Shown one piece after another: positions 1 through 64,000 of a stretch of 64,000 nucleotides of DNA. How positions within the stretch are numbered: position 1 is the stretch's first letter; every line of letters starts with the position of its first letter. Under the pieces are notes generated by a model. The model had not been told where the DNA came from. It worked only from the letters and a program-made list of their open reading frames with translations, and did not search any database. Origin of the DNA: an uncultured delta proteobacterium (GTDB lineage: Bacteria > Desulfobacterota > Binatia > UBA9968); the NCBI GenBank assembly GCA_963755715.1, contig CAVWLW010000013.1, positions 1 to 64,000 on the forward strand, in the 5' to 3' direction. A program made the position numbers and the translations under genes.

Positions 1-868
1 TTTGCTCGGAGCTCTTCTCCCCGTGTCGAGGCATTCCGTCAGGGTCTTCGTGCGCTTGGTTACGTCGAAGGCAAAGACATTGTGATTGAATATCTAAATG
101 CTGAGGGCAAGGTCGATCAGGTTCCACGCAATGCTATCGAGCTGGTTCGTCTCAGGGTGGATATTATTGTGACCGCTGGCCCGACTGATACGCGGGCCGC
201 CAAGGAAGCGACGAGCACAATTCCCATTGTGATGACGCAGGATCCCGATCCCGTTGGGAATGGCTTTGTAGCCAGCCTTGCGCGCCCGGGCGGAAACATC
301 ACTGGGTTATCTAGGATTGCCCCGGAGCTAAGTGGAAAACGACTGGAACTTTTGAAAGAGATTGTTCCTCGGCTCTCCCGCGTGGCCGTTTTCGGAACTT
401 CAACCGAGCCCGGCAACGCCCAGTCGTTAAGAGAAATAGAACTTGCCGCTGGTGCGTTGGGAGTAAAGCTTCAATACCTGGACATACTAGCCTCTAAGGA
501 TATCGAGACTGCATTCAAAGCTGCACGCACAGGACGTGCTGACGCAGTCCTCGTACTGGCGAGCCCGATCCTTACCTCAGCGAAAACAGATTGCCGACCG
601 CGCGTCAACAAGCCGGATCCCGGCGATATATGACAGGGGAGAATTTGTGGATGCGGGTGGGCTTATGAGCTACGGCGTGAATATCCCCGATTTGGACCGC
701 CGTGCGGCGACCTACGTGGACAAAATATTGAAAGGCGCCAAACCCGGCGACCTGCCCGTCGAGCAGCCAAAAAAATTCGAGTTTGTGATTAACCTCAAAG
801 CCGCGAAGCAGATCGGACTAACTATCCCTCCGAATGTCTTGGCGAGAGCGGATCGATGTATCAAATAA
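1..868 (+). CDS. ABC transporter substrate-binding protein (ABC_sub_bind / putative Trp-Tyr type), 5'-truncated by window edge, one frameshift near 580
   Basis: ORFs 82..633 and 536..868 join. Family motifs ATSTIPIVM-DPDPVGNGFVASLARPGGNITG and GGLMSYG...AATYVDKILKGAKPGDLPVEQP..FEFVINLKAAKQIGLTIP. Confidence 0.88.
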
Positions 869-985
869 TTTTGGATTTATGATTTTGGATTTTGTATTGA
901 AGAAAAAATACATGACTGAAGTCTCCGCTTCGAGTTCTATATTCTTGGTCTGGCAATCCAAAATCGAAAATCAAAAATCTAAAAT
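868..985. repeat. Inverted pair of heptamer-periodic tracts (ATTTTGG)n ... (CCAAAAT)n
   Basis: attttggatttatgattttggattttgtattg (868-899) is the approximate reverse complement of caatccaaaatcgaaaatcaaaaatctaaaat (954-985). Confidence 0.7.
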
Positions 986-1959
986 GGCTGGGGCTTTCAG
1001 TTATCGCTCTCTTGCTCGGCGGTGTGCGGGGCTTTGGCCGACGCGCAGCAGCCGGCCAAGATTCCGCGGATAGGATTCTTGTTTGTTAGCTCGCTTTCCT
1101 CCAACTTGGCCCGTGCCAATGCCTTTCGGCAGGGGCTCCGCGAGCTCGGCTATATCGAAGGCAAGAACATCATCATTGAATGGCGATCCGCAGACGGCAA
1201 ATCCGATCGCTTGCCTGTTATTGCGTCCGAGTTAGTCCACCTCCGGCTAGACGCGCTGGTTACGGCGGGTCCGGCAGCAACCGGGCCAGCCAAGCAAGCT
1301 ACTGCTACGACCCCGATTATCATGGCGCAGGATAGCGATCCGATCGGCTGGGTTCGTTGCCAGCCTTGCGCGGCCGGGCGGAAACATCACTGGATTATCA
1401 GCTCTCGCTCCAGAGATAAGCGGAAAACAAATGGAGCTTTTGAAGGAGATTATTCCAAAGCTGTCTCATTTAGCTGTCTTCGGGATTTCGACGCGGCCAG
1501 GCAATGCGCAAGCAGTAAAAGAGATTGAACTTGCTGCAAAGCCGCTTGGAGTGCAGATTCAATATCTAGACATATTAATTGCGAACGATATCGATACCGC
1601 ATTTGGAGCCGCGAGCAAGAGGCGCGCTGACGCAGCACTCATGCTGGGCAACCCGGTCGCTACTTCTCACAGGACACAAATTACCGCGTTGGCGGCAAAG
1701 AAGCGCTTACCGGCAGTATAGTATAGGCCAGGAATTTGTCGAAGACGGTGGACTGATGACCTATAGTGTAAGTCAAAACGACCTGTATCGGCGCGCGGCT
1801 ACTTATGTGCATAAGATCTTAAAAGGTGCCAAACCAAATGACCTGCCAGTGGAGCAACCCATCAAATTTGAATTCATCATCAGCCTAAAAGCGGCCAAGC
1901 AGATCGCATTAATCATACCACCGAATGTGTTAGCGAGAGCGGATCGGGTGATCCGATAA
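912..1959 (+). CDS. Second ABC_sub_bind substrate-binding protein, tandem paralog, 3 or more frameshifts
   Basis: Pieces 1022.. (AQQPAKIPRIGFL...FRQGLRELGYIEGKNIIIEWR), 1431..1721 and ..1959 (GGLMTYS...AATYVHKILKGAKPNDLPVEQP) assemble into one paralog of the previous gene. Start uncertain. Confidence 0.8.
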
Positions 1960-2003
1960 GCGTAAGGGGTGCCCTTCAGTCGAGGTGCGGCAACCGAACC
2001 AAG

Positions 2004-3008
2004 ATGATCATGCGTGCTAAATCGCTGGCGTTTTCGATTTTTCTTCTCTTGTGCTTGAGCACAAAGATTTTGGGCGCCGAGTTGGAAGGTGAACGACTGC
2101 ACATCGGCTACAGCATCTATGCCGGCATCACAGCACCCCTTTGGGCGACCAAGGAAGCGGGCCTGTTTGAGAAAAACGGACTCGCCGCGCAGTTGGTCTA
2201 TCTCAGGGGTGGTATCGAGGCTGCGCAAGCTTTGATCACAGGCGACATTCCTTTTGCGCTGATGGGAGGAGGTGCGGTGATTGCCTCCAACCTTGCGGGC
2301 TCGGGAAGTGTGATCCTTGCGGGGATCGAGAATACGATACTGTTTAAGCTCGTGACCGCGAAAGAGATCGATTCCGCCGACAAGCTACGCGGAAAAAAAC
2401 TAGGCGTCGCATCGCTGGGCGGTTCCACTTATCTGGGTACGGTTCGCGCGCTTCAGCATTTTGGCATCAAGGCGAATGACGTGACGATATTAGCGATTGG
2501 CGGTGGGCCAACCAGACTGGCGGCAATACAGTCGGGTTCGATCCAGGGCGGTGTCTTCCTGCCTCCGGAAACTCTCATAGCAAAGAAACTGGGGCTTAAT
2601 TTCCTTCTCGACTTGGGATCGTTGGGTGTTGAGTTTCAGAATACAGTGATCGCCGGCGGAAGAAACGTCGTCGAGAAAAGACCCGAGACCGTGCGAAAAT
2701 TCATCAAGGCATTGGTCGAAGGAATCCACGCCTATAAGACCGATCGAGAGTTTGGCCTGAGGGTCCTGCGAAAATACTTGAAGACCAACGATCAGGAAGT
2801 CATAGGAGAGACTTATGATTTCTACAGCAGTAAACTCGCTTCCAAGCCCTACCCGACGGTCAAGGGTATGCAGGTCGTGTTGAACGACCTGGTGAGCAGA
2901 AATCCAAAAGCCAAAGACGCGCAGACCTCTCAACTTGTAAACTCAGGTTTCCTCAAAGAATTAGACGACGCCGGATATATTGATCGCCTGTATAACACTT
3001 CCCGATAA
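2004..3008 (+). CDS. ABC substrate-binding protein, NMT1/THI5-SsuA/TauA-like
   Basis: Signal peptide; PLWATKEAGLFEKNGL; LRGKKLGVASLGGST; KPYPTVKG. Confidence 0.88.
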   Translation: MIMRAKSLAFSIFLLLCLSTKILGAELEGERLHIGYSIYAGITAPLWATKEAGLFEKNGLAAQLVYLRGGIEAAQALITGDIPFALMGGGAVIASNLAGSGSVILAGIENTILFKLVTAKEIDSADKLRGKKLGVASLGGSTYLGTVRALQHFGIKANDVTILAIGGGPTRLAAIQSGSIQGGVFLPPETLIAKKLGLNFLLDLGSLGVEFQNTVIAGGRNVVEKRPETVRKFIKALVEGIHAYKTDREFGLRVLRKYLKTNDQEVIGETYDFYSSKLASKPYPTVKGMQVVLNDLVSRNPKAKDAQTSQLVNSGFLKELDDAGYIDRLYNTSR

Positions 3009-3112
3009 GCCTTCATCGCTTTGGATGTTACGGGCGCGGAGAAATCAATTTTCGGTGAAAATTCTCTGCTGCCCAGGAGGAAGGCTCAGCCTAGGGTTAT
3101 AAGGAGAACGAT

Positions 3113-3298
3113 ATGAAAAATCTCTATCTCCGTTTAGTCGTTACTGCCATCGTGCTTGTGATTGTCGTGGGATCGGCGCGCCGAGTAGAGGCCAAGTTTT
3201 ATACCGCCTACATCTCCGACGGCCCCGATACTTCCATAGCGTATTGGCTGGCGAAAGAGGTCGGGTTGTTTAAGAAACACGGCCTGGACATGGAATAG
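3113..3298 (+). pseudogene. N-terminal 61-aa fragment of an NMT1/SsuA-like substrate-binding protein
   Basis: Good RBS (aaggaga), signal peptide and YWLAKEVGLFKKHGLDME, then a stop. The downstream sequence does not continue the family before the convergent TIR gene. Confidence 0.7.
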
Positions 3299-3427
3299 AA
3301 CACGCTTTCGAATTCTCGACTATTTCGCCAAGCGCAGCCGCGCGTCTTTGCTCCAGGTTCTGTATCACGTCATCATTCGCGACAACCAGCGGCGGAAAAC
3401 CTTTACATCAGAGAGCAACTAACAATC

Positions 3428-4893
3428 TTATCTTGAAGCGCGCAGTCTTCTCGCCAAATTGCACCAGTGTTTGAGGTTTTCGTAGCCGGTAACACCCCAT
3501 CTGGCGCGATGCTCTTCACCGCAGACTAGGGGTCTGAGTCGCTTGAAATCGATCTGGTCGTAGGTTTGTCCCCATAAGCAACCGCCACCGTCGTAGGAGG
3601 CGCAGGCCGGATTGCCGTCCGGCATGATGGTGTAGACGAGCAGCCCACCGTTCGGTGGTGGAAAATTATAGGACGGCCAGCGCGCGCGCTGCGCCGCCGC
3701 TCTGTCCTGAGCTATTCTTATCTTTTCGCGTTCGTCGGCAAGAGCTTTCTGTCTCGCCTCCGCGAGAGCTTTCTGTTTCATCTTTTCGCGTTCTTCGAGT
3801 TCCTGCTCCCGTCTCTCGGTTTCCTGTTTCTTGGCGTTAGCGATTTGGGCCAGTCTCTCGGCTTCAGCCTTTTCGCCAGCAGCTTTCTCCCGAGCGGTTC
3901 TTATTCTTTCACGTTCCTCGGCTTCAGCTTTATCGCGGGCCTGTCTCTTTGTTTCAAGCTCCTGAGCATACGCTCTGTCTTGGGCTTGTCTCTTCGCATC
4001 AAGTTCCTGAGCCAGAGCCCTTTCCTGCGCTCGTCTCTTGGCTTCGGTCTCCGCCGCGATAGCTTGCTCCGCGGCCTGTTTCTTAGCTTCAAGCGCGTCC
4101 GCGGCAGCCTTTTCTTCGGCCCGTTTCTTCGCTTCGAGCTCCTCGGCGACGACCTTCTTTTTTGTCTCCTCCAGCAACGCTGCTTGCCGCATCGCTTCGG
4201 CGCGCTCGAAAGATTTTTGGTACCATGCGTATCCACCGACAGCGATAACCACCGCCGCCACTGATGCTGCGACGATCATGGTGAAAGATTTTTTCACCGA
4301 GTGCGCAGGAGCGAGCGGCGCGGTGCCGGTGGTGCGCGGTACACCGGAAGCGGACGCGATACTTGTCGTCGGCGTTGGGCTCGTGCCCCTAGCGGCGTTG
4401 AGGTATTCATTTCGCCCGCGTTTTTTTGTAACGATTCCACATAAGGGCTGAGCGCCTTGATCAGCACCTGAACATCCGAGTCCCAGCGCGCGTGCGTCAG
4501 CTCGACGCCGTTGCGATATGCCAGCTCTGCCAGATCCTCGGGTAATTGTTCCGCCCGCGGCATGCGCGCGCCGTGCACGAGCACTGGAACGACCGGAATG
4601 TCCCGCTTCAACGCAGAGGCGGTTTCGAGGCGAACGAAATCCATGGGATCTTCGAGCCGGCGTCGGCCCGACTCATCCGTGGCGTCTATCCAGGTCTTGC
4701 CGATCATCGCCAAGAGAACACCGCAAGAGGCCACATGCTCGTCTATGACGCGGCGAAAATCGCGCCCCGGCTCGATACCCGCCACGTCCATGAACACCGA
4801 GTCCTCGCCAAAATACCTGGCGAGATCATTGAACAAGCGGCCCGCCTGACCTTCGGCGTCTTCTCTCCGATAACTGATGAAGATGGCGCGCAT
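3428..4893 (-). CDS. TIR (TIR_2) domain - Pro/Thr linker - TM helix - coiled-coil repeats - small Cys-rich C-terminal domain; probably one gene split by a 1-nt frameshift near 4390-4428
   Basis: IFISYRREDAEGQAGRL...VFMDVAGIEPGRDF...DFVRLETASAL is a classic TIR_2. A frame shift at the A7 or G4 run continues without a stop as ..RGTSPTPTTSIASASGVPRTTGTAPLAPAHSVKKSFTMIVAASVAAVVIAVGGYAWY into ORF 3428..4297. Confidence 0.8.
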
Positions 4894-5274
4894 GTGACCC
4901 CCTCAGACCGGACCCGGATTCATTGGCAGATTCATATGAGTAGTTTCGACCTTATCTCCGATAGCCGCGCATCGCGCTGGCCAAACTGCACCAGTGCTTG
5001 GCATCTCCGAAGAACTCTTTTCCATCCATATGGTTTCGCTAGAGCAATGGCGGTGCCATCTCGCGGTTCTTTTTCAGAATCGGCATAAATAACTGAATTG
5101 ATTGAGGGGCCGATCGATTCGTGGAATTTACATTCAACGCAGCAAATTACACGGTGCAACGCTTGTATACAGCCGTGTACCCAAAGAGAACGAGAAAGGG
5201 GAAGACGTGTCCCGGCAGACTCGGAACGCTGGATAAGTGAGAATTATTCGATCATAAAAGGGCGTGAAGAATCG

Positions 5275-5403
5275 GCAGGTTGCTGAAAACACTCTTCATG
5301 CACGGTTCGAGAGCTTTAGGGGGAAGGTGGGTTGAAATAAATTAGATTTTCCGTTCATGCTAAGTTGTCGAAGCATTCCGAAACTTTTTTCAGCGATCTG
5401 CTA
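5275..5403. mobile_element. MITE-like element with imperfect terminal inverted repeats
   Basis: gcaggttgctgaaaa (5275-5289) versus ttttcagcgatctgc (5387-5401). Contains an internal degenerate palindrome ttcgagagc ... gctaagttgtcgaa. No transposase. Confidence 0.5.
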
Positions 5404-5456
5404 AAGACTCACAGACAAAAAATCTTCAGTTCAAGCGGTTCAATACGTTCACCGCG

Positions 5457-6035
5457 TTGAAAGCATCAAGTCAAGAAACCATGAAGCAAACAGAATCACA
5501 CAAGCCCAATGTAAGCCGATTAGAATTGTTCCTCGCTTTTTCTCGGATTAGTTTGTCCAGCTTCGGCGGCGCGATTTTCTGGGCGCGGCGCGAGCTGGTC
5601 GAGCGACAGCGCTGGCTCACCGAACGGGAGTTTGTCGACGTGTTCACGCTCGGCCAGCTCCTACCCGGGCCGAACGTGCTCAATCTCACGGTGATAGTCT
5701 GCCATCGTTTCGCCGGCTGGACGGGGGCCGGGGCGGGCATCGCCGGATTCTTGGGTTGGCCGTGTCTCATGGTCGTCGGTATGGGCGTACTGTACCAGCA
5801 TTACGGCGCTCTGCCGCAGGTGCAGCAGGCGCTCACCGGCATGTCGAGCGTGGCGGCAGGGCTGCTGTTCGCCACTGTGATCAAGTTGGCGATGGTGTTG
5901 CCGCGGGGCTGGCGACCGTGGCTGTTCGGCGCGCTGGCCTTTGTCGGCGTAGGTGTCATGCGCTGGCCGCTCTTGTGGGTCATCGGCGCTCTCGCGCCAG
6001 GGGCTGTCTTCGCAGCCTGGAAAGAGCTGGAGTGA
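5457..6035 (+). CDS. chrA: Short-chain chromate transporter (SCHR), first subunit
   Basis: LELFLAFSRISLSSFGG, ELVERQRWLTEREF, GQLLPGPN motifs. Confidence 0.88.
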   Translation: MKASSQETMKQTESHKPNVSRLELFLAFSRISLSSFGGAIFWARRELVERQRWLTEREFVDVFTLGQLLPGPNVLNLTVIVCHRFAGWTGAGAGIAGFLGWPCLMVVGMGVLYQHYGALPQVQQALTGMSSVAAGLLFATVIKLAMVLPRGWRPWLFGALAFVGVGVMRWPLLWVIGALAPGAVFAAWKELE

Positions 6036-6562
6036 TGGAGCGTCTCGACCTCGGCGGGCTATTTCTGCATTTTTTAGTTCTCTGGTTTTTGGCTATCGGC
6101 GGGCCATCGGCAATATTCCCGGACATTCACCGCTATGTGGTGGAAGCGCAACATCTGTTAACGAATAAGCAGTTCGCTGAGATTTATACCTTGGCGCAAG
6201 TGGCGCCCGGCCCCAACGCCATGTACGTTACCTTGATCGGCTGGCACCTGGCGGGATGGAAAGGTGTCGCCGCGACTACGATCCCATTGCTGGTGCCCGC
6301 GACCACTCTCACACTGCTTGTCAGCCATCTGAACGAGCGCTATCCCAACGCCCGGATCGGCCGCGCCGTCCGCCGCGGCCTGATGCCGATCACGATTGGC
6401 CTTGTGCTCGCGAGCGCGACAATCCTGATGCGGGCGGTGAACCACGACTGGCGCGGTTACTTGATCACGCTGCTTACCGTCGTCGTTGTTCTGCGCAAGC
6501 CATGGAACCCGTTGTGGGTGTTCGCGGGCGGGGCATTGGCGGGAATATTGGGTTTCGTCTGA
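6035..6562 (+). CDS. chrA: Short-chain chromate transporter (SCHR), second subunit
   Basis: ATG overlaps the upstream TGA (tgatg). LFLHFLVLWFLAIGG, LAQVAPGPN motifs. Confidence 0.88.
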   Translation: MERLDLGGLFLHFLVLWFLAIGGPSAIFPDIHRYVVEAQHLLTNKQFAEIYTLAQVAPGPNAMYVTLIGWHLAGWKGVAATTIPLLVPATTLTLLVSHLNERYPNARIGRAVRRGLMPITIGLVLASATILMRAVNHDWRGYLITLLTVVVVLRKPWNPLWVFAGGALAGILGFV

Positions 6563-6805
6563 GCGGCGATTCTCGCTCCGAAGAAATAAAAAATGGGAGC
6601 GTTCTACATTTCCGACGGGGCTTCACGATGGATGCTCTGCTCGCGGATAATTTGAGCGAGTCATTTTGTTCTACCGGCAGGTGTACCTGCGTGGTATAAG
6701 AATTTCCGTTGTTCGGGATACGGCGACGTTGTTTTGTAGATCTCCTCCTATCGTGCCATTCGAGGTGATCAATTTCCTGCTTAGATCTCAGCTCAGGGAG
6801 GAACG

Positions 6806-7868
6806 ATGGGATTACAGACAAGAGTCATGGGTGGCGCTTACAACTCTGTGGCTCTCACCATTTTTTGGGTCTCGCTTCATGCTCAGATAGGACTGGCGGC
6901 TTCCGCTGGCACTCCGGCGGCAAGCAAAGTCGAATCTCTCGACGCCTTGTACCAAAAGGCAAAACAGGAAGGTCGTGTGGTTGTGTATGCGGCCACATCG
7001 ACAAAAACAGAGGAAGTCGTGTTTCCCGCTTTCGAGAAGCGCTTTCCGGGAATTAAAGTCAATCATGTGAATGCCACAGCCGATAAGCTTGTCGCACGCG
7101 CGATTGCCGAAGCTCGTGGCGGCAAAATCATCGCCGATGTTTTGAGCGGTACGCTGAACTATGTCGCCCAATTGAGGGACCAAAAGCTTTTGCTCGATAT
7201 CAGCTTGCCGGAGGCTGGGGCTTATCCGGCGGCGCTGAAGGGCGGCGATTGGGTGGCTACCGACACCGAGTATTTCATCGCCGCTTGGAATACGAGCCGC
7301 GTTAAGAAAGGAGACGAGCCCAAAACATTTGAAGACTTCGCCGATCCGAAATGGGCTAACAAGCTCAGCGCTGAGCCGAGGGATTTTCAGGTGTTATTGG
7401 GTTTGGCGAAGTACAAATATCAAAGCGACGACAAGGCTATAGAAATATTTAAAAAGAATCGCGGCCAATAAACCAGAATTCTACAAAGGCCACGCGCAGC
7501 TGGCAGAGCTGCTGACGGCGGGACAGGCGGATGTGTGCGTGACCTGTTACGCGCATCATATTCCGCCGCTACAGAAAAAAGGCGCGCCGCTGCAGATCAT
7601 GATAGGCGAAGGGATAGGCCGCATCGGCGGCACCGTGACATTGCTCAAGGGCGCGCCTCATCCCAACGCCGGTCTACTTTGGGCGCGCTGGCTCATCAGT
7701 GAAGAGGGGCAAAGAATATTTGCCCAGGCGGGCGAGACCCCGGCTCATCCCAAGGTAGAGCCGCTGGAAAAAATTCTTCCCGCGAAGACTTACATGCTGT
7801 CGGCGGACGATACCAAAGATTATCCCAAGTATGAGAAGCTTTGGAACGAGATTTTCCAGATTCGCTGA
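6806..7868 (+). CDS. Extracellular solute-binding protein (Fe3+/polyamine-type SBP_bac_6/8), frameshift near 7450
   Basis: AKQEGRVVVYAA, FEKRFPGIKV, AWNTSRVKKGDEPKTFEDFADPKW and KGAPHPNAGLLWARWLISEEGQ in two frames. Confidence 0.85.
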
Positions 7869-7879
7869 AATCACAAATG

Positions 7880-7915
7880 AAAAAAACGGGCGAAAGACCG
7901 CCCGAGACGCTTTGG
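7880..7915. terminator. Possible (bidirectional) intrinsic terminator
   Basis: A-run followed by the hairpin cgggcg-aaagac-cgcccg just after the SBP stop. Confidence 0.4.
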
Positions 7916-8082
7916 GATTTCACCAATATTAAGCATCTGTGGGCATGTCTGATAATTTTTCGATCAATCGCACCGCCGATTTAGTCCAAATTCAGTTTGA
8001 TCGCTCGATTGCTCACCCTATCACGGTACAATTTGATTGCTCCCAGGCTTTGGGGAATACTATTCCTTGGGTTATCCATCTC

Positions 8083-8572
8083 ATGGCAATTTCAGAGCTG
8101 ACGTTGCGATTGGCGCGACCGGCGGACGCGCCAGCCCTTGCCAATTTGTCGCGCGACTTGATTGAGTACGGTCTCCGCTGGCGTTGGACAGCGGTGCGGA
8201 TAGCAGGGAGTATTCGCGCTCCCGATGTCAACGTGCTCGTCGCCTGCGTGCGCGGTAACATTGCCGGCTTTGCGATCATGCGCTACGGCGATGACGACGC
8301 GCACTTGGACCTTCTCGCTGTGGCGCCGCGATATCGTCGATTGAGTATTGGACGCCAACTTCTTGAGTGGCTCGAAAAATGCGCCGTCGTCGCGGGCATA
8401 TTCACCGTCGCTCTGGAAGTGCGCGCGGGGAACGAAGGGAGCCCAACTCTTTTACAAGCGCATGGGCTATCGCACGCTCGTTCACCTTCCCGGCTACTAC
8501 CAAGGTGTTGAGGCGGCGCTGCGCATGGGCCGAGATCTCTCGTGCCGGCCGTTAGACCATAGAATTCATTAG
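8083..8572 (+). CDS. GNAT N-acetyltransferase (RimI-like), frameshift near 8437
   Basis: AHLDLLAVAPRYRRLSIGRQLL, LEVRAGN, then AQLFYKRMGY...PGYYQGVEAALRM in the shifted frame. Confidence 0.85.
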
Positions 8573-8877
8573 AAGCTATTCCGGACGAGGGCGCATGTCA
8601 CTTGGCAACAAAGGTGGTTGGAAGACTTGTTCCAGGGGACATAAATACAGAGGCCCGGCGGGATGCCCGATTTGATGGAAGGGCAATCGCGCCACCGGGA
8701 GTGCGCGCAAGAAACGCAAACCAAGCGATGCTCGTCGAAACGCGCCGTCTAGCAAGATGCAACAGTCGATCACTCACCTGTTCGTGAGCCGTTGATCACG
8801 AGCGAGCAAAATCCAATGAAAGTTGAAACTCTTGGCGGCGCCGTGGCGAAGACATGGAGCGTGAGGAAGGGAACCTT

Positions 8878-10338
8878 ATGACTCGGAGCGGCGACGAGTA
8901 TGTGCGCGGCTTGCGCGATGGTCGCACGGTGCTGTTGAACGGTGAGCGAGTGGCCGACGTGACGACGCATCCGGCCTTCGCCGCCGGCATACGTACCGTT
9001 GCACAGCTCTACGATCTCGCCCACGATCCGGCTAACCGCGAGCTGATGACGTATTCTTCGCCGCGCGATGGCCGGCCGATCAACAAGTCCTGGCTGGTGC
9101 CGCGCACGCGCGAAGATTTAGCGTCGCGCCGGCGCGCGATCAAATACTGGGCCGATGCGAGCTACGGCTTGCTCGGGCGCTCGCCTGATCATGTCGCGTC
9201 GTTTTTCGCGGGCTTCGCAGGCTCGCCCGCGTTCTTCGCGCGCGCCGGGCAGCAGTTCGCCGACAATCTTTTGCGCTTCGCCGCCAAGGCCGCCGACGAA
9301 GATCTCTACGTGAGCTACGTCATCGTTCATCCCACTATCGACCGCGCCAAACCGGCGCATCAGCAGGCCGAGCCCTATCTTTATGCCGGCGTCGCCGCCG
9401 AGCGCGACAACGGGATCGTCATCCGCGGCGCGCAGATGCTCGGCACGGGTTCCGTCATGTCCGATTACGTGCTGGTCACGGTGATCTTGCCGCTCAAGCC
9501 CGGCGACGAAGACTATGCGTTCTCCTGCGTGGTGCCGAATGGCGCGCCTGGCTTGAAGCTCTATCCGCGCCGTCCGTACGCGCTCGGACCGACCAGCGTG
9601 TTCGACTATCCATTGTCCAGCCGCTTCGACGAAACCGATTCGCTGGTCGTGTTCGACGATGTCTTCGTGCCGTGGGAAGATGTGTTCATCTACAAAAATA
9701 TCGAGCTGACGGCCGGTCAGTTCAGCGTGACCGCGGCGCACGTACTGGGTAACACTCAGTCGCACATCCGCTCATGGGCAAAGCTGCAGTTTCTCGTAGG
9801 ACTCGTGAAGCGCTGCATGGATTTGAGCGGACGCTCGGCTTCGAGCGACACGCTCGCCCAACTCGGCGACCTCGCCACTCGTGTTTCGCTCGTCGAAGGC
9901 ATGATTCTCGGCGCCGAAGCCGCGGCGGAGCCCGATCAGTTTAGCGTAATGCGCCCGAAGGGTTCTTTGCTCTATGCCAGCCAAGTGTTCCAGCAGTCGA
10001 TGTATCCGGCACTACTCAATCAGATCCGCGGACTGATGGGCGGGAGCGTAATCCAATTACCGGCGACGGTGGGCGAGCTACGCGCAACCAGTTCGGCGGC
10101 GGACATCGAGCGCTACGTGCGCTGGCCGAATGCGAGCGGACGCGAGCGCGTGAAGTTGCTGAAACTCTTGTGGGACGCGCTCGGCTCGGAGTTCGGTTCG
10201 CGTCATCTCCAGTACGAGATGTTCTATGCTGGCGAGCCCGCGGCGATCCAAGGGCGCGAATTCCGTAACTTTGACTGGGCGGCCGCGGAAGCTTTGGTCG
10301 ATCGCTGCCTCGCGAGTTACGATGACACCACCCTATAG
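8878..10338 (+). CDS. 4-hydroxyphenylacetate 3-hydroxylase (HpaB)-family flavin-dependent monooxygenase, oxygenase subunit
   Basis: EYVRGLRDGRTVLLNGERVADVTTHPAF, GRSPDHV, FDYPLSSRFDETDSLVVFDDVFVPWEDVF, GSEFGSRHLQYEMFYAG. Confidence 0.92.
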   Translation: MTRSGDEYVRGLRDGRTVLLNGERVADVTTHPAFAAGIRTVAQLYDLAHDPANRELMTYSSPRDGRPINKSWLVPRTREDLASRRRAIKYWADASYGLLGRSPDHVASFFAGFAGSPAFFARAGQQFADNLLRFAAKAADEDLYVSYVIVHPTIDRAKPAHQQAEPYLYAGVAAERDNGIVIRGAQMLGTGSVMSDYVLVTVILPLKPGDEDYAFSCVVPNGAPGLKLYPRRPYALGPTSVFDYPLSSRFDETDSLVVFDDVFVPWEDVFIYKNIELTAGQFSVTAAHVLGNTQSHIRSWAKLQFLVGLVKRCMDLSGRSASSDTLAQLGDLATRVSLVEGMILGAEAAAEPDQFSVMRPKGSLLYASQVFQQSMYPALLNQIRGLMGGSVIQLPATVGELRATSSAADIERYVRWPNASGRERVKLLKLLWDALGSEFGSRHLQYEMFYAGEPAAIQGREFRNFDWAAAEALVDRCLASYDDTTL

Positions 10339-10851
10339 CTTGGTGTAGCGTGAAGGGAGTCGCACCGACCGGATTTCTACCGCTCGATGATTAGTCTTGC
10401 CGCAAATCGCTCACAAACAACTCGCAGACAATTTGAAAAGGACGAGATTTCCTCGAGCAAGCGCTCGATCAATACCAGGGGTCTGCTGGATCTGAGCAAC
10501 GGGGAGCTAGACTCGTGCCACACCAGTGGCAGGGAAATGTAAATCGCGAATATTCTGAAACCTTTGTATTTTTGCGCACGGAAAGAGCGGCCGGCGCTGT
10601 GAATTCGAATCTGTCTTATAAGAAAATTTCAGTCGGATAGGAAGGATTTTCCTTTTGCTTAGTCTCGATGGAGAGCACCGCGACCACCCACAGCCCGTGG
10701 ATTCGCAGTTAGCAAATTTAAGAAATAACGAGCGGTGTTAAAAACGGGCGGGGAGCGAGGGGCGCGTCAGGGCTGCACAATCCCGCAGTGTTCTATAAGA
10801 GGCGACCGTTGAACTTTCTGCGTCGCTCTTGACTGGCCGCCGTAGACTTTC

Positions 10852-11915
10852 CTATTCCTTCAACATCTTGCCGAATTCGTCCTGCAATTTGGGCCCGTCT
10901 CCGGTGAGATAGAAGTTGAGAGTTGTTTGGAATCCAGAAGCTTGATCCCGTTCTCACGCAGGTATTTTGCCGTTCTTGTCCCCTCCACCAGATGGGATGA
11001 CCGCGAATCATGTTTCTGCAATAGCTCCTGGGCTTCTTTGGACAACATAAAAGCGACAAATAACGTGGCAAGATTTGGATGGGCGGAATTTTTAGGCACA
11101 CCGAGCATGAAATAGTAAGTCAGAGCCGGTGTGGATGCGAGGACCGCCGCAAACGGTGCGCCTTGGGTCTGCCAGTGCCACATTCTTTCCAGCGCCCCGC
11201 TCATATTCGCCATGACCGGGAACTCGCCGCTGATAACACGTTCCTCTTCGTTATACCTGAGTCGTCCGCCAGCGAGCGGAAGCAGTTTGCGGGTGAAATC
11301 TTGGACCTTCTCTTTGCCCCAGACCAGGGTCAGCTCACTTAACCAATCGGGATAGGGCGGTATGGCCAATTTTCCTTCCCATGTGCGGCTGCGACGAGGA
11401 TCTATCAGTTCCTCATAACTACGCGGCGCTTTATCCGCGGCGATGACATTGGTGTTGTAGACGATGCCTTGAGGCGAGGTATAAACCAAGACGCCTTCAT
11501 TGATGAGAAGCTCCATGTCCTTGGTGATCCATGGAAATGTTCCGGACCAATTGATCTTTTCCAAAGCATTTTGTTGGTGCAGATCGGCGAAGTGGGATAC
11601 CGAGCCGAGGTAGAAGTCGGTGGAAGATGGCCGGCCGGCTTTGAGCTCCGTCAATACTCGCGCGGCTACCGCGGGCATGGTCGGCCCCGCTGTCAATTGA
11701 ACCCGCGCCTTGAGACCGAATTTTTTGTTAAAGGCGGCTTCCAGCTCTGCAACTCCTTTTTTGTTCCCGAAAGTTGCGGCGCCCGCTACGAAGCCGATGT
11801 CGCCCTCTTTTTTGGCGCCGGCAATCAGCTGATCGATGCTCGCCGCCTGGAGCCGATACGCGGCCGCTAAATCCAACGATAGAAGGAGCAATAACTTGAG
11901 ACAAACTTTTTTCAT
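10852..11915 (-). CDS. Extracellular solute-binding protein (SBP_bac_6/8-like), probable C-terminal frameshift
   Basis: Signal peptide; AGAKKEG; IVYNTNVIAADKAPRSYEELIDP; VPKNSAHPNLATLFVAFMLSKEAQ. The shifted frame gives a plausible end NFYLTGDGPKLQDEFGKMLKE*. Confidence 0.82.
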
Positions 11916-11989
11916 TCGCGGTATCCTCGGTTATTAAGGGGGAGAAATTTATCGAGTCGCTGTTTTTGCCGCTCTCAAGGGATTGATAC

Positions 11990-13166
11990 TTACTCTTTCA
12001 GGCCCGTGGTTGCCATGAGTTGTTCCGACCGGTTCCACTTTTTTAGCGCTTTGCCTTCCGCCAGCGCTCTTAAGTTCTCTTTGCCAGATTTTGCGTAGCA
12101 GAATGACGGCAATATCCGAGCGACCGAGCCGTTCATTGCCGCGGTCCGCAATCGCGCCTTGGCCGCCTTGACCGACATGGTCCTGGATATTGACGAGGTC
12201 GGGGCGATCTTCAATATCCTGAATACGCAGCTTGCCCGCAAGAACGGCCGCCGCTACCTCGTGCGCCGAAGCAAGACCGGAGAGACGCGCCAAGCGGCGC
12301 TCCTGTTGCTCGCGATAGCGTTGCGCGGCTTCGCCTTTTACGTGCACCAGCGCAGCATTGAAGCTTTGATGGCTCACATCGTCAATGGGGACGCGCCAGG
12401 CGAAGGCATCTCGCCAGCCGCCCTCGGCGCTATTGGGAGATCCCTTGATATAAAGAATGTTCGGCATGAGCTGATGGGTCACGCGAACGACGCCATCAGA
12501 CCGAGTCCCGTACTGCACCAAACCGTACTCCGTCTCCTCAGCGGTGATCTCCGGAAGCCGCTGATTAAGCCCGTAACTGGTGAAACCGGATTTGGCATGA
12601 GTGAAGGCCACATGGACTTCATCGATGCCGTTGTCGAGGCTGTTGAAATAGTTACAGTGCCGGACGTAGGAGTTCGCCTCGAGGACTCCCTCTACTTCCA
12701 ATTCCGGGTATCGGGGCAAGGGCGGAGCCGTGCCCTCGCCAAGATAGACGAAGATAAGGCCCAAGTATTCCTCGGTGGGATAGCTGCGAATTTTGACTTT
12801 GCTCGCGAAGGGAGCGCTTTCCGCCGGTTGTTCGACGCACTGTCCTGTGCCGTCGTATTTCCAGCCGTGATAAAAACACCGGATGCACTCGCCCTCAACC
12901 CAACCTGTCGAGAGCTGCGTCCCGCGATGGGCGCAGCGAAATCCCACGGCATAGGGCTTTCCGCTTTCGCCGCGATAAAGGGTAAAATCCTCGCTCATGA
13001 TTTTTACGGGCACTGGATAGGCGGGCTTGAGATCCCGAGCCACATGGACTGGATGCCAGAACAGGCGCATATATTTTCCTGCGGCAGTCCCCGGACCGGT
13101 ATGAACAAAGTCTATGGGATCATCGTTGATTTGACCGTCATTGCCGTTAGTTGCGCTGGAAATCAT
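11990..13166 (-). CDS. Rieske non-heme iron oxygenase alpha subunit (phthalate 4,5-dioxygenase / LigXa-like), frameshift near 12070
   Basis: HTGPGTAAGKYMRLFWHPV. Rieske CAHRG...CFYHGW. Mononuclear Fe DNGIDEVHVAFTH. QDHVGQGGQGAIADR.NERLGRSDIAVILLR. Confidence 0.9.
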
Positions 13167-13245
13167 AGGATTCTCCATCCAAGCAAGTGATAATTTTTCA
13201 TCTGCGCTTTTTTTCGAGATCTCATGCCACTTGAAAGAGGACGCC

Positions 13246-13656
13246 CTAAGTCGGTGCAAATGCGGATTTTGCCGCTTGCGCACAGATGACCTCGATGTCG
13301 CCGCCACCGCGTCCGCTCACTCCGACTGCGCCGATAACTTCGCCGTTGTTTATGAGCGGAACGCCACCCCGCGCCAGTGTGAATGGTCCGGGATCTTTCG
13401 TCATGACGCTTTGCCAGGCAAGTGGATTCTCTTTGGCGCGCTCCATGAGTTCCTCGGTCTCCCTGGCCGTAACCGCCGCCGTGTAAGCTTTGCCGATCGC
13501 CGCCCGAACATTAATCGGCGTAGCGCCATCCGATCTTTCGAACGCAACTAGATTTCCTGAGGTGTCAACTATCGCGACAGCGATCGGTTTTCCCGCTGCC
13601 ATCCTGTGCGCCTCAGAAATCATACTGCGCGCGCTATCAAGGCTAAGTCCCGTCAT
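13246..13656 (-). CDS. GlcG/HbpS-family heme-binding protein
   Basis: IAVAIVDTSGNLVAFERSDG, AIGKAYTA, GGVPLINNGEVIGAVGVSG. Confidence 0.9.
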   Translation of the reverse strand: MTGLSLDSARSMISEAHRMAAGKPIAVAIVDTSGNLVAFERSDGATPINVRAAIGKAYTAAVTARETEELMERAKENPLAWQSVMTKDPGPFTLARGGVPLINNGEVIGAVGVSGRGGGDIEVICAQAAKSAFAPT

Positions 13657-13706
13657 GCAACCTCCTGAAGCGAAAACTCTGAGCTGTACGAAAAGACTGT
13701 TGCCGG

Positions 13707-14615
13707 CTAGGTGTAATTAGAAATAAAGGCGCCCTTCTCGCAACGATCCCAATAGAATATACCCATCCACATTTCGTCGGCGGTCCAAGTGATGGGGCTC
13801 ATCCGCGGATCCGCCCAGTAGCCGCCGGTAAACACCTCGTTGCGATTTCCCGAGGAGTCGAAAAAATAAATGGTATGGCCGCGAGTGATTCCGTGCCGTG
13901 TCGGCCCGGTGTCGATTTGAACGCCGGCCCGAGCCAGGACATCCGCGCTGCGTCCAATGGCTTCCCAACTGTCCAACCAAAAGGCAAAGTGGTGTAAGCC
14001 TCCGGGCCTCCCCGGGATAAATGCCAGGTCGTGGGGCGTCCGTGTGCGTTCTAACCAAATCGCCAATGGCGTCCCCTCCGGGGTCACGACCTGCTCGGTC
14101 AAACGAAAGCCCATCACCTCTTGCCAAAAATGGAGCGACGCCGGCGTATCCGGTGTCGTTAGCAGCGTATGGTCCATGCGCGGCGGGTGGATTCCGAGCA
14201 GGCCATCCGGATAAGGCGGGGGATTCGTGGTGGGAAGGCCATTGCCGACGATCGTCATATCGTAATAGAGTTCGACTCGATGCTCGCTCGGCGCTGTGAA
14301 CCGGATTGCTTCCCCTAACTCATATTTGTCCGCCCCGCCGACACGCTCTACTCGGCATCCATTGCGCTCCAGTTTGTTTTCGAAGAAAGGCAAGTCATCT
14401 AAACTCTCGAGCCGAAATGCCATGTGGTTGAGTCCTGGGGATGGATCTTCAACCAAAACGAGTTGATGATGTTCCCACTCATCCCAAGCTTTGAGATAAA
14501 TCTTGCCCGCGGCGCGGGCGGTTTCCTTGAGTCCTAATACCTGCGTGTAGTATTGAGCTGCTTTGTTTATTTCTTTGACGCGAATCTCCAAGTAGCCCAA
14601 GCGTAGAATCCCCAT
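13707..14615 (-). CDS. xylE: Catechol 2,3-dioxygenase (type I extradiol dioxygenase)
   Basis: MGILRLGYLEIRV, YLKAWDEWEHH, PPRMDHTLL, PHDLAF, LHHFAFWLDSWE, GPTRHGITRGHTIYFFDSSGNRNEVF. Confidence 0.93.
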   Translation of the reverse strand: MGILRLGYLEIRVKEINKAAQYYTQVLGLKETARAAGKIYLKAWDEWEHHQLVLVEDPSPGLNHMAFRLESLDDLPFFENKLERNGCRVERVGGADKYELGEAIRFTAPSEHRVELYYDMTIVGNGLPTTNPPPYPDGLLGIHPPRMDHTLLTTPDTPASLHFWQEVMGFRLTEQVVTPEGTPLAIWLERTRTPHDLAFIPGRPGGLHHFAFWLDSWEAIGRSADVLARAGVQIDTGPTRHGITRGHTIYFFDSSGNRNEVFTGGYWADPRMSPITWTADEMWMGIFYWDRCEKGAFISNYT

Positions 14616-14693
14616 CGATTTTCCCTCCAGCTGAATCTTCGACATGCAGCGAATCGAACAAAAAATACGAAACGATGGTGGTTCAGATAGCCC

Positions 14694-14765
14694 AAGATCT
14701 CTCACTTCGTTCGAGATGACGGATCAGTTACTTTGTTGTCATTCCGAGCGGACGCGAGGAATCTT
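14694..14765. repeat. REP-like palindromic repeat (GTCATT..GAG..GAATCT / AGAT..CTTCG..ATGAC family)
   Basis: aagatctctcacttcgttcgagatgac ... gtcattccgagcggacgcgaggaatctt. Related copies at 27579 and 51959. Confidence 0.7.
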
Positions 14766-15116
14766 GCTGTGTTAATATTTACTGCGAACTACTAACTAAG
14801 CCACTACCGCGGGGCGTCGCATGTTGTCCGATGCATACTATAACGAATATGTCGGATCAAGGAAGCTGTCCGAAGAAGGCTTTCAATACTCAAACTGACC
14901 TTCGAATTTGACTCCTCATGCAGCGGAGTTGATAGGAGCGCCCGTCAAGAGCGCTTAATGTCGTTAACCCACTGGTGCTGCTTTGCTTAGTCTACCTGCA
15001 AGACATGTAGAGTGGCGCAGATTTTTATCGGGCTTCCTGCGTCGGCTCCGAAGCTTACAATTTTGACTCGATCTGATATTTCTCTGACATTCAATCTGGT
15101 TAGTCAAGGAGCGGAC

Positions 15117-15539
15117 ATGGCAAATCCAAAACAAATCGTGCAGCCTGCAGACTTACCCGTTCGCAAATCTCACTCGCAGGTCGTCGCCGTCACCGGCGGG
15201 ACGCTGGTATTCATAGCTGGCATGACATCGCGGAGCGAGAAAGACGCCACGCCGGTTCATCCGGGCGACATGCGGGCGCAGTTGCGCCAGGTGTGCGAAA
15301 ACATCGGCCGCGCGTTGCGTTCCGTGGGCGGCGATTATTCAGACGTGGTCAAGACGACGACTTTTACCACCGACGTCGACGAATACCATCGCGTGAGAGA
15401 CGAACGTTATAAGTATTTTACCAGCGACTTTCCTACCAGCGCATTGATCGGAGTAAAGCGGCTTGCCGACCCGGCCCTGATGGTAGAGATCGAGTGCATG
15501 GCGGTGATACCCACGGAACGGTTCAAACCAGCCAGCTAA
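15117..15539 (+). CDS. RidA/YjgF/UK114 family protein
   Basis: HSQVVAVTGGTLVFIAG, QLRQVCENIGRAL..VGGDYSDVVKTT, FPTSALIGVKRLADPALMVEIE. Lacks the PAR Arg of true RidA. Confidence 0.88.
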   Translation: MANPKQIVQPADLPVRKSHSQVVAVTGGTLVFIAGMTSRSEKDATPVHPGDMRAQLRQVCENIGRALRSVGGDYSDVVKTTTFTTDVDEYHRVRDERYKYFTSDFPTSALIGVKRLADPALMVEIECMAVIPTERFKPAS

Positions 15540-15599
15540 CATGGAGAGATCGTTAGTAGGGCGGCACTTGCTGGCGCGGAAAAACAAGATGGATTAATG

Positions 15600-16574
15600 C
15601 TAAGGAGCTTTGCCAATTCCCAAGTCGCGCTGGGCTTCCTTTAGAATCGAGAGGTCAATCACCGTTTCCGCCACGATGTCGGCCGGAAGTTTTAGCTCTT
15701 CCCTGGTGGCTGCTAGGAGATTTTTTAACCCGTTGTCCGTGGGTATGCCGTTGCGGCCGAAGATCTTCACTCCCAGGTCATAGGCCGCCGCGGCGCTGGC
15801 AGCGGGCATTTTGAACGATTGGGTCAATAACGCTTTGGCTCCCTCGCGATCGTCATTGACGAAACGGAGCGCATGGAGCAGGGCGCGCAAGACCCGCCGT
15901 GCTTCATCGCGCTTCTCCCTGATCCTTTTTTCTGTCGTGCCCAATCCTCCCATGGGCATGTCGACGATATCCCCGGCGTAGACCAACACGTTGAGTCCCT
16001 GCTCTTTAGATCGCACGGCAAAATCGGGCGGCAGGAGGGTCCCATGGATGGCCCGGCCGACCAATGCGGAAAAACGTATGGAGTCCGGTCCAAGCGCGCG
16101 GATGGCGACATCCTTGGGAACGTTCAGACCGTAAAATTCCAGCAGCTGTCTGGTGATGTAATGGGCAGCGCCGCCAAATGATGAAACGGCAACCGTGCGT
16201 CCCTGAAGCTCTTTGGCTTGCTTGATCTCCGGCAAAGTGACGAGGTAATAGATCGGTTTCGCCACGTAGTTGAAAAGGCTCTTGACGCCGCCGCCGCGCG
16301 CGGCGGTGGCGATGATCCGCGAGTTATGCGTGATGTAATCCACGTCGCCGGAAAGCAGGGCGGCGACGGCCGGCGAGCCGGCGATCTGAACCAGCTCCAC
16401 GTTAAGTCCTTCGGCGCGAAAGAAGCCCCGTTTGCTGGCGGCGAACAATGGCAGTTCTTGAAAAGCGACGGATGGAAAGCCAATCCGAATGGCCCGCTCT
16501 TGGGCCGCGCCGTTGTCTGCAAGCAAGACGGCGACAAGAAGATATAGAGGAAATGCAACGAGCGTTGCTTTCAT
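15600..16574 (-). CDS. NMT1/SsuA-like ABC substrate-binding protein
   Basis: Signal peptide; LPLFAASKRGFFRAEGLNVELV; LQGRTVAVSSFGG. Confidence 0.88.
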   Translation of the reverse strand: MKATLVAFPLYLLVAVLLADNGAAQERAIRIGFPSVAFQELPLFAASKRGFFRAEGLNVELVQIAGSPAVAALLSGDVDYITHNSRIIATAARGGGVKSLFNYVAKPIYYLVTLPEIKQAKELQGRTVAVSSFGGAAHYITRQLLEFYGLNVPKDVAIRALGPDSIRFSALVGRAIHGTLLPPDFAVRSKEQGLNVLVYAGDIVDMPMGGLGTTEKRIREKRDEARRVLRALLHALRFVNDDREGAKALLTQSFKMPAASAAAAYDLGVKIFGRNGIPTDNGLKNLLAATREELKLPADIVAETVIDLSILKEAQRDLGIGKAP

Positions 16575-16679
16575 GGAAATTGGGCTAGTCTGCTCTGTTT
16601 GTGTCCACGATCGACAATCGATGCTGAAAATGCGAACCCCGCACTACCTACTTCGCGCGACACACTATCCATTGATGGA

Positions 16680-18218
16680 TTACACGATCTTCATATCCCA
16701 ACCGAGCACTTTTTCGTCGGGTCTCATTTTCCAGGAGAGATTTTTTGCCGCGCCGTAGATGGACGCGAGATTGTAGAGCGGCACGAACGGAATGTCTTCC
16801 ATAAGGATTTTTCCTGCCTGCTGCAATAGGGCGAGGCGTTTCTTGGGGTCGGCGATCATTTGCTCTTCATCGATGAGTTTGTCGAACGCGGGATTGCTGT
16901 AATTGCAGCGCTTGGTCGTGCCGCTGCGAAAATACTGATCGTAGAACGTATCTGCGTCGGTCAATGAGCCGCGATTGTTGTAGTAGAAGGGCAGCTTGCC
17001 GCCGTTCACGCCTTCCGGCCCCCAGAACAGCGCCCATTCCTGCGAGATGAGTTCCACTCTAAATCCGCCTTTGACCATCTGGGCCGCGACGGCCTGGCAG
17101 ACTTCGCGGTCTTTAGGATACCGGCCAGCGGAATAATAGAGCGGCACATCGCAGCCGTTGGGATAGCCCGCCTGCGCCAAGAGTTGTTTTGCCTTCTGCG
17201 GATCGTACGGATAGCGTTTCAGTTTGGGATCGGCGCCGATGACGCGCGGTCCGACCGGACCATCGACGGTATAGCCGATGCCATCGAAAATATTTTTGAC
17301 GATCGCCGGAGCATCGACAGAGTAATTGATCGCCTGGCGCACGAGCTTGTTGTCGAAAGGCTTGTAGGCGACGTTCATCATCAGAAAATACATCTCCAAG
17401 CCTTCGATCCGGTCGACGCGGATGCGCGGATGACGCTGCAAACGCTCCACTTCATGAACCGGGATGGCGTTGATGAAGTCCGCTTGACCCGACTCCAACG
17501 CCGCCAGGCGCGCGGCATCTTCGGTGACTTTGCGAAAGACGATTTCTTTGATCGCCGCTTTGCCGCCCCAGTAGTCGTCGTTGCGAGTGAAAACCATGTT
17601 GCCGCCGCGCTGAAAACTGACGAACTTATAGGGACCGGTGCCGACGAGATTCTGATATAGCTGATCGCCGAACTTATCGCCGGCCACTTTGCTGACCAGG
17701 TAACGGTTGCGCAGTCGATCGAGGAAAATTGCCAGAGGTTGTTTGGTGACGAAGATCACGGTCTGATCGTCCGGCGTTTGGATTTCAGTCACGTCGCTGA
17801 AGTTCGACGCTTGCAAGCTGCCGCCTTTTTCATCGCGCATCTTTTCGACCGAGAACACGACGTCTCTCGAAGTCAGCGGCGCGCCGTTGTGAAATCTGAC
17901 GCCCTTCCGCAGTTTGAACACCCAGCGCTTCCCTTGAAACTCCCACGACTCGGCGAGTACCCCGACCCAAGCTTTCTTGGCGTAGTCCAATTCTACCAAT
18001 GGCTCGATCACATGCTGCCAATTGCCGTAGATCGAGCCGGAACTTTGTTGATAGGGATTGATCGAGTCCGCCTGAGTGTTTTGGTAGACGGTGACGCGGT
18101 CGCGAGTGGCCGCGAACGCATTGCTGTGAATGTAAGGCGCCGCCAATGCTCCGACGCCGAGCGCGGCGCTCTTCTTGAAAAAATCTCTGCGGCTGATTTC
18201 GATACTTTTCCTGGACAT
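16680..18218 (-). CDS. Family 5 (DppA/OppA/NikA-like) ABC substrate-binding protein with Tat signal
   Basis: ISRRDFFK twin-Arg; LAESWE; FKLRKGVRFHNGAPLTSRDVVFS; VGTGPYKFV; PFDNKLVRQAINYSVD. Confidence 0.92.
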   Translation of the reverse strand: MSRKSIEISRRDFFKKSAALGVGALAAPYIHSNAFAATRDRVTVYQNTQADSINPYQQSSGSIYGNWQHVIEPLVELDYAKKAWVGVLAESWEFQGKRWVFKLRKGVRFHNGAPLTSRDVVFSVEKMRDEKGGSLQASNFSDVTEIQTPDDQTVIFVTKQPLAIFLDRLRNRYLVSKVAGDKFGDQLYQNLVGTGPYKFVSFQRGGNMVFTRNDDYWGGKAAIKEIVFRKVTEDAARLAALESGQADFINAIPVHEVERLQRHPRIRVDRIEGLEMYFLMMNVAYKPFDNKLVRQAINYSVDAPAIVKNIFDGIGYTVDGPVGPRVIGADPKLKRYPYDPQKAKQLLAQAGYPNGCDVPLYYSAGRYPKDREVCQAVAAQMVKGGFRVELISQEWALFWGPEGVNGGKLPFYYNNRGSLTDADTFYDQYFRSGTTKRCNYSNPAFDKLIDEEQMIADPKKRLALLQQAGKILMEDIPFVPLYNLASIYGAAKNLSWKMRPDEKVLGWDMKIV

Positions 18219-18291
18219 TTCCTACTCCTTCAGAGCTGACAATCAATGTTCGCGGTAAAACTGCTTAACGGATGGGAACCAAACGATTTAG

Positions 18292-18307
18292 AGCAAATAC
18301 AGTGCCT
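18292..18307 (-). promoter_or_regulatory. Sigma-54 (-24/-12) promoter candidate for the family-5 SBP gene
   Basis: The minus strand reads AGGCAC-TGTAT-TTGCT, matching GGCAC-N5-TTGCW, about 75 nt before the start. An imperfect palindrome cgttgca-aaaa-tgcagcg lies further upstream at about 18356-18373. Confidence 0.55.
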
Positions 18308-18458
18308 CCTCGGTTGTTTTCCGATCGGCTCAGAATTCGAAGTATGGATGCGTTGCGTTGCAAAAATGCAGCGGTTGCCTATCTGCTGCCCAAATCGTAA
18401 GCAGACGTTGCCGGTGATCTGTGCACTGGAACGTTAGTGGCGAAATATTTTGACACCA

Positions 18459-19871
18459 CTAGCTACCCGCTAGCGCGGGCCGTCGCGTATGCCAATCCGT
18501 CGCACTTTGATAGGCTGCCGCAGTATTCAAAACGGTTTGGTCGCCGAACCAGGCGCCGATCAACTGCATTCCGATCGGCATAGTTTCCGAACTGATGCCG
18601 CAGGGAAGGGAGCAGCCTGGCAAACCGAGCATGCTGGGGAAGCGCAGCAGATTGGAATGATTGTAGCTCGCGTGGCGGGTGTCGTCGCCATTGCCTTTTA
18701 CGCCGTCGACGAGGAGCGGCGCGACTCTGGCGGTAGTCGGCGATGCGATGATGTCGACTTTCTCATACGCGGCGCGCACGGCTTCGCGAATCCGGTGGCG
18801 CGCGCGCTGGGCGGTGAGATATTCGGACGCGGTGATTGTCATACCCACAGCGATGCCCCGGCTTACGTGCGGCACGTAGTCCTGGTGCCGTTCGCGAAAC
18901 CAGCGGCGGTTGATGCCGGCGCTCTCGGCCGAACTGGTCAGCATGGAAGTCATCGCGGCATACTTTAACTCGGGAACGTCGATATCGACGATTTCGCAAC
19001 CCGCGCCGGTGAAAACTTTGAGCGCTGACTCGAAAGCTTGCTTAACGGCAGGATTCACGCCTTCCAAAAAAGGCCGCAGCACCCCGAGTTTCAATCCTTT
19101 GATGTTAGCGTCGAGCCGAGCTGCATAAGCCGGGTTTTCTTGATGCACGCTCGCCGGGTCGCGTGGGTCGTGTCCAGCGACTGGGTCCAAACCCAATGTG
19201 ATGTCTTGCACTGATCTCGCAAACAGCCCCACGTGATCTTGACTCCAGGCGCCGCGAAACGATCCGTGTCTGCTAATGATGCCGAACGTCGGCTTGAAGC
19301 CGGTGATCCCACAATAGGATGCCGGCCGGCGCACCGACGATCCCGTCTCGGTGCCGTAGGAAAGCGGCCCGATGCAAGCAGCCACCGCGGCAGCGGAGCC
19401 GCCGCTCGATCCGCCGGCGATGCGATCTACATTCCACGGATTGTGGACCGGACCGAAGTGGGAAAGCGTCGACGTGCCGCCGTGGCCGAACTCGTCGAGA
19501 TTCGTTTTGCCGATGATGATCGCACCGGCTGCGCGCAGGCGTTCGACTAAATGTGAATCCGTCGTCGGCACCCAGTCCGCCAGGATCTTCGATCCCCCGG
19601 TGGTCAGCACGCCGGCGGTCTCGAACATGTCTTTGATCGTCACCGGCACGCCGTGCAGCGGGCCGCGAGGTCGGCCGCGAGCGATTTCTTCGTCGGCTCT
19701 TTTTGCTTCGGCGATTGCTGGCTCGGCAAGAACAGTGATAAAGGCATTTAGCTTCGCTTGCATCCGTTCCAGACGGGCGAGCGCGGCGTTTACGACCTCC
19801 GATGATGATAACTCGCGGGACGCGATGCGCCAGGAAAGGTCAGCCAAATAAAATTCATTGATATCCGCCAT
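18459..19871 (-). CDS. Amidase signature family protein (GatA/AtzE-like)
   Basis: GPLHGVPVTIKDMF (catalytic Lys), IIGKTNLDEFG, NPWNVDRIAGGSSGGSAAAVAA, GTETGSSVRRPASYCG. Confidence 0.93.
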   Translation of the reverse strand: MADINEFYLADLSWRIASRELSSSEVVNAALARLERMQAKLNAFITVLAEPAIAEAKRADEEIARGRPRGPLHGVPVTIKDMFETAGVLTTGGSKILADWVPTTDSHLVERLRAAGAIIIGKTNLDEFGHGGTSTLSHFGPVHNPWNVDRIAGGSSGGSAAAVAACIGPLSYGTETGSSVRRPASYCGITGFKPTFGIISRHGSFRGAWSQDHVGLFARSVQDITLGLDPVAGHDPRDPASVHQENPAYAARLDANIKGLKLGVLRPFLEGVNPAVKQAFESALKVFTGAGCEIVDIDVPELKYAAMTSMLTSSAESAGINRRWFRERHQDYVPHVSRGIAVGMTITASEYLTAQRARHRIREAVRAAYEKVDIIASPTTARVAPLLVDGVKGNGDDTRHASYNHSNLLRFPSMLGLPGCSLPCGISSETMPIGMQLIGAWFGDQTVLNTAAAYQSATDWHTRRPALAGS

Positions 19872-19873
19872 GA

Positions 19874-20062
19874 TCAGACTTTTTTGCCTGTAGGTTGCAT
19901 TTGCTGCGCAACCCAAGGGGTGTCTTGACCGAACGTTTCGAGTTCAGCCACCACGCGGTCAAGATCCTCGAGCTCGCTGACGATCGCTTCCAGATCCGTT
20001 GGCGAGAGATTCACTCCCTGCAGCAGCGCCAGTCGATGAGCGATTTTCTCTCTGTCGTTCAT
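19874..20062 (-). CDS. Small acidic helical protein, GatC/AtzG-like amidase partner
   Basis: 62 aa (MNDREKIAHRLALLQGVNLSPTDLEAIVSELEDLDRVVAELE..) ending 2 nt before the amidase start. Confidence 0.6.
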   Translation of the reverse strand: MNDREKIAHRLALLQGVNLSPTDLEAIVSELEDLDRVVAELETFGQDTPWVAQQMQPTGKKV

Positions 20063-20161
20063 AAAGGTTCCTTTAAGCCGTTCGCATGCCGACGATTGAC
20101 TGCGACGCTGCGACAATTCTTAATACTGAAAGGTGAGCGATACAAGGGATCCGAGGAACGT

Positions 20162-20241
20162 CCGTCATTCCCGCATGCTTGAAGCGGGAATCTAGGCGAG
20201 TTCGGAGCTGGACTCCCGATAAAAGCATTCTGGGGTGACGG
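20162..20241. repeat. Palindromic GTCATTCCCGC...GCGGGAATC-type repeat
   Basis: ccgtcattcccgcatgcttgaagcgggaatctagg...ctggactcccg...ggggtgacgg. A half copy, ctggattccggcattcgccggaataacg, is at 21981-22008. Confidence 0.7.
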
Positions 20242-20424
20242 TTTTGAAAAAATATCAATTGATTGGAGGCCGTTCAAAAATTTTGTTGTGCCTTCCATTC
20301 TCGCGGCTGTTTGACAGGATGGCAATCTGTCGAATAGTTTAGTTTGCAGACTATTGGAGCGTGTCATAGCTCTCTAAATTTTCGTGCGCCTCGCCGTGTT
20401 GAGAGGAAAGTTTTCAAGCAAACA

Positions 20425-20769
20425 ATGCCGCTCTTCGAGTTTCAATGTAAAGAGTGCCAAGCTGTTACCGAGGTCCTTTGCCGGGACGGCGAGCCGACGA
20501 AGCAACAGGTGATTTGCGGTCGGTGTGGCAGCGGCGCGACCACCAAAGTGATTTCACCGGTGAGCTTCAAAGTGGCGAAACCGACGAAATACAGCGAGGA
20601 TTTTTTGCACACGGCGCGGCCATTTTTACGCAGGCAGAAAGAAACGGCGGAGTATTTCGCCGAGGGAAAGGGCTCGGAAGATTCCAGGACGTTTGAACTC
20701 GCGGAGCGGATCGGCGAGCGTATCGATCGAACGCTTGCGACTCGGGTGCCGTCGCGCAAATCGAAGTAA
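20425..20769 (+). CDS. FmdB-family zinc-ribbon protein
   Basis: MPLFEFQCKEC...VICGRCGS.ATTKVIS with two CxxC pairs. Confidence 0.85.
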   Translation: MPLFEFQCKECQAVTEVLCRDGEPTKQQVICGRCGSGATTKVISPVSFKVAKPTKYSEDFLHTARPFLRRQKETAEYFAEGKGSEDSRTFELAERIGERIDRTLATRVPSRKSK

Positions 20770-20800
20770 TTCGACTCGATATTCAAACGGAGGCAAAACA

Positions 20801-21940
20801 ATGTGGAACGGATTTAAGGTCATCGATTCGGACGCGCACCATCATGAACCCATGGACATGTGGGATCGATATCTAGAGCCAGAGTATCGAGAGCGCGTTC
20901 CCAAGGTCATCGGCATGCAGCGCAATTTCTACGTCTATGCGCAGGATAACCAGTTGTCTCCCGTGTTAGAAGCTGGCTCGCCGATACCCGCCCATCACGA
21001 TAAATGGATGGCGGACAAGTACGGTGAAGCGTATGACCGATGGTGGTCGCCTGACGTTCGCCTCAAAGACATGGATCGCTACGGCTGGGACATTCAAGTC
21101 ATCCTCTCGACCAACGCGAACCGCGTCATGGAGAGCGCGATAAAAAACCCTCAAGTTGGCGGCGCCATGGCTCGGGCCTATCACAACTGGTGCCATGATT
21201 ATGCCAGCGCCGACCCGGCGCGCCTGAAGTTCACGGCCACTTTGCCCGCGGGCGATAGCAAAGCTATGGTTGCAGAAGCGCGGCGCGCGGTGGAGACGCT
21301 CGGCGCCGTCTCGGTGCGCAACCCCTTGCTGCCACCCGGCAAATGGTTGCACGAGCCTGAATACGATGCCCTGTGGCAGCTCGCCAGCGATCTCGATTTT
21401 CCGATCTCTGTCCATGGCGAGTCACGCCATGTTCGGGCGGCGCCGTTTCGCGCGCTGCGCGCAGATGAGGGGCCTTTCAGCGCGCTCGACCACGTGATCG
21501 GTTTTCCGATGGATAACATGGTGACCATGGCGCACTTTATTTTTACCGGCATTTTGGATCGCTTTCCCAAGCTGCGGCTCGGCATCTTGGAGTCCAACGC
21601 CGGCTGGGCCAATTTTTGGCTGCCGCGCATGGACGATCACTCTCATGGACGCCGGCTCATCCTCGGCGCCGGATTGCCGATGAAACCGAGCGAATACGTC
21701 AAGCGGCAATGCGTGATCTCCGCCGACCCGGACGAGCCTGGTCTCGACGGAGTGATCGACTTCATGGGCGATGATAATCTCGTCTGGAACACGGACTATC
21801 CCCATCCGGATGCGCCGGACCCTGCCCAGGTTTTACCCTGGTTCTCGGCTCAGCCTATTTCAGACGACAGCAAACGAAAAATATTGTGGGACAACGCAGT
21901 TAGGCTCTACGGGGCGCGACTGTTGGAAAGCGCCCCATAG
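20801..21940 (+). CDS. Amidohydrolase family 2 protein
   Basis: RBS ggagg; VIDSDAHHHEP; RAYHNW; ISVHG; LDRFPKLRLGILESNAGW; WNTDYPHPD; ILWDNAVRLY. Confidence 0.92.
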   Translation: MWNGFKVIDSDAHHHEPMDMWDRYLEPEYRERVPKVIGMQRNFYVYAQDNQLSPVLEAGSPIPAHHDKWMADKYGEAYDRWWSPDVRLKDMDRYGWDIQVILSTNANRVMESAIKNPQVGGAMARAYHNWCHDYASADPARLKFTATLPAGDSKAMVAEARRAVETLGAVSVRNPLLPPGKWLHEPEYDALWQLASDLDFPISVHGESRHVRAAPFRALRADEGPFSALDHVIGFPMDNMVTMAHFIFTGILDRFPKLRLGILESNAGWANFWLPRMDDHSHGRRLILGAGLPMKPSEYVKRQCVISADPDEPGLDGVIDFMGDDNLVWNTDYPHPDAPDPAQVLPWFSAQPISDDSKRKILWDNAVRLYGARLLESAP

Positions 21941-22254
21941 GTTTGCAATGGTTTGTTCTTGGTCTGAATACAAAATACGGCTGGATTCCGGCATTCGCCG
22001 GAATAACGAAAAAGCGAGTCGAATTCGAGTCGACATTTTGAACCCTGACGCTGACCGGTTTAGGGAACAGTTGACCCGGTTGCTTTCTTTGCGCCAAGTT
22101 TGCTCGACGAGATCGTCTAGAGTCATCTCCTTCCAAAACTGGATTGTGTCCGTGTCGTCACTGCGGGAAGCGAGTCCGTCACCGTTGATGACGAGCAGGG
22201 AATTTATGGACTAATGAAAGCGCTTGTGTTTTATTAATTTAAACGAGGTCATCA

Positions 22255-22980
22255 ATGAAAATATGGGCGTTTAGATTTTGTCGGGCGAGCCGAGGCAAGC
22301 CATTTTTAGTCATCGTTTTTGTCGCCGCAGGGTGCTTGATCGCGGGCCTTTCAGCGGCAGAGACCATCCAAGGCACTATCCGGTACGTCGGCGCGCCGAT
22401 TGAAAAAAAGAAGACGCCCGTGACGATCGATCAGTACATTTGCGGCAAGGAAAAAGAGCCGGAAGACTTGCTGCTCTCCTCGAACAACGGCATCCGGAAC
22501 GCCGTGGTGTCGCTGCAGAGTGTTCCGTCCGGCGCGAAGCGAGACTGGAACTTCCCGGCGGCGAAGATGGATCAGAAGCAATGCTCGTTCATTCCGCGCG
22601 TGGTCATCGTGCCGGTGGGCGGAACCGTCGAGTTTCTCAATAGCGACCGGTTGTTGCATAACGTCAGAAGTGCCGGCAAGGAGAATCCGCCGTTCAACCG
22701 AGCGCAGCCGCATGCGCGGAGCATTTCCTTCGCGTTCAAACAGCCCGAGCTGCTTCGGGTCGACTGCGATCTCCATTCCTGGATGCGCGGTTGGGTCGTG
22801 GTTGCCGAGCATCCGTTCTACGCCTTAACCAACGAACAGGGCGAGTTTACCTTGGAAAATGTGCCGCGAGGAAAGTACACGCTGCAGGTCTGGCAGGAAA
22901 GTTTGGGAAATGTGACGCAGGAAGTGGTTGTGGGAGACAAAGGAGCCACGACGGTCTCGGTGGCGATGGGCAAAAAATAG
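22255..22980 (+). CDS. Exported cupredoxin-like / carboxypeptidase-regulatory-like domain protein
   Basis: Signal peptide; MDQKQCSFIPRV..VPVGGTVEFLNSDRLLHNV; CDLHSWM; TNEQGEFTLENVPRGKYTLQVWQE. Confidence 0.75.
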   Translation: MKIWAFRFCRASRGKPFLVIVFVAAGCLIAGLSAAETIQGTIRYVGAPIEKKKTPVTIDQYICGKEKEPEDLLLSSNNGIRNAVVSLQSVPSGAKRDWNFPAAKMDQKQCSFIPRVVIVPVGGTVEFLNSDRLLHNVRSAGKENPPFNRAQPHARSISFAFKQPELLRVDCDLHSWMRGWVVVAEHPFYALTNEQGEFTLENVPRGKYTLQVWQESLGNVTQEVVVGDKGATTVSVAMGKK

Positions 22981-23002
22981 CAACCAACTGTCCCTTCACG
23001 CG

Positions 23003-23458
23003 CTAAGGAGCCACGGCGATTTTTTTTGCCGCTTCCCAGCCTGCCGAATGGTTCGGTTCCGCGATCGCCCGAAGCGAGCCTCCTTCATCGAGCGCGATGG
23101 TAAATGTAACCTTCGGAAAGGAATAAACCGGGTGGAGATAGACCCGCGCGATCTCAGCGGTGTTGATGTACAGCGCGATGTAACGGATGGCATGTTCGCT
23201 CAAGGAAGGATGTTCCCCACCAGCCCCGATGTCGATGGTGACGTCAAACCATTGTCCCCGCTTGACCGAGTCCGGCGCGGTGATTTTCGGCGTATGTTTG
23301 GGGTCAAAGGAGGTGCGCAATTCCTTATACTCGGGTGTGAACTGCTCTTCCTGCCCAGCCCACAGAGGTTGCGTCCCCCCACCGGCGACAAACACGCCAA
23401 AAACAAGTCCGACCGCTGCGGCGGTCCAGGTACGCGACCGTGGATGAACAGTTGTCAT
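23003..23458 (-). CDS. Exported superoxide-reductase-like (neelaredoxin/desulfoferrodoxin ferrous domain) protein
   Basis: Signal peptide; KHTPKITAPDSVKRGQWFDVTIDIG; EHPSLSEHAIRYIALY; PKVTFTIAL...AEPNHSAGWE. Confidence 0.72.
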   Translation of the reverse strand: MTTVHPRSRTWTAAAVGLVFGVFVAGGGTQPLWAGQEEQFTPEYKELRTSFDPKHTPKITAPDSVKRGQWFDVTIDIGAGGEHPSLSEHAIRYIALYINTAEIARVYLHPVYSFPKVTFTIALDEGGSLRAIAEPNHSAGWEAAKKIAVAP

Positions 23459-23503
23459 TTTTTTAAATCCTCCCGTGTTTGAGTAGCACCCTTATAAATT
23501 CCA

Positions 23504-24557
23504 CTACACCCCGCTAAGCACGTCATAGGCCAGAACGCCTTCCTGCTTGCCGGCCACGCGCAAGAGCCCAAGCTCACGAACTTGCACTGCCTGTTTCACC
23601 CGCTCGTAGGTGTTTCCTGTAATCAGGATTTGTCCCGGTCCGGCATTCGATTCGAATCGCTGGGCGGTGTTGACCTCGTTGCCGATCACTGTGTAATCGG
23701 TTCTTCGTTCGGAGCCAATGTTTCCCGCAATGACGATGCCCGTGTTGATGCCGATTCCCATGTGCAGACGAACCTCAGGAAATTTGGTGAAAGCGATGCT
23801 GCATCAATTTTTCCTGAATGGTCAGAGCACAGCGGACCGCGTTCAGGGGATCGTCTTCGCGAGCGATGGGCGCCCCAAAGAACGCCATGAATCCGTCGCC
23901 GCGAAACTTGTCGAGTGTTCCTCTGAATTCAAAGACGGTGTCGATGACCAGCTTCAAATAACTATTGAGGATGTCGACTACGTCTTGCGGATCGAGTTGC
24001 TCGGCGAGTGGTGTAAATCCCCGAAGATCGCCGAACAGAATCGTGACTTCGCGCTTGTCGCCGCCCAACTTCAGGTGACGCCCGGGATCGGCGACGATCT
24101 CGGCAGCCACGTCCGCAGAAACATACCGGCCAAAGAGGTTACGGAGCAGATGATTCTTCGTCTCGACGTCATCGTGGAGCGTTTTGATCCTGAGGAGCGA
24201 CTTGACACGCGTGAGGAGCTCTTCCCGGTTGACGGGTTTGCTCAGAAAATCGTCGGCCCCTGCTTCGATGCCGCGAATTCGGTCAGCCACGTCGGTGAGC
24301 GCGGTCAACATCACGACGGGAAGGAGGCAGGTGGCTTCATTCGCGCGGATATGCTGGCACACTTCGTAGCCGGACATACCCGGCATCATCACATCGAGCA
24401 GGACAAGATCCGGCGCTGCGCTGCCGATGAGCTTGAGGGCCGTAGGGCCGTCCTCTGCGGTAACAACTTCGTACTGCGCCGATGTGAGAGCCCTCTCAAG
24501 GAGAGACAGATTCTGCTTGTTGTCGTCAACCGCCAGGATGCGGGGAAATCCACTCAC
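23504..24557 (-). CDS. Response regulator receiver + class III adenylate cyclase, frameshift near 23790
   Basis: Receiver ILAVDD..LLDVMMPG..FLSKP. Cyclase VTILFGDLRGFT, LDKFRGDG, GIGINTG.VIAGNIGS.RRTDYTVIGNEVNTAQRFES. Confidence 0.9.
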
Positions 24558-24578
24558 GATGCATCAACTCCCAAAAAT

Positions 24579-24953
24579 CTATTGCTCAGGAAGCAGGTTC
24601 CGGATCATCTGCATCAGCTCACGCGGACTGTATGGCTTCGCCATATAGGCCGTTGCCCCCGCATCCTTCGCCTTCTGGTCGTCGCCGCTGAGAGCAAACG
24701 AGGTAATCACGATGATCGGGATAGCGGCAGTCTTGGGGTCGGCGCGAAGCCGGCGCGTCGCGTCCAGTCCGGACATCTTGGGGAGTTGGATGTCCATCAG
24801 GATCAGGTCAGGAACCTCCTTGAGCGCCGTTGCCACCCCCAGCTCGCCATCCGTCGCCTCGATCAGCCGGTAAGCGGTCCGCGCCAAAAGCTGCCGCACC
24901 ATCTTCAGGTTAAACTCATTGTCTTCTACGTAGAGAATCGTCTTGCCGCTCAT
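24579..24953 (-). CDS. Single-domain response regulator (DivK/CheY-like)
   Basis: ILYVEDN, LILMDIQLPKMSG, ITSFALSGD, YMAKPYS. Confidence 0.92.
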   Translation of the reverse strand: MSGKTILYVEDNEFNLKMVRQLLARTAYRLIEATDGELGVATALKEVPDLILMDIQLPKMSGLDATRRLRADPKTAAIPIIVITSFALSGDDQKAKDAGATAYMAKPYSPRELMQMIRNLLPEQ

Positions 24954-26611
24954 GTGACCTCACCATGATTCATGCGCAGCGGGATGGCAAAGAAAAACGT
25001 CGATCCCTTGCCCAGTTCGCTTTCCACCCAGATCCGGCCGCCATGCATTTCCACGAATTTCTTGGTGATGTTCAGCCCGAGTCCCGTCCCACTGAACTCA
25101 CGCGTGATCGCCGTGTCCACTTGTTGGAATTCCCCAAAGATGTTTTCGAGTTCTTCCTTAGGTATGCCAATTCCGGTATCCGACACGCGATAGAGCAAGT
25201 TTTCTCCTTGCTGTTCCACCCAGACCGACACGCGGCCGTGCTTGCTGAATTTCAGCGCGTTTCCCACCAGGTTCATCAGACATTGGGCGATCCGCTTGCC
25301 GTCGCCTAGCGCGAGTGGAATATCGTCCTCGACCGCGGCGACAAAATCCAAACCTTTTTCCAAGGCGAGCGATTGGAGCGAGGTACGCACGGTCTCCACA
25401 ATGTCCTGGACTGAATACTCCGCCAAAACAAGCTCCATGCGACCCGCCTCGATTTTGGAAAGATCCAGCACGTCGTTGATCAGGCGAAGCAGATGCTTGC
25501 CGTTGGTTTGGACATCCGTCAGAGGCTCCCTCAGATGGGGTGGAACCTCGCCGTAGATCTCATCGAGCATCATCTCGACAAAGCCGAGGATCGCATTCAT
25601 CGGCGTGCGCAGCTCGTGCGACATATTGGCGAGAAAATTCGACTTTGCTTTGCTGGCTTGCTGGAGCTGCTCGTTCAGCCTCTGCAGTTCCTGCGACGCC
25701 TGATGCTGGCTCTCGTAAAGCCGGTGCAACTCCTGGCTCATGTGGTTCATATGCGCCGCCAGGGCGCCGAACTCGTCGCGATTTGGCACGTTGATCGTCG
25801 CCGCAAAGTTTCCTTTCGCCACCTCGCTCAGGAAGCCATGGGCTTTCTGCACGGGTAGGATAAAGGACCATGAGATGATGAAACCCAACAACAACCCTAC
25901 CAACATCAAAGTCGCTGCGCTGATCGCCATCAAGATCAGCGTATTCCTGTTTGCAGCGGCGACGCTGGCCCGGAGCTGGTCCATTTTGCTGCGCTCGCGC
26001 TCGACCAGCTGAGTGACGAACCCTTCGATGCGCCCATAGAGCGGATACTGCTTGCTTTGTTGCAGCCGCATCGCATCTTCGACTTTACCGTCCCGAATCA
26101 GGTTTGCAATATCGGCCACGGTGGTCAGCGCTTCTCCCTGGGCAACGCGGATCCGTTGAATCAACTCCACCTCTTCTGGTTGAGCGGCCTTCTCAAGACG
26201 AGCCAGTGTATTGTTGAAACGGTTGTTCTCGCGCAGGATGTTTTCGACCGTCGCCTCGCTTCTCATGAGCAAAGCCATGGCCGTGAAGTTCATCTGCATG
26301 GCCAGGGCGTGCTGGATATCCTGCGACCAGTGCACTCGTTCGTGAGCCTCATCCAGGAGCTGGCCCTGACTGGACATTTTTGAGATCGTTTGAAGGCTCA
26401 TTGCGCCCATGCCGATAACCAGGAAGGTGACCAGGAGATAGCCGGCGAGCAATTTTGCATGAACCGAGGCCTTGATGGCCGCAACCCAATGCACCAAGCT
26501 TCCCAATGGTGATCGGGTCAGGAGAAAATGTACGATTCTTTCTTCTAAGCCGGCGGGCGCCGGAGCGGAGATCAAATCGACGTCAGGAAGAGTGCCTTCT
26601 TGTTTTGACAC
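24950..26611 (-). CDS. Membrane sensor histidine kinase (helical periplasmic sensor, HAMP, HisKA, HATPase)
   Basis: Two TM segments; PNRDEFGALA; FLANMSHELRTPMN; NLVGNALKF; DTGIGI; GTGLGLNIT; GKGSTFFF. Confidence 0.93.
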   Translation of the reverse strand: MSKQEGTLPDVDLISAPAPAGLEERIVHFLLTRSPLGSLVHWVAAIKASVHAKLLAGYLLVTFLVIGMGAMSLQTISKMSSQGQLLDEAHERVHWSQDIQHALAMQMNFTAMALLMRSEATVENILRENNRFNNTLARLEKAAQPEEVELIQRIRVAQGEALTTVADIANLIRDGKVEDAMRLQQSKQYPLYGRIEGFVTQLVERERSKMDQLRASVAAANRNTLILMAISAATLMLVGLLLGFIISWSFILPVQKAHGFLSEVAKGNFAATINVPNRDEFGALAAHMNHMSQELHRLYESQHQASQELQRLNEQLQQASKAKSNFLANMSHELRTPMNAILGFVEMMLDEIYGEVPPHLREPLTDVQTNGKHLLRLINDVLDLSKIEAGRMELVLAEYSVQDIVETVRTSLQSLALEKGLDFVAAVEDDIPLALGDGKRIAQCLMNLVGNALKFSKHGRVSVWVEQQGENLLYRVSDTGIGIPKEELENIFGEFQQVDTAITREFSGTGLGLNITKKFVEMHGGRIWVESELGKGSTFFFAIPLRMNHGEVT

Positions 26612-26760
26612 GTACCAACTCTAGGGATCTAGCGCGAAGCTAGCAAAGGCCAATCTACTTCGTCAAGGTAGCTGCCGCTATGGATGACTTAATAATGAAT
26701 GCGTAAATTGGTTTTTGAGAAGAAGCGGTTTCAGAAGCTCCGGCAAAACCGCATCAGAAT

Positions 26761-27483
26761 TTAACGTAGTGGAGATACGGTGTCGGTGATTTGCGTCAAG
26801 GCCGCGCTGGCGGTTTTCGTTTCCGTGAAAAGCCCCAGTTTCGTGAGGGTGTAATTTCCAGAGCCGAACACCGGCCCATCGTCCAGGCGACAGCCGAGGC
26901 CGAGCGTCATCTGCAGCTGGGCATAGGGCATATCCATGCGGTGGTCGATCTCGATAAAATATCCGTCGATGGGACCGGCCGGCGTGTCAAAGCGCGAAGG
27001 CGAAACCTGTTTCACCCAATGAGTTACCCGGCCGGCGCGCTTCAGTCTTCCGGTTGCGAGATCGAACATTTTGAAGCTTGCCTGACGCTGGATCGCGCTG
27101 CCGGAAGTGATATCGGTTGTCAGAATCGGCAGCGCCGGTTCGTAAACGACATAACTGTGACTTTTGAATAGGTCGAGGCGCTCCATCGCGAGCCCGCCGC
27201 TGCCGTCGTTGCGCAGCAGAATCCCGGCATAATCGCCGAACACGAGATTCCACCGTCCCTCCTTGGCCTGATCACGGTGCAGGGTGAGCGGAACCACTTT
27301 GCCGCGGTCTTTGCCTTCGGTGATTTTAAACTGCTTGTTCCACGTGGACAGGGGAATCAGCTTCTTCAGGCTGACATCTTGTGACGATGGAGTCACGACA
27401 ATGCCGGCTATGGCCGGCGTGGAAAAGTAAACGACGAGGCTGGTGACGATGCTAACGAGACGGTTCAATCGGAACTTCTCCAA
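26761..27483 (-). CDS. Hypothetical exported protein
   Basis: 240-aa ORF with signal-peptide-like N-terminus and beta-rich composition. No motif recognised. Confidence 0.65.
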   Translation of the reverse strand: MEKFRLNRLVSIVTSLVVYFSTPAIAGIVVTPSSQDVSLKKLIPLSTWNKQFKITEGKDRGKVVPLTLHRDQAKEGRWNLVFGDYAGILLRNDGSGGLAMERLDLFKSHSYVVYEPALPILTTDITSGSAIQRQASFKMFDLATGRLKRAGRVTHWVKQVSPSRFDTPAGPIDGYFIEIDHRMDMPYAQLQMTLGLGCRLDDGPVFGSGNYTLTKLGLFTETKTASAALTQITDTVSPLR

Positions 27484-27578
27484 AAGTTTTCTCTAATAGT
27501 CAAACAAAGGAAACGGCGACAATCAAGTGGGGAAGAAAAACAGAGATTCGGTCCCTGGGGTTCGGGGTCAATCGCTCG

Positions 27579-27650
27579 TGTCATTTCGACCAACGGGAGA
27601 AATCTTTCTCGGATCTTCGGAAAGATTCCTCACGTTCGTTCGGAATGACA
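27579..27650. repeat. REP-like palindromic repeat (same family as 14694, 51959)
   Basis: tgtcatttcgaccaacgggagaaatctttc ... gaaagattcctcacgttcgttcggaatgaca. Confidence 0.72.
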
Positions 27651-27732
27651 GAATAGAGAGGTTGAACAGGATGCTGTAGATCGAAGTACATAGATCGTGA
27701 AGATCAGCAGCGGGAAAACTATTTCTGCTCGC

Positions 27733-28842
27733 TCAGTCCAACAAATCTTTTTCTTTTAGCTTTCTTGGCAAATAGGTCTTGGTCAAATACTGAAAATCTT
27801 TGTTAGCGAGTGCGTCGAGCTCGAACTTGAGGCCGCTGGAGAGCATGCCTTTGATCTCATTCTGCCATTCTTTTTTCTGAAACCATTTGTATTTCATCAG
27901 TTCTTTGGCGCGATTGATATCTTTGTCGTTGAGCTTGATGCCGACGTTACGCGGCAGGCCGTAGCGGTCAGGATCGGCGCTGGAAAAACCGATGAACTTG
28001 GCTTTGGGAATCGCCATGCGCTGGCTTTCGAAAGCGAGATTGATCGAGCCCTGCTTGACGACCGAATAGATGTAGTAGCCCCAGGGATCGTTATCGACGA
28101 GGACGTAAACGGGAAGCTTGTATTCTTCGTGCAGCCGGCGCGCCAGGCGGCGCACGCCGCGCGGCGGTTGGCCGTTGCCGGTGAGCAGAATGCAGTTGTA
28201 GCGACGCCAAAATTTATCTTCCGACAGACGATTCCACTGGGTGCCTTTCTCGACGAGCAGGACGAAGTCCGCGGTGCATTTGCTGATCTGAATGTATTCC
28301 GGCTCGACGATCGAAGGCACGGAATAGCCGCCTTTGCCGAGCTTGGTGCAATCGACTCGGTCGCCGTCGTCGACCAATCGTCAGCGGGCCGACCACGGTG
28401 CCGCGAGTTTTCGGCGCGCACGTGCAGCTCTTCGCGCAGCGCTTCGAGCGTCACTTCGAGATCTTCGATCAGAGGGTCGGACTCGTTCTGGTCGTCGAAG
28501 GTGTTTTCGTGGGAGTTCTTAATCGTGTGTTTGGTCCGGTAATAAATTTCTCGCAGCGAAGTCGTCAGGTTGGCGCGCTGCAGTTCGGAGAGAGCGTCGG
28601 CGACGAGCACGGTCTGCATGAATTTCTTGGCCATGCCGACGTTGAAAAACGTGCGCGCCTGTTTTCGCCGGCCCATCTCGATGATGACCGCGCTTCTCGT
28701 CGAAGGTGACGTTGGCGAGGGTGCGCACGGGGATGGAAAGGGTTGGATCTTGGCTCCGTTGCGCCGCGGTAATCACGAGGTCGGCGATGCCGACGAGCTT
28801 CTTTTCTACGGCTCCGTTACTTTTTGGTTTTTTTCGCGCCAT
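27733..28842 (-). CDS. top6A: DNA topoisomerase VI subunit A (Spo11/Top6A), frameshifts near 28690 and 28380-28410
   Basis: Catalytic TTSLREIYY motif, QNESDPLIEDLEV, LREELHV. TOPRIM LLVEK..LTGNGQP..VDNDPWGYYIYS..GSINLA. FELDAL. Confidence 0.9.
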
Positions 28843-30899
28843 GTTTCTTTCCTGTCTTTTGGCTTCGTCTTTCGCTGGATTTGGCTTTTTCAAATCCCAA
28901 AGTCATTTGTTTGTACTTTGCGGCTTTGCGCTTTGGCTGCTTGGTAACTTTTGTCGCTTTGTCTTGTCCTTGGTTTTTCGATTCGGCTTTTTGCGGCTTT
29001 GCCATCGTCGGCAAGCGGTCTCTTCGCTCATCGGCCGCGATCTTCTTGCGGCGGCTTCGACCGCGTTTTGCTCGTTGCTCGAGCAACGCGAGCGCTTCGC
29101 CTTCGGTGCCCTCGGCAGTGACGATGATCGAGTGGGGCAGACCTTCCGGTCCGCCGTCGCGGCCCGAGCATTTCGTCGGTTTTTTCGCCGCCGGTGCGTT
29201 TCGTGGCGATCTTCTGCAGTTGCTCCTTGAGCTTTTCTTTAGCGAGCTTGCCGCCCTTGAGGCGGTTGCACGCTTCGACGACTTCTTCGATATACAGCTC
29301 GAAGATATTGCGCCGGCGAAACTCGTCCTTGGCGTGCTCGCGCCGCCGCAGAAAAACACCGAGCCGCCGGCCGCATTCTTGGAGAGCGAGCTTGATTTCT
29401 TTTCTGATCTCGTCGTAGTCGGCGATCGCTTCCTTCGATTCGCTGGTGAACGGCACCCAAACCGACGCCATGTGGACAAAGATCACCATCGGCCCGGCGG
29501 GCAGGGCGCCTCTGGATTGCGCCACCCCGTAGTTGCGCCAAGTGGTATCGAGCACGGCTTTGAACGTCGCGCAGGCGGACTGCTGATAGAGCAGCGGGAC
29601 GCGGTTGGCGTAGCGAATGACGCTGGCCAGCTCATTATCGTCGTCGTGACTCTCTCCTTCAGCGAGGGGCCCTTTCGGCTGCTCGCGTTTGCCCGCCGCC
29701 TGTTCCGGCCCTTTGCCGAAAGCCAAGCCCGCTTCGATGACAAACGGATTGCCGCGGTAGACTGCTGGCGGCCGCGTCACGGCGGTATAGAAATCGCCTT
29801 TGATTTGTTTATACAAGCCGTGCAGGATCGCTTTCTCGCCGATGGGCGAGATGCAATTACTCGGCGGCGCCATGATCTTGGTGGATTGAATCGCCTTATA
29901 AAATGTTTCGGCGGCGGCACCGTGGAGGTTTCTTGGCCGAGTATCGGGCGATAGCTTGGCCGCCTTGCAAATCTCTTGGGCGAGACTGGACGAAACTCGG
30001 CTAAACTCGCTCGACAAAAATCCCGCGAGCGAATGGCTCTTGGTGTCGTGGAGCATTTTCAGCATCATGCCGAATTCGATGCCGTAAGGATGCGGTTTGA
30101 TTTCGCGCGGCTGCGGCGGCAGCTCTTCGATCGTCCGGGGATATTCTTTGGTATCGCCCTCGGGCGTGTGGTACGCGAGCTTGACGTGCGGATTGGCAAT
30201 CGCCGTCTGCTCCAGATATTCGTCGACCGAACCTCGTCCTTTTTGATAGCGGCCTTCGATTTCCAGCGTTACCTGCGTGCCGCGATGGTTTTCCCACTCG
30301 ATCTGCTTTTGCTCGAAGATCCGCGGCTCGTTCTTCTTGGTATCGATCTGCACTTCGAAATAATGCGCCGGCGTGCGCGCGCCGGTGCGCGAAATAATTT
30401 GCACGGGCTTGCCGGTGGTCAATTGCGCGTACATGCCGGCGGCCGATATGCCGATGCCCTGCTGGCCGCGGCTCATGCGCAGCCGGTGAAATTTCGATCC
30501 ATAGAGCAACTTCGCGAAGATCCGCGGGATCTGTTGGCGCACGATGCCGGGGCCGTAGTCGATCACGGTGAGGCGGAAGCGGTTCGCCTGGCTCGGCGCC
30601 GGCGCGTTGCCGCCGTTGGCTGCGACTTCAACCTTGACGATGACCTCAGGCAGAATTCCCGCCTCCTCGCAGGCATCCAGCGCATTGTCGACGGCTTCCT
30701 TGACGCAGGTGAGGAGCGCCTTGCGTGGATTGTCGAAGCCCAGCAAATGGCGGTTTTTAGTAAAAAACTCCGAGACCGAGATCTCGCGCTGGCGCGCGCC
30801 CATCTCGGCTGCCGATACGGCCGTCTTCGGCGTGGCAGTCTGGGTGTCGACCGGCGCCGCATTGGACTTTGGCATGGCTTTAGACATTGCTTCTTTCAC
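28817..30899 (-). CDS. top6B: DNA topoisomerase VI subunit B (GHKL ATPase) with basic C-terminal tail, frameshift near 29165
   Basis: REISVSEFFTKNRHLLGFDNP, KEAVDNALDACEE, DYGPGI, LLYGSKFH..MSRGQQGIGIS, KPHPYG, RYANRVPLLYQQSAC, VPFTSESKEAIA. Confidence 0.95.
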
Positions 30900-31228
30900 A
30901 TCTCCACTGGAATCAGATTTGGAACGGATTGGAGTAGCGGAGCGCGAAAACTGTGGGCGGTTAAGAAACGAATGGGACAGTACTCCAATACTTAAACACC
31001 GACTCGGCTGAGTATTTAGGTTTGCAACACACTCGGGCGAGATGTCGTTGCCGAAATTCGCTTCAGTATATCAGAGACGAAAATATTTTGTAGCCTGAAA
31101 TCCAATATCGCAGAGAAAAAATCAGAAGGATCTTGGCGCGCGCTTGGCTACGTGACGAATCCGAAGTTTGCGCGCCACGCCAATATCCGTTATTTTTACA
31201 ATCTAACGTTACGATCTCGGATACAATC

Positions 31229-32512
31229 TTGACCGCCACCAACGACCCGACCCGAGCACCCGGTTTACTCGCTACGCCTCAGAAAGTCGCTTTCGCCGCG
31301 CTCAAGCATCGTCACTTTCGCGGTTTTTTCTTTACCACGATGCTGGCGATGATGGCCGACAATATCGAGCACGTGATCAGTTATTGGATGCTGTTCCAAA
31401 AATTCCAGTCGCCGGTGCTGGCCGGCTTCGCCGTGATCAGCCACTGGACGCCGTTTTTGTTTCTCTCAGTCTATTTCGGGGGTTTGGCCGATCGTCATGA
31501 TTGCCGCAGACTGATTCAAATCGCGCAGATCATGTATATGTTCGTGTCGGCGGCCTGGGCGTATTTCTTTTTCACCGGCACGATAGAGATCTGGCATGCG
31601 TGCGTCTTGTTAGTGATTCATGGCATCGCCGGCGTTTTCTGGACGCCGGCGGAGCAACTCATCATTCACGACATCGTCGGCCCGGACGATCTGCCAAGCG
31701 CGGTGCGCTTGAACGCCACCAGCCGTCAATTGGGAATTCTTTTTGGGCCTGCGGTCGGCGGTGGCTTGCTGTTGTGGCTCGGCGCGTCCGCCGGTTTGGT
31801 AGTGAATGCGTTGATCTACGTGCCGTTCACGATCTGGCTGGCGCTCGTTCCCTATACGGGCCATACGCGGGACGGAATGTCGGCGCGCCGGGCGTTGCGC
31901 TGGCGAGATGCTTTCGACGTCATCCGCGATATTGCCGATAACCGTCCGATCCTCACGATGATCGTGCTTGGCGGCGCAGCGTCGCTATTCGTCGGCAATG
32001 CGTTTCAAGCCAACATGCCAGAGTTCGCTCACGACCTTGGCACCGAGAAAGCTGACTTTGCTTACAGCGCGCTGCTGGCCGCCAATGCCGCGGGATCGGT
32101 CTTCGGCGGTTTTGTGCTCGACGGCAAGGCCTGGTTGGCGCCGACGGTGAAATCGGCGATCGCCTGCGCCATTCTCTGGTGTTTGACGATGACCGCTTTT
32201 GCTTTTTCGCAGAATTATCCACTGTCGCTCGGCCTTTTGTTTGTCGCCGGCGCGTTGAACCTGTCGTTCTATTCGATCGCGCAAACGATCGTGCAGCTAG
32301 AAGCGCCGCTGGCTTTGCGCGGCCGGCTGATCGGATTATTTTCGATGTCAGCCTATGGCTTACGTGCTTTCAGTGGATTAACCATCGGCGTGGTCGGCGG
32401 GCTGATCGGCATTCATTGGTCACTGGCGCTGAGCTCCATGATTCTATTGGCCGTGACGGTCGCGCTGTTCGCTTTCACCGCGCAAGGACAAAGCAGCGAA
32501 GAGCTGGGCTAA
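31229..32512 (+). CDS. MFS transporter (MFS_3-like), paralog 1
   Basis: 12-TM pattern; FAALKHRHFR; GGLADRHDCRRL; LRGRLIGLF. Start uncertain (ORF opens at 31133). Confidence 0.9.
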   Translation: MTATNDPTRAPGLLATPQKVAFAALKHRHFRGFFFTTMLAMMADNIEHVISYWMLFQKFQSPVLAGFAVISHWTPFLFLSVYFGGLADRHDCRRLIQIAQIMYMFVSAAWAYFFFTGTIEIWHACVLLVIHGIAGVFWTPAEQLIIHDIVGPDDLPSAVRLNATSRQLGILFGPAVGGGLLLWLGASAGLVVNALIYVPFTIWLALVPYTGHTRDGMSARRALRWRDAFDVIRDIADNRPILTMIVLGGAASLFVGNAFQANMPEFAHDLGTEKADFAYSALLAANAAGSVFGGFVLDGKAWLAPTVKSAIACAILWCLTMTAFAFSQNYPLSLGLLFVAGALNLSFYSIAQTIVQLEAPLALRGRLIGLFSMSAYGLRAFSGLTIGVVGGLIGIHWSLALSSMILLAVTVALFAFTAQGQSSEELG

Positions 32513-32637
32513 AGCTGCCAGCCATGGTCGCGCCATAAAATTTTCACTGTAGAGATTCCTGATAAATTTTCACGCGCTCAAGATGACGAGCCCCTTCGCT
32601 GTTTGCGTGGCTCTCCAAGATTCGTTACTGTCGCCGA

Positions 32638-33945
32638 TTGATCCTACGAATTCTGGAGAACGCATTGGCAACCCGGAACATCCATTCAAGCGCCGTGGCT
32701 CAATCGAGCGAGAAAGTCGCTTTCGCCGCGCTGCATCACAAAGATTTTCGCGCCTACTTTGTCGCGACCATGCTGGCGATGATGGCGGACAGCATCGAGC
32801 ACGTCATCAGCTACTGGCTGCTTTACCAAAAATTCCATTCGCCGGTGCTCGCCGGCTTCGCGGTGCTGAGCCACTGGACGCCTTTTTTGCTGTTTGCCGT
32901 TTATTTCGGCGCGCTCGCGGATCGATTCGACTGCCGCAAGGTTATCCAAGTAGCGCAGATCATGTACATGGGCGTCTCCGCGGCATGGGCGTTTTTGTTT
33001 TTTACCGACACGATCCAACTCTGGCACGCCTGCGTTCTGCTGGTGATTCACGGCATGGCGGGCGTGCTCTGGGGCCCAGGGAGCCAATTGCTGATTCATG
33101 ACATCGTCGGCACCGAACAACTGCAAAGCGCGGTGCGTCTCAATTCAACGAGCCGGCAATTGGGCGTTCTTCTCGGACCCGCGGTGGGTGGCGGTCTTAT
33201 GTTGTTATTAAGTCCGTCGATGGGCTTGGTGGTGAACACGCTTATTTACCTACCGTTGACCCTCTGGTTATTGACCGTGCCCTACACCGGCCACAGCCGC
33301 TAGGGCGTCGTGCCGGCGCGTCGTGCGCTCGGCTGGCGCGATGCTTTCCAAGTCGTGCGCGAAGTCTCGGGCAACCGGCCGATCATCACCATGGTCGTGC
33401 TCGCCGGCTGCGTGTCGTTTTTTGTCGGCACGGCGTTTCAAGCAACCATGCCGGAATTCGCCCACGATCTCGGCACGGGGAAAGCCGACTTCGCCTACAG
33501 CGCGCTGCTTAGCGCCAATGCCGCTGGCGCGGTAATCGGCGGTTTTTTGCTCGAAGGACGAGGCTGGCTGCCGCCGCGCGTGCAGACTGCGATGATCAGT
33601 GCGATTCTCTGGTGCGTGGTCATCACCTGCTTTGCGCTCTCGACGAATTATTATCTTTCGTTGGCGCTACTGTTCACGGCCGGTATTTTGAATTTAGCCT
33701 TTTCTTCCATGGGTCAAACTATCGTGCAGTTGCTATCGCCGCCGCAGCTCCGCGGCCGGCTGATCGGCCTGTTTGCCATGGCGAGCATGGGGCTCAAAGC
33801 TTTCAGCGGCTTGACCGTCGGTGTGTTGGGCGGGCTGATCGGCGTACATTGGTCGCTGGCAGCGAGCGCCATGGTTTTGTTGACCGTTACTGTCGCGCTG
33901 TTTGCTTTTGCTCTCCCAGGGCAGCGCCACGAAGAGCTCAACTAA
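32638..33945 (+). CDS. MFS transporter paralog 2, interrupted by an in-frame TAG at 33301-33303
   Basis: ORFs 32638..33303 and 33310..33945 are in the same frame and together align end-to-end with both neighbours. Confidence 0.85.
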
Positions 33946-33954
33946 CGCCGAACC

Positions 33955-35235
33955 ATGGCTGTGAATTCAACTTCTGCGAGCGACGTTTCATCAACGATCC
34001 CAGAGCGGACAGTCGCTTTTGCGGCGCTACACCATCGCGACTATCGGCGATATTTCTTCGTGATCATGATGTCGCAGATGGGCGACAACATCGAGCACGT
34101 CATCAGTTACTGGCTGCTCTACCAAAAATTTCACTCTCCGGTGCTCGCCGGTTTTGCGGTCATCAGTCACTGGACGCCGTTTCTGTTTTTCGCGGTCTAT
34201 TTCGGCGCCCTTGCCGACCGGCACGATTGCCGCCGCGTGATTCAAGCGGCCCAGGTGATGTACGCCAGCGTGTCGCTCATCTGGGGTATTTTATTTCTCA
34301 CCGACACAATTCAAGTGTGGCACGCCTGTGTTCTCCTGGTGGTCCATGGAATGGCCGGCGTTTTGGGCAATCCCGGCAGCCAGCTGATCATCCATGACAT
34401 CGTGGGGCGCGAGTACTTGCAGAGCGCAGTCAGGCTCAATTCCACGGGACGAAATATCGCCGTGCTCTTCGGACCGGCGGTTGGCGGCGCGACGATGTTG
34501 ATTTTTGGGGCGCCCGCGGGACTTTTTATCAACGTGTTTATGTATCTGCCGATGATCGTCTTCATGTTCATCCTGCCTTACACCGGTCACGGTCGCGACG
34601 ACGCGGGTAGCGGCCGGGCGCCGCGCTTTAGCCTGAGCGGCGCGTTGCAATTGATGCGCGAGACGGCCGCGAATCCGACGATACTTTCCATGATCCTCCT
34701 CGGCGGCGCGACATCGTTGCTCGTCGGCAACGCGTTTCAAGCTCAAATGCCGGGATTTGCCCATGACTTCGGGCATGAGAAACAGGATTGGGCTTATAGT
34801 ATTTTGCTCGGTGCCAACGCCGGCGGAGCCGCGATCGGCGGTCTGTTACTGGAAGGCACCGGCATGCTGCGGCCGAACGCGCGTAACGCGGCGATTAGCT
34901 CGATCCTCTGGTGCGTGGCGATCGTGGGTTTCGCGATGTCGACGAATTACCTTCTGGCAATTGCGTTGCTGTTCTGTGCGGGATTCCTCAATTTGACTTT
35001 TCTCTCGATGGCGCAAACCCTGGTGCAACTGCAGGCGCCGGCTCAACTGCGCGGGCGCTTGATCGGTTTGTTCAACATGTCCAACAATGGCCTGCGCGCT
35101 TTCAGCGGCGTGACCGTCGGCGTGATCGGCGGCTTGATCGGCATCCATTGGTCGCTGGCGATCAGCGCGATGATCTTGCTGGCCGTGACGATCGCGCTGT
35201 TTGCGTTGGTGATTCCGGGGCGGGGTAGGCAGTGA
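33955..35235 (+). CDS. MFS transporter paralog 3
   Basis: Same motifs: NIEHVISYWLLYQKFHSPVLAGFAVISHWTPFL. Confidence 0.92.
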   Translation: MAVNSTSASDVSSTIPERTVAFAALHHRDYRRYFFVIMMSQMGDNIEHVISYWLLYQKFHSPVLAGFAVISHWTPFLFFAVYFGALADRHDCRRVIQAAQVMYASVSLIWGILFLTDTIQVWHACVLLVVHGMAGVLGNPGSQLIIHDIVGREYLQSAVRLNSTGRNIAVLFGPAVGGATMLIFGAPAGLFINVFMYLPMIVFMFILPYTGHGRDDAGSGRAPRFSLSGALQLMRETAANPTILSMILLGGATSLLVGNAFQAQMPGFAHDFGHEKQDWAYSILLGANAGGAAIGGLLLEGTGMLRPNARNAAISSILWCVAIVGFAMSTNYLLAIALLFCAGFLNLTFLSMAQTLVQLQAPAQLRGRLIGLFNMSNNGLRAFSGVTVGVIGGLIGIHWSLAISAMILLAVTIALFALVIPGRGRQ

Positions 35236-35258
35236 GTTGAGTTGAACGGAAGGAGTTC

Positions 35259-35323
35259 TTACCACGAAGGACACGAAGATCGGAGTAATTTCTTCCTTCG
35301 TGAACTTCGTGCCTTCGTGGTGA
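35259..35323. repeat. Palindromic (CACGAAG)n...(CTTCGTG)n intergenic repeat between convergent genes
   Basis: ttaccacgaaggacacgaag ... cttcgtgaacttcgtgccttcgtggtga. Relatives at 38599-38676 and a partial copy near 62964. Confidence 0.7.
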
Positions 35324-35331
35324 TTGTGTAA

Positions 35332-36316
35332 TTATTGCCCTACCGCTTGACGGCGCTTGTCTTGCGAAGTGGTCGCTCCGTTGCGAAATTCATTTCTCTT
35401 CAAAACGGCGTAGCTGTCGAGGAGCTGTTTTTGTTCCGCTTCGGAAATTCCCAGTTGTGGACGGCGCACTTTGGCGGTTTTGATCAGTCCCTCGTGTTGG
35501 AGAACGACTTTGATGCGTGCGACGGCTTCGACGATCGGCTCGCTGAAGACCAACTCTTTTAGAGATTCGAGCTCGCTCTGGATCGCGGCGGCTTCGTCGA
35601 ATTTGCCCGCGCGACCGGCGTTATCCAGGGCGGCCCATTTTTCGGTCGCGACGTTGGCGACGCCGATGAGCGCGCCATTGGCGCCGAGCTTGTAACTTTC
35701 GGCGACAAAGCGGTCGTTGCCGGTGAGCACCCGCATGGCGGCTTTGTCGCGCTTGAGTGCTTGAACGGTTTCCGTAAATAGATTGATGTCGAACGATGCT
35801 TCTTTGAATGCGACGACGTTTTCAAGACGGGCGATGCGGCAAACTGTTTCCGGGTCGTAGTAATAGCTTTTCACCGGCACTTGGAAGAGCACCATGGGTA
35901 ATTTGGTTTCACGCGCCAGATCTTCGAAGAAACGGACTTTCAAGATTCGGATCGACTTTTCCCCAGGCGAAAAGTAGCGGCGGAAAAATCATTACGCCAT
36001 CGACCGGCAAGTTTTCCAGATCGCGCATCAGGCTGACCGCTTCGTCGGTGGACTGCGGCGCGATGGTGGCGATATGCACTTTGCCGGCGTCGTGCACGGC
36101 TTTGCCGGAGATTTCATAGACACGGCGTTTCTCTTCTAGGCTCAAGACTGGGCTTTCACCGATGCGGGCGCAAGAAACCAGGCCGGCCACTCCGGGGAGA
36201 GACGAAAAGTATTTCGTTAGTCGCGCGAGGCTCTCTAGATCGAGAGCGCCCGAGCTTTCGAAGGGGGAGACGTGAGGAATGAAAAGACCGCTGAAACGCT
36301 CATGAAGGCTTGTCAT
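35332..36316 (-). CDS. Dihydrodipicolinate synthase / N-acetylneuraminate lyase family aldolase, frameshift near 35940
   Basis: GLFIPHVSPF, ARIGESPVLSLEEKRRV, DGVMIFPP, Schiff-base VVAFKEAS, LTGND, GANGALIGVAN. Confidence 0.85.
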
Positions 36317-36435
36317 AAAATCCTCCGCGCGTGATCGACATCGCGCTTGAATTTGCTGCTGGCATAAGTAGAACAGATTGCGAGGGTAGGTCAAGCCGGC
36401 AGCAGTCAACAGGTTCATCTGCTGTAGAAGACATT

Positions 36436-38009
36436 ATGGGTGCATTTGATTTCGTGCCGGGAGCGTCGCAGAATTGATGGCATCGGATCGGCTTGTTCGC
36501 CGTGTTCGACGTGCGCGAGCGCGGCGAATACAACGAATGCCAGATTCCCGGCACGACTTCGTTGCCGCGCAGCCAGATTGAATTTCGCATCCAGTCGCTG
36601 GTTCCGGATCGCAAAATTCCCCTCATCGTCTATGACGCCGAGGACGGCAGGGCGCCGCTCGCGCTGAAGACGCTGAATGCAGCTTGGTTATTCAGAAGTA
36701 TCGATTCTCGACGGCGGACTGACCGCGTGGCGCAACGAGCGGACGGCCGACCGTCGGCGGCGTCAATGTGCCGAGCAAGGCGTTCGGCGAAAAAGTGCAT
36801 CACGAGCGAAATATTCCGGACGTGACGCCGGAGGAGCTGAAAGCGCTACGCGAGAGCGGCGCCGATCTGCTTATTTTGGACGTGCGCACTCCGGAAGAGT
36901 ACGGCAGGTTTTGCATCCCCGGCGGAGTGAGCGTGCCCGGCGGCGATCTCATTTTGTGGGCGGACGAGTTGAAGCAAAAGCGCGATGCGACGGTGGTGAT
37001 CAACTGCGCCGGGCGGACGCGCAGCATCGTCGGCACGGCGGCCTTGCGCCGCTTGGGGCTGACGAACGTGCGGGCGCTCAAGAACGGCACCATGGGTTGG
37101 GTGCTGGCGGGCTTGGAGTTGGAAACCAAGCCGGCGCGCAGCGCGCCGGCTGCGCCGTCAGGAAGCCGTCAACGAGCGACGGCGCTGGCGGCACAAATCG
37201 CCGCGGAAGAAAAAATTGCGACGATCTCCGCGCCACAGCTCGCGGACGCGCTGGCGAGCATGAATAAGGGTGTCACGTATCTAATCGATGCGCGCTCGGA
37301 ACCCGAGTTCGAAGCGGGGCATATTTCAGGATCGATCAACGTTCCGGGCGGGCAGGCGGTGCAGCGCGCCGACGATTTCGTGGCGGTGCGGAACGCGCAA
37401 ATCATTTTCATCAGCAGCGAATCTGCACGCGCCGTTATGGCCGCTTATTGGTATCGGCAAATGGGATTTCCGCATGTTTCGGTGTTGCAAGGCGGACTTC
37501 GCGCATGGTCGGAAAACGGTCATCTATTGGCGCGCGGGGTGTTGTCCGACGAGCCATTGGGGTTCGCAGCCGCGCAACAGTCGGCAATTTTTGTCGATGC
37601 GCAAACTCTCGCCGAGCAAATCAAGAGTTCTTCGGCTTTGATCCTCGACGTCGGTACGAGTCTCGAATTCGAATCGGCGCACGTGCTCGGTGCCAAATGG
37701 ATTTCCCGCGGTTGGATCGAGCTCAAATTACCGGAACAATACTCTGACCGTGGACAAGCGATCGTCGTGAGCTGCGCGGATGGCCGGCAGTCCGTCTTCG
37801 CCGCGCGCGCGTTGGGCGGCTTGGGTTACAAGGATGTCCGAGTTCTTGCCGGCGGCGTGCAGGCGTGGCGCGCCGCTGGCCTGAAAACCGAAACAGGACG
37901 CGATCGCTGCTTGGTTCAGCCCAATGATGTCGTCTTATCGCCGTCGATTCGCGGCAGCAAGGAAGATATGCAGCGCTATCTGGATTGGGAATTGAAACTG
38001 GAACGTTAG
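36436..38009 (+). CDS. Four-domain rhodanese-related sulfurtransferase, several N-terminal frameshifts
   Basis: Repeated DVRERGEY / DVRTPEEY / DARSEPEF / DVGTSLEF units, each with LxGGxxxW. GVNVPSKAFGE, VINCAGRTRSI, MQRYLDWE. Confidence 0.88.
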
Positions 38010-38019
38010 CCGCGCTTGC

Positions 38020-38587
38020 TTAACAGTTGTCGTATTTTGGGCTGGCGAAAGTTTTTGCGGTCTTGCTGGCGATATCGAAGCGCAGCCGCGGCATATCGGT
38101 CAAGTCTTTGCCGTAGACGTGAATTTCCACTGTGTCGCGATCGCTGACATTGTTCATCTCATGGATATCGTCGTTGGGCGATACCAGGCATGAAACCATT
38201 CCAGCCTTGTTCTTGAGTACCGCCGTGACCTCGAGGTCAGCGCGGTCGGCACTTTCGCCGTCGTCTTTCCTGCGAAAACGCGTTTCCTGAATCTCATTTT
38301 CAACCACGCCGACCATGCCCCAGGTGTCATGATTGTGCGCCTTGGCGTTGTCGCCCGGTCCCCAGACCACCGATGAGACATTAAACAGCGGCGCGCGATG
38401 CAGCATGTAGCGGCCGTAGGCCGTGACGCCGCGTTTTCTGTATTGTTGCCTCGATGCAGTTCGGTTGTTGCACCAGCCTGGCGAGCAGCGGCTTGGCCGC
38501 GTTGACAATCTTTTCCTGAGAGCTTTCCGTTCTCGTAATGCGATCCAGGTCGTCGATGAAATTTTTCAGCGAATAGGTCGTTGTCAT
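38020..38587 (-). CDS. Cysteine dioxygenase-family thiol dioxygenase (cupin), frameshift near 38448
   Basis: YGRYMLH, VVWGPGD..AHNHDTWG, DIHEMNN, EIHVYG (3-His triad). Confidence 0.88.
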
Positions 38588-38598
38588 TTTCGATTTCA

Positions 38599-38676
38599 CC
38601 ACCAAGAACGCGAAGGGCACGAAGCGCGGAAGGATTTCTCACCTTCGGGATCTTCGTGCCCTGCGCGGCTTATGGT
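38599..38676. repeat. CACGAAG-family palindromic repeat
   Basis: ccaccaagaacgcgaagggcacgaag ... cttcgtgccctgcgcggcttatggt. Confidence 0.6.
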
Positions 38677-38689
38677 CTATTACGTGTAT

Positions 38690-39742
38690 TTACGCCGCTT
38701 GTTTTTGCACCCGCGGCAATTTCGACGCATCGATATTGTAGAGCCGCGAAACATTGTCGCAGACCACTTTGCGCTGGGTTTCCGCCGACAGATGGCCGAG
38801 GTCCCGTTCGATGATTTTTCGCGAGTTGGGCCAGGTCGAGTTTGGATGCGGAAAGTCATTCGACCACATGATGTTGTCTTCGCCCCAATACTTTAGATTT
38901 TCGCCGCAGACGTGATCGTTGAAGAAGCAGGCATAGATCTGCTCTTTGACGAAGCTGCTCGGATTGCGGGTGAACGGCGGCGGGTTTTGTTTCTTGAAAC
39001 GATTGTAATAATAGTCCCATTGCTGAAACATCCACGGCATCCAGCCGCTTTCGTTTTCCACCGAGACGATCTTGAGCTTGGGATTTCTTTCGAGGACGCC
39101 ATAAAAAACGAACTCGAAGAGCGCGTTGGCGATATCCATGAGTTTGAGGTTCACGCTGCCGCGGTAACGCTCGACGCCTTTTCTGTTTTTGTCTTTGTTG
39201 TAGCTGTGGCCGGTCAGAATATGCAGGCTGACCGGAGTATCGAAATCCTGGCACGCCGCCCAAAACTTATCGTAGTGGCTGGAATGAAAGGGCAGATCCG
39301 GATGGGGCGCTTGCCAAATGATCGCGCCTTTCAGCCCGGCTTTGTGGCAGCGCTCTAGTTCTTTGATGCCATTATCGATGTTGTACACCGGAATCGCCGG
39401 AATACCGATGAGCCGGTTGGTGTCGGCATTGCAATAATCAATTAGCCAGTCGTTGTAAACGCGGAAGCAGGCTTCTTGCAAGCCGGGATCATCGAGAGCG
39501 AAGAGATCGAGCATCAACGTCGGATAGAGCACTTCGGCGCTCAGGCCGTCGGCTTCCATTTCCTTCATCCTGGCGTTCGGATCCCAGCCGCCGGCGTGCT
39601 GCTGGAAGCCTTCGCCGACCTGGTGTGGCGGAAACAGCGGCGCCACCTCCCGATATTTTTCCGGCACGCCTTTTTTCCAAAGATCCACAGGTTCCATGAC
39701 GTGGGAATCTGATGAAATGATAAGGTCGCTTGCTATCGCCAT
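38690..39742 (-). CDS. Amidohydrolase family 2 protein
   Basis: ISSDSHVMEP; AEVLYPT; RVYNDW; PVSLHI; WSNDFPHPNSTWP. Confidence 0.92.
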   Translation of the reverse strand: MAIASDLIISSDSHVMEPVDLWKKGVPEKYREVAPLFPPHQVGEGFQQHAGGWDPNARMKEMEADGLSAEVLYPTLMLDLFALDDPGLQEACFRVYNDWLIDYCNADTNRLIGIPAIPVYNIDNGIKELERCHKAGLKGAIIWQAPHPDLPFHSSHYDKFWAACQDFDTPVSLHILTGHSYNKDKNRKGVERYRGSVNLKLMDIANALFEFVFYGVLERNPKLKIVSVENESGWMPWMFQQWDYYYNRFKKQNPPPFTRNPSSFVKEQIYACFFNDHVCGENLKYWGEDNIMWSNDFPHPNSTWPNSRKIIERDLGHLSAETQRKVVCDNVSRLYNIDASKLPRVQKQAA

Positions 39743-39908
39743 ATATCGATCCTCCTTGAACAAGTCTAGAAAATGTTGCGCGATAATTTAACCGCACCTT
39801 AGACGATTCGCCGCGCGCGTGTCAATTGCCTGACGAGGCGCAAGGCGGAAGGGGTGAGTCAGAAAAAATTAAGATTTCTCGCTTTGCTTGGAATCACAAA
39901 TCCTCACG

Positions 39909-40547
39909 TCACTTTCTCCAGACCGATGCGAGCCAGGGTTGCTGCTCGCGCGGCAATCCGGGTGGGCGGAAGTAATGATCTATTTCAGTGAAGCCGGCAG
40001 CGGTCACGAGCTCGCGCCAGCGTTGCCAATCGTAGTAGCAACCGTAGCGCTCGCCGCTCCAGCCTTCGTCGTTTTCGCCGCGCGGATTGGAGCTAAAGAG
40101 CACGCCGTCAGGCTTCAACGTCGCCCAAAGTTCTTTTAAGACTCGCGGCAATTCTTGGCTCGGCACATGGAAGAGCGCGGCGTTGGCAAAAATTCCGTCG
40201 AAATATTGCGCCGGCAAATTCATCTTCAAAAAATCTTGGTGCCATACTTCGCAGCCGCTGTACTTTTGCGCCAGCTCGACGAAGCGCTCCGCTCCGTCGA
40301 GTCCGATCGCTTCGTGTCCGAGATCGCGAAAGATCTTCAAATCTCGGCCGGGACCGCAGCCGAAGTCGAGAATGCGAAACGGTCCGGTGCCGTGCAGAGC
40401 TTGCAAGAGCGCGTCGCGGTTCTGGCTGACATCGTGATCGCGCGTGCCTTCCCAGAAACTGTTGGCGTGCTGATCATAATGCCAAAGAGTGGTTGTTGAT
40501 GTTTGCGCGAGTTCTTCGTCGCTGAGCTTGTGTTGCCGATTAGTCAC
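39909..40547 (-). CDS. Class I SAM-dependent methyltransferase
   Basis: ILDFGCGPGRD; FDGIFANAALFHVP; LKPDGVLF. Confidence 0.9.
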   Translation of the reverse strand: MTNRQHKLSDEELAQTSTTTLWHYDQHANSFWEGTRDHDVSQNRDALLQALHGTGPFRILDFGCGPGRDLKIFRDLGHEAIGLDGAERFVELAQKYSGCEVWHQDFLKMNLPAQYFDGIFANAALFHVPSQELPRVLKELWATLKPDGVLFSSNPRGENDEGWSGERYGCYYDWQRWRELVTAAGFTEIDHYFRPPGLPREQQPWLASVWRK

Positions 40548-40573
40548 TGTAACAGGCTGGTAAGGAAAAACGA

Positions 40574-41570
40574 TTAGGTGGCGTGCCGAACTTGAACGTC
40601 GGGATTGATCAGGTTTAAAGGTTTGCCGTCGAGATAATTGAGAATGTTGTGCAGCGCCTGCTCATAGCGCTCGCTCATGACTTCCACGGTCGCGTAGCCG
40701 CGGTGCGACATGAGGATCGCGTTGTCGAAGCGGCGCAGCGGATGATCCATCGGCAGCGGCTCGATGTCGTAAACGTCGAGTCCCACGCCGCCCAATTTTC
40801 CGCTCGCCAATGCTTCGATCATCGCCGGTTCGGAGACGATCGGGCCGCGCGCGGTATTCACCAGCAGCACGCCGCGCTTCATCATGGCGAATTCTTTTGC
40901 GCCGATGCTGCCGCGGGTCTCCGCGGTTGAATTAATGTGCACCGTGAGGATGTCCGATTCCCGCCATAAGGTTTCCAGCGCCACGCACTCGGCACCGGCT
41001 TCCGCCGCGCGCGCCTGCCGTGAGCGTGCGTGAATAAGCGAGCACGCGCGTATTGGCGAACGCCTTCATGACGCGGGCGACTTCACTGCCGATCCGGCCG
41101 AAGCCGAAAACCCCGATGGTTTTGCCTTCAAGCGTGTTGCCGGCGATGGCAGGCCAAGCTTCCTCGCGCATGCGCGCATTCACCTGGGGAATCTTACGCA
41201 ACAGGGCGAGAATCAGCGCGACCGTTAATTCGGTTGTCGACACGCCGTTATCAGCTGCGGTGCCGGTGACCGCGATGCCGCGGCGGGTGGCATTTGCTAG
41301 ATCCAAGTGCTTACTGGTTCGGCCGGTTTGCGAGATGAGTTTCAGATTGGGGAGCTGGGAATATTCTTTGTCGCTAAAAAAAGTTCGCTCGCGCATCAGG
41401 AGCACGGCGTCGAATTCGCGCAGCGCGGCGACGATATTCTCCGAGCCGTCCAGCCTTTTTCTCAGAAGTGTCACGTCGGCTCGTGCCTGGAGCTCTTTGT
41501 ATGCCGGCACCGTATCGGCGAGCTTTTCGAAATCGTCTAAGATTGCGACTTTGAATTTTTCGGTTGCCAT
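40574..41570 (-). CDS. D-2-hydroxyacid dehydrogenase family (SerA-like), frameshift near 41000
   Basis: VAILDD, MRERT, LEGKTIGVFGFGRIG, LVNTARGPIV, LDVYDIEPLP, MSHRGY. Confidence 0.9.
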
Positions 41571-41575
41571 GATTC

Positions 41576-42253
41576 TTACGCCGTGGCCGTGACTTCGACC
41601 TCGCAGAACTTGCCCTCGGAGGAATAGCCGTCGACGAAACAGTATTCCATTTGAGGAATTTTTGCCGTTACGTGGCGCGCAAAAAGCGTTTTCAAGTTTT
41701 CCAAAGTCTGGCTGCGATGCAGGTAAAACGAGATGCGCGCGACTTTTTCCCAGGAGCTTCCCGCGTCTTTCAGCGACCCTGAAATGCGCGGAAAGATGTT
41801 GTCGAATTGTTCGGCGAGCGTCGGCAGGACGGTCGTCACGCCCGATAGGACGACCACGGAATCCTGTACCAGAAAGCGAATGGGCGCGATCGGCGGATCG
41901 TATTCGACGATGCGCTTTTCCGCGGGTTGAGAGGGACGCATGGCAATGAGATCGAGCGCAACTTTGGCGCCCGAATCGAAATGGCCCGGCGCGATATAAC
42001 TCGAGCTTGCCGAGCGCGCTTTGCCGGACAATATTTTGACGCGCTCGGTGCTGCCGAGATCACGGCTTTGCCGATCGCGTCCCCAGAGCCGGCTACGCAC
42101 GGTGTTGTCGAGGGACAATCCGTGCGCCTTGAGCTCCTGATCGATGCGCTGGAACAATTCCTGCGCTTCGATGGTCGCATTCGCCGCCGCTTTGGCTTCG
42201 CCGGACAACTCGATAAATTCTTTTCCCAACCACGTGAAGATTCGCTTGCGCAT
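41576..42253 (-). CDS. Tandem-domain RidA/YjgF-like protein
   Basis: Two repeats: LSGE...ELKAHGLSLDNTVRSR...VALDLIA and LSGV...SLKDAGSSWEKVARIS...CEVEVTA. Confidence 0.7.
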   Translation of the reverse strand: MRKRIFTWLGKEFIELSGEAKAAANATIEAQELFQRIDQELKAHGLSLDNTVRSRLWGRDRQSRDLGSTERVKILSGKARSASSSYIAPGHFDSGAKVALDLIAMRPSQPAEKRIVEYDPPIAPIRFLVQDSVVVLSGVTTVLPTLAEQFDNIFPRISGSLKDAGSSWEKVARISFYLHRSQTLENLKTLFARHVTAKIPQMEYCFVDGYSSEGKFCEVEVTATA

Positions 42254-42376
42254 GATCCGTGCCTCCGATGACGGAGCGATCCTATATCAGCGACGATTGC
42301 GGATCAACGTGCGTCAAAGGAAGAGCCCTCAAAACTTGGAAGTGACGTGCAAGGATTGGCCCGAATCCGAGGTTGG

Positions 42377-42524
42377 CTACTTTCGATAAAGCATGAACAG
42401 GAAATCTCGAATCACTTTGATCAACGGCTTGCCGAGAAAGAATTCGGTGGAAAAGCTGATGAGGCCGAGAGCGAAGACAAAGAGGAGCAAGAAAAAAGAT
42501 TATCGCGCCGATTTTAGACTTCAT
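42377..42524 (-). CDS. Probable 48-aa small membrane protein masked by a +1 error in a T6 run
   Basis: Removing one T near 42495 gives MKSKIGAIIFFLLLFVFALGLISFSTEFFLGKPLIKVIRDFLFMLYRK*, co-oriented between two minus-strand genes. Confidence 0.5.
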
Positions 42525-42616
42525 GTCGGTCATCACCCTCGAACCGAATGGCGATGATTTTATCAATATTAGCAGGGAAAGCGCCAGACGGGATAGAGCT
42601 CCAAGCCGCGGCTGCG

Positions 42617-43729
42617 CTAGGGCTTGATGCTTAAGCGAATGATCCGATCGTCGTCGGGCGCCGGGCTGCCGCGGCCATCGCGGTTGCTGGTAAGCAGATA
42701 GAGCGCTTTATCGGGTCCTTCGACAATATCTCGCAGGCGGCCGAACTGACGGGGAAAATGGCGCTCGAGATTTTCCGCCTTGCGCGGATCGTTGGGATCG
42801 AGAACGAGGCGATACAGAGTTTGCCCACGCAGGCCGGTAAAAAGCAGCGACCCGGCCCAAGGTCCGACGCTAACAAAAACAGCCCCGCTCGGCGCCCAAG
42901 TTTCGTTCGTGCCGGATTGGATGACCGGCGAAATCATGCCTTCTCTGGCATCGTCGCCGCGGATTTCCGGCCAGCCGTAGTTTTTGCCCGGCTCGATATA
43001 ATTTACTTCGTCGCGGCAGCAGCCTTGGAAACCGCTCGGTCCATGTTCGGTGGCATAAAGTCGTCCGGTGCCCGGTTGCCAGGCCAAGCCTTGGGGATTC
43101 CGATGGCCAAGCGAATAAACATAGGAGTTTGGAAATGGATTGTCCGCGGGTATGGTTCCGTCTGAATTGAGCCGGAGAATTTTTCCGTTCAATGATTTGA
43201 CGTTCTGCGCGTAGCGCGTCGTTTGCGCGTCGCCGACGGTCCAGTAGAGTTTTCCGTCCGGGCCGAATTTGACTCTGCCGCCGTCGTGGTTGCTTGCGCC
43301 GGCCACATCGTCGATGAGCACTTTGTCGAGAATGCCTTTGCCCTTTACATCTTCACGCAAGCGCACCAGACGATTGCGCAGGGAGAAAGCCCCGATGCGG
43401 TAACTGTAGGCGACGTAGAGGAAACGATTCTGTAAAAATTGCGGATCGACGGCGAGCCCCAGAAGTCCTGCTTCGCCGACCGCCGCGACGTCCAGCGTCA
43501 TCCACGGTTCGGGCCGTAGTTGGCCTTGCTCCACGATACGGATGCGGCCGGGACGTTCGCTGATAAAAATCCTGCCATCCGGAGCAAAATCCAGCGCCCA
43601 CGGCGTGTCCAAACCGCGCACGAAAGTTTCGATAGCAAGGTCGGGGGAGGCGGCGTTCGATGGGGCCGGAAAATTAATGCCGACAACGACGGTCACAATC
43701 AAGAAGAGCCGCAGCATGTTGATTGCCAT
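42617..43729 (-). CDS. PQQ-dependent soluble aldose/glucose-sorbosone dehydrogenase (YliI-like)
   Basis: GLDTPWALDFAPDGRIFISERPGRI; HDGGRVKFGPDGKLY; GHRNPQGL; EHGP; GRLRDIVEGPD. Confidence 0.92.
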   Translation of the reverse strand: MAINMLRLFLIVTVVVGINFPAPSNAASPDLAIETFVRGLDTPWALDFAPDGRIFISERPGRIRIVEQGQLRPEPWMTLDVAAVGEAGLLGLAVDPQFLQNRFLYVAYSYRIGAFSLRNRLVRLREDVKGKGILDKVLIDDVAGASNHDGGRVKFGPDGKLYWTVGDAQTTRYAQNVKSLNGKILRLNSDGTIPADNPFPNSYVYSLGHRNPQGLAWQPGTGRLYATEHGPSGFQGCCRDEVNYIEPGKNYGWPEIRGDDAREGMISPVIQSGTNETWAPSGAVFVSVGPWAGSLLFTGLRGQTLYRLVLDPNDPRKAENLERHFPRQFGRLRDIVEGPDKALYLLTSNRDGRGSPAPDDDRIIRLSIKP

Positions 43730-43792
43730 TCGCGTATTGATGCGTCGTTGGCAAGCAAAAGCGGTTGCCGGCGAATGCAAAAGTTTGATCGT

Positions 43793-45346
43793 TTAGTTGG
43801 CCGCCGGCGCGGTGCAGCAAGTTAGCTGCGCTGACTTTGGCGTCGAGCGATCGGGCGCTTCCCAGAGCGCGCGCAAATCGGGCGAGTAGGGATAGCGAAT
43901 GCCGTTTTCTTCGAGAATCTTGCCGGTCGCTTCCATTAGATCGCTGCGATTAAATACCATTGTCTCGTGGGTGAGGACGCCGGAGCTGGCAAATTTAAAG
44001 GTGATTTGTTCGTCGTGGCTGTCGCGCAGGATTTCCACCAGCTGACGCAAGTTCTTGACCGGCACGCCGTTGACTTCGCTCAACACGGAGCGATTGGGAT
44101 CGTCGTAGCCCCTGGTAATGCGATGGGGAAAAAGTGGCGACGCGACGACGACCAGCTCTTCGTTCTCGAAAGTGGGCTTGTCGAAGCGCCGGGTCACGAG
44201 CGGGCTCGGACTACGTCCTAAGGAAGGCGGCGGCTGATTACCAAGCCGCTCCAGATAGTCTTGGGTTGTTTGCGAGAAAACAAACGGGCCGAAGATAAAG
44301 TAGCGTGGATTTTTATCCATCAAAAAAGGAATGACCAGATCGCGTTGATAGCGCACCGGTAAACTGACTTGTATCAACCGGCCATCGCGATAAATCGTCA
44401 GCGGCAACAGGCCGTTCTTGGCAAACTTTTGCACGAGATAAGACGCCGAAAGGCGCAAATCATAGCGGATCGAAACTTTGCCGTCGGCGTCGATCGGCAT
44501 ATCGCCGATCTTGGTAATGACGTCCCACTCTTGGAGCGGATAGCCTGGACTGTCCTGATAGGGCTGCGCTACCATGACTCCATTGATGCCCTTCGGCAGC
44601 CCGAGCCGCTGGCGCAAGGCATCGTTCTCGACGGTTTGGACCAAGTCATTTAATTGCGGCTTGCCATCGTAAACGCCGTCGGCGACGTCTTTTAGAAAAA
44701 GCTGGATTTCTTCGACTGGGATCAAATAGCCGATGTTTTGTGCGTTCTGAATCAAGCTGAACACGAGCCCGACCAGTTTGCCGTCGGACACCGCTGGCCC
44801 GCCGCTGTTGCCGAAGTTGAGCGCGGCATCGACCTGAATGCGCAACCCGCTCGTCTGATAATAGTAGTCGGTGTACTCGATCCGCGAGACGATTCCCTGA
44901 GTGACGGAGAGCTCGGTACCGCCGGTGGGATAGCCATAAACATTGATCGCGTCTTTGACCCGCGGTAACTCCTGGGCGAAGGAAAGAGTGCCGCGGTTAT
45001 CAAAAAAAGATTCATCATCGAGCTTTAGAATCGCCAAGTCGATTCCCGGGGCGATGGCTTCGATGCGCGCCGGGATGTAGCTCGCCGATTGGTTGGGCTG
45101 AACATAAATTTGGCTCGCATATTTGACTACGTGGGCATTGGTGAGAATGCGCTTGCCGTCGATCACGACGCCCGACCCCTTCACCTGACGCGGACTGCTT
45201 TTGGTCCAGGGCCGGAGCAAATCCGGGCCCTGCTGGCTGGCGTGGATTTTTACGACCAAATCGCGGATTGCGTCCTGGGCGTGAAGCCGGGCCGGAAAAA
45301 TCGCGCAAAAGCAAAATATCACCAGTCGTAGAAACATTCGATCCAT
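43793..45346 (-). CDS. Trypsin-like (Deg/HtrA) serine protease with PDZ-like domains
   Basis: Triad ILTNAHVV / IDLAIL / DAALNFGNSGGP; signal peptide; EVNGVPVKNLRQL C-terminal PDZ. Confidence 0.92.
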   Translation of the reverse strand: MDRMFLRLVIFCFCAIFPARLHAQDAIRDLVVKIHASQQGPDLLRPWTKSSPRQVKGSGVVIDGKRILTNAHVVKYASQIYVQPNQSASYIPARIEAIAPGIDLAILKLDDESFFDNRGTLSFAQELPRVKDAINVYGYPTGGTELSVTQGIVSRIEYTDYYYQTSGLRIQVDAALNFGNSGGPAVSDGKLVGLVFSLIQNAQNIGYLIPVEEIQLFLKDVADGVYDGKPQLNDLVQTVENDALRQRLGLPKGINGVMVAQPYQDSPGYPLQEWDVITKIGDMPIDADGKVSIRYDLRLSASYLVQKFAKNGLLPLTIYRDGRLIQVSLPVRYQRDLVIPFLMDKNPRYFIFGPFVFSQTTQDYLERLGNQPPPSLGRSPSPLVTRRFDKPTFENEELVVVASPLFPHRITRGYDDPNRSVLSEVNGVPVKNLRQLVEILRDSHDEQITFKFASSGVLTHETMVFNRSDLMEATGKILEENGIRYPYSPDLRALWEAPDRSTPKSAQLTCCTAPAAN

Positions 45347-45479
45347 TATATCTCCTTGCGCCGCTGCGTCATAATAAAACAGTGCGCATTATATACCAAA
45401 AGAGTGCTAAGTGAAGCCGCTAAAAAATCGCTGGTTTTGACTGAACGAAATTCATCTAGTATAGCCAAGCGATCCCACA

Positions 45480-45698
45480 TGTTATGGCTTCTTAGGCGAC
45501 TGCACTCCTGGCAGCTGACGCTGGTAGCTCTCAGCCACTGCAAGGGTCGTGATTGTTTCTCCGATTGTCGCTAGAGCCGTTTTCAGCCTAGTTATTTCGC
45601 TGATTTTCCTGCGCGGCAAGAAAAGCGTCACCAGTCGCACGATCCTCGGTACAGTGGCGGTCGTAGCCGGTACGATCGTCATTGTTTTGGGAAGGTAG
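45480..45698 (+). pseudogene. 3' remnant of an EamA/DMT-family transporter gene
   Basis: Translates as ..ATARVVIVSPIVARAVFSLVISLIFLRGKKSVTSRTILGTVAVVAGTIVIVLGR*, typical of the last two EamA helices. No 5' part is present. Confidence 0.6.
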
Positions 45699-45781
45699 CG
45701 GCATGAAATCGTCTTGACAGCGTGAAGGTCTCAAGCCTATCGGTAATTTCATAGTGCAGTTAATTCTCCAAGGAGGCAGCC

Positions 45782-46090
45782 ATGTGGTATTTAGTTTTAC
45801 GACGACCGGTAAAGCCGCGCGAAGAGTGGACGGTGACTCTCGATCAACATCTGGTCTGGATGAAGCAACAACACGAATCGGGAAAGATTCTCTTTTCGGG
45901 TCCGACCACGGATCGCAAGTATGGAGTTTATGTTATCCGCGCGGCGTCGAAGACTGACGCAGAGCAGATCGCGGCGAGCGATCCTTACACTGCGGCGGGC
46001 TTTGCCGCTTTTGAATTGCTCGAATGGGAAGTGCATCAGATCATGGGCGTGGGACCGTTCACGGCGGCGGAGATGCGCGCGCACCGGTGA
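45782..46090 (+). CDS. YciI-family protein
   Basis: HLVWMKQQHESGKILFSGP; AEQIAASDPY; RBS aaggagg. Confidence 0.88.
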   Translation: MWYLVLRRPVKPREEWTVTLDQHLVWMKQQHESGKILFSGPTTDRKYGVYVIRAASKTDAEQIAASDPYTAAGFAAFELLEWEVHQIMGVGPFTAAEMRAHR

Positions 46091-46153
46091 GAAAAACGGC
46101 GACTGAAATGTTGGAGTGATGGAATGATGGGTGATTTGGGGGGGACGAGAAAA

Positions 46154-47270
46154 GTGAAATCGTTACGAATCATCGCTATGGCTGTTTTTTTGGCGCAACT
46201 TCGCCGCTGCCAGCGTTCGGGCGCAATCGGACTGGAAAAAACAGTGGGAAGCGACGGTGCAAGCAGCGAAGAAAGACGGCGAGGTAGTGATCTACGGTCC
46301 GCACAATCCGGCTTATCAGCAAATCTGGGCGATTTTTCAGAAAAGTTATCCCGACATAAAGTTTAGTTTCGTTCCCGGCAAAGGCGCCGATCACGCGCAG
46401 CGAATCGTCTCGGAACGTCGCGCCGGAAAGTATCTAGCCGATCTGCTCATGGGCGGTTCGTCGAGCTTTGCAGTGTTCGCGCCCGGCACCTTGGAGCCTC
46501 TAAAGCCGCTGCTTGTCTTACCCGAAGTCACGGATCCGTCCGGATGGCTCGACGGCAAGCTCTATTTTGCCGACACCAGCAATGCCGCATTGATTATTTC
46601 AGGGGAGATCGGCACGCGCCGCGGCTCCTATAACACCAAGCTCGTCGATCCGAAGGAGATCCAATCCTGGTGGGATTTGCTCCAGCCGAGATGGAAGGGC
46701 AGACTTGGCAGCTTTGATCCACGGGTCGCGGGAGGGGGCGGCGAGACTTTCATGTTCTTTTATTACACGCCGTCGTTGGGGCAGAAATTTATTACTCGAT
46801 TTCTTACCGAGACCGACCTTGTGCTGACCCGTGATTTGCAGCAGGGCACCGATTGGTTGGCGCACGGCAAGATTCATTTTTACATCGGCAGCGGTCAGCC
46901 GATCATGAAGGCAAAAAAGCAAGGGCTGCCCGTTGATCTGATGCCGCATCCGATGAAGGAAGGTGACATCATGGGCGGCGGCTCCTGCTGCATGGCGGTG
47001 ATGAACCGGGCGCCGCATCCGAACGCGACGAAGCTTTTCATCAATTGGGTGTTGTCGCGCGAAGGCCAGAGCGCGTGGCAGAAATATACCGAGGTGAACT
47101 CGTTGCGCATGGATATCCCGAAAAGCGATCTACTGGCGGACGACGTGCCGCAAAAAGGCGTGAATTATTTCATGCTCAATTCCGCCAAGTACAACGAGCC
47201 AGCAGGGCGCAAGGATTTGCACAAGATTGTCGACGAGGCGCTCAAGACAGCGGAGAAAGCGAAAGGATAA
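46154..47270 (+). CDS. Extracellular solute-binding protein, frameshift in the signal region near 46200
   Basis: WEATVQAAKKDGEVVIYG; YNTKLVDP..SWWDLLQPRWKG; RAPHPNATKLFINWVLSREGQ. Confidence 0.87.
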
Positions 47271-47288
47271 GGGCGGAAGGATAAAAGC

Positions 47289-48242
47289 ATGGCATCGATC
47301 GGATTAATTGGGCTGGGTAACGCCGGCCGCCCAATGGCTGAGCGAATTCTCGCAAAGGGACATTCCCTCACGGTGTTTGATATCGACACCGGAGCGCTTG
47401 ATCGGGTTGTCCAGCGCGGCGCACGTCCGGCGCATTCCGCGGGCGCGGCGGTCTCGGACATTACCATCACGCTGCTGCCGTCATCGGTGGAAGTGCGACA
47501 AGCCGTGTTGGGTGAAAACGGTGTGTTGAACTCACTTCGGCCGGCATCGACGGTGATCGATCTCAGCGGCACCGATCCGGATTGCGCGCGCGAGCTGGAA
47601 GAACGATTGCGGGAAACGCAGGCCACGTTCATCGGCGGGACGATTCACGCCAGCGGCGCGCCGGCCGTAGTGATTCCACAAGGCCGATTCTCGATCGTCA
47701 TCGGGGGAGAGAAAGCCAAGATCGCGGCCGCCGCGGCTTTCCTGAACGAAGTGGCGCAAACGGTTATCTGTTTGCCCGAGCCGTGGATGCCGAAGGCTTT
47801 CAAGATCGCGATCATCCTATACGCGACGGCGAATAATATCATCACCGCGGAAATTTGTTCTTGGCTCACCGCCCAAGGCGCCGACCCGAAGTTGTTTCTC
47901 AAACTGTTGCAGACTACCGGCTCCCAAGCTTCCGCGATCCGCATGGAAGAGTTCATGAAGCGCAAGAATAACCACGGCGGCGCGCTCAGCAACAGCTACA
48001 AAGATTTCCGCCAAGCTTTAAGCATCGCCGCAAAGTTGGAGATTCCGATGCCACTTGCGTCGACGGCCAATCAGATCCAAGAAATGGCGCGGGCGAGCGG
48101 CTTCGCGCGGCTCAATAGTCCGGCCGCGATGGGCGAGCTGTACGAGCTGATTACGGGCACCGATTTGAGCGGCGCAACGATGGACGCCGAAAAGAAACTT
48201 CACGAGGAATGTGAGCCGCGAGTGATCTACTTGGCTGAATAA
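47289..48242 (+). CDS. Beta-hydroxyacid dehydrogenase (3-hydroxyisobutyrate DH / tartronate semialdehyde reductase family)
   Basis: IGLIGLGNAGRPMA Rossmann motif; TVIDLSGTDP; AFKIA; YKDFRQALS. Confidence 0.85.
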   Translation: MASIGLIGLGNAGRPMAERILAKGHSLTVFDIDTGALDRVVQRGARPAHSAGAAVSDITITLLPSSVEVRQAVLGENGVLNSLRPASTVIDLSGTDPDCARELEERLRETQATFIGGTIHASGAPAVVIPQGRFSIVIGGEKAKIAAAAAFLNEVAQTVICLPEPWMPKAFKIAIILYATANNIITAEICSWLTAQGADPKLFLKLLQTTGSQASAIRMEEFMKRKNNHGGALSNSYKDFRQALSIAAKLEIPMPLASTANQIQEMARASGFARLNSPAAMGELYELITGTDLSGATMDAEKKLHEECEPRVIYLAE

Positions 48243-48351
48243 AGGCGAATCCGAAAGCACTAGATTTTTTATGGGGCTGAGCCAGGAAAACGTGAAATTG
48301 CCGGGACGCCCGCTCGGTCTCCGCGGCGCGTTTGGCGCGTAGGATGACCCT

Positions 48352-48414
48352 CAAAAAAAAATTTAAAAAACTTAAAAATCTATCTTGACAGGAACGCTAC
48401 ACGGCGTTAGGAAT
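48352..48414 (+). promoter_or_regulatory. Sigma-70-type promoter with A-tract UP element
   Basis: Phased A-tracts (48353-48378), perfect TTGACA at 48385-48390, 17-nt spacer, TAGGAA(T) at 48408-48414. Confidence 0.6.
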
Positions 48415-48419
48415 TGGGT

Positions 48420-48715
48420 TAGCCCCAGCCTCCAAAGGGGTGAGAAGAGCACGAACGAAGCGCGCACGTTTTCAGCTCTTCGAAAGTGGAGGTCGATTAT
48501 GGAAGATAGTCCGCCGGGCGAGTCAGGCCCGCAGACCGCGGGCGGCAGCAGTTCGAGCAAGCTACCAGTCAGGCATCGAGCTGTGTGAATCAAGCCCTCG
48601 ACTTCGGCGCCAGTTAAGGCGCGAACCCGGAGACGGGTCAATCAGAAGGTTGGGCTTCCTCAAAGCAGCCTCGAACTTTACTGACGAGAGAGCTGGTTTG
48701 AAGTCAAAGCTGCGT
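48420..48715 (+). ncRNA. Candidate structured non-coding or dual-function RNA (unassigned family)
   Basis: Extensive nested pairing: 48428-34/48487-93, 48444-50/48475-81, 48545-49/48709-13, 48552-58/48696-702, 48568-72/48681-85, 48576-80/48670-74, 48592-97/48652-57 and a 48625-38 GAGA hairpin. It lies between a promoter and a terminator, with no long ORF. Confidence 0.55.
48499..48588 (+). CDS. Possible 29-aa peptide MEDSPPGESGPQTAGGSSSSKLPVRHRAV
   Basis: GGAGG at 48488-48492, 6 nt before the ATG. The RBS is paired with cctcc in the 5' hairpin. Confidence 0.35.
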   Translation: MEDSPPGESGPQTAGGSSSSKLPVRHRAV

Positions 48716-48778
48716 TAATTGCGGAAAGTGGGCAGCAGTTACTAAAATTAAATAAGCATAATGGCGCGATGGCGTCGG

Positions 48779-48822
48779 CAAAACGGGCAGGTCAATAGAG
48801 ATGACTGCCCGTTTTGTTTTTG
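48779..48822 (+). terminator. Intrinsic terminator (possibly bidirectional)
   Basis: caaaacgggca-g-gtca-atagaga-tgac-tgcccgttttg followed by tttttg. Confidence 0.65.
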
Positions 48823-48878
48823 TAAACAGTGAAGCGAGCAAAGCGGCGTCGTGAGAATGCATGAGCCTCTGAGGTTGC

Positions 48879-49589
48879 TTATCCGCGCAGAAGTTTGCCG
48901 TATCCTTCAATCGACGCTTTCATGCCGAGGACCTGCATGACCCACCACAGCGCCGCCGCAGTGCTGGATACCACCGGCTTTCCCGTGTCATCTTCAAGTT
49001 CCTGGACATAGGCGACCGAGCGCCAGCGTCCCTGAATCAGCAAGCTATCGACATCAGGATGCTGGCGAAATAACTCACGCGCGACTTTATAGGACGCATA
49101 GTCCGGCAGCTTAACCTGATCCACTGGTTTAGAAACTTCCAAACCTTTGATCGCCAGAACTTCCAAGCCGCCGTCCTCGTAATATTTCTTGACGGCCTGA
49201 TTAATGCTTTCCTTGTAGGCGGTAGCAATGACCGTGCTGCGGACCTTTAAAAATTTGAGCGCTGCCACTGTTGCGCTCATCGCTGTGCTGACGGGCAAGC
49301 CGACTTGCCCCGAGAGTTTCGCCACCACTTCCTGTTCCGCCGCGTAACCGCGCTGCGTGCCCAAAGTGATACCGCCCATGAGAATCGCGTCGCACTCCTC
49401 GGCGGCGAAGATGCCCAAGCCGGCGCCGAGGGCATCGATCGCTTTGTTGAATTCGGCTTCAGTGTGAGCCTGGACGTTGAGACCCGAGGCAACGATCGTA
49501 AAGCCTTGAGGCAAGATCAAATCCCAATCCGAAGGAGTTTCGAATACCGACGGCGATAAATATCCGATCCGTGCTTTCCAACCTGACAC
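48879..49589 (-). CDS. Maleate isomerase / arylmalonate decarboxylase (Asp/Glu racemase) family protein
   Basis: WKARIGYLSPS; LPVSTAMSATVAALKFL; ATAYKESIN; ELEDDTGKPVVSSTAAALW; GYGKLL. GTG start with aggag RBS. Confidence 0.85.
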   Translation of the reverse strand: MSGWKARIGYLSPSVFETPSDWDLILPQGFTIVASGLNVQAHTEAEFNKAIDALGAGLGIFAAEECDAILMGGITLGTQRGYAAEQEVVAKLSGQVGLPVSTAMSATVAALKFLKVRSTVIATAYKESINQAVKKYYEDGGLEVLAIKGLEVSKPVDQVKLPDYASYKVARELFRQHPDVDSLLIQGRWRSVAYVQELEDDTGKPVVSSTAAALWWVMQVLGMKASIEGYGKLLRG

Positions 49590-49852
49590 GCGTTTCTCCT
49601 TGTTATCGAATTTTGAATTGGCGATAGTAACGGCGAGCCGACTGGGTCTTTCTATATCAATACACAGTCCATGAAAAGTCCTGGTGAGCGCTAGGAGGCG
49701 TCGCTGATTGTGGCTTGCCATGTAGCCTCAAACGAAACATGTCGCTTCGGCCACAGAAAATGCTATTCTGCGCGTCAAATATATAATATATATATGTTGC
49801 TCGAACGCTCAATAATTTATGATTTAATGCTTTTATTTATGTTTTATATCTT

Positions 49853-51010
49853 ATGATATTAAAAAGAATTAAGTTTTTGCAGAGCTATTTCCGATCGGCC
49901 GCGCTATTGGCCGCTTTGGTCTTTTTGTTCTCGGCGGGACACGCTCTCGCCACCGGCGGCGAGAACCTGGAATATAACCAGCGCGCCACCGCGACGGCGC
50001 AAATTCTCGCCGGCATCACTCCCAACCCGCCGGATCCCGCGTTGAAACGATTTGTCGAAGCTGACGCGTTTAAAGAGCACCAGCAGTGGATGACCTCTAG
50101 TTGGAATCAGGTGCGCAACCGCATCCAGACTATGGAAGCTTGGCGTACCCATGAGATCAAGATCGCGGGCGCACAGAAAAAAACCCTGATCTATCCGTTC
50201 AGCGGTCCGGATTTTTTAAATGCATACGCTTTTTTCCCTGACCATGGACGCTACGTGTTCTTTAGTCTCGAAAGGCCCGGAACACTGCCTGATTTGGAAT
50301 CGGTAACCCTCGTGCAGTTTACCAAGCTGCTGCAAGACGTGCGCAGCGCGTTTCGCGATATTTTCGAGCGGAATTATTTCATCACGTCGTATATGACCAA
50401 ACAGTTGACGACACCGTGGATCCGCGGCACGGTGCCGGTGATGGCGACCATGATGGCGTTGATGAATCGGCGGATCATAAGAATAGAGCCCCTCGATCTG
50501 TTTCCGGAGCTCACTCACGCTTACGATTCGCCGGAAGCAAAACGACCGCCGGTGGTGATGCGGGCCGTGCGCATCGAGTTCGCCAATCCAAATGCTTCGG
50601 GCACGCAACAGCTTTACTACGTTGGGCTGGACGCAACCGACAAAGCGCTCGAATTCTACCCGGACTTCCTCAATTGGGTTGGTCAGTATAAGCAGGCGAC
50701 GGTTCTGATCAAATCGGCATCCTATCTGTTGCATGATCAGCAATTTTCAAAAACCCGCACCATGCTTTTGGACGCGGCCGACATCGTCGTGCAAGACGAC
50801 ACCGGAATCCCTTATCGCTATATCAATCAGAATCCGTGGCAGGTGAAGTTATACGGGCGCTACCACCGACCAATCCGACCGATGAGGTATGGTTATCAGA
50901 AGGATCTCGAGGTAGCCTTTAATTCCCGCCAGGAGCAGAGTTCACTGCCATTTCCTTTCGGCTATCATTGGCGCGGACAACAGTCCGGTCTCATCGTCGC
51001 ACACCGTTAG
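49853..51010 (+). CDS. Conserved-looking exported hypothetical protein
   Basis: Signal peptide; motif-like YPFSGPDFL, NYFITSYM, IKSASYLLH, VQDDTGIPY, LPFPFGY. Confidence 0.75.
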   Translation: MILKRIKFLQSYFRSAALLAALVFLFSAGHALATGGENLEYNQRATATAQILAGITPNPPDPALKRFVEADAFKEHQQWMTSSWNQVRNRIQTMEAWRTHEIKIAGAQKKTLIYPFSGPDFLNAYAFFPDHGRYVFFSLERPGTLPDLESVTLVQFTKLLQDVRSAFRDIFERNYFITSYMTKQLTTPWIRGTVPVMATMMALMNRRIIRIEPLDLFPELTHAYDSPEAKRPPVVMRAVRIEFANPNASGTQQLYYVGLDATDKALEFYPDFLNWVGQYKQATVLIKSASYLLHDQQFSKTRTMLLDAADIVVQDDTGIPYRYINQNPWQVKLYGRYHRPIRPMRYGYQKDLEVAFNSRQEQSSLPFPFGYHWRGQQSGLIVAHR

Positions 51011-51022
51011 CGAGGCGATCCC

Positions 51023-51877
51023 GTGTGGCGGCAATGCCAGTGCATCGCCTTGTTATTGATCATGGCAACCCACGGCGCCGCTGCCGAAATAACTCGCCGA
51101 TCATTTCAAACCAGCGACAAGATTGCTCTGTCCTTTCTCGAAGCGGGATCTGAGCGCGCAGACAATAAAAATCTAACCATCGCTTTGGTGCCGGGTTGGT
51201 TGATGCCGGGGTCGATTTGGCGCAAGCAATTGGACGCCTTTGGCCAACGCTATCTTACTCTCGCCCTCGACCCGCGTGGGCAGGGAGAATCCCAGGTGGC
51301 GCCGGCCGGCTATACCGCGGAACGCCGCGCGACTGATTTGCACGAGTTTTTGGCGCCGCGATCGCATGTGCTGCTGATCGGCTGGTCGCTGGGCGCGATC
51401 GAAGCGCTGCAGTACATTCAGATGTTCGGAACGGCTCGTCTTTCCGGTCTGGTGCTCGTCGATAGCTCGGTCGGCGAGGAGCCGGCGCCCGGTTCCGGCG
51501 GAACTTTCAAAGAAAGTTTGCGCGCTGATCGCGACAAGACGCTGCATGATTTCGTGCACGCCATCTTCGCCAAGCCGCGGAGCGAAAAAGAGCTCGCCGA
51601 ACTGGTGCGCGGCGCAAAACGAATGACGGTGGAAAATAGTGTGGCGCTTCTGGATTATCCTTATGAGCGCGCCCACTGGCGCAGCATCGCTCGCACTTTC
51701 GACAAGCCTTTTCTCTATGTGGTAACGCCTCAATTCGAGCAACAGGCCGTGAATCTAAAAAAGAACCGGCCAGCGACACAAATCGAAGTTTTCAAAAAAG
51801 CCGGTCATGCGCTCTTCGCCGACGAGCCCGAGCGGTTTAATGCCTTGATCGAAAAGTTTGCAAAGCGTCTTTCCTGA
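51023..51877 (+). CDS. Exported alpha/beta hydrolase (non-heme chloroperoxidase/esterase-like)
   Basis: LVPGW; ALDPRGQGES; nucleophile GWSLG; AGHALFADEPERFN. Confidence 0.9.
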   Translation: MWRQCQCIALLLIMATHGAAAEITRRSFQTSDKIALSFLEAGSERADNKNLTIALVPGWLMPGSIWRKQLDAFGQRYLTLALDPRGQGESQVAPAGYTAERRATDLHEFLAPRSHVLLIGWSLGAIEALQYIQMFGTARLSGLVLVDSSVGEEPAPGSGGTFKESLRADRDKTLHDFVHAIFAKPRSEKELAELVRGAKRMTVENSVALLDYPYERAHWRSIARTFDKPFLYVVTPQFEQQAVNLKKNRPATQIEVFKKAGHALFADEPERFNALIEKFAKRLS

Positions 51878-51958
51878 TTCAGGGGTCGTAGTCGGAATTC
51901 TTCAAAGAAGAATTGTCTCCGGCGGATTCAAACCTTCTTGGGAGCAGGCTAATCATAA

Positions 51959-52040
51959 TGTCATTCTGAGGCAAAGCCGAAGAATCTCGCCTTTGTAACA
52001 ATCTGAAAATGCGAGATGCTTCGCTTTGCTCCGCATGACA
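51959..52040. repeat. REP-like palindromic repeat (same family as 14694, 27579)
   Basis: tgtcattctgaggcaaagccgaagaatctcgc ... gcgagatgcttcgctttgctccgcatgaca. Confidence 0.72.
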
Positions 52041-52116
52041 TCGATGGCTTGCACCGCGACACAGTCTCAAAAGCTGCAAGGATAGATTTTTGATCTTTAC
52101 TGCATGATTGTCGATC

Positions 52117-53275
52117 CTACAGCTCACCGAACAGACGCACGGTGTTGTCGTAGAGCAGTTTTTGCTTCTGTGTCTCCGAGAGATCCTTACGTTCGATAAT
52201 TTCCAGCGCGGCGTTTTCGCGTCCCTCGCCGTGGGGAAAGTCGGACGAAAACAGGACGTGATCTTCGCCAATGAGCTCGAACAAGTTATGCAGCATGCTG
52301 TCGTCGGCTTCAGCGGCGATAAAAATTCTGCCTGACTTCACGTAATCCCGAATGCTTTCGCGCGGCAATTGAGCCGCGTTCGGCATACTCAAACCGAACG
52401 GATGGGCGCCGCGATCGAGCGGCAGATAATGATCCATTCGCGATACCATGTAGAAAATCCATTCGGCGCCGAATTCGAGAAAGGCAACTTTTAAATCCGG
52501 GTAGCGATCGAGCATGCGATGGCCGACGATCGCCATGAAGGCGAGCTGCGCGGGCAGCGACATGCCGATCACGTGGCCGTCATAAATCGACTGGCCGAGC
52601 TGGGCGAGCGGCGGATAGCTCATGCCCATGTGCACGCAAAGCGGCAATTGCGCGCGCGCGAATTCATCCCAGATCGGCAGAAAGCTCGGATCGGAAAGCA
52701 TCCGTTCGCCCGCGGTGCCGAACACCACAGCCGCGCGCGCACCCAAGCGCTGCATTTCCTCTAACGCTTCAAAGGCCTGACGCTGATCGCGCAAGGGCAG
52801 GAGGCCCGACCACGTAAGACGCTTCGGCGCTTGCCGGCACTGCGCGCCGAGGTAACGATTGTAGGCGCGAAAGAGCGCCGCTTCGAATCCAGGGTCTGCC
52901 GGTCATGTGCGCGTAGAGCGTGCTCGGAAAAAGCATCTGGGCGTCGAGGCCCATGCGGTCCATATCGCGCAAGCGCGCTTGCGGATCGTTTAGCGTCATA
53001 CTGCCGATCGAACAGTGCTCGCGTTCGGTCGTCGCGCCGAACTCCGCGAGCACGTTGCGCGGCGTATTCGCCTGTTGCGCTCCCGGCCCCAAAGCATGCG
53101 GCTCGAGGGACCCTTCGATCAGCCAACCTGCGTTAAAGTTTCCTAATCCGTCACCGTCATGGATCGCCACCGGACGGGGACGGCGCGCGCGATACTGTTC
53201 CGGTAGATGTTCCCACATTCGTGGATTGATCGAGCCGTGCGCGTCGGCATCGAAAACGCGGAAGCCTTGAAGCAT
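52117..53275 (-). CDS. Amidohydrolase family 2 protein, frameshift(s) near 52890
   Basis: VFDADAH; RLRDMDRMGLDAQMLFPS; LCVHMG; LKVAFLEFG; FSSDFPH; LLYDNTVRLF. Confidence 0.87.
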
Positions 53276-53298
53276 GGATTTTCTCCTCGGTAGATCTT

Positions 53299-54357
53299 TC
53301 AGCGCAACTTCTTGCGCGCCTCAGCCAAGAAGCCGCTCTCTTCGAGACTGCGCACGGCGGCAGGGCTCAGCACTTGATTCAGTTCCACTTGGGCGACTTT
53401 GGGATTGATCTTGGCGGTCACTTTCTGCACGAGCTTCCATGCGGCAGGGTCCGGCATCATGTCGATCGTCGCCATGATGGTGAGCACTTTGTAGGACGCT
53501 TCGGCATCTTCCGCCTTGGGGAAGCGGAAAGCTTTGCGCAGGATTTCGACGATATCCGGCTTGGCGCTGGGATCGTGAATCAACACGACGGCATCCACCA
53601 ATCCTTTGAGCAAGCGCGAGATTTGGTCGGGCGAGTTCGCGGCCGACTCCCGCAGGAAGCAAAGCGTCGTGCCCTGATAGGGAAAATTCAACTTGCCGAT
53701 GTCAGCGAGCACGTTGGCTCCTGCTCGTTTCGCCGCCTCGCTGAAGCTATACGGGATGACGGTGGCGTCGACGCCGCCGGAGCCGAGAGCCTGCGTCACC
53801 GTCGCGGTATCGCCGAGGATGCGCATTTTGAGATCGTATTTTTCCGGATCGATACCGAGCTGATCCAGCGCGATCATCGTTTGGAGCCAAAAACCGCCGC
53901 CGATGCTTTGCACCCCGAAGGTTTTGCCGCGCAGATCCTCCAAAGTGCGGATTTCTTTACGCGCCACCAACTCGCGCGGAATTTTCTGCACCGGCGAAGC
54001 GACGCATTGTATTTTCATGCCGCCCACGGCCGCGCTAAGCGCATTGCCGGGCGAGCCGTAATTGTATTGCACCTGCCCGGAAGAAAGCGTCGCCATGCTG
54101 AGCGCGCCGGTGCGCATTTGCACCAGGCGAACGTCGAGGCCGTATTTTCTGAACGTGCCCTTTTCAATGCCGACCCACATCGGTCCGACGGTTTCATTTT
54201 GACCCGCATAGGCGACCAGAATGGGGGAGGCGCTTTGAGCGGACGCCGCCGAAAGCGCCACCGTTATGACCGCAGCAAAGCTCAGCAGCAGCGTAAAAAT
54301 ATTTTTGAGGACGGGACGTTTGGTTCGATGCCGGCTTAGGCAAGTTAAATGCTTCAT
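53299..54357 (-). CDS. NMT1/SsuA-like ABC substrate-binding protein
   Basis: PMWVGIEKGTFRKYGLDVRLV; LEDLRGKTFGVQSIGG. Confidence 0.88.
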   Translation of the reverse strand: MKHLTCLSRHRTKRPVLKNIFTLLLSFAAVITVALSAASAQSASPILVAYAGQNETVGPMWVGIEKGTFRKYGLDVRLVQMRTGALSMATLSSGQVQYNYGSPGNALSAAVGGMKIQCVASPVQKIPRELVARKEIRTLEDLRGKTFGVQSIGGGFWLQTMIALDQLGIDPEKYDLKMRILGDTATVTQALGSGGVDATVIPYSFSEAAKRAGANVLADIGKLNFPYQGTTLCFLRESAANSPDQISRLLKGLVDAVVLIHDPSAKPDIVEILRKAFRFPKAEDAEASYKVLTIMATIDMMPDPAAWKLVQKVTAKINPKVAQVELNQVLSPAAVRSLEESGFLAEARKKLR

Positions 54358-54383
54358 GCGCTCCTTTGTCGGTTACTGCCGAT

Positions 54384-55391
54384 TCACTGCCATAGCCGTT
54401 TGAAGAAACCGGCTTTCTCCAGTTCATCCACATAACGATTGTCGTAATAGGCGGTTAGCGGTGTTTTTTGCGCCGCTGCCGCATCGATCAGCTTCAAAGC
54501 GACGAGCTGTTCGGCCAGATCCTTGAATACTTCCGGCGGCACGCGCGGGTCCTTGGCGAAGGCGTCGATGCCCGCCTGATAGCTCTCATCGAGCATGTTC
54601 TGCCGCGTCACTTTGGTGTATTTGCCGAGAACCTTAACGGCAAAAGCTTTGTCGTCGTGGATTTTTTTCAAGCCGTCGTAGACGGCTTCGATGAAGCGCT
54701 TGACGATGTCGGCGTTCTTTTCGGCGTAGGCGCGCCGCGCTACGATTCCCTGCTCGACGAAACGGATATTCATATCGCGAATCTGTTTGATGCTGACCAG
54801 CTCGCGAAAGCCTTTCTCGCGCAGCACGACGCTTTGCGGCGCCGGGATCATCGCGCCGGCGATGGCGTTGGTGCTGAGCGCGGTCATCGATTCCGGGTAG
54901 CCGCCGGTTTGCACGATGACGGCGTCGGTGACGTTGGAGCGGTCCAAGATCGCTTTTGCCGTGAAATGCGACACCGAGCCGAAGCGCGTGACACCGACTC
55001 TTTTGCCGCTCAGTTGTGCGATTTGAGTAATCGACGGCTGGACGTAGAACGGCACGCTGAACGATTTTACCAGCGCGGCCACTTGAATGACGTCGCCGCC
55101 TTTAAGCACGTTGGAGATTACCGCCGGTCCCGCCATGCCCGCCAGATCGGCCTCGCCGGCAAGCATGGATTGCACGATCAAAGATGAGGCGCCGGCGAAC
55201 ACCGGATCGACTTCAAGCCCGTATTTTTCGAAAAGCCTTGCTTCGTAGGCGACCAAAAAGGGGAGACTGTGATACGAGATCGGCGAGTAGGGAAATTTAA
55301 TTTTGTCGAGAGCTGTCGCCGGCGCGATACTGGAGACAAGCGCTGCTAGGAGCACGAGAAAGGCTAGAGTACAACATAGACGTCGTGGCAT
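54384..55391 (-). CDS. NMT1/SsuA-like ABC substrate-binding protein
   Basis: Signal peptide; LPFLVAYEARLFEKYGLEV; LSGKRVGVTRFGS; YDNRYVDELEKAGF. Confidence 0.88.
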   Translation of the reverse strand: MPRRLCCTLAFLVLLAALVSSIAPATALDKIKFPYSPISYHSLPFLVAYEARLFEKYGLEVDPVFAGASSLIVQSMLAGEADLAGMAGPAVISNVLKGGDVIQVAALVKSFSVPFYVQPSITQIAQLSGKRVGVTRFGSVSHFTAKAILDRSNVTDAVIVQTGGYPESMTALSTNAIAGAMIPAPQSVVLREKGFRELVSIKQIRDMNIRFVEQGIVARRAYAEKNADIVKRFIEAVYDGLKKIHDDKAFAVKVLGKYTKVTRQNMLDESYQAGIDAFAKDPRVPPEVFKDLAEQLVALKLIDAAAAQKTPLTAYYDNRYVDELEKAGFFKRLWQ

Positions 55392-55449
55392 TTCTGTTCT
55401 CCTTGGATGGGAGAGCCGCGATTGAGCATCGCGGATCATAGATGACGAC

Positions 55450-56478
55450 CTAGATTTTATAAAAACGCCGGGCGTTTTCTCCAAGTATCGCTTCTTTGTG
55501 TGCATCCTTGAGGTCATGGCGCTCGACGATTTCGTTGATCTCTTCCATGCAGTTGTCGAGAGAAATCTCGTGTGGGAAGTCCGAGGCAAACATGAACGGC
55601 TCGGGCCCGACGCGCTCGATGGCATAGGCCAGGGCTTTCTCGTTGCCTTCGCAGCTGACGAACATTTTGCCGCTCTTAAAATAGTCCTCGGGTTTGCGCT
55701 TGATGCGCAGGCCGCCATATTCCAGCTCTCTCTCCAAGCGGTCGATCACCATGGGAATCCAGCTCGTGCCCCCTTCCAAGAAGCCGACGCGGAGATTTGG
55801 AAACGCATCGAATACGCCATCGACGATCATGCCGGTGGCGGCGATGGCGAGGGGTACCGGCATGCCGAGAGCGCGCGTCGCGGGGAAAACTGTATAAGTG
55901 TTGAAGCCGAGATCGCCGTAGCAGCCGCCGTGGACGGCGAGGGCGCAGTCGAGCTTGGCCGCTTCTTCATAGACCGGCCAAAAATGTTTGGCGCTCAAGT
56001 GCGGATTGAGACCGTTCGACGGCAGCATAGCGCCGACCATGCCCAAGTCTTTGACTGCGCGGCGCAGCTCCGTTACCGCGGCCGGAACCTCTTGCAGTGG
56101 AATCAACGCGATGCCCTTCAAGCGGGGACTGAATTTGAGATACTTCGCGTGCAGCCAATCGTTATACGCTCTGGCGTACGCAACTGCCCAAGGCGGAAAA
56201 GCGACCTGGCCGTAAGCCAATCCTTCGGTGGGATAGAGCACGCTCGATTCGAGCCCGGTCTTTTCGAGAAACTGCAGCCACTTTTCCGGACCGACGTTGG
56301 GATCAAATGTGCCGGGTTTGCGCTCTTCCAATCGCGGTGTATGAAAGCGATCGAGACTCGGCAACATGCGCCGAGGATTCATGTGGCCAGTGGTTTTGAA
56401 TGGTTCGCCGACATAGCTGATCATTTCGTCGACCTTTTCCATCACATGACCGTCGCAATCGACGTATTTGTTCGGCAT
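55450..56478 (-). CDS. Amidohydrolase family 2 protein (tandem copy B)
   Basis: VDCDGHVME; SVLYPT; RAYNDW; LAVHGG; FASDFPHE; ILGENARRFY. Confidence 0.92.
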   Translation of the reverse strand: MPNKYVDCDGHVMEKVDEMISYVGEPFKTTGHMNPRRMLPSLDRFHTPRLEERKPGTFDPNVGPEKWLQFLEKTGLESSVLYPTEGLAYGQVAFPPWAVAYARAYNDWLHAKYLKFSPRLKGIALIPLQEVPAAVTELRRAVKDLGMVGAMLPSNGLNPHLSAKHFWPVYEEAAKLDCALAVHGGCYGDLGFNTYTVFPATRALGMPVPLAIAATGMIVDGVFDAFPNLRVGFLEGGTSWIPMVIDRLERELEYGGLRIKRKPEDYFKSGKMFVSCEGNEKALAYAIERVGPEPFMFASDFPHEISLDNCMEEINEIVERHDLKDAHKEAILGENARRFYKI

Positions 56479-56498
56479 TGTTCCTCCGTTACGAAGGT

Positions 56499-56521
56499 GG
56501 GCGACCGCCGGTCGCCCCTAC
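56499..56521. repeat. GTAG-type REP-like hairpin
   Basis: gggcgacc-gcc-ggtcgccc followed by ctac (GTAG on the minus strand). Confidence 0.6.
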
Positions 56522-56547
56522 GGGTCATCGCGGTTTTTTTGGATCGC

Positions 56548-57576
56548 TCATATCTTATAGAACTGCCGCGCGTTGTCGCCTAAGATTGCGGTTTTGTGCT
56601 CCGGCTTTAAATCGGTGCGCTCGATGATTTCATTGATCTCTTCCATGCAGTTGCCGAGGGAAATCTCGTGTGGAAAGTCGGATGCGAACATGAACGGCTC
56701 GGGGCCGATCCGTTCGATCGCGTAGGCGAGCGCTCTTTCATTACCTTCGCAGCCGACGAAGATGCGTCCGCTTTTGAAATAGTCTTCGGGTTTTCGCTTG
56801 AGATGGAGACCGCCGTATTCGAGTTCCCGTTCGAGCCGGTCGATGACGATCGGTATCCACGCCGTACCGCCTTCGAGGAAACCAATGCGCAGTTTCGGAA
56901 ACTGATCGAGCATGCCTTCGACGATCATCCCGGTGGCGGCGATGGCGAGCGGGAACGGCATGCCAAGGGCGCGCGTGGCAGGAAAAACTCCGAAACTGTT
57001 AAAGCCCAAATCGCCGTAACAGCCGCCATGCACGGCCAGCGCGCAATCGAGTTTCTCCGCTTCTTCATAGATCGGCCAATATTCCTTCGCGCCGAGATGA
57101 AATCTCAATCCGTTGGAGGGCAGCATGGCGCCGAGCATGCCCAGTTCTTTGACCGCCCGGCGCAGTTCGGCGACGGCGCTCGGCACGTCTTGCATCGGTA
57201 TCAAAGCAACGCCTTTGAGCTTCGGACTGAACTTCAAATATTTTTCGTAGAGCCAGTCGTTGTAACCACGGGCATAAGCCACCGCCCAATCAACGAAAGA
57301 AACCTGACCGTAAGCTAAACCCTCGGTGGGATAGAGCACGCTGTATTCGAGCCCGGTTTTGTTAAGAAACTCCATCCATCGCTCGGGTCCAATCGCCGGG
57401 TCAAAAGTCCCCGGCGTGCGCCGCTGCAAGCGCGGCGTGTGAAAGCGATCCAGGCTCGGCACCATGCGCCGCACGTGGATTTCACCTTCGATGCCATTTT
57501 GCCTTTCGATTAACTTCGCGATTTCATCGACTCTTTCCATCACGTGACCGTCGCTATCGACGTAATGCGTCGCCAT
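56548..57576 (-). CDS. Amidohydrolase family 2 protein (tandem copy A)
   Basis: Same length (342 aa) as the neighbour, with long identical peptides such as FPATRALGMP and IDRLERELEYGGL. Confidence 0.92.
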   Translation of the reverse strand: MATHYVDSDGHVMERVDEIAKLIERQNGIEGEIHVRRMVPSLDRFHTPRLQRRTPGTFDPAIGPERWMEFLNKTGLEYSVLYPTEGLAYGQVSFVDWAVAYARGYNDWLYEKYLKFSPKLKGVALIPMQDVPSAVAELRRAVKELGMLGAMLPSNGLRFHLGAKEYWPIYEEAEKLDCALAVHGGCYGDLGFNSFGVFPATRALGMPFPLAIAATGMIVEGMLDQFPKLRIGFLEGGTAWIPIVIDRLERELEYGGLHLKRKPEDYFKSGRIFVGCEGNERALAYAIERIGPEPFMFASDFPHEISLGNCMEEINEIIERTDLKPEHKTAILGDNARQFYKI

Positions 57577-57756
57577 TTTCGTTCCCGCCTTTCGATTGAT
57601 ATGTGTCCTGCATAGTGAAGGTGTGGGCTCCCTGTCAATAGATGAGTAGCGGGCGGACCATCTCAGTTGACGTGACGCTAGTTGCTTTGAACTATTACGA
57701 AACGCTTGTCACCGGGGCGGTTCCTGGTTTATTGCTATGCGAAAGGAGACCGGGTC

Positions 57757-58558
57757 ATGCCTTATGTCAAAGCGAAAGACGGTGTCGACATCTACTACGA
57801 GGTCTCCGGCCACGGCACGCCGTTTTTGTTTTTGAGCGAGACCGCCTGCGACGGCGCGGTGTGGAATCTTTATCAAACGCCGGAGTTTGCCCGCGACCAT
57901 CGCGTCATCATTCTCGATTATCGCGGCACCGGTTTGTCCGGTAAACCCTCGAGTAAGTACAGCACAGACATGTTCGCCGATGATGCGGCGACAGTTCTCG
58001 ATCATCTCGGCCTCGAAGACGCGGTTGTTTGCGGCCACTCTATGGGCGGGAGAGTCGCTCAACTTCTTGCCCTCGATTATCCGCGCAAAGTCAGCAAACT
58101 CATCCTCGCATCCAGCGGCGCCGCGCACCCGGGTGACAGAGGCATCCCGCTACGGATCGCAAAGGAAATGGTCGAGATGGGCTACGAAAGATACGTGCGT
58201 GAGCACACCATCGTCGTCGGCTGGACGGAGATCTACGCGCGCAATCACATGAACCAGATCGAAAAATATCTCCAGGTGCGCATGGCCAACCTTTGCCCCG
58301 TGGAGTTTTACTTCCGCCATGTGCTGGCGCGCCAGGAGCACGACACGAGCGCGCGGTTGAAGGACATCAAAGTTCCGACCTTGATCTTTCGTCGGTGACG
58401 ACGATCATTTCGTCGTCAGCGACATGTCGCACCGCAGCGGCGCCGATATTCTTGCCAAGGGCATTCCGAATTCCAAGCTGGTTGTTTTGCCTGGCGAGCG
58501 GCACAGCTATTTTTACACCGAGCCGGAAAAGGTCCACGGCATGATCCAGAATTCCTAA
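57757..58558 (+). CDS. Alpha/beta hydrolase (PcaD/RutD-like), frameshift near 58388
   Basis: ILDYRGTGLS; GHSMGG; IKVPTLI-VGDDD; LPGERHSYF. Confidence 0.87.
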
Positions 58559-58628
58559 GGAAAGTTAACCGGGCATCGTTAAAAGCAAATTTAGACGATT
58601 CGAAAACATTCTTTACAGGAGGGCAGCC

Positions 58629-59949
58629 ATGGCATACGCGGCAAAAGGTAGAACTAAAAGAGTTTCCGGTGTTCGATTGCGACAGCCACATTTACGAGCC
58701 GCCGGAGATCTGGGACAAATATATTCCGCAGCAGAACCGCGATTTCGCCAAGACGCATTTTTATCGCGACGCCGACCGACTGTTCCTGGTGCGCAATGGC
58801 AAGATAAGTTTCAGAGATCCCGACAAGTGGAAATATCCCGGCGAGACGTGGCATCCGGGTTTGACGAAGAAGATCATCGGTGAGACACAGCCGGGAACCA
58901 AAGATTGGGATGAAACAATCGGCAGAAACAGGAGCGCCAGAGATCCCCACGCGCGGCTAAAGGATATGGACGCCGCCGGTATCGACCAGGTCATGATTTT
59001 CCCGTCGACGTTTGTCTATTTGCCACTGGTCGAGAACGCCGACGCAGCCTACATCTGCGCGCGGGCTTATAACGATTGGGCCTACGATTACTGCAGCGCG
59101 GACCAGAAACGGCTCTATCCCGCGGCGGTCTTGCCGGTGCAAAACGTCGACTACGCTATCGAGGAATTGCGGCGCGTTGCGAAACGCGGCTTCAAGTCCG
59201 CTTTGGTGCGGCCGATTATCGCTCAGGGCAAGTATCCGACGTTTCCCGAGTTCGATCCACTGTGGCGCGAGTTCGAGGAACTCAGCATGGTGCTCGGCAT
59301 GCACACTTTTCCATCCCGCGGCGAGGCGATGTCACCAGAGTTGAATGAACGCATGGGCGCCAACCGCAAGCGTTTGTTCGGCGACGAAGATTTAATGGTT
59401 TATTCGCCGGGACAGTTCGTGGCGAACATCATGCAGATCATGGGCTCCAAACAGGCCGGCGACGCGGCCTATGGATTTATCGCCGAAGCAATGACTTGGA
59501 CGGGTGTCGTGCTCATGACCGGCTGGCTGGAAAAGTTTCCGCGCTTGAAAGTCGCGATCCTCGAATCCAACTCAAGCTGGCTGCCGCTGGTGTTGGAGAA
59601 GGCCGAAACTTATCTCGATCTGTACAAGCACTTGGGCGAGAAGATCGGCGATCCGCACGACGTGTTTTACCAACATTGCTTTATCGCATTTGAAAGCGAT
59701 GAAGTGATCACCCTACGCTTGTGGGATCTTTATGAGAACATCGCGCTCTGGTCTTCGGATATGCCGCACCTCGACGCGTCGGATGTTTGGGAAGCGATCG
59801 ACAACATGAACAAATGGAAAGTGCCGCAGAACGTGCAGGAGAAAATGCTCGGCGGTAACGCCAGGCGCTTGTACGGCATCGAACCGGAGCTCGTGGTCAC
59901 CAAGGCGCCGGACGAGTACCAGCCGCAGACGATGTCGCGGTACGCGTAA
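58629..59949 (+). CDS. Amidohydrolase family 2 protein, N-terminal frameshift
   Basis: RBS aggagg; VFDCDSHIYEP; RLKDMDAAGIDQVMIFPS; RAYNDW; LGMHTF; WSSDMPHLD; MLGGNARRLY. Confidence 0.9.
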
Positions 59950-59996
59950 CGCTAATGTTCAAATGGTTCAAACCGTAAGGGTGTATTGAATTTCGT

Positions 59997-60026
59997 GGTA
60001 GGGGCGCAGCATGCTGCGCCCCTACC
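59997..60026. repeat. Perfect 30-bp GTAG-type REP palindrome between convergent genes
   Basis: ggtaggggcgcagcatgctgcgcccctacc is self-complementary and supplies the TAG stop of the minus-strand SBP gene. Confidence 0.8.
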
Positions 60027-61023
60027 GGTTGTAGAGTTGTTTGATGAAACCAGTTGCTTCGATTTCCCGCACCAGGCTCGGATCGACGAAAGCGCGCGCG
60101 TCTGCGGCAGCGGCCCGCGGATCGCGCGGGGCGAGATCATCGAGCGCGGTCTTTACGCCTTCCGGCGTCGGCAGCAAATTATCCGGATACGCCGCCGTGT
60201 AAGCCTGCCAAGCGCGCTCGAGACCCTCTTGATCGGAGACCTTCAAGTATTTTCCCCAAATCGCTTTCGACTCTTCTTTGTGGGTTTTGTTGAAATGGAT
60301 TGCCTCGATCATGGCGCGGGCGAATTTCAAAAGTAGAGGACGTTTCGCCTTTACGATCGCTTCGCGCGACAGGACGCTGTTCCACCAGAAGGGAATTTTC
60401 AGCGAGCCGATATCGAAGAGATCGCGAAATCCCAGTTGCAACGCTTGGCGCACGAACGGCTCAGGGATAATCGTGAAGTTGATCACACCCTTCGATAGCG
60501 CCGCAAAACGCTCCGGGTTGCCGCCGGCGGTGATGACCTTCGCATCTTTGTCCGGATCGATTCCCAATCGTCTGAGCGCAAAGCGCAGGCCGAGATCGGA
60601 AGTGCTGCCGATCCGGTTGACGCCGCCGATCTTGCCCTTGAGTTGTTCGGGACGGGTAATATTCTGCTCCGTGATAATGTGATCGACGAAGGTGCGGACC
60701 ATGCCTAGTATCATTACCGTGTCCGCTCCCGCCAACCGGGAACTCACGAGCGTGGCGACAGAGGTCGCAGCGACATCGATCTCACCCGCCAGTAAAGCTT
60801 GCAAGACGATCGGGCTCGCGCTGATGGCGATGATCTCGGGATCGACACCGTATTTTTGCAGCAACCGCTTTTCTTGCAGCACCCAGACGGCCGCGTTGGC
60901 CGGACTCGCACCGGACCAGGCGATGCGGATTTTTTCTTGGGCGAAAACGGGGTCGATTGTTTGCAGCCATGAAGCGATGACGCAAGAGTTATGAAGCAAA
61001 AACTTACCGGCCACGATTTTCAC
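60022..61023 (-). CDS. NMT1/SsuA-like ABC substrate-binding protein
   Basis: AQEKIRIAW; LKGKIGGVNRIGSTSD; LGIDPDKD; PTPEGVK; FVDPSLVREIE. Confidence 0.87.
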   Translation of the reverse strand: MKIVAGKFLLHNSCVIASWLQTIDPVFAQEKIRIAWSGASPANAAVWVLQEKRLLQKYGVDPEIIAISASPIVLQALLAGEIDVAATSVATLVSSRLAGADTVMILGMVRTFVDHIITEQNITRPEQLKGKIGGVNRIGSTSDLGLRFALRRLGIDPDKDAKVITAGGNPERFAALSKGVINFTIIPEPFVRQALQLGFRDLFDIGSLKIPFWWNSVLSREAIVKAKRPLLLKFARAMIEAIHFNKTHKEESKAIWGKYLKVSDQEGLERAWQAYTAAYPDNLLPTPEGVKTALDDLAPRDPRAAAADARAFVDPSLVREIEATGFIKQLYNR

Positions 61024-61758
61024 CTAGCCCGGCATTTCCGCAAGCAATCGCCCGTAGCCCGGGATCGGATGGCGCAGACCGAGACACAGTTGTGTTCCCC
61101 AGGCGCGGGCGGGGCCGGCGTGGACGACGGTTAGACCGGTGTCTTTTTCCAGGCGGTCGATGATTTCGACGGTTTTCCAGGCGGAGCCGAGCATGTAGAT
61201 GCCGTCGGCATCTTTGTGCTTTGCGGCGATGCGTTTCATGAATTCAAGTATTTGCTCGGGCGGCACACTTGGAACGGCGGCGAAGGGCGAATCGATGCCT
61301 TCCATCGCCAGTACTTGAAATCCGGCATCGGTGAAATAGCGAGCGAAGACGTTGTTCATTTTCTCCGGGAAATAACTGGCGCCGACAAATTTCTTGATAC
61401 CGAGCGTGCGCAAAGCACGGACGTGATTCTGTCCCGAGGTAAACATCGGCACGTTGTACTTCTTCTCCCAGCTGCTGATCAGATCCTGTTCTTTCTGATA
61501 GCCGAGCAACATGAACGGCGGCGCACCGCTCGGGCGGACGAGGTCTGCGCCCATTTTGGCGAACTCCGCCGCTTTCGCTTCATAGCCCGGCATGGACGTG
61601 CTGAACTCTTCTTCGGTGCCGCGGGTGAAGTTCATCGTCGAAGATAAAAATTTGATTTTCGCCGGTATCAACGTGTCGAGATCGAGCTCCTGACCCGCTT
61701 CGGGCCGATTGGTGGGTCGGACGGTGCCCACGAGGTATTCCTTTTGATCTTCAGCCAT
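61024..61758 (-). CDS. Maleate isomerase / arylmalonate decarboxylase family protein
   Basis: GTVRPT; VPMFTSGQNHVRALRTLG; YFTDAGFQV; DGIYMLGS; LEKDTGLTVV; PIPGYGRLL. Confidence 0.85.
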   Translation of the reverse strand: MAEDQKEYLVGTVRPTNRPEAGQELDLDTLIPAKIKFLSSTMNFTRGTEEEFSTSMPGYEAKAAEFAKMGADLVRPSGAPPFMLLGYQKEQDLISSWEKKYNVPMFTSGQNHVRALRTLGIKKFVGASYFPEKMNNVFARYFTDAGFQVLAMEGIDSPFAAVPSVPPEQILEFMKRIAAKHKDADGIYMLGSAWKTVEIIDRLEKDTGLTVVHAGPARAWGTQLCLGLRHPIPGYGRLLAEMPG

Positions 61759-61925
61759 GATTTTTCTCCTTTGCAGATATTTCAATGTCTATTGTGACCG
61801 GATCTAACCACTTGTGCAGAGTTGGCGTCAAGCGCCGTGACCCCGATAACTGGACAATCTGGCGGGAGACAATTATTATTCGGAGGCTTCCAGGCAAGCG
61901 AATGTCTCGAATGGACCAAAGAATT

Positions 61926-62954
61926 ATGCGAGTCGGATTTATCGGCCTCGGCCGCATGGGTGGGCCGATGGCCATCAACATTCTGCATGCATCTGCGCTT
62001 TTGTTGTTCCTCCTTTTCGCGTGCTTGCAAGAGGGATTGGCAGAGACCGTCAAAATCGCCATACCAAGCACAACGCAGGCCGTGCTGCCGTTCACGATCG
62101 CGCGCGATAAAGGCTACTATCGCGCCGAAGGGTTGGACGTCGAGCTCATTCTAGTGAGTGCGCCGATCGCCAGCCGCGCCTTGTTGAGCGGCGACGTCAC
62201 GGTCGCTACTGTGGGAGGCGCGGGGCTACCACCCGTTTTGCGTGGTTCGCCTTTCAAGTTTTTGTTTACGACCTACAACCGGGCGATGTTTTGGCTCTAT
62301 GCCAAGTCGGAGATTCGCGACGTCAAAGCTTTGAAAGGTAAACGAGTCGGTGTCTCCGGTATCGGCAGTGGACCCGACTCGCTGCTACGGGAAATCTTGC
62401 GGCAAAATAGCCTCGACCCAAATCGTGACGTCACGGTGCTGAGTCTCGGCGTGATGCCGACGATCTTTTCCGGGCTGCAAAGCGGGATCGTCGATGCCGC
62501 GATGCTTGCGCCGCCGGTTACGTTTAAGGCTCACGAGTCTGGGTTTCGCGAGCTGGTTTCTTTCCCGAAGCAGGATTTGGTTGAGCTACAGGGCAGCGTT
62601 CTAGTCAGAGACGCGTCGTTGCAATCCGATGCCGCGCAGATGGAGAAATTTCTCCGCGGCACGTACAAGGGATTTCTTCACATCAAAGACAATCGCGCAG
62701 CGACGATTCCCTTCATCGCACGTTATTTGCAAGTTAATGACAGAGTCGCTGCTACCGCGTACGATCAAGTCGTGAGGCCTGCGATGACTCAAGACGGAAC
62801 GCTGAGCGCGGAGATGCAAGCGAAAGCGGTCGAGCATGTGCTGAAACGCCTCGACCTCAAGGAGGCGCCGCCGTTGGCAAAGATTTTCGATTTTTCACTG
62901 ACGCGGAAAGTTATGACAGAATTGCAATCGAAGAATTGGCGGTCCGGAGCTTAG
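61926..62954 (+). CDS. NMT1/SsuA-like ABC substrate-binding protein with a dehydrogenase-like first 20 residues
   Basis: MRVGFIGLGRMGGPMAINIL, then a hydrophobic signal core, then ETVKIAIPS..LPFTIARDKGYYRAEGLDVEL..LKGKRVGVSGIGS. Confidence 0.85.
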   Translation: MRVGFIGLGRMGGPMAINILHASALLLFLLFACLQEGLAETVKIAIPSTTQAVLPFTIARDKGYYRAEGLDVELILVSAPIASRALLSGDVTVATVGGAGLPPVLRGSPFKFLFTTYNRAMFWLYAKSEIRDVKALKGKRVGVSGIGSGPDSLLREILRQNSLDPNRDVTVLSLGVMPTIFSGLQSGIVDAAMLAPPVTFKAHESGFRELVSFPKQDLVELQGSVLVRDASLQSDAAQMEKFLRGTYKGFLHIKDNRAATIPFIARYLQVNDRVAATAYDQVVRPAMTQDGTLSAEMQAKAVEHVLKRLDLKEAPPLAKIFDFSLTRKVMTELQSKNWRSGA

Positions 62955-62993
62955 ATTGCCGGATTACCACGAAGGCAAAGCGAACATTTTGCG

Positions 62994-63950
62994 ATGGCTT
63001 TAAAACTCGGCATGACGTGCGCTCTCTACGATCGGAGCCAGCCGCTTGTCGATGGCCGGATCAAACCGCGCGACATCGATCTGGATATACGCGTCAATTC
63101 CGATGACCGCAGCCGGCAGCGCGACGCGCGCGAAGGCAAATTTGATATCGCGGAATTTTTCACCGGCATTTACATGGCGGACCTGGAATATAAAACGCTC
63201 GGGCTCACGGCGATTCCGATCTTCGTCAAACGCATGTTTCGCCATTCTTACATCTACGTCAACAAACATGCCGCAATTCGTTCTCCGAAGGATCTCGAGG
63301 GCAAGCGCATCGGGGTCCAGACCTGGTTCACCACGACGGCTCTCTGGGCGCGCGGTATCTTAGAGGATGAATACGGCGTTGATCTTAGATCGATTCATTG
63401 GGTCGCCAATTGGGCAGAAAAGATCGGTGACTGGCAACCGCCATCTTGGCTGAAGCTCGAAATCGCGCCTCAGGGCGCCAAGCTTCACGATCTCCTCATC
63501 ACGGGGAAGATTGATGCCGGCATAACGACGGAAACCTGGGCGCCGTTCGGCCATCCGGACATAGATTTTTTGCTGCCGAATTATGCCGCGGAGGAGCGGG
63601 CTTATTTTAAAAAGACCGGTTTTTTTCCGATCCAGCACACTCTGGTGATTAAAAACGCGGTGCTCGAAAAATATCCGTGGGTGGCGCTGAGTATGTTCGA
63701 CGCCTGGCAGGAATCGAAGCAAGAATGTTATCGCTGGCTCGATCGGCAACGAGTGCACCAGACCGGGTTGTGGTATCGATCGCTTTGGGAAGAGGAGCGC
63801 GCGATTGCCGGTGCGGATCCGTATGTGTGGGGATTCAAAAAACGCGCGCCGAAGTGGACAAGATGCTCGACTATACGTTTCTGCCAGGGCTTGGTATCGC
63901 GGAGATTTCAGCCTGAGGATGTGTTTCATCCAAGCACGTTGGATACATGA
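62994..63950 (+). CDS. 4,5-dihydroxyphthalate decarboxylase-like protein (periplasmic-binding fold), probable compensating frameshifts near 63840-63880
   Basis: YDRSQPLVDGRI; FDIAEF; AIPIFVKRMFRHSYIYV; DLEGKRIGV..WFTTTALWARGIL; YFKKTGFFPIQHTLVI; GADPYVWG. Confidence 0.85.
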   Translation: MALKLGMTCALYDRSQPLVDGRIKPRDIDLDIRVNSDDRSRQRDAREGKFDIAEFFTGIYMADLEYKTLGLTAIPIFVKRMFRHSYIYVNKHAAIRSPKDLEGKRIGVQTWFTTTALWARGILEDEYGVDLRSIHWVANWAEKIGDWQPPSWLKLEIAPQGAKLHDLLITGKIDAGITTETWAPFGHPDIDFLLPNYAAEERAYFKKTGFFPIQHTLVIKNAVLEKYPWVALSMFDAWQESKQECYRWLDRQRVHQTGLWYRSLWEEERAIAGADPYVWGFKKRAPKWTRCSTIRFCQGLVSRRFQPEDVFHPSTLDT

Positions 63951-64000
63951 GCGAAAATTTAACGAGGGTCTAAAATGGAATTTAGCGAAGTAGTTCACAC

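What the first reader, a model, noticed from the sequence alone, without database searches (positions are those of the whole stretch)
48352..48822. Orphan transcription unit: candidate undescribed ~300-400 nt structured RNA with its own promoter and terminator
Seen in sequence: a 630-bp gap between convergent genes has phased A-tracts, a perfect TTGACA, a 17-nt spacer and TAGGAAT. That architecture resembles strong stable-RNA promoters. The next ~300 nt fold almost completely. Domain 1 pairs gcctcca/tggaggt and gaagagc/gctcttc. Domain 2 pairs ccgcc/ggcgg and gggc/gccc. Domain 3 is a ~170-nt rod pairing gcagc/gctgc, ttcgagc/gtttgaa (G-U wobbles), agct/agct, gtcag/ctgac, tcgag/ctcga, gctgt/gcagc, aagccc/gggctt and cttc/gaag. 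It is capped by a two-hairpin head (gcgcc/ggcgc and acccg-GAGA-cgggt). An intrinsic terminator with a U-tail follows at 48779-48822 on the same strand. The G-U pairs, internal loops and GNRA tetraloop suggest selection on RNA structure, unlike the near-perfect DNA palindromes elsewhere in the window. I could not match it to tRNA, SRP, RNase P, tmRNA or a riboswitch, and there is no downstream gene to regulate. Inference: a trans-acting ncRNA, possibly a divergent 6S-like polymerase or protein sponge, or a new class.
Basis: partly seen in the sequence, partly recalled or inferred. Interest (0 to 1): 0.8.

Follow-up and report, generated by a model that had tools for sequence, protein, structure and literature searches.

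The report
Abundant Binatia RNA with mini-ORF
This gap between two genes makes a real, abundant RNA of about 400 bases, seen so far only in one group of uncultured soil bacteria (Binatia), which combines a tiny translated-looking reading frame with a conserved folded RNA domain of unknown job.

Summary
A promoter (TTGACA, 17 nt, TAGGAA), a folded ~400-nt + strand RNA and a terminator are all present. No Rfam family matches.

It is one copy per genome. A covariance model finds it in 45 of 123 genomes of the order, all Binatia-type MAGs, and in 0 of 150 other genomes of the phylum. Rod top, three-way junction, P2, a 3' hairpin and the terminator all covary.

Four soil or rhizosphere RNA libraries from four studies each hold one identical contig covering only 48420-48818.

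All 37 homologs keep GGAGG, a start codon, and Pro-Pro followed by Gly in 35 of 37, with synonymous Pro changes. The frame is 8-52 codons long, and in G000 and its nearer relatives its 3' half forms one strand of the rod.

So it is not a plain ncRNA and shows no 6S feature. My best reading is a translation-coupled RNA in which a ribosome pausing at Pro-Pro-Gly gates the closing helix of the RNA domain. That step is inferred. A micropeptide mRNA is the main rival.

It is a new RNA family of uncertain function.

The parts
48352..48384 (+). A/T-rich tract with A-runs upstream of the -35, resembling an UP element
   Evidence: Sequence. A/T-rich tracts sit at the same place in most homologs.
48385..48390 (+). 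-35 hexamer TTGACA
   Evidence: TTGACA in 35 of 36 homologs with upstream sequence, TTGACT in 1.
48408..48413 (+). -10-like TAGGAA, 17 nt after the -35
   Evidence: TA at this spacing in 33 of 36. It is atypical and was not called by the consensus scan.
48420..48818 (+). The transcript, about 399 nt
   Evidence: RNA-library contigs of 4 runs from 4 studies cover 48420-48783, 48429-48788, 48434-48788 and 48444-48818 with 0 differences. Adapter-like letters lie directly before 48420 and a non-templated A-run directly after 48818.
48422..48441 (+). P1 hairpin GCCCC/GGGGU. Its loop carries CCUCC (48429-48433), complementary to the SD.
   Evidence: Stem letters change on both sides across homologs, judged by eye on the alignment and not counted. 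CUCC lies in the first 34 nt in 15 of 36.
48444..48481 (+). P2: outer stem GAAGAGC/GCUCUUC and an inner hairpin whose loop holds the self-complementary GCGCGC (48460-48465)
   Evidence: 8 of 8 predicted pairs have double changes in 29 sequences on a plain MAFFT alignment. Loop letters.
48488..48492 (+). Shine-Dalgarno GGAGG, 6 nt before the ATG
   Evidence: A GGAGG or GAGG lies 4-8 nt before the start codon in 35 of 37 homologs. In one homolog (G018) the motif has moved together with an insertion.
48499..48588 (+). Small ORF: 29 codons plus TGA (MEDSPPGESGPQTAGGSSSSKLPVRHRAV). Pro-Pro-Gly codons at 48511-48519.
   Evidence: An ORF with start codon is present in 37 of 37 homologs (36 ATG, 1 GTG) and is 8-52 codons long. 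A stop within the first 18 codons occurs in 1 of 37 in this frame, against 29 and 18 of 37 in the other two frames.
48527..48543 (+). Element A GCCCGC (48527-48532), a 5-nt loop, and element B GCGGGC (48538-48543). A starts exactly 7 nt after the Gly codon.
   Evidence: A is GCCCGC in 36 of 37. A:B forms 6 of 6 pairs in 33 of 37. The spacing is fixed. There is no covariation because the letters never vary.
48544..48727 (+). Rod capped by a three-way junction.
- Lower rod: 48544-48575 with 48676-48727.
- Upper rod: 48576-48584 with 48666-48675.
- Internal loop holding the stop codon.
- Helix 48592-48597 with 48652-48657.
- Hairpin 1: 48607-48622.
- Hairpin 2: 48625-48638.
   Evidence: Helices 4-9: 20 of 24 pairs with double changes. 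Over all 38 pairs, 93% of cells are paired and 0 of 500 shuffles do as well. Lower rod: cognate duplex mean -29.1 against non-cognate -22.9 kcal/mol, and the cognate is better than the non-cognate mean in 28 of 28.
48728..48733 (+). Element B' (GUGGGC here, GCGGGC in most homologs): a second partner for A, closing the rod domain
   Evidence: It is a conserved island in a variable stretch (columns 66-72). A pairs with it in the MFE of 26 of 34 homologs. A distal partner with 6 of 6 pairs exists in 30 of 37.
48734..48762 (+). A/U-rich linker
48763..48776 (+). Small hairpin GGCGC-GAUG-GCGUC
   Evidence: 4 of 5 pairs have double changes in 30 sequences.
48780..48821 (+). Intrinsic terminator: stem AAAACGGGCAG.../...CUGCCCGUUUU followed by a U-tail. 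An A-run on its 5' side means it could also serve the convergent gene.
   Evidence: 9 of 11 pairs have double changes. An RNA contig ends at 48818. Not called by the simple scan.

Best explanation
This is an independently transcribed, abundant RNA of about 399 nt (48420-48818, + strand). It belongs to one order of Candidatus Binatia and is both translated and structured.

Layout, 5' to 3':
- A strong promoter drives the RNA.
- Its 5' third has two hairpins (P1, P2), a canonical GGAGG ribosome-binding site and a short reading frame.
- The only parts of that frame kept across the family are the start and the codons for [Ser/Thr/Asn]-Pro-Pro-Gly at codons 5-9.
- Exactly 7 nt after the Gly codon lies the invariant GCCCGC (A).
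- A can pair with an adjacent GCGGGC (B, a local hairpin). It can also pair with a second GCGGGC about 200 nt downstream (B').
- The A:B' pairing closes a rod capped by a three-way junction.
- In G000 and its nearer relatives the rest of the frame is the 5' strand of that rod, and the stop codon sits in the rod's conserved internal loop.

Proposed mechanism (inferred). The frame acts in cis, like a leader peptide, rather than through its peptide.
1. A ribosome loads and pauses at Pro-Pro-Gly, a motif that stalls ribosomes unless EF-P helps.
2. The paused ribosome then sits with its mRNA entry right at the foot of the A helix.
3. While it is paused, the RNA domain stays folded.
4. When elongation resumes, the ribosome unzips the closing helix and the rod up to the stop codon.

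Translation status (EF-P or prolyl-tRNA supply, ribosome load) would thus set how much of the RNA carries a folded three-way-junction domain. I take that domain to be the working part, binding a still unknown protein, RNA or ligand. The paused ribosome may also shield the RNA from decay.

Shown: the transcript, its ends, its conservation, the covarying structure, and conservation of the SD, start codon and Pro-Pro-Gly.
Inferred: translation itself, the pause, the gating, and the output.
For: Transcript.
- 6 RNA runs of 6 studies hold 55-61% of the sampled words of 48300-48900.
- All 4 runs that were laid each give one contig, identical to the window, inside 48420-48818.
- Adapter-like letters lie directly before 48420 and an A-run directly after 48818.

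Family.
- One copy in G000.
- Found in 18 of 31 genomes of the genus and 45 of 123 of the order.
- 37 full-length homologs were aligned.

Reading frame.
- 37 of 37 have a start codon (36 ATG, 1 GTG). A GGAGG or GAGG lies 4-8 nt before it in 35 of 37.
- The frame is open over 18 codons in 36 of 37, while the other two frames carry stops in 29 and 18 of 37.
- Indels inside the frame among genus members are multiples of 3.
- Pro codons vary only at the third position: CCA 30 and CCG 7, then CCG 31, CCT 4, CCA 2.
- There is one Ser codon switch, AGT to TCT.
- Pro-Pro sits at codon 6 or 7 in 35 of 37.

The peptide itself is poorly conserved.
- pN/pS is 0.89 in frame, against 1.27 and 1.54 out of frame.
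- Length ranges from 8 to 52 codons, and one homolog stops right after Pro-Pro-Gly.
- This pattern fits a cis-acting frame.

Switch elements.
- A is invariant in 36 of 37 at a fixed 7-nt distance from the Gly codon.
- A:B forms 6 of 6 pairs in 33 of 37, and a distal partner forms 6 of 6 in 30 of 37.
- In the MFE, A pairs distally in 26 of 34 homologs, locally in 6 and otherwise in 2. The local form costs 0-9.3 kcal/mol more.

RNA domain: covariation as.

Pro-Pro-Gly stalls ribosomes and EF-P relieves the stall (PMC5021804, passages read).
Against: - No direct evidence of translation exists: no ribosome profiling and no peptide data.
- A, B and B' never vary, so no covariation can tell A:B from A:B'. 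Both pairings are predictions from thermodynamics.
- Part of the apparent peptide conservation (Pro...Ala-Gly) is simply the letters of A and B.
- In-frame pN/pS of 0.89 is a weak coding signal.
- The output of the proposed switch is unknown.
- The terminator does not take part. Complementarity between B' and the 3' arm of the terminator is not kept in distant homologs (my reading of the alignments).
- The element is absent beside the orthologous neighbour gene in four 95-99% complete genomes of the genus, so whatever it does is dispensable there.
- EF-P dependence of Pro-Pro-Gly is known from E. coli, not from Binatia.
- Contigs cannot prove RNA ends or abundance (caveats).
Confidence: 0.4

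Rival explanations
1. It is simply the mRNA of a very highly expressed micropeptide of about 30 residues. The conserved N-terminal motif [E/D]-x-[S/T]-P-P-G-x3-P-x2-A-G is a short binding motif. The folded 3' part only stabilises the mRNA or tunes its translation.
For: - Same coding evidence as above.
- 24 of 37 frames are 31 codons long.
- Many frames end in H-R-A-V or H-R-A-A.
- Strong promoter and strong SD.
Against: - The RNA downstream of the stop codon is better conserved than the peptide and covaries heavily.
- Peptide length ranges from 8 to 52 codons, and the C-terminal halves are unrelated in distant homologs.
- pN/pS is 0.89.
- The conserved H-R-A-V end overlaps a conserved RNA helix.
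- The peptide matches nothing in Pfam or NCBIfam and gave no usable hit in the ESM Atlas.
Confidence: 0.25
2. The working part is only the structured RNA, acting as a protein- or ligand-binding domain or as a base-pairing regulator. The SD and mini-ORF with a paused ribosome serve as a 5' stabiliser that shields the RNA from 5'-end-dependent decay and explains its abundance. No gating is involved.
For: - Assembled in every laid RNA run at mean word depth 10-93, in libraries of only 16-134 million letters.
- The SD and Pro-Pro-Gly lie close to the 5' end.
- The domain covaries.
- Ribosome-dependent 5' stabilisers are known in Bacillus (recalled, not checked here).
Against: - It does not explain why the frame runs into the rod, nor why A sits at a fixed distance from Pro-Pro-Gly and has two conserved partners.
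- Whether Binatia have the relevant 5' exonuclease was not tested.
Confidence: 0.15
3. It is a pure non-coding RNA, as the first reader proposed (a 6S-like polymerase sponge or another protein sponge), and the ORF-like features are incidental.
For: - Rod-like fold with internal loops.
- No RF00013 hit anywhere in G000 or in the 31 genomes of the genus, so a 6S RNA has not been identified in this group.
- High expression.
Against: - SD, start codon and an open frame occur in 37 of 37 homologs, with third-position Pro changes.
- The RNA is 399 nt and is covered as one contig. 6S is about 185 nt.
- The apex is a three-way junction.
- It is absent from 13 of 31 genus genomes by the model. In the 4 of those that were inspected (95-99% complete), no element lies beside the orthologous neighbour gene.
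- RF00013 rings in only 5 of 14 control genomes, so its silence says little.
Confidence: 0.08
4. It is a cis regulator of the convergent Amdase-family gene, for example through regulated read-through antisense transcription or a shared bidirectional terminator.
For: - That gene lies downstream and convergent in 23 of 37 loci, while the upstream neighbours vary.
- The terminator has A-runs on one side and U-runs on the other.
Against: - The gene's orthologs exist without the element in 4 genomes.
- Distant homologs have unrelated neighbours in either direction.
- No laid RNA contig reaches beyond 48818.
- No conserved antiterminator pairing was found.
- The linkage can be plain vertical synteny.
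Confidence: 0.05

Closest known systems
Dual-function (coding plus regulatory) bacterial sRNAs such as Staphylococcus RNAIII/hld, E. coli SgrS/SgrT and Bacillus SR1/SR1P (recalled, no call)
   Same: It is a stand-alone transcript with its own promoter and terminator. It is a few hundred nucleotides long and highly structured, with a small ORF inside and C-rich, SD-complementary loops in part of the family (CUCC near the 5' end in 15 of 36).
   Different: - There is no sequence or Rfam relationship.
- No trans target is known.
- In G000 and its nearer relatives the ORF is physically part of the main helix of the RNA domain, and its only family-wide conserved codons form a ribosome pause motif.
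- In the known cases, peptide and base-pairing regions are largely separate modules.
Leader-peptide transcription attenuators (trp, his; mgtP-type proline-codon leaders), and attenuator RNAs that also act in trans such as Sinorhizobium rnTrpL (recalled; the his leader as a pause reporter was read in PMC8129111)
   Same: It has a short frame in which only the pause-inducing codons are conserved, fixed spacing between those codons and a helix element with two alternative partners, and an intrinsic terminator at the end.
   Different: - No co-directional gene follows. The downstream gene is convergent in 23 of 37 loci.
- The terminator shows no conserved alternative pairing.
- About 230 nt of covarying rod and three-way junction lie between the frame's start and the terminator. 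No attenuator has that.
6S RNA (Rfam RF00013)
   Same: It is an abundant stand-alone RNA made from a strong promoter, with an irregular rod shape.
   Different: - It is twice the size of 6S.
- It carries a ribosome-binding site and an ORF.
- Its apex is a three-way junction.
- It does not match the model.
- It is dispensable within one genus.
Orphan large structured RNAs found by comparative genomics and abundant in metatranscriptomes, such as the IMES, GOLLD, OLE, ROOL and raiA classes (recalled)
   Same: It is lineage-restricted and strongly covarying, with unknown function and high representation in environmental RNA libraries.
   Different: It matches none of these families in Rfam 15. Those classes are not described as carrying a conserved translated frame.

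Membership tests
Any Rfam 15 family | Match to a curated covariance model | tested here: not met
   0 matches at gathering score in the whole window. At E up to 10 in 48200-48900 there were only two chance hits of 17.6 and 14.6 bits against cut-offs of 70 and 65.
6S RNA | Match to RF00013 | tested here: not met
   No hit here or anywhere in G000 or in the 31 genus genomes. The model rings in only 5 of 14 control genomes, so it is insensitive.
6S RNA | RNA of about 185 nt whose ends form a closing stem around a large central bubble and a single terminal hairpin | tested here: not met
   The transcript is 399 nt in one contig. It has about 105 nt of 5' sequence, with SD and ORF start, before the first element of the rod domain, and its apex is a covarying three-way junction.
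6S RNA | Binds the sigma70 holoenzyme and templates product RNA | not testable with these tools
   Needs biochemistry.
tmRNA | tRNA-like domain plus a tag frame without SD or ATG | tested here: not met
   ARAGORN finds none in the window. A tmRNA scoring 196 bits lies elsewhere in G000. This frame has an SD and an ATG.
SRP RNA / RNase P RNA | Match to RF00169 / RF00010 | tested here: not met
   Both are found elsewhere in G000. There is no match here.
Leader-peptide attenuator | Short frame in which the conserved codons are the pause or sensor codons | tested here: met
   Pro-Pro is kept in 37 of 37 and the next codon is Gly in 35 of 37. The rest of the peptide is variable, with length 8-52 codons.
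Leader-peptide attenuator | Mutually exclusive pairings that decide whether the terminator forms | tested here: not met
   A has two conserved partners. However, neither B nor B' keeps complementarity to the terminator arms in distant homologs (my reading).
Leader-peptide attenuator | A regulated gene downstream on the same strand | tested here: not met
   23 of 37 loci have a convergent gene downstream. Only 2 share a co-directional one, and it starts more than 200 nt after the terminator.
Dual-function sRNA | Stand-alone transcript with its own promoter and terminator | tested here: met
Dual-function sRNA | The small ORF is translated | tested here: inconclusive
   Comparative evidence is strong, but no ribosome or peptide data could be obtained.
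Dual-function sRNA | Regulates other RNAs or proteins in trans | not testable with these tools
   No target search was made. Uncultured organism.
Riboswitch | Aptamer upstream of the gene it controls | tested here: not met
   No Rfam aptamer matches. The structured domain lies after the ORF start and before a terminator, with no gene behind it.
Dispersed repeat / MITE | Many copies per genome | tested here: not met
   One copy in G000 by BLAST and by the model. At most one full-length copy per genome among relatives, apart from a second, divergent copy in G012 and two weak hits in G081. Multi-hit rows for G017 are pieces at contig ends.

The most novel reading that the evidence does not exclude
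This is a new class of riboregulator whose activity is switched by its own translation. An abundant stand-alone RNA uses a Pro-Pro-Gly mini-ORF as a sensor of elongation capacity (EF-P, prolyl-tRNA, ribosome load). A ribosome parked at the foot of the closing helix, or running through it, decides whether a conserved three-way-junction domain is folded and able to bind its partner. The RNA may also pair with itself through the self-complementary P2 loop.
Probability: 0.2. Interest if true: 0.85.

Novelty: new variant of a known kind. Interest (0 to 1): 0.65.

Why it matters
Binatia are uncultured bacteria. DNA nearly identical to this locus turns up in soil and freshwater-sediment metagenomes from many studies. 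In the literature I could search, nothing is written about their regulatory RNAs.

This is a conserved, covarying RNA that is readily assembled from small soil metatranscriptomes. It has no relative in Rfam. Its architecture interleaves a ribosome-pause mini-ORF with a structured RNA domain, which no described attenuator, riboswitch or dual-function sRNA has.

If the gating idea is right, it would be a natural example of an RNA whose fold reports the state of translation. It could be tested in vitro with purified ribosomes, with and without EF-P.

Even if it proves to be only a micropeptide mRNA, it adds a new RNA family and a new small-protein family for annotating these genomes.

Tried and rejected
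- **Rfam, tRNA and tmRNA scans:** nothing.
- **6S:** no RF00013 hit in G000 or in the genus. This is uninformative because the model is insensitive.
- **MITE or repeat:** single copy.
- **Simple promoter and terminator scan of 47800-49300:** 0 sites of either kind. The signals here are atypical and rest on conservation and on the RNA ends instead.
- **Antiterminator idea (B' against the 3' arm of the terminator):** the complementarity holds in G000 and close relatives. It fails in distant homologs whose terminator stems changed while B' did not (my reading). Rejected.
- **Selenocysteine or read-through at the invariant UGA, and the 92-codon frame 48440-48718:** rejected. Homologs differ by 1- and 2-nt indels in the hairpin loops after the stop codon.
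- **Helices 1 and 2 of the model inside the ORF:** no covariation, and 10 and 14 unpaired cells in their worst pairs. Not claimed.
- **Weak model hits near the neighbour gene in G014 and G022 (8.9 and 9.9 bits):** these lie inside the HIBADH-like coding region, so they are chance hits.
- **Peptide searches:**
  - The fourth query was in the wrong frame (my slip, start 48500 instead of 48499) and is void.
  - The correct peptides gave no Pfam or NCBIfam family and no usable ESM Atlas hit.
- **RNA contigs outside 48420-48818:** none of the four laid RNA runs has a contig over 48000-48419 or 48819-49200. With contigs, this is no proof that the flanks are silent.
- **Earlier notes of this scan:** nothing on this stretch.
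- **Literature:**
  - 0 papers hold 'Binatia' with 'small RNA'.
  - 8 papers hold 'binat' with 'structured RNA', none relevant.
  - One search was badly posed and shows nothing.
- **Not run:** no scan of metagenome contigs, and no target or partner search.
Full report
**What is in the sequence.** The stretch lies in a 636-bp gap between two convergent genes. One is a 3-hydroxyisobutyrate-dehydrogenase-like gene ending at 48242. The other is an arylmalonate-decarboxylase (Amdase) family gene on the minus strand ending at 48879.
- So is a hairpin with a U-tail at 48780-48821.
- A simple consensus scan calls neither signal, so these signals rest on other evidence given below.
- The + strand folds to -160.7 kcal/mol (z -4.06, 0 of 100 shuffles as good). 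The minus strand folds to -138.4 (z -3.0). This fits G-U pairs on the + strand.

**Not a known RNA.**
- Rfam 15 gives no match at gathering score in the window. At E up to 10 it gives only two chance hits.
- ARAGORN finds no tRNA or tmRNA.
- The genome has SRP RNA (two copies), RNase P RNA and tmRNA elsewhere.
- RF00013 (6S) hits nothing in this genome or in the 31 genomes of the genus. That model rings in only 5 of 14 control genomes, so its silence means little.

**A conserved single-copy family of Binatia.**
- The stretch occurs once in its 7.4-Mb genome.
- BLAST finds 72-84% identical copies in 11 of 24 sampled genomes of the same genus.
- I built a covariance model (R1) from 11 sequences covering the SD to the upper rod. 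It finds the element as follows:

| Group searched | Genomes with the element |
|---|---|
| Genus | 18 of 31 |
| Order | 45 of 123 |
| Family f1 (excluding G000) | 42 of 89 |
| Family f2 | 2 of 5 |
| Family f3 | 0 of 28 |
| Genera of the order | 18 of 27 |
| Other genomes sampled from the phylum | 0 of 150 |

- Of the weak order-level hits I fetched and inspected those down to 28 bits, and they keep the defining features. Nine weaker or shorter ones (G078, G080, G082, G083, G091, G093, G100, G103, G115) were not inspected.
- A pattern scan of one genome per species returned 99 stretches, of which 80 were listed. The model confirms 30 of those 80.
- The confirmed ones are MAGs deposited mostly as Candidatus Binatia or 'Deltaproteobacteria', a few under other labels. 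The remainder (Streptomyces and others) are chance matches in GC-rich DNA.
- Counts and alignments A1-A3 include the unpublished genome G005. One search also counts the unpublished G082 and G093. No conclusion depends on them alone.

**It is dispensable.**
- In four genus genomes that are 95-99% complete and lack a model hit, I located the ortholog of the neighbouring Amdase-family gene (82-85% identity).
- In G014 and G022 the HIBADH-like gene and the Amdase gene meet tail to tail with only tens of bases between them.
- In G007 and G008 other genes abut the Amdase gene.
- An unfiltered model search finds nothing credible in any of the four.

**It is expressed as a discrete RNA.**
- Six metatranscriptome runs from six studies (soil and rhizosphere) hold 55-61% of the sampled words of 48300-48900, about the share the unit occupies.
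- Fourteen runs listed as DNA, guessed DNA or of unknown kind hold 94-100% of the words.
- I laid four of the RNA runs on 48000-49200. Each gives exactly one contig with no differences: 48420-48783, 48429-48788, 48434-48788 and 48444-48818, at mean word depths of 10-93.
- The contig that starts at 48420 is preceded by 21 letters that I recognise from memory as the end of an Illumina adapter.
- The nanopore oligo-dT contig ends at 48818, inside the U-tail, and runs on into five non-templated A's followed by unrelated letters.
- These ends fit a start 7 nt after the -10 and termination at the predicted terminator.
- Contigs cannot prove ends or abundance. The lack of contigs over the flanks is not evidence of silence.

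**The structure is real.**
- On the model-fitted alignment of 38 hits, 93% of cells pair and 21 of 38 pairs show changes on both sides. No shuffle out of 500 and no slid register comes close. An alignment fitted to a model leans towards that model.
- The support sits in the upper rod, the helix below the junction and both junction hairpins, where 20 of 24 pairs show double changes.
- On plain MAFFT alignments, P2 in the 5' region has double changes in 8 of 8 pairs (29 sequences).
- The small 3' hairpin plus terminator has double changes in 13 of 16 pairs (30 sequences).
- The lower rod is too variable to align, so I compared duplex energies. Each 5' strand pairs with its own 3' strand at a mean of -29.1 kcal/mol, against -22.9 with other homologs' strands. 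The cognate pair beats the non-cognate mean in 28 of 28.
It competes with the conserved P1 hairpin GCCCC/GGGGU.
- The GAGA loop is not a conserved GNRA loop.

- GGAGG (48488-48492) lies 6 nt before an ATG at 48499. The frame runs 29 codons to a TGA at 48586-48588.
- All 37 aligned homologs have a start codon (36 ATG, 1 GTG). A GGAGG or GAGG lies 4-8 nt upstream of it in 35 of 37.
- In one genome (G018) the aligned GGAGG is lost, and a new one appears in an inserted stretch at the proper distance.
- The frame is open over its first 18 codons in 36 of 37. The other two frames carry stops in 29 and 18 of 37.
- Length differences inside the frame among genus members are multiples of three.
- The two Pro codons vary only at the third position, and one Ser changes from AGT to TCT.
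- Yet the peptide is poorly conserved. Only [E/D]-x-[S/T/N]-P-P-G stands on its own. The later P...A-G is encoded by two invariant RNA elements.
- pN/pS over 14 codons is 0.89 in frame, against 1.27 and 1.54 out of frame.
- Frame length runs from 8 to 52 codons, and one homolog stops directly after Pro-Pro-Gly.
- The peptide matches no Pfam or NCBIfam family.
- This pattern is that of a leader-type frame, where the act of translation matters more than the product.

**How frame and fold are interlocked.**
- Exactly 7 nt after the Gly codon lies GCCCGC (A, 48527-48532), unchanged in 36 of 37 homologs.
- Five bases further lies GCGGGC (B). About 200 nt downstream, in an otherwise variable stretch, lies a second GCGGGC (B'; GUGGGC at 48728-48733 here).
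- A:B' would close the whole rod and junction domain.
- In minimum-energy folds of the full RNAs, A takes B' in 26 of 34 homologs, B in 6 and something else in 2. Forcing the local hairpin costs 0-9.3 kcal/mol.
- In the 28 homologs whose strands could be extracted, the second half of the frame is the 5' strand of the rod. In G000 and 26 other homologs of the 37, the stop codon lies in the conserved internal loop GUGAAUCA.
- Pro-Pro-Gly stalls ribosomes unless EF-P helps (PMC5021804, passages read).
- With the second Pro codon in the P site, the 7-nt spacer would put the A helix at the mRNA entrance of the ribosome. That geometry is my inference from general knowledge of ribosome footprints.

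**Best explanation and its limits.**
- I read the unit as a translation-coupled RNA. A paused ribosome leaves the domain closed, and an elongating one unzips it. The three-way-junction domain is the working part.
- The transcript, the family, the structure and the conservation of the translation signals are shown.
- Translation, pausing, gating and the output are inferred.
- A, B and B' never vary, so covariation cannot decide between the two pairings.
- A classical attenuator is excluded on three counts:
  - No co-directional gene follows. The Amdase-family gene is convergent downstream in 23 of 37 loci, and the neighbours are unrelated in distant homologs.
  - No contig reads through the terminator.
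  - B' does not keep complementarity to the terminator in distant homologs.
- The main rival is a micropeptide mRNA with a stabilising 3' structure.
- Lesser rivals are a ribosome-based 5' stabiliser for a structured ncRNA, a pure ncRNA such as a 6S analogue, and a regulator of the convergent gene.

**Comparison and novelty.**
- In kind, it is closest to dual-function sRNAs and to leader-peptide attenuators that have become stand-alone RNAs. These comparisons are recalled, not tested.
- It is a member of none of them. It fails the Rfam tests, and it fails the attenuator tests that concern the terminator and a downstream gene.
- Interleaving a pause-motif mini-ORF with a covarying rod and three-way junction, in an abundant orphan transcript, is to my knowledge undescribed.
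- The literature I could search holds nothing on Binatia RNAs.

Noticed in passing
window 48454-48470 (P2 apical hairpin; GCGCGC at 48460-48465): The apical loop of P2 carries a self-complementary hexamer.
- GCGCGC occurs in 25 of 37 homologs.
- Two homologs of one genus have GUGCAC, a double change that keeps self-complementarity.
- Two homologs of another genus have CCGCGCGG.
- 8 homologs have no such motif.
This is the layout of kissing-loop dimerisation sites (recalled), so the RNA may pair with itself.
   Followed up: partly
window 48429-48433 and 48658-48663: Two C/U-rich stretches are complementary to Shine-Dalgarno sequences. One is CCUCC in the P1 loop: CUCC lies in the first 34 nt in 15 of 36 homologs, and in the G000 MFE it pairs with the RNA's own SD. 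The other is CUUCCUC in the rod's internal loop, which is widely conserved. Whether they mask the RNA's own SD or target other mRNAs is open.
   Followed up: partly
window 48780-48821: The terminator stem is flanked by an A-run on its 5' side and a U-run on its 3' side. It lies 57 nt beyond the stop of the convergent Amdase-family gene, so it may terminate both transcripts.
   Followed up: no
G012:C275:31466-31657 (L058) and G012:C136 (L033): One genome holds two copies. One is typical of its genus. The other is divergent (53.7 bits) and resembles the copy of a genome from another genus (L054). That genome has 9% estimated contamination, so the second copy may come from another organism in the bin.
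   Followed up: no
L024/L032 (G024:C648) and G024:C14:79-140: In this genome the element's sequence departs from the family after the rod. Terminator-like pieces turn up 1.75 kb away at a contig end and on a second contig. This is either an insertion or an assembly break.
   Followed up: no
G000:C47:3979-4077 and G000:C12:61606-61704: There are two full SRP RNA matches (69.9 and 65.9 bits) in one genome. In both contigs, weak sub-threshold RF00023 (tmRNA model) hits lie about 100 nt and about 1.1 kb upstream. This is either a duplicated region or a second strain in the bin, which has 4.2% contamination.
   Followed up: no
window 48879-49721 (-) and relatives: The Amdase-family gene next door belongs to a very large paralog set. 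A search with it returned 11-20 matches per genome in five genomes of the genus.
   Followed up: no
window 48511-48516 and homologs: The first Pro codon is CCA in 30 of 37 homologs and the second is CCG in 31 of 37. A paper on E. coli reports a bias towards CCA in intermediate and strong pausing Pro-Pro motifs (PMC8129111, passages read).
   Followed up: no
window 48818, run X15: The oligo-dT nanopore contig continues after 48818 with five A's that are not in the genome. This is either a natural short poly(A) tail on a bacterial RNA or a tail added during library preparation.
   Followed up: no
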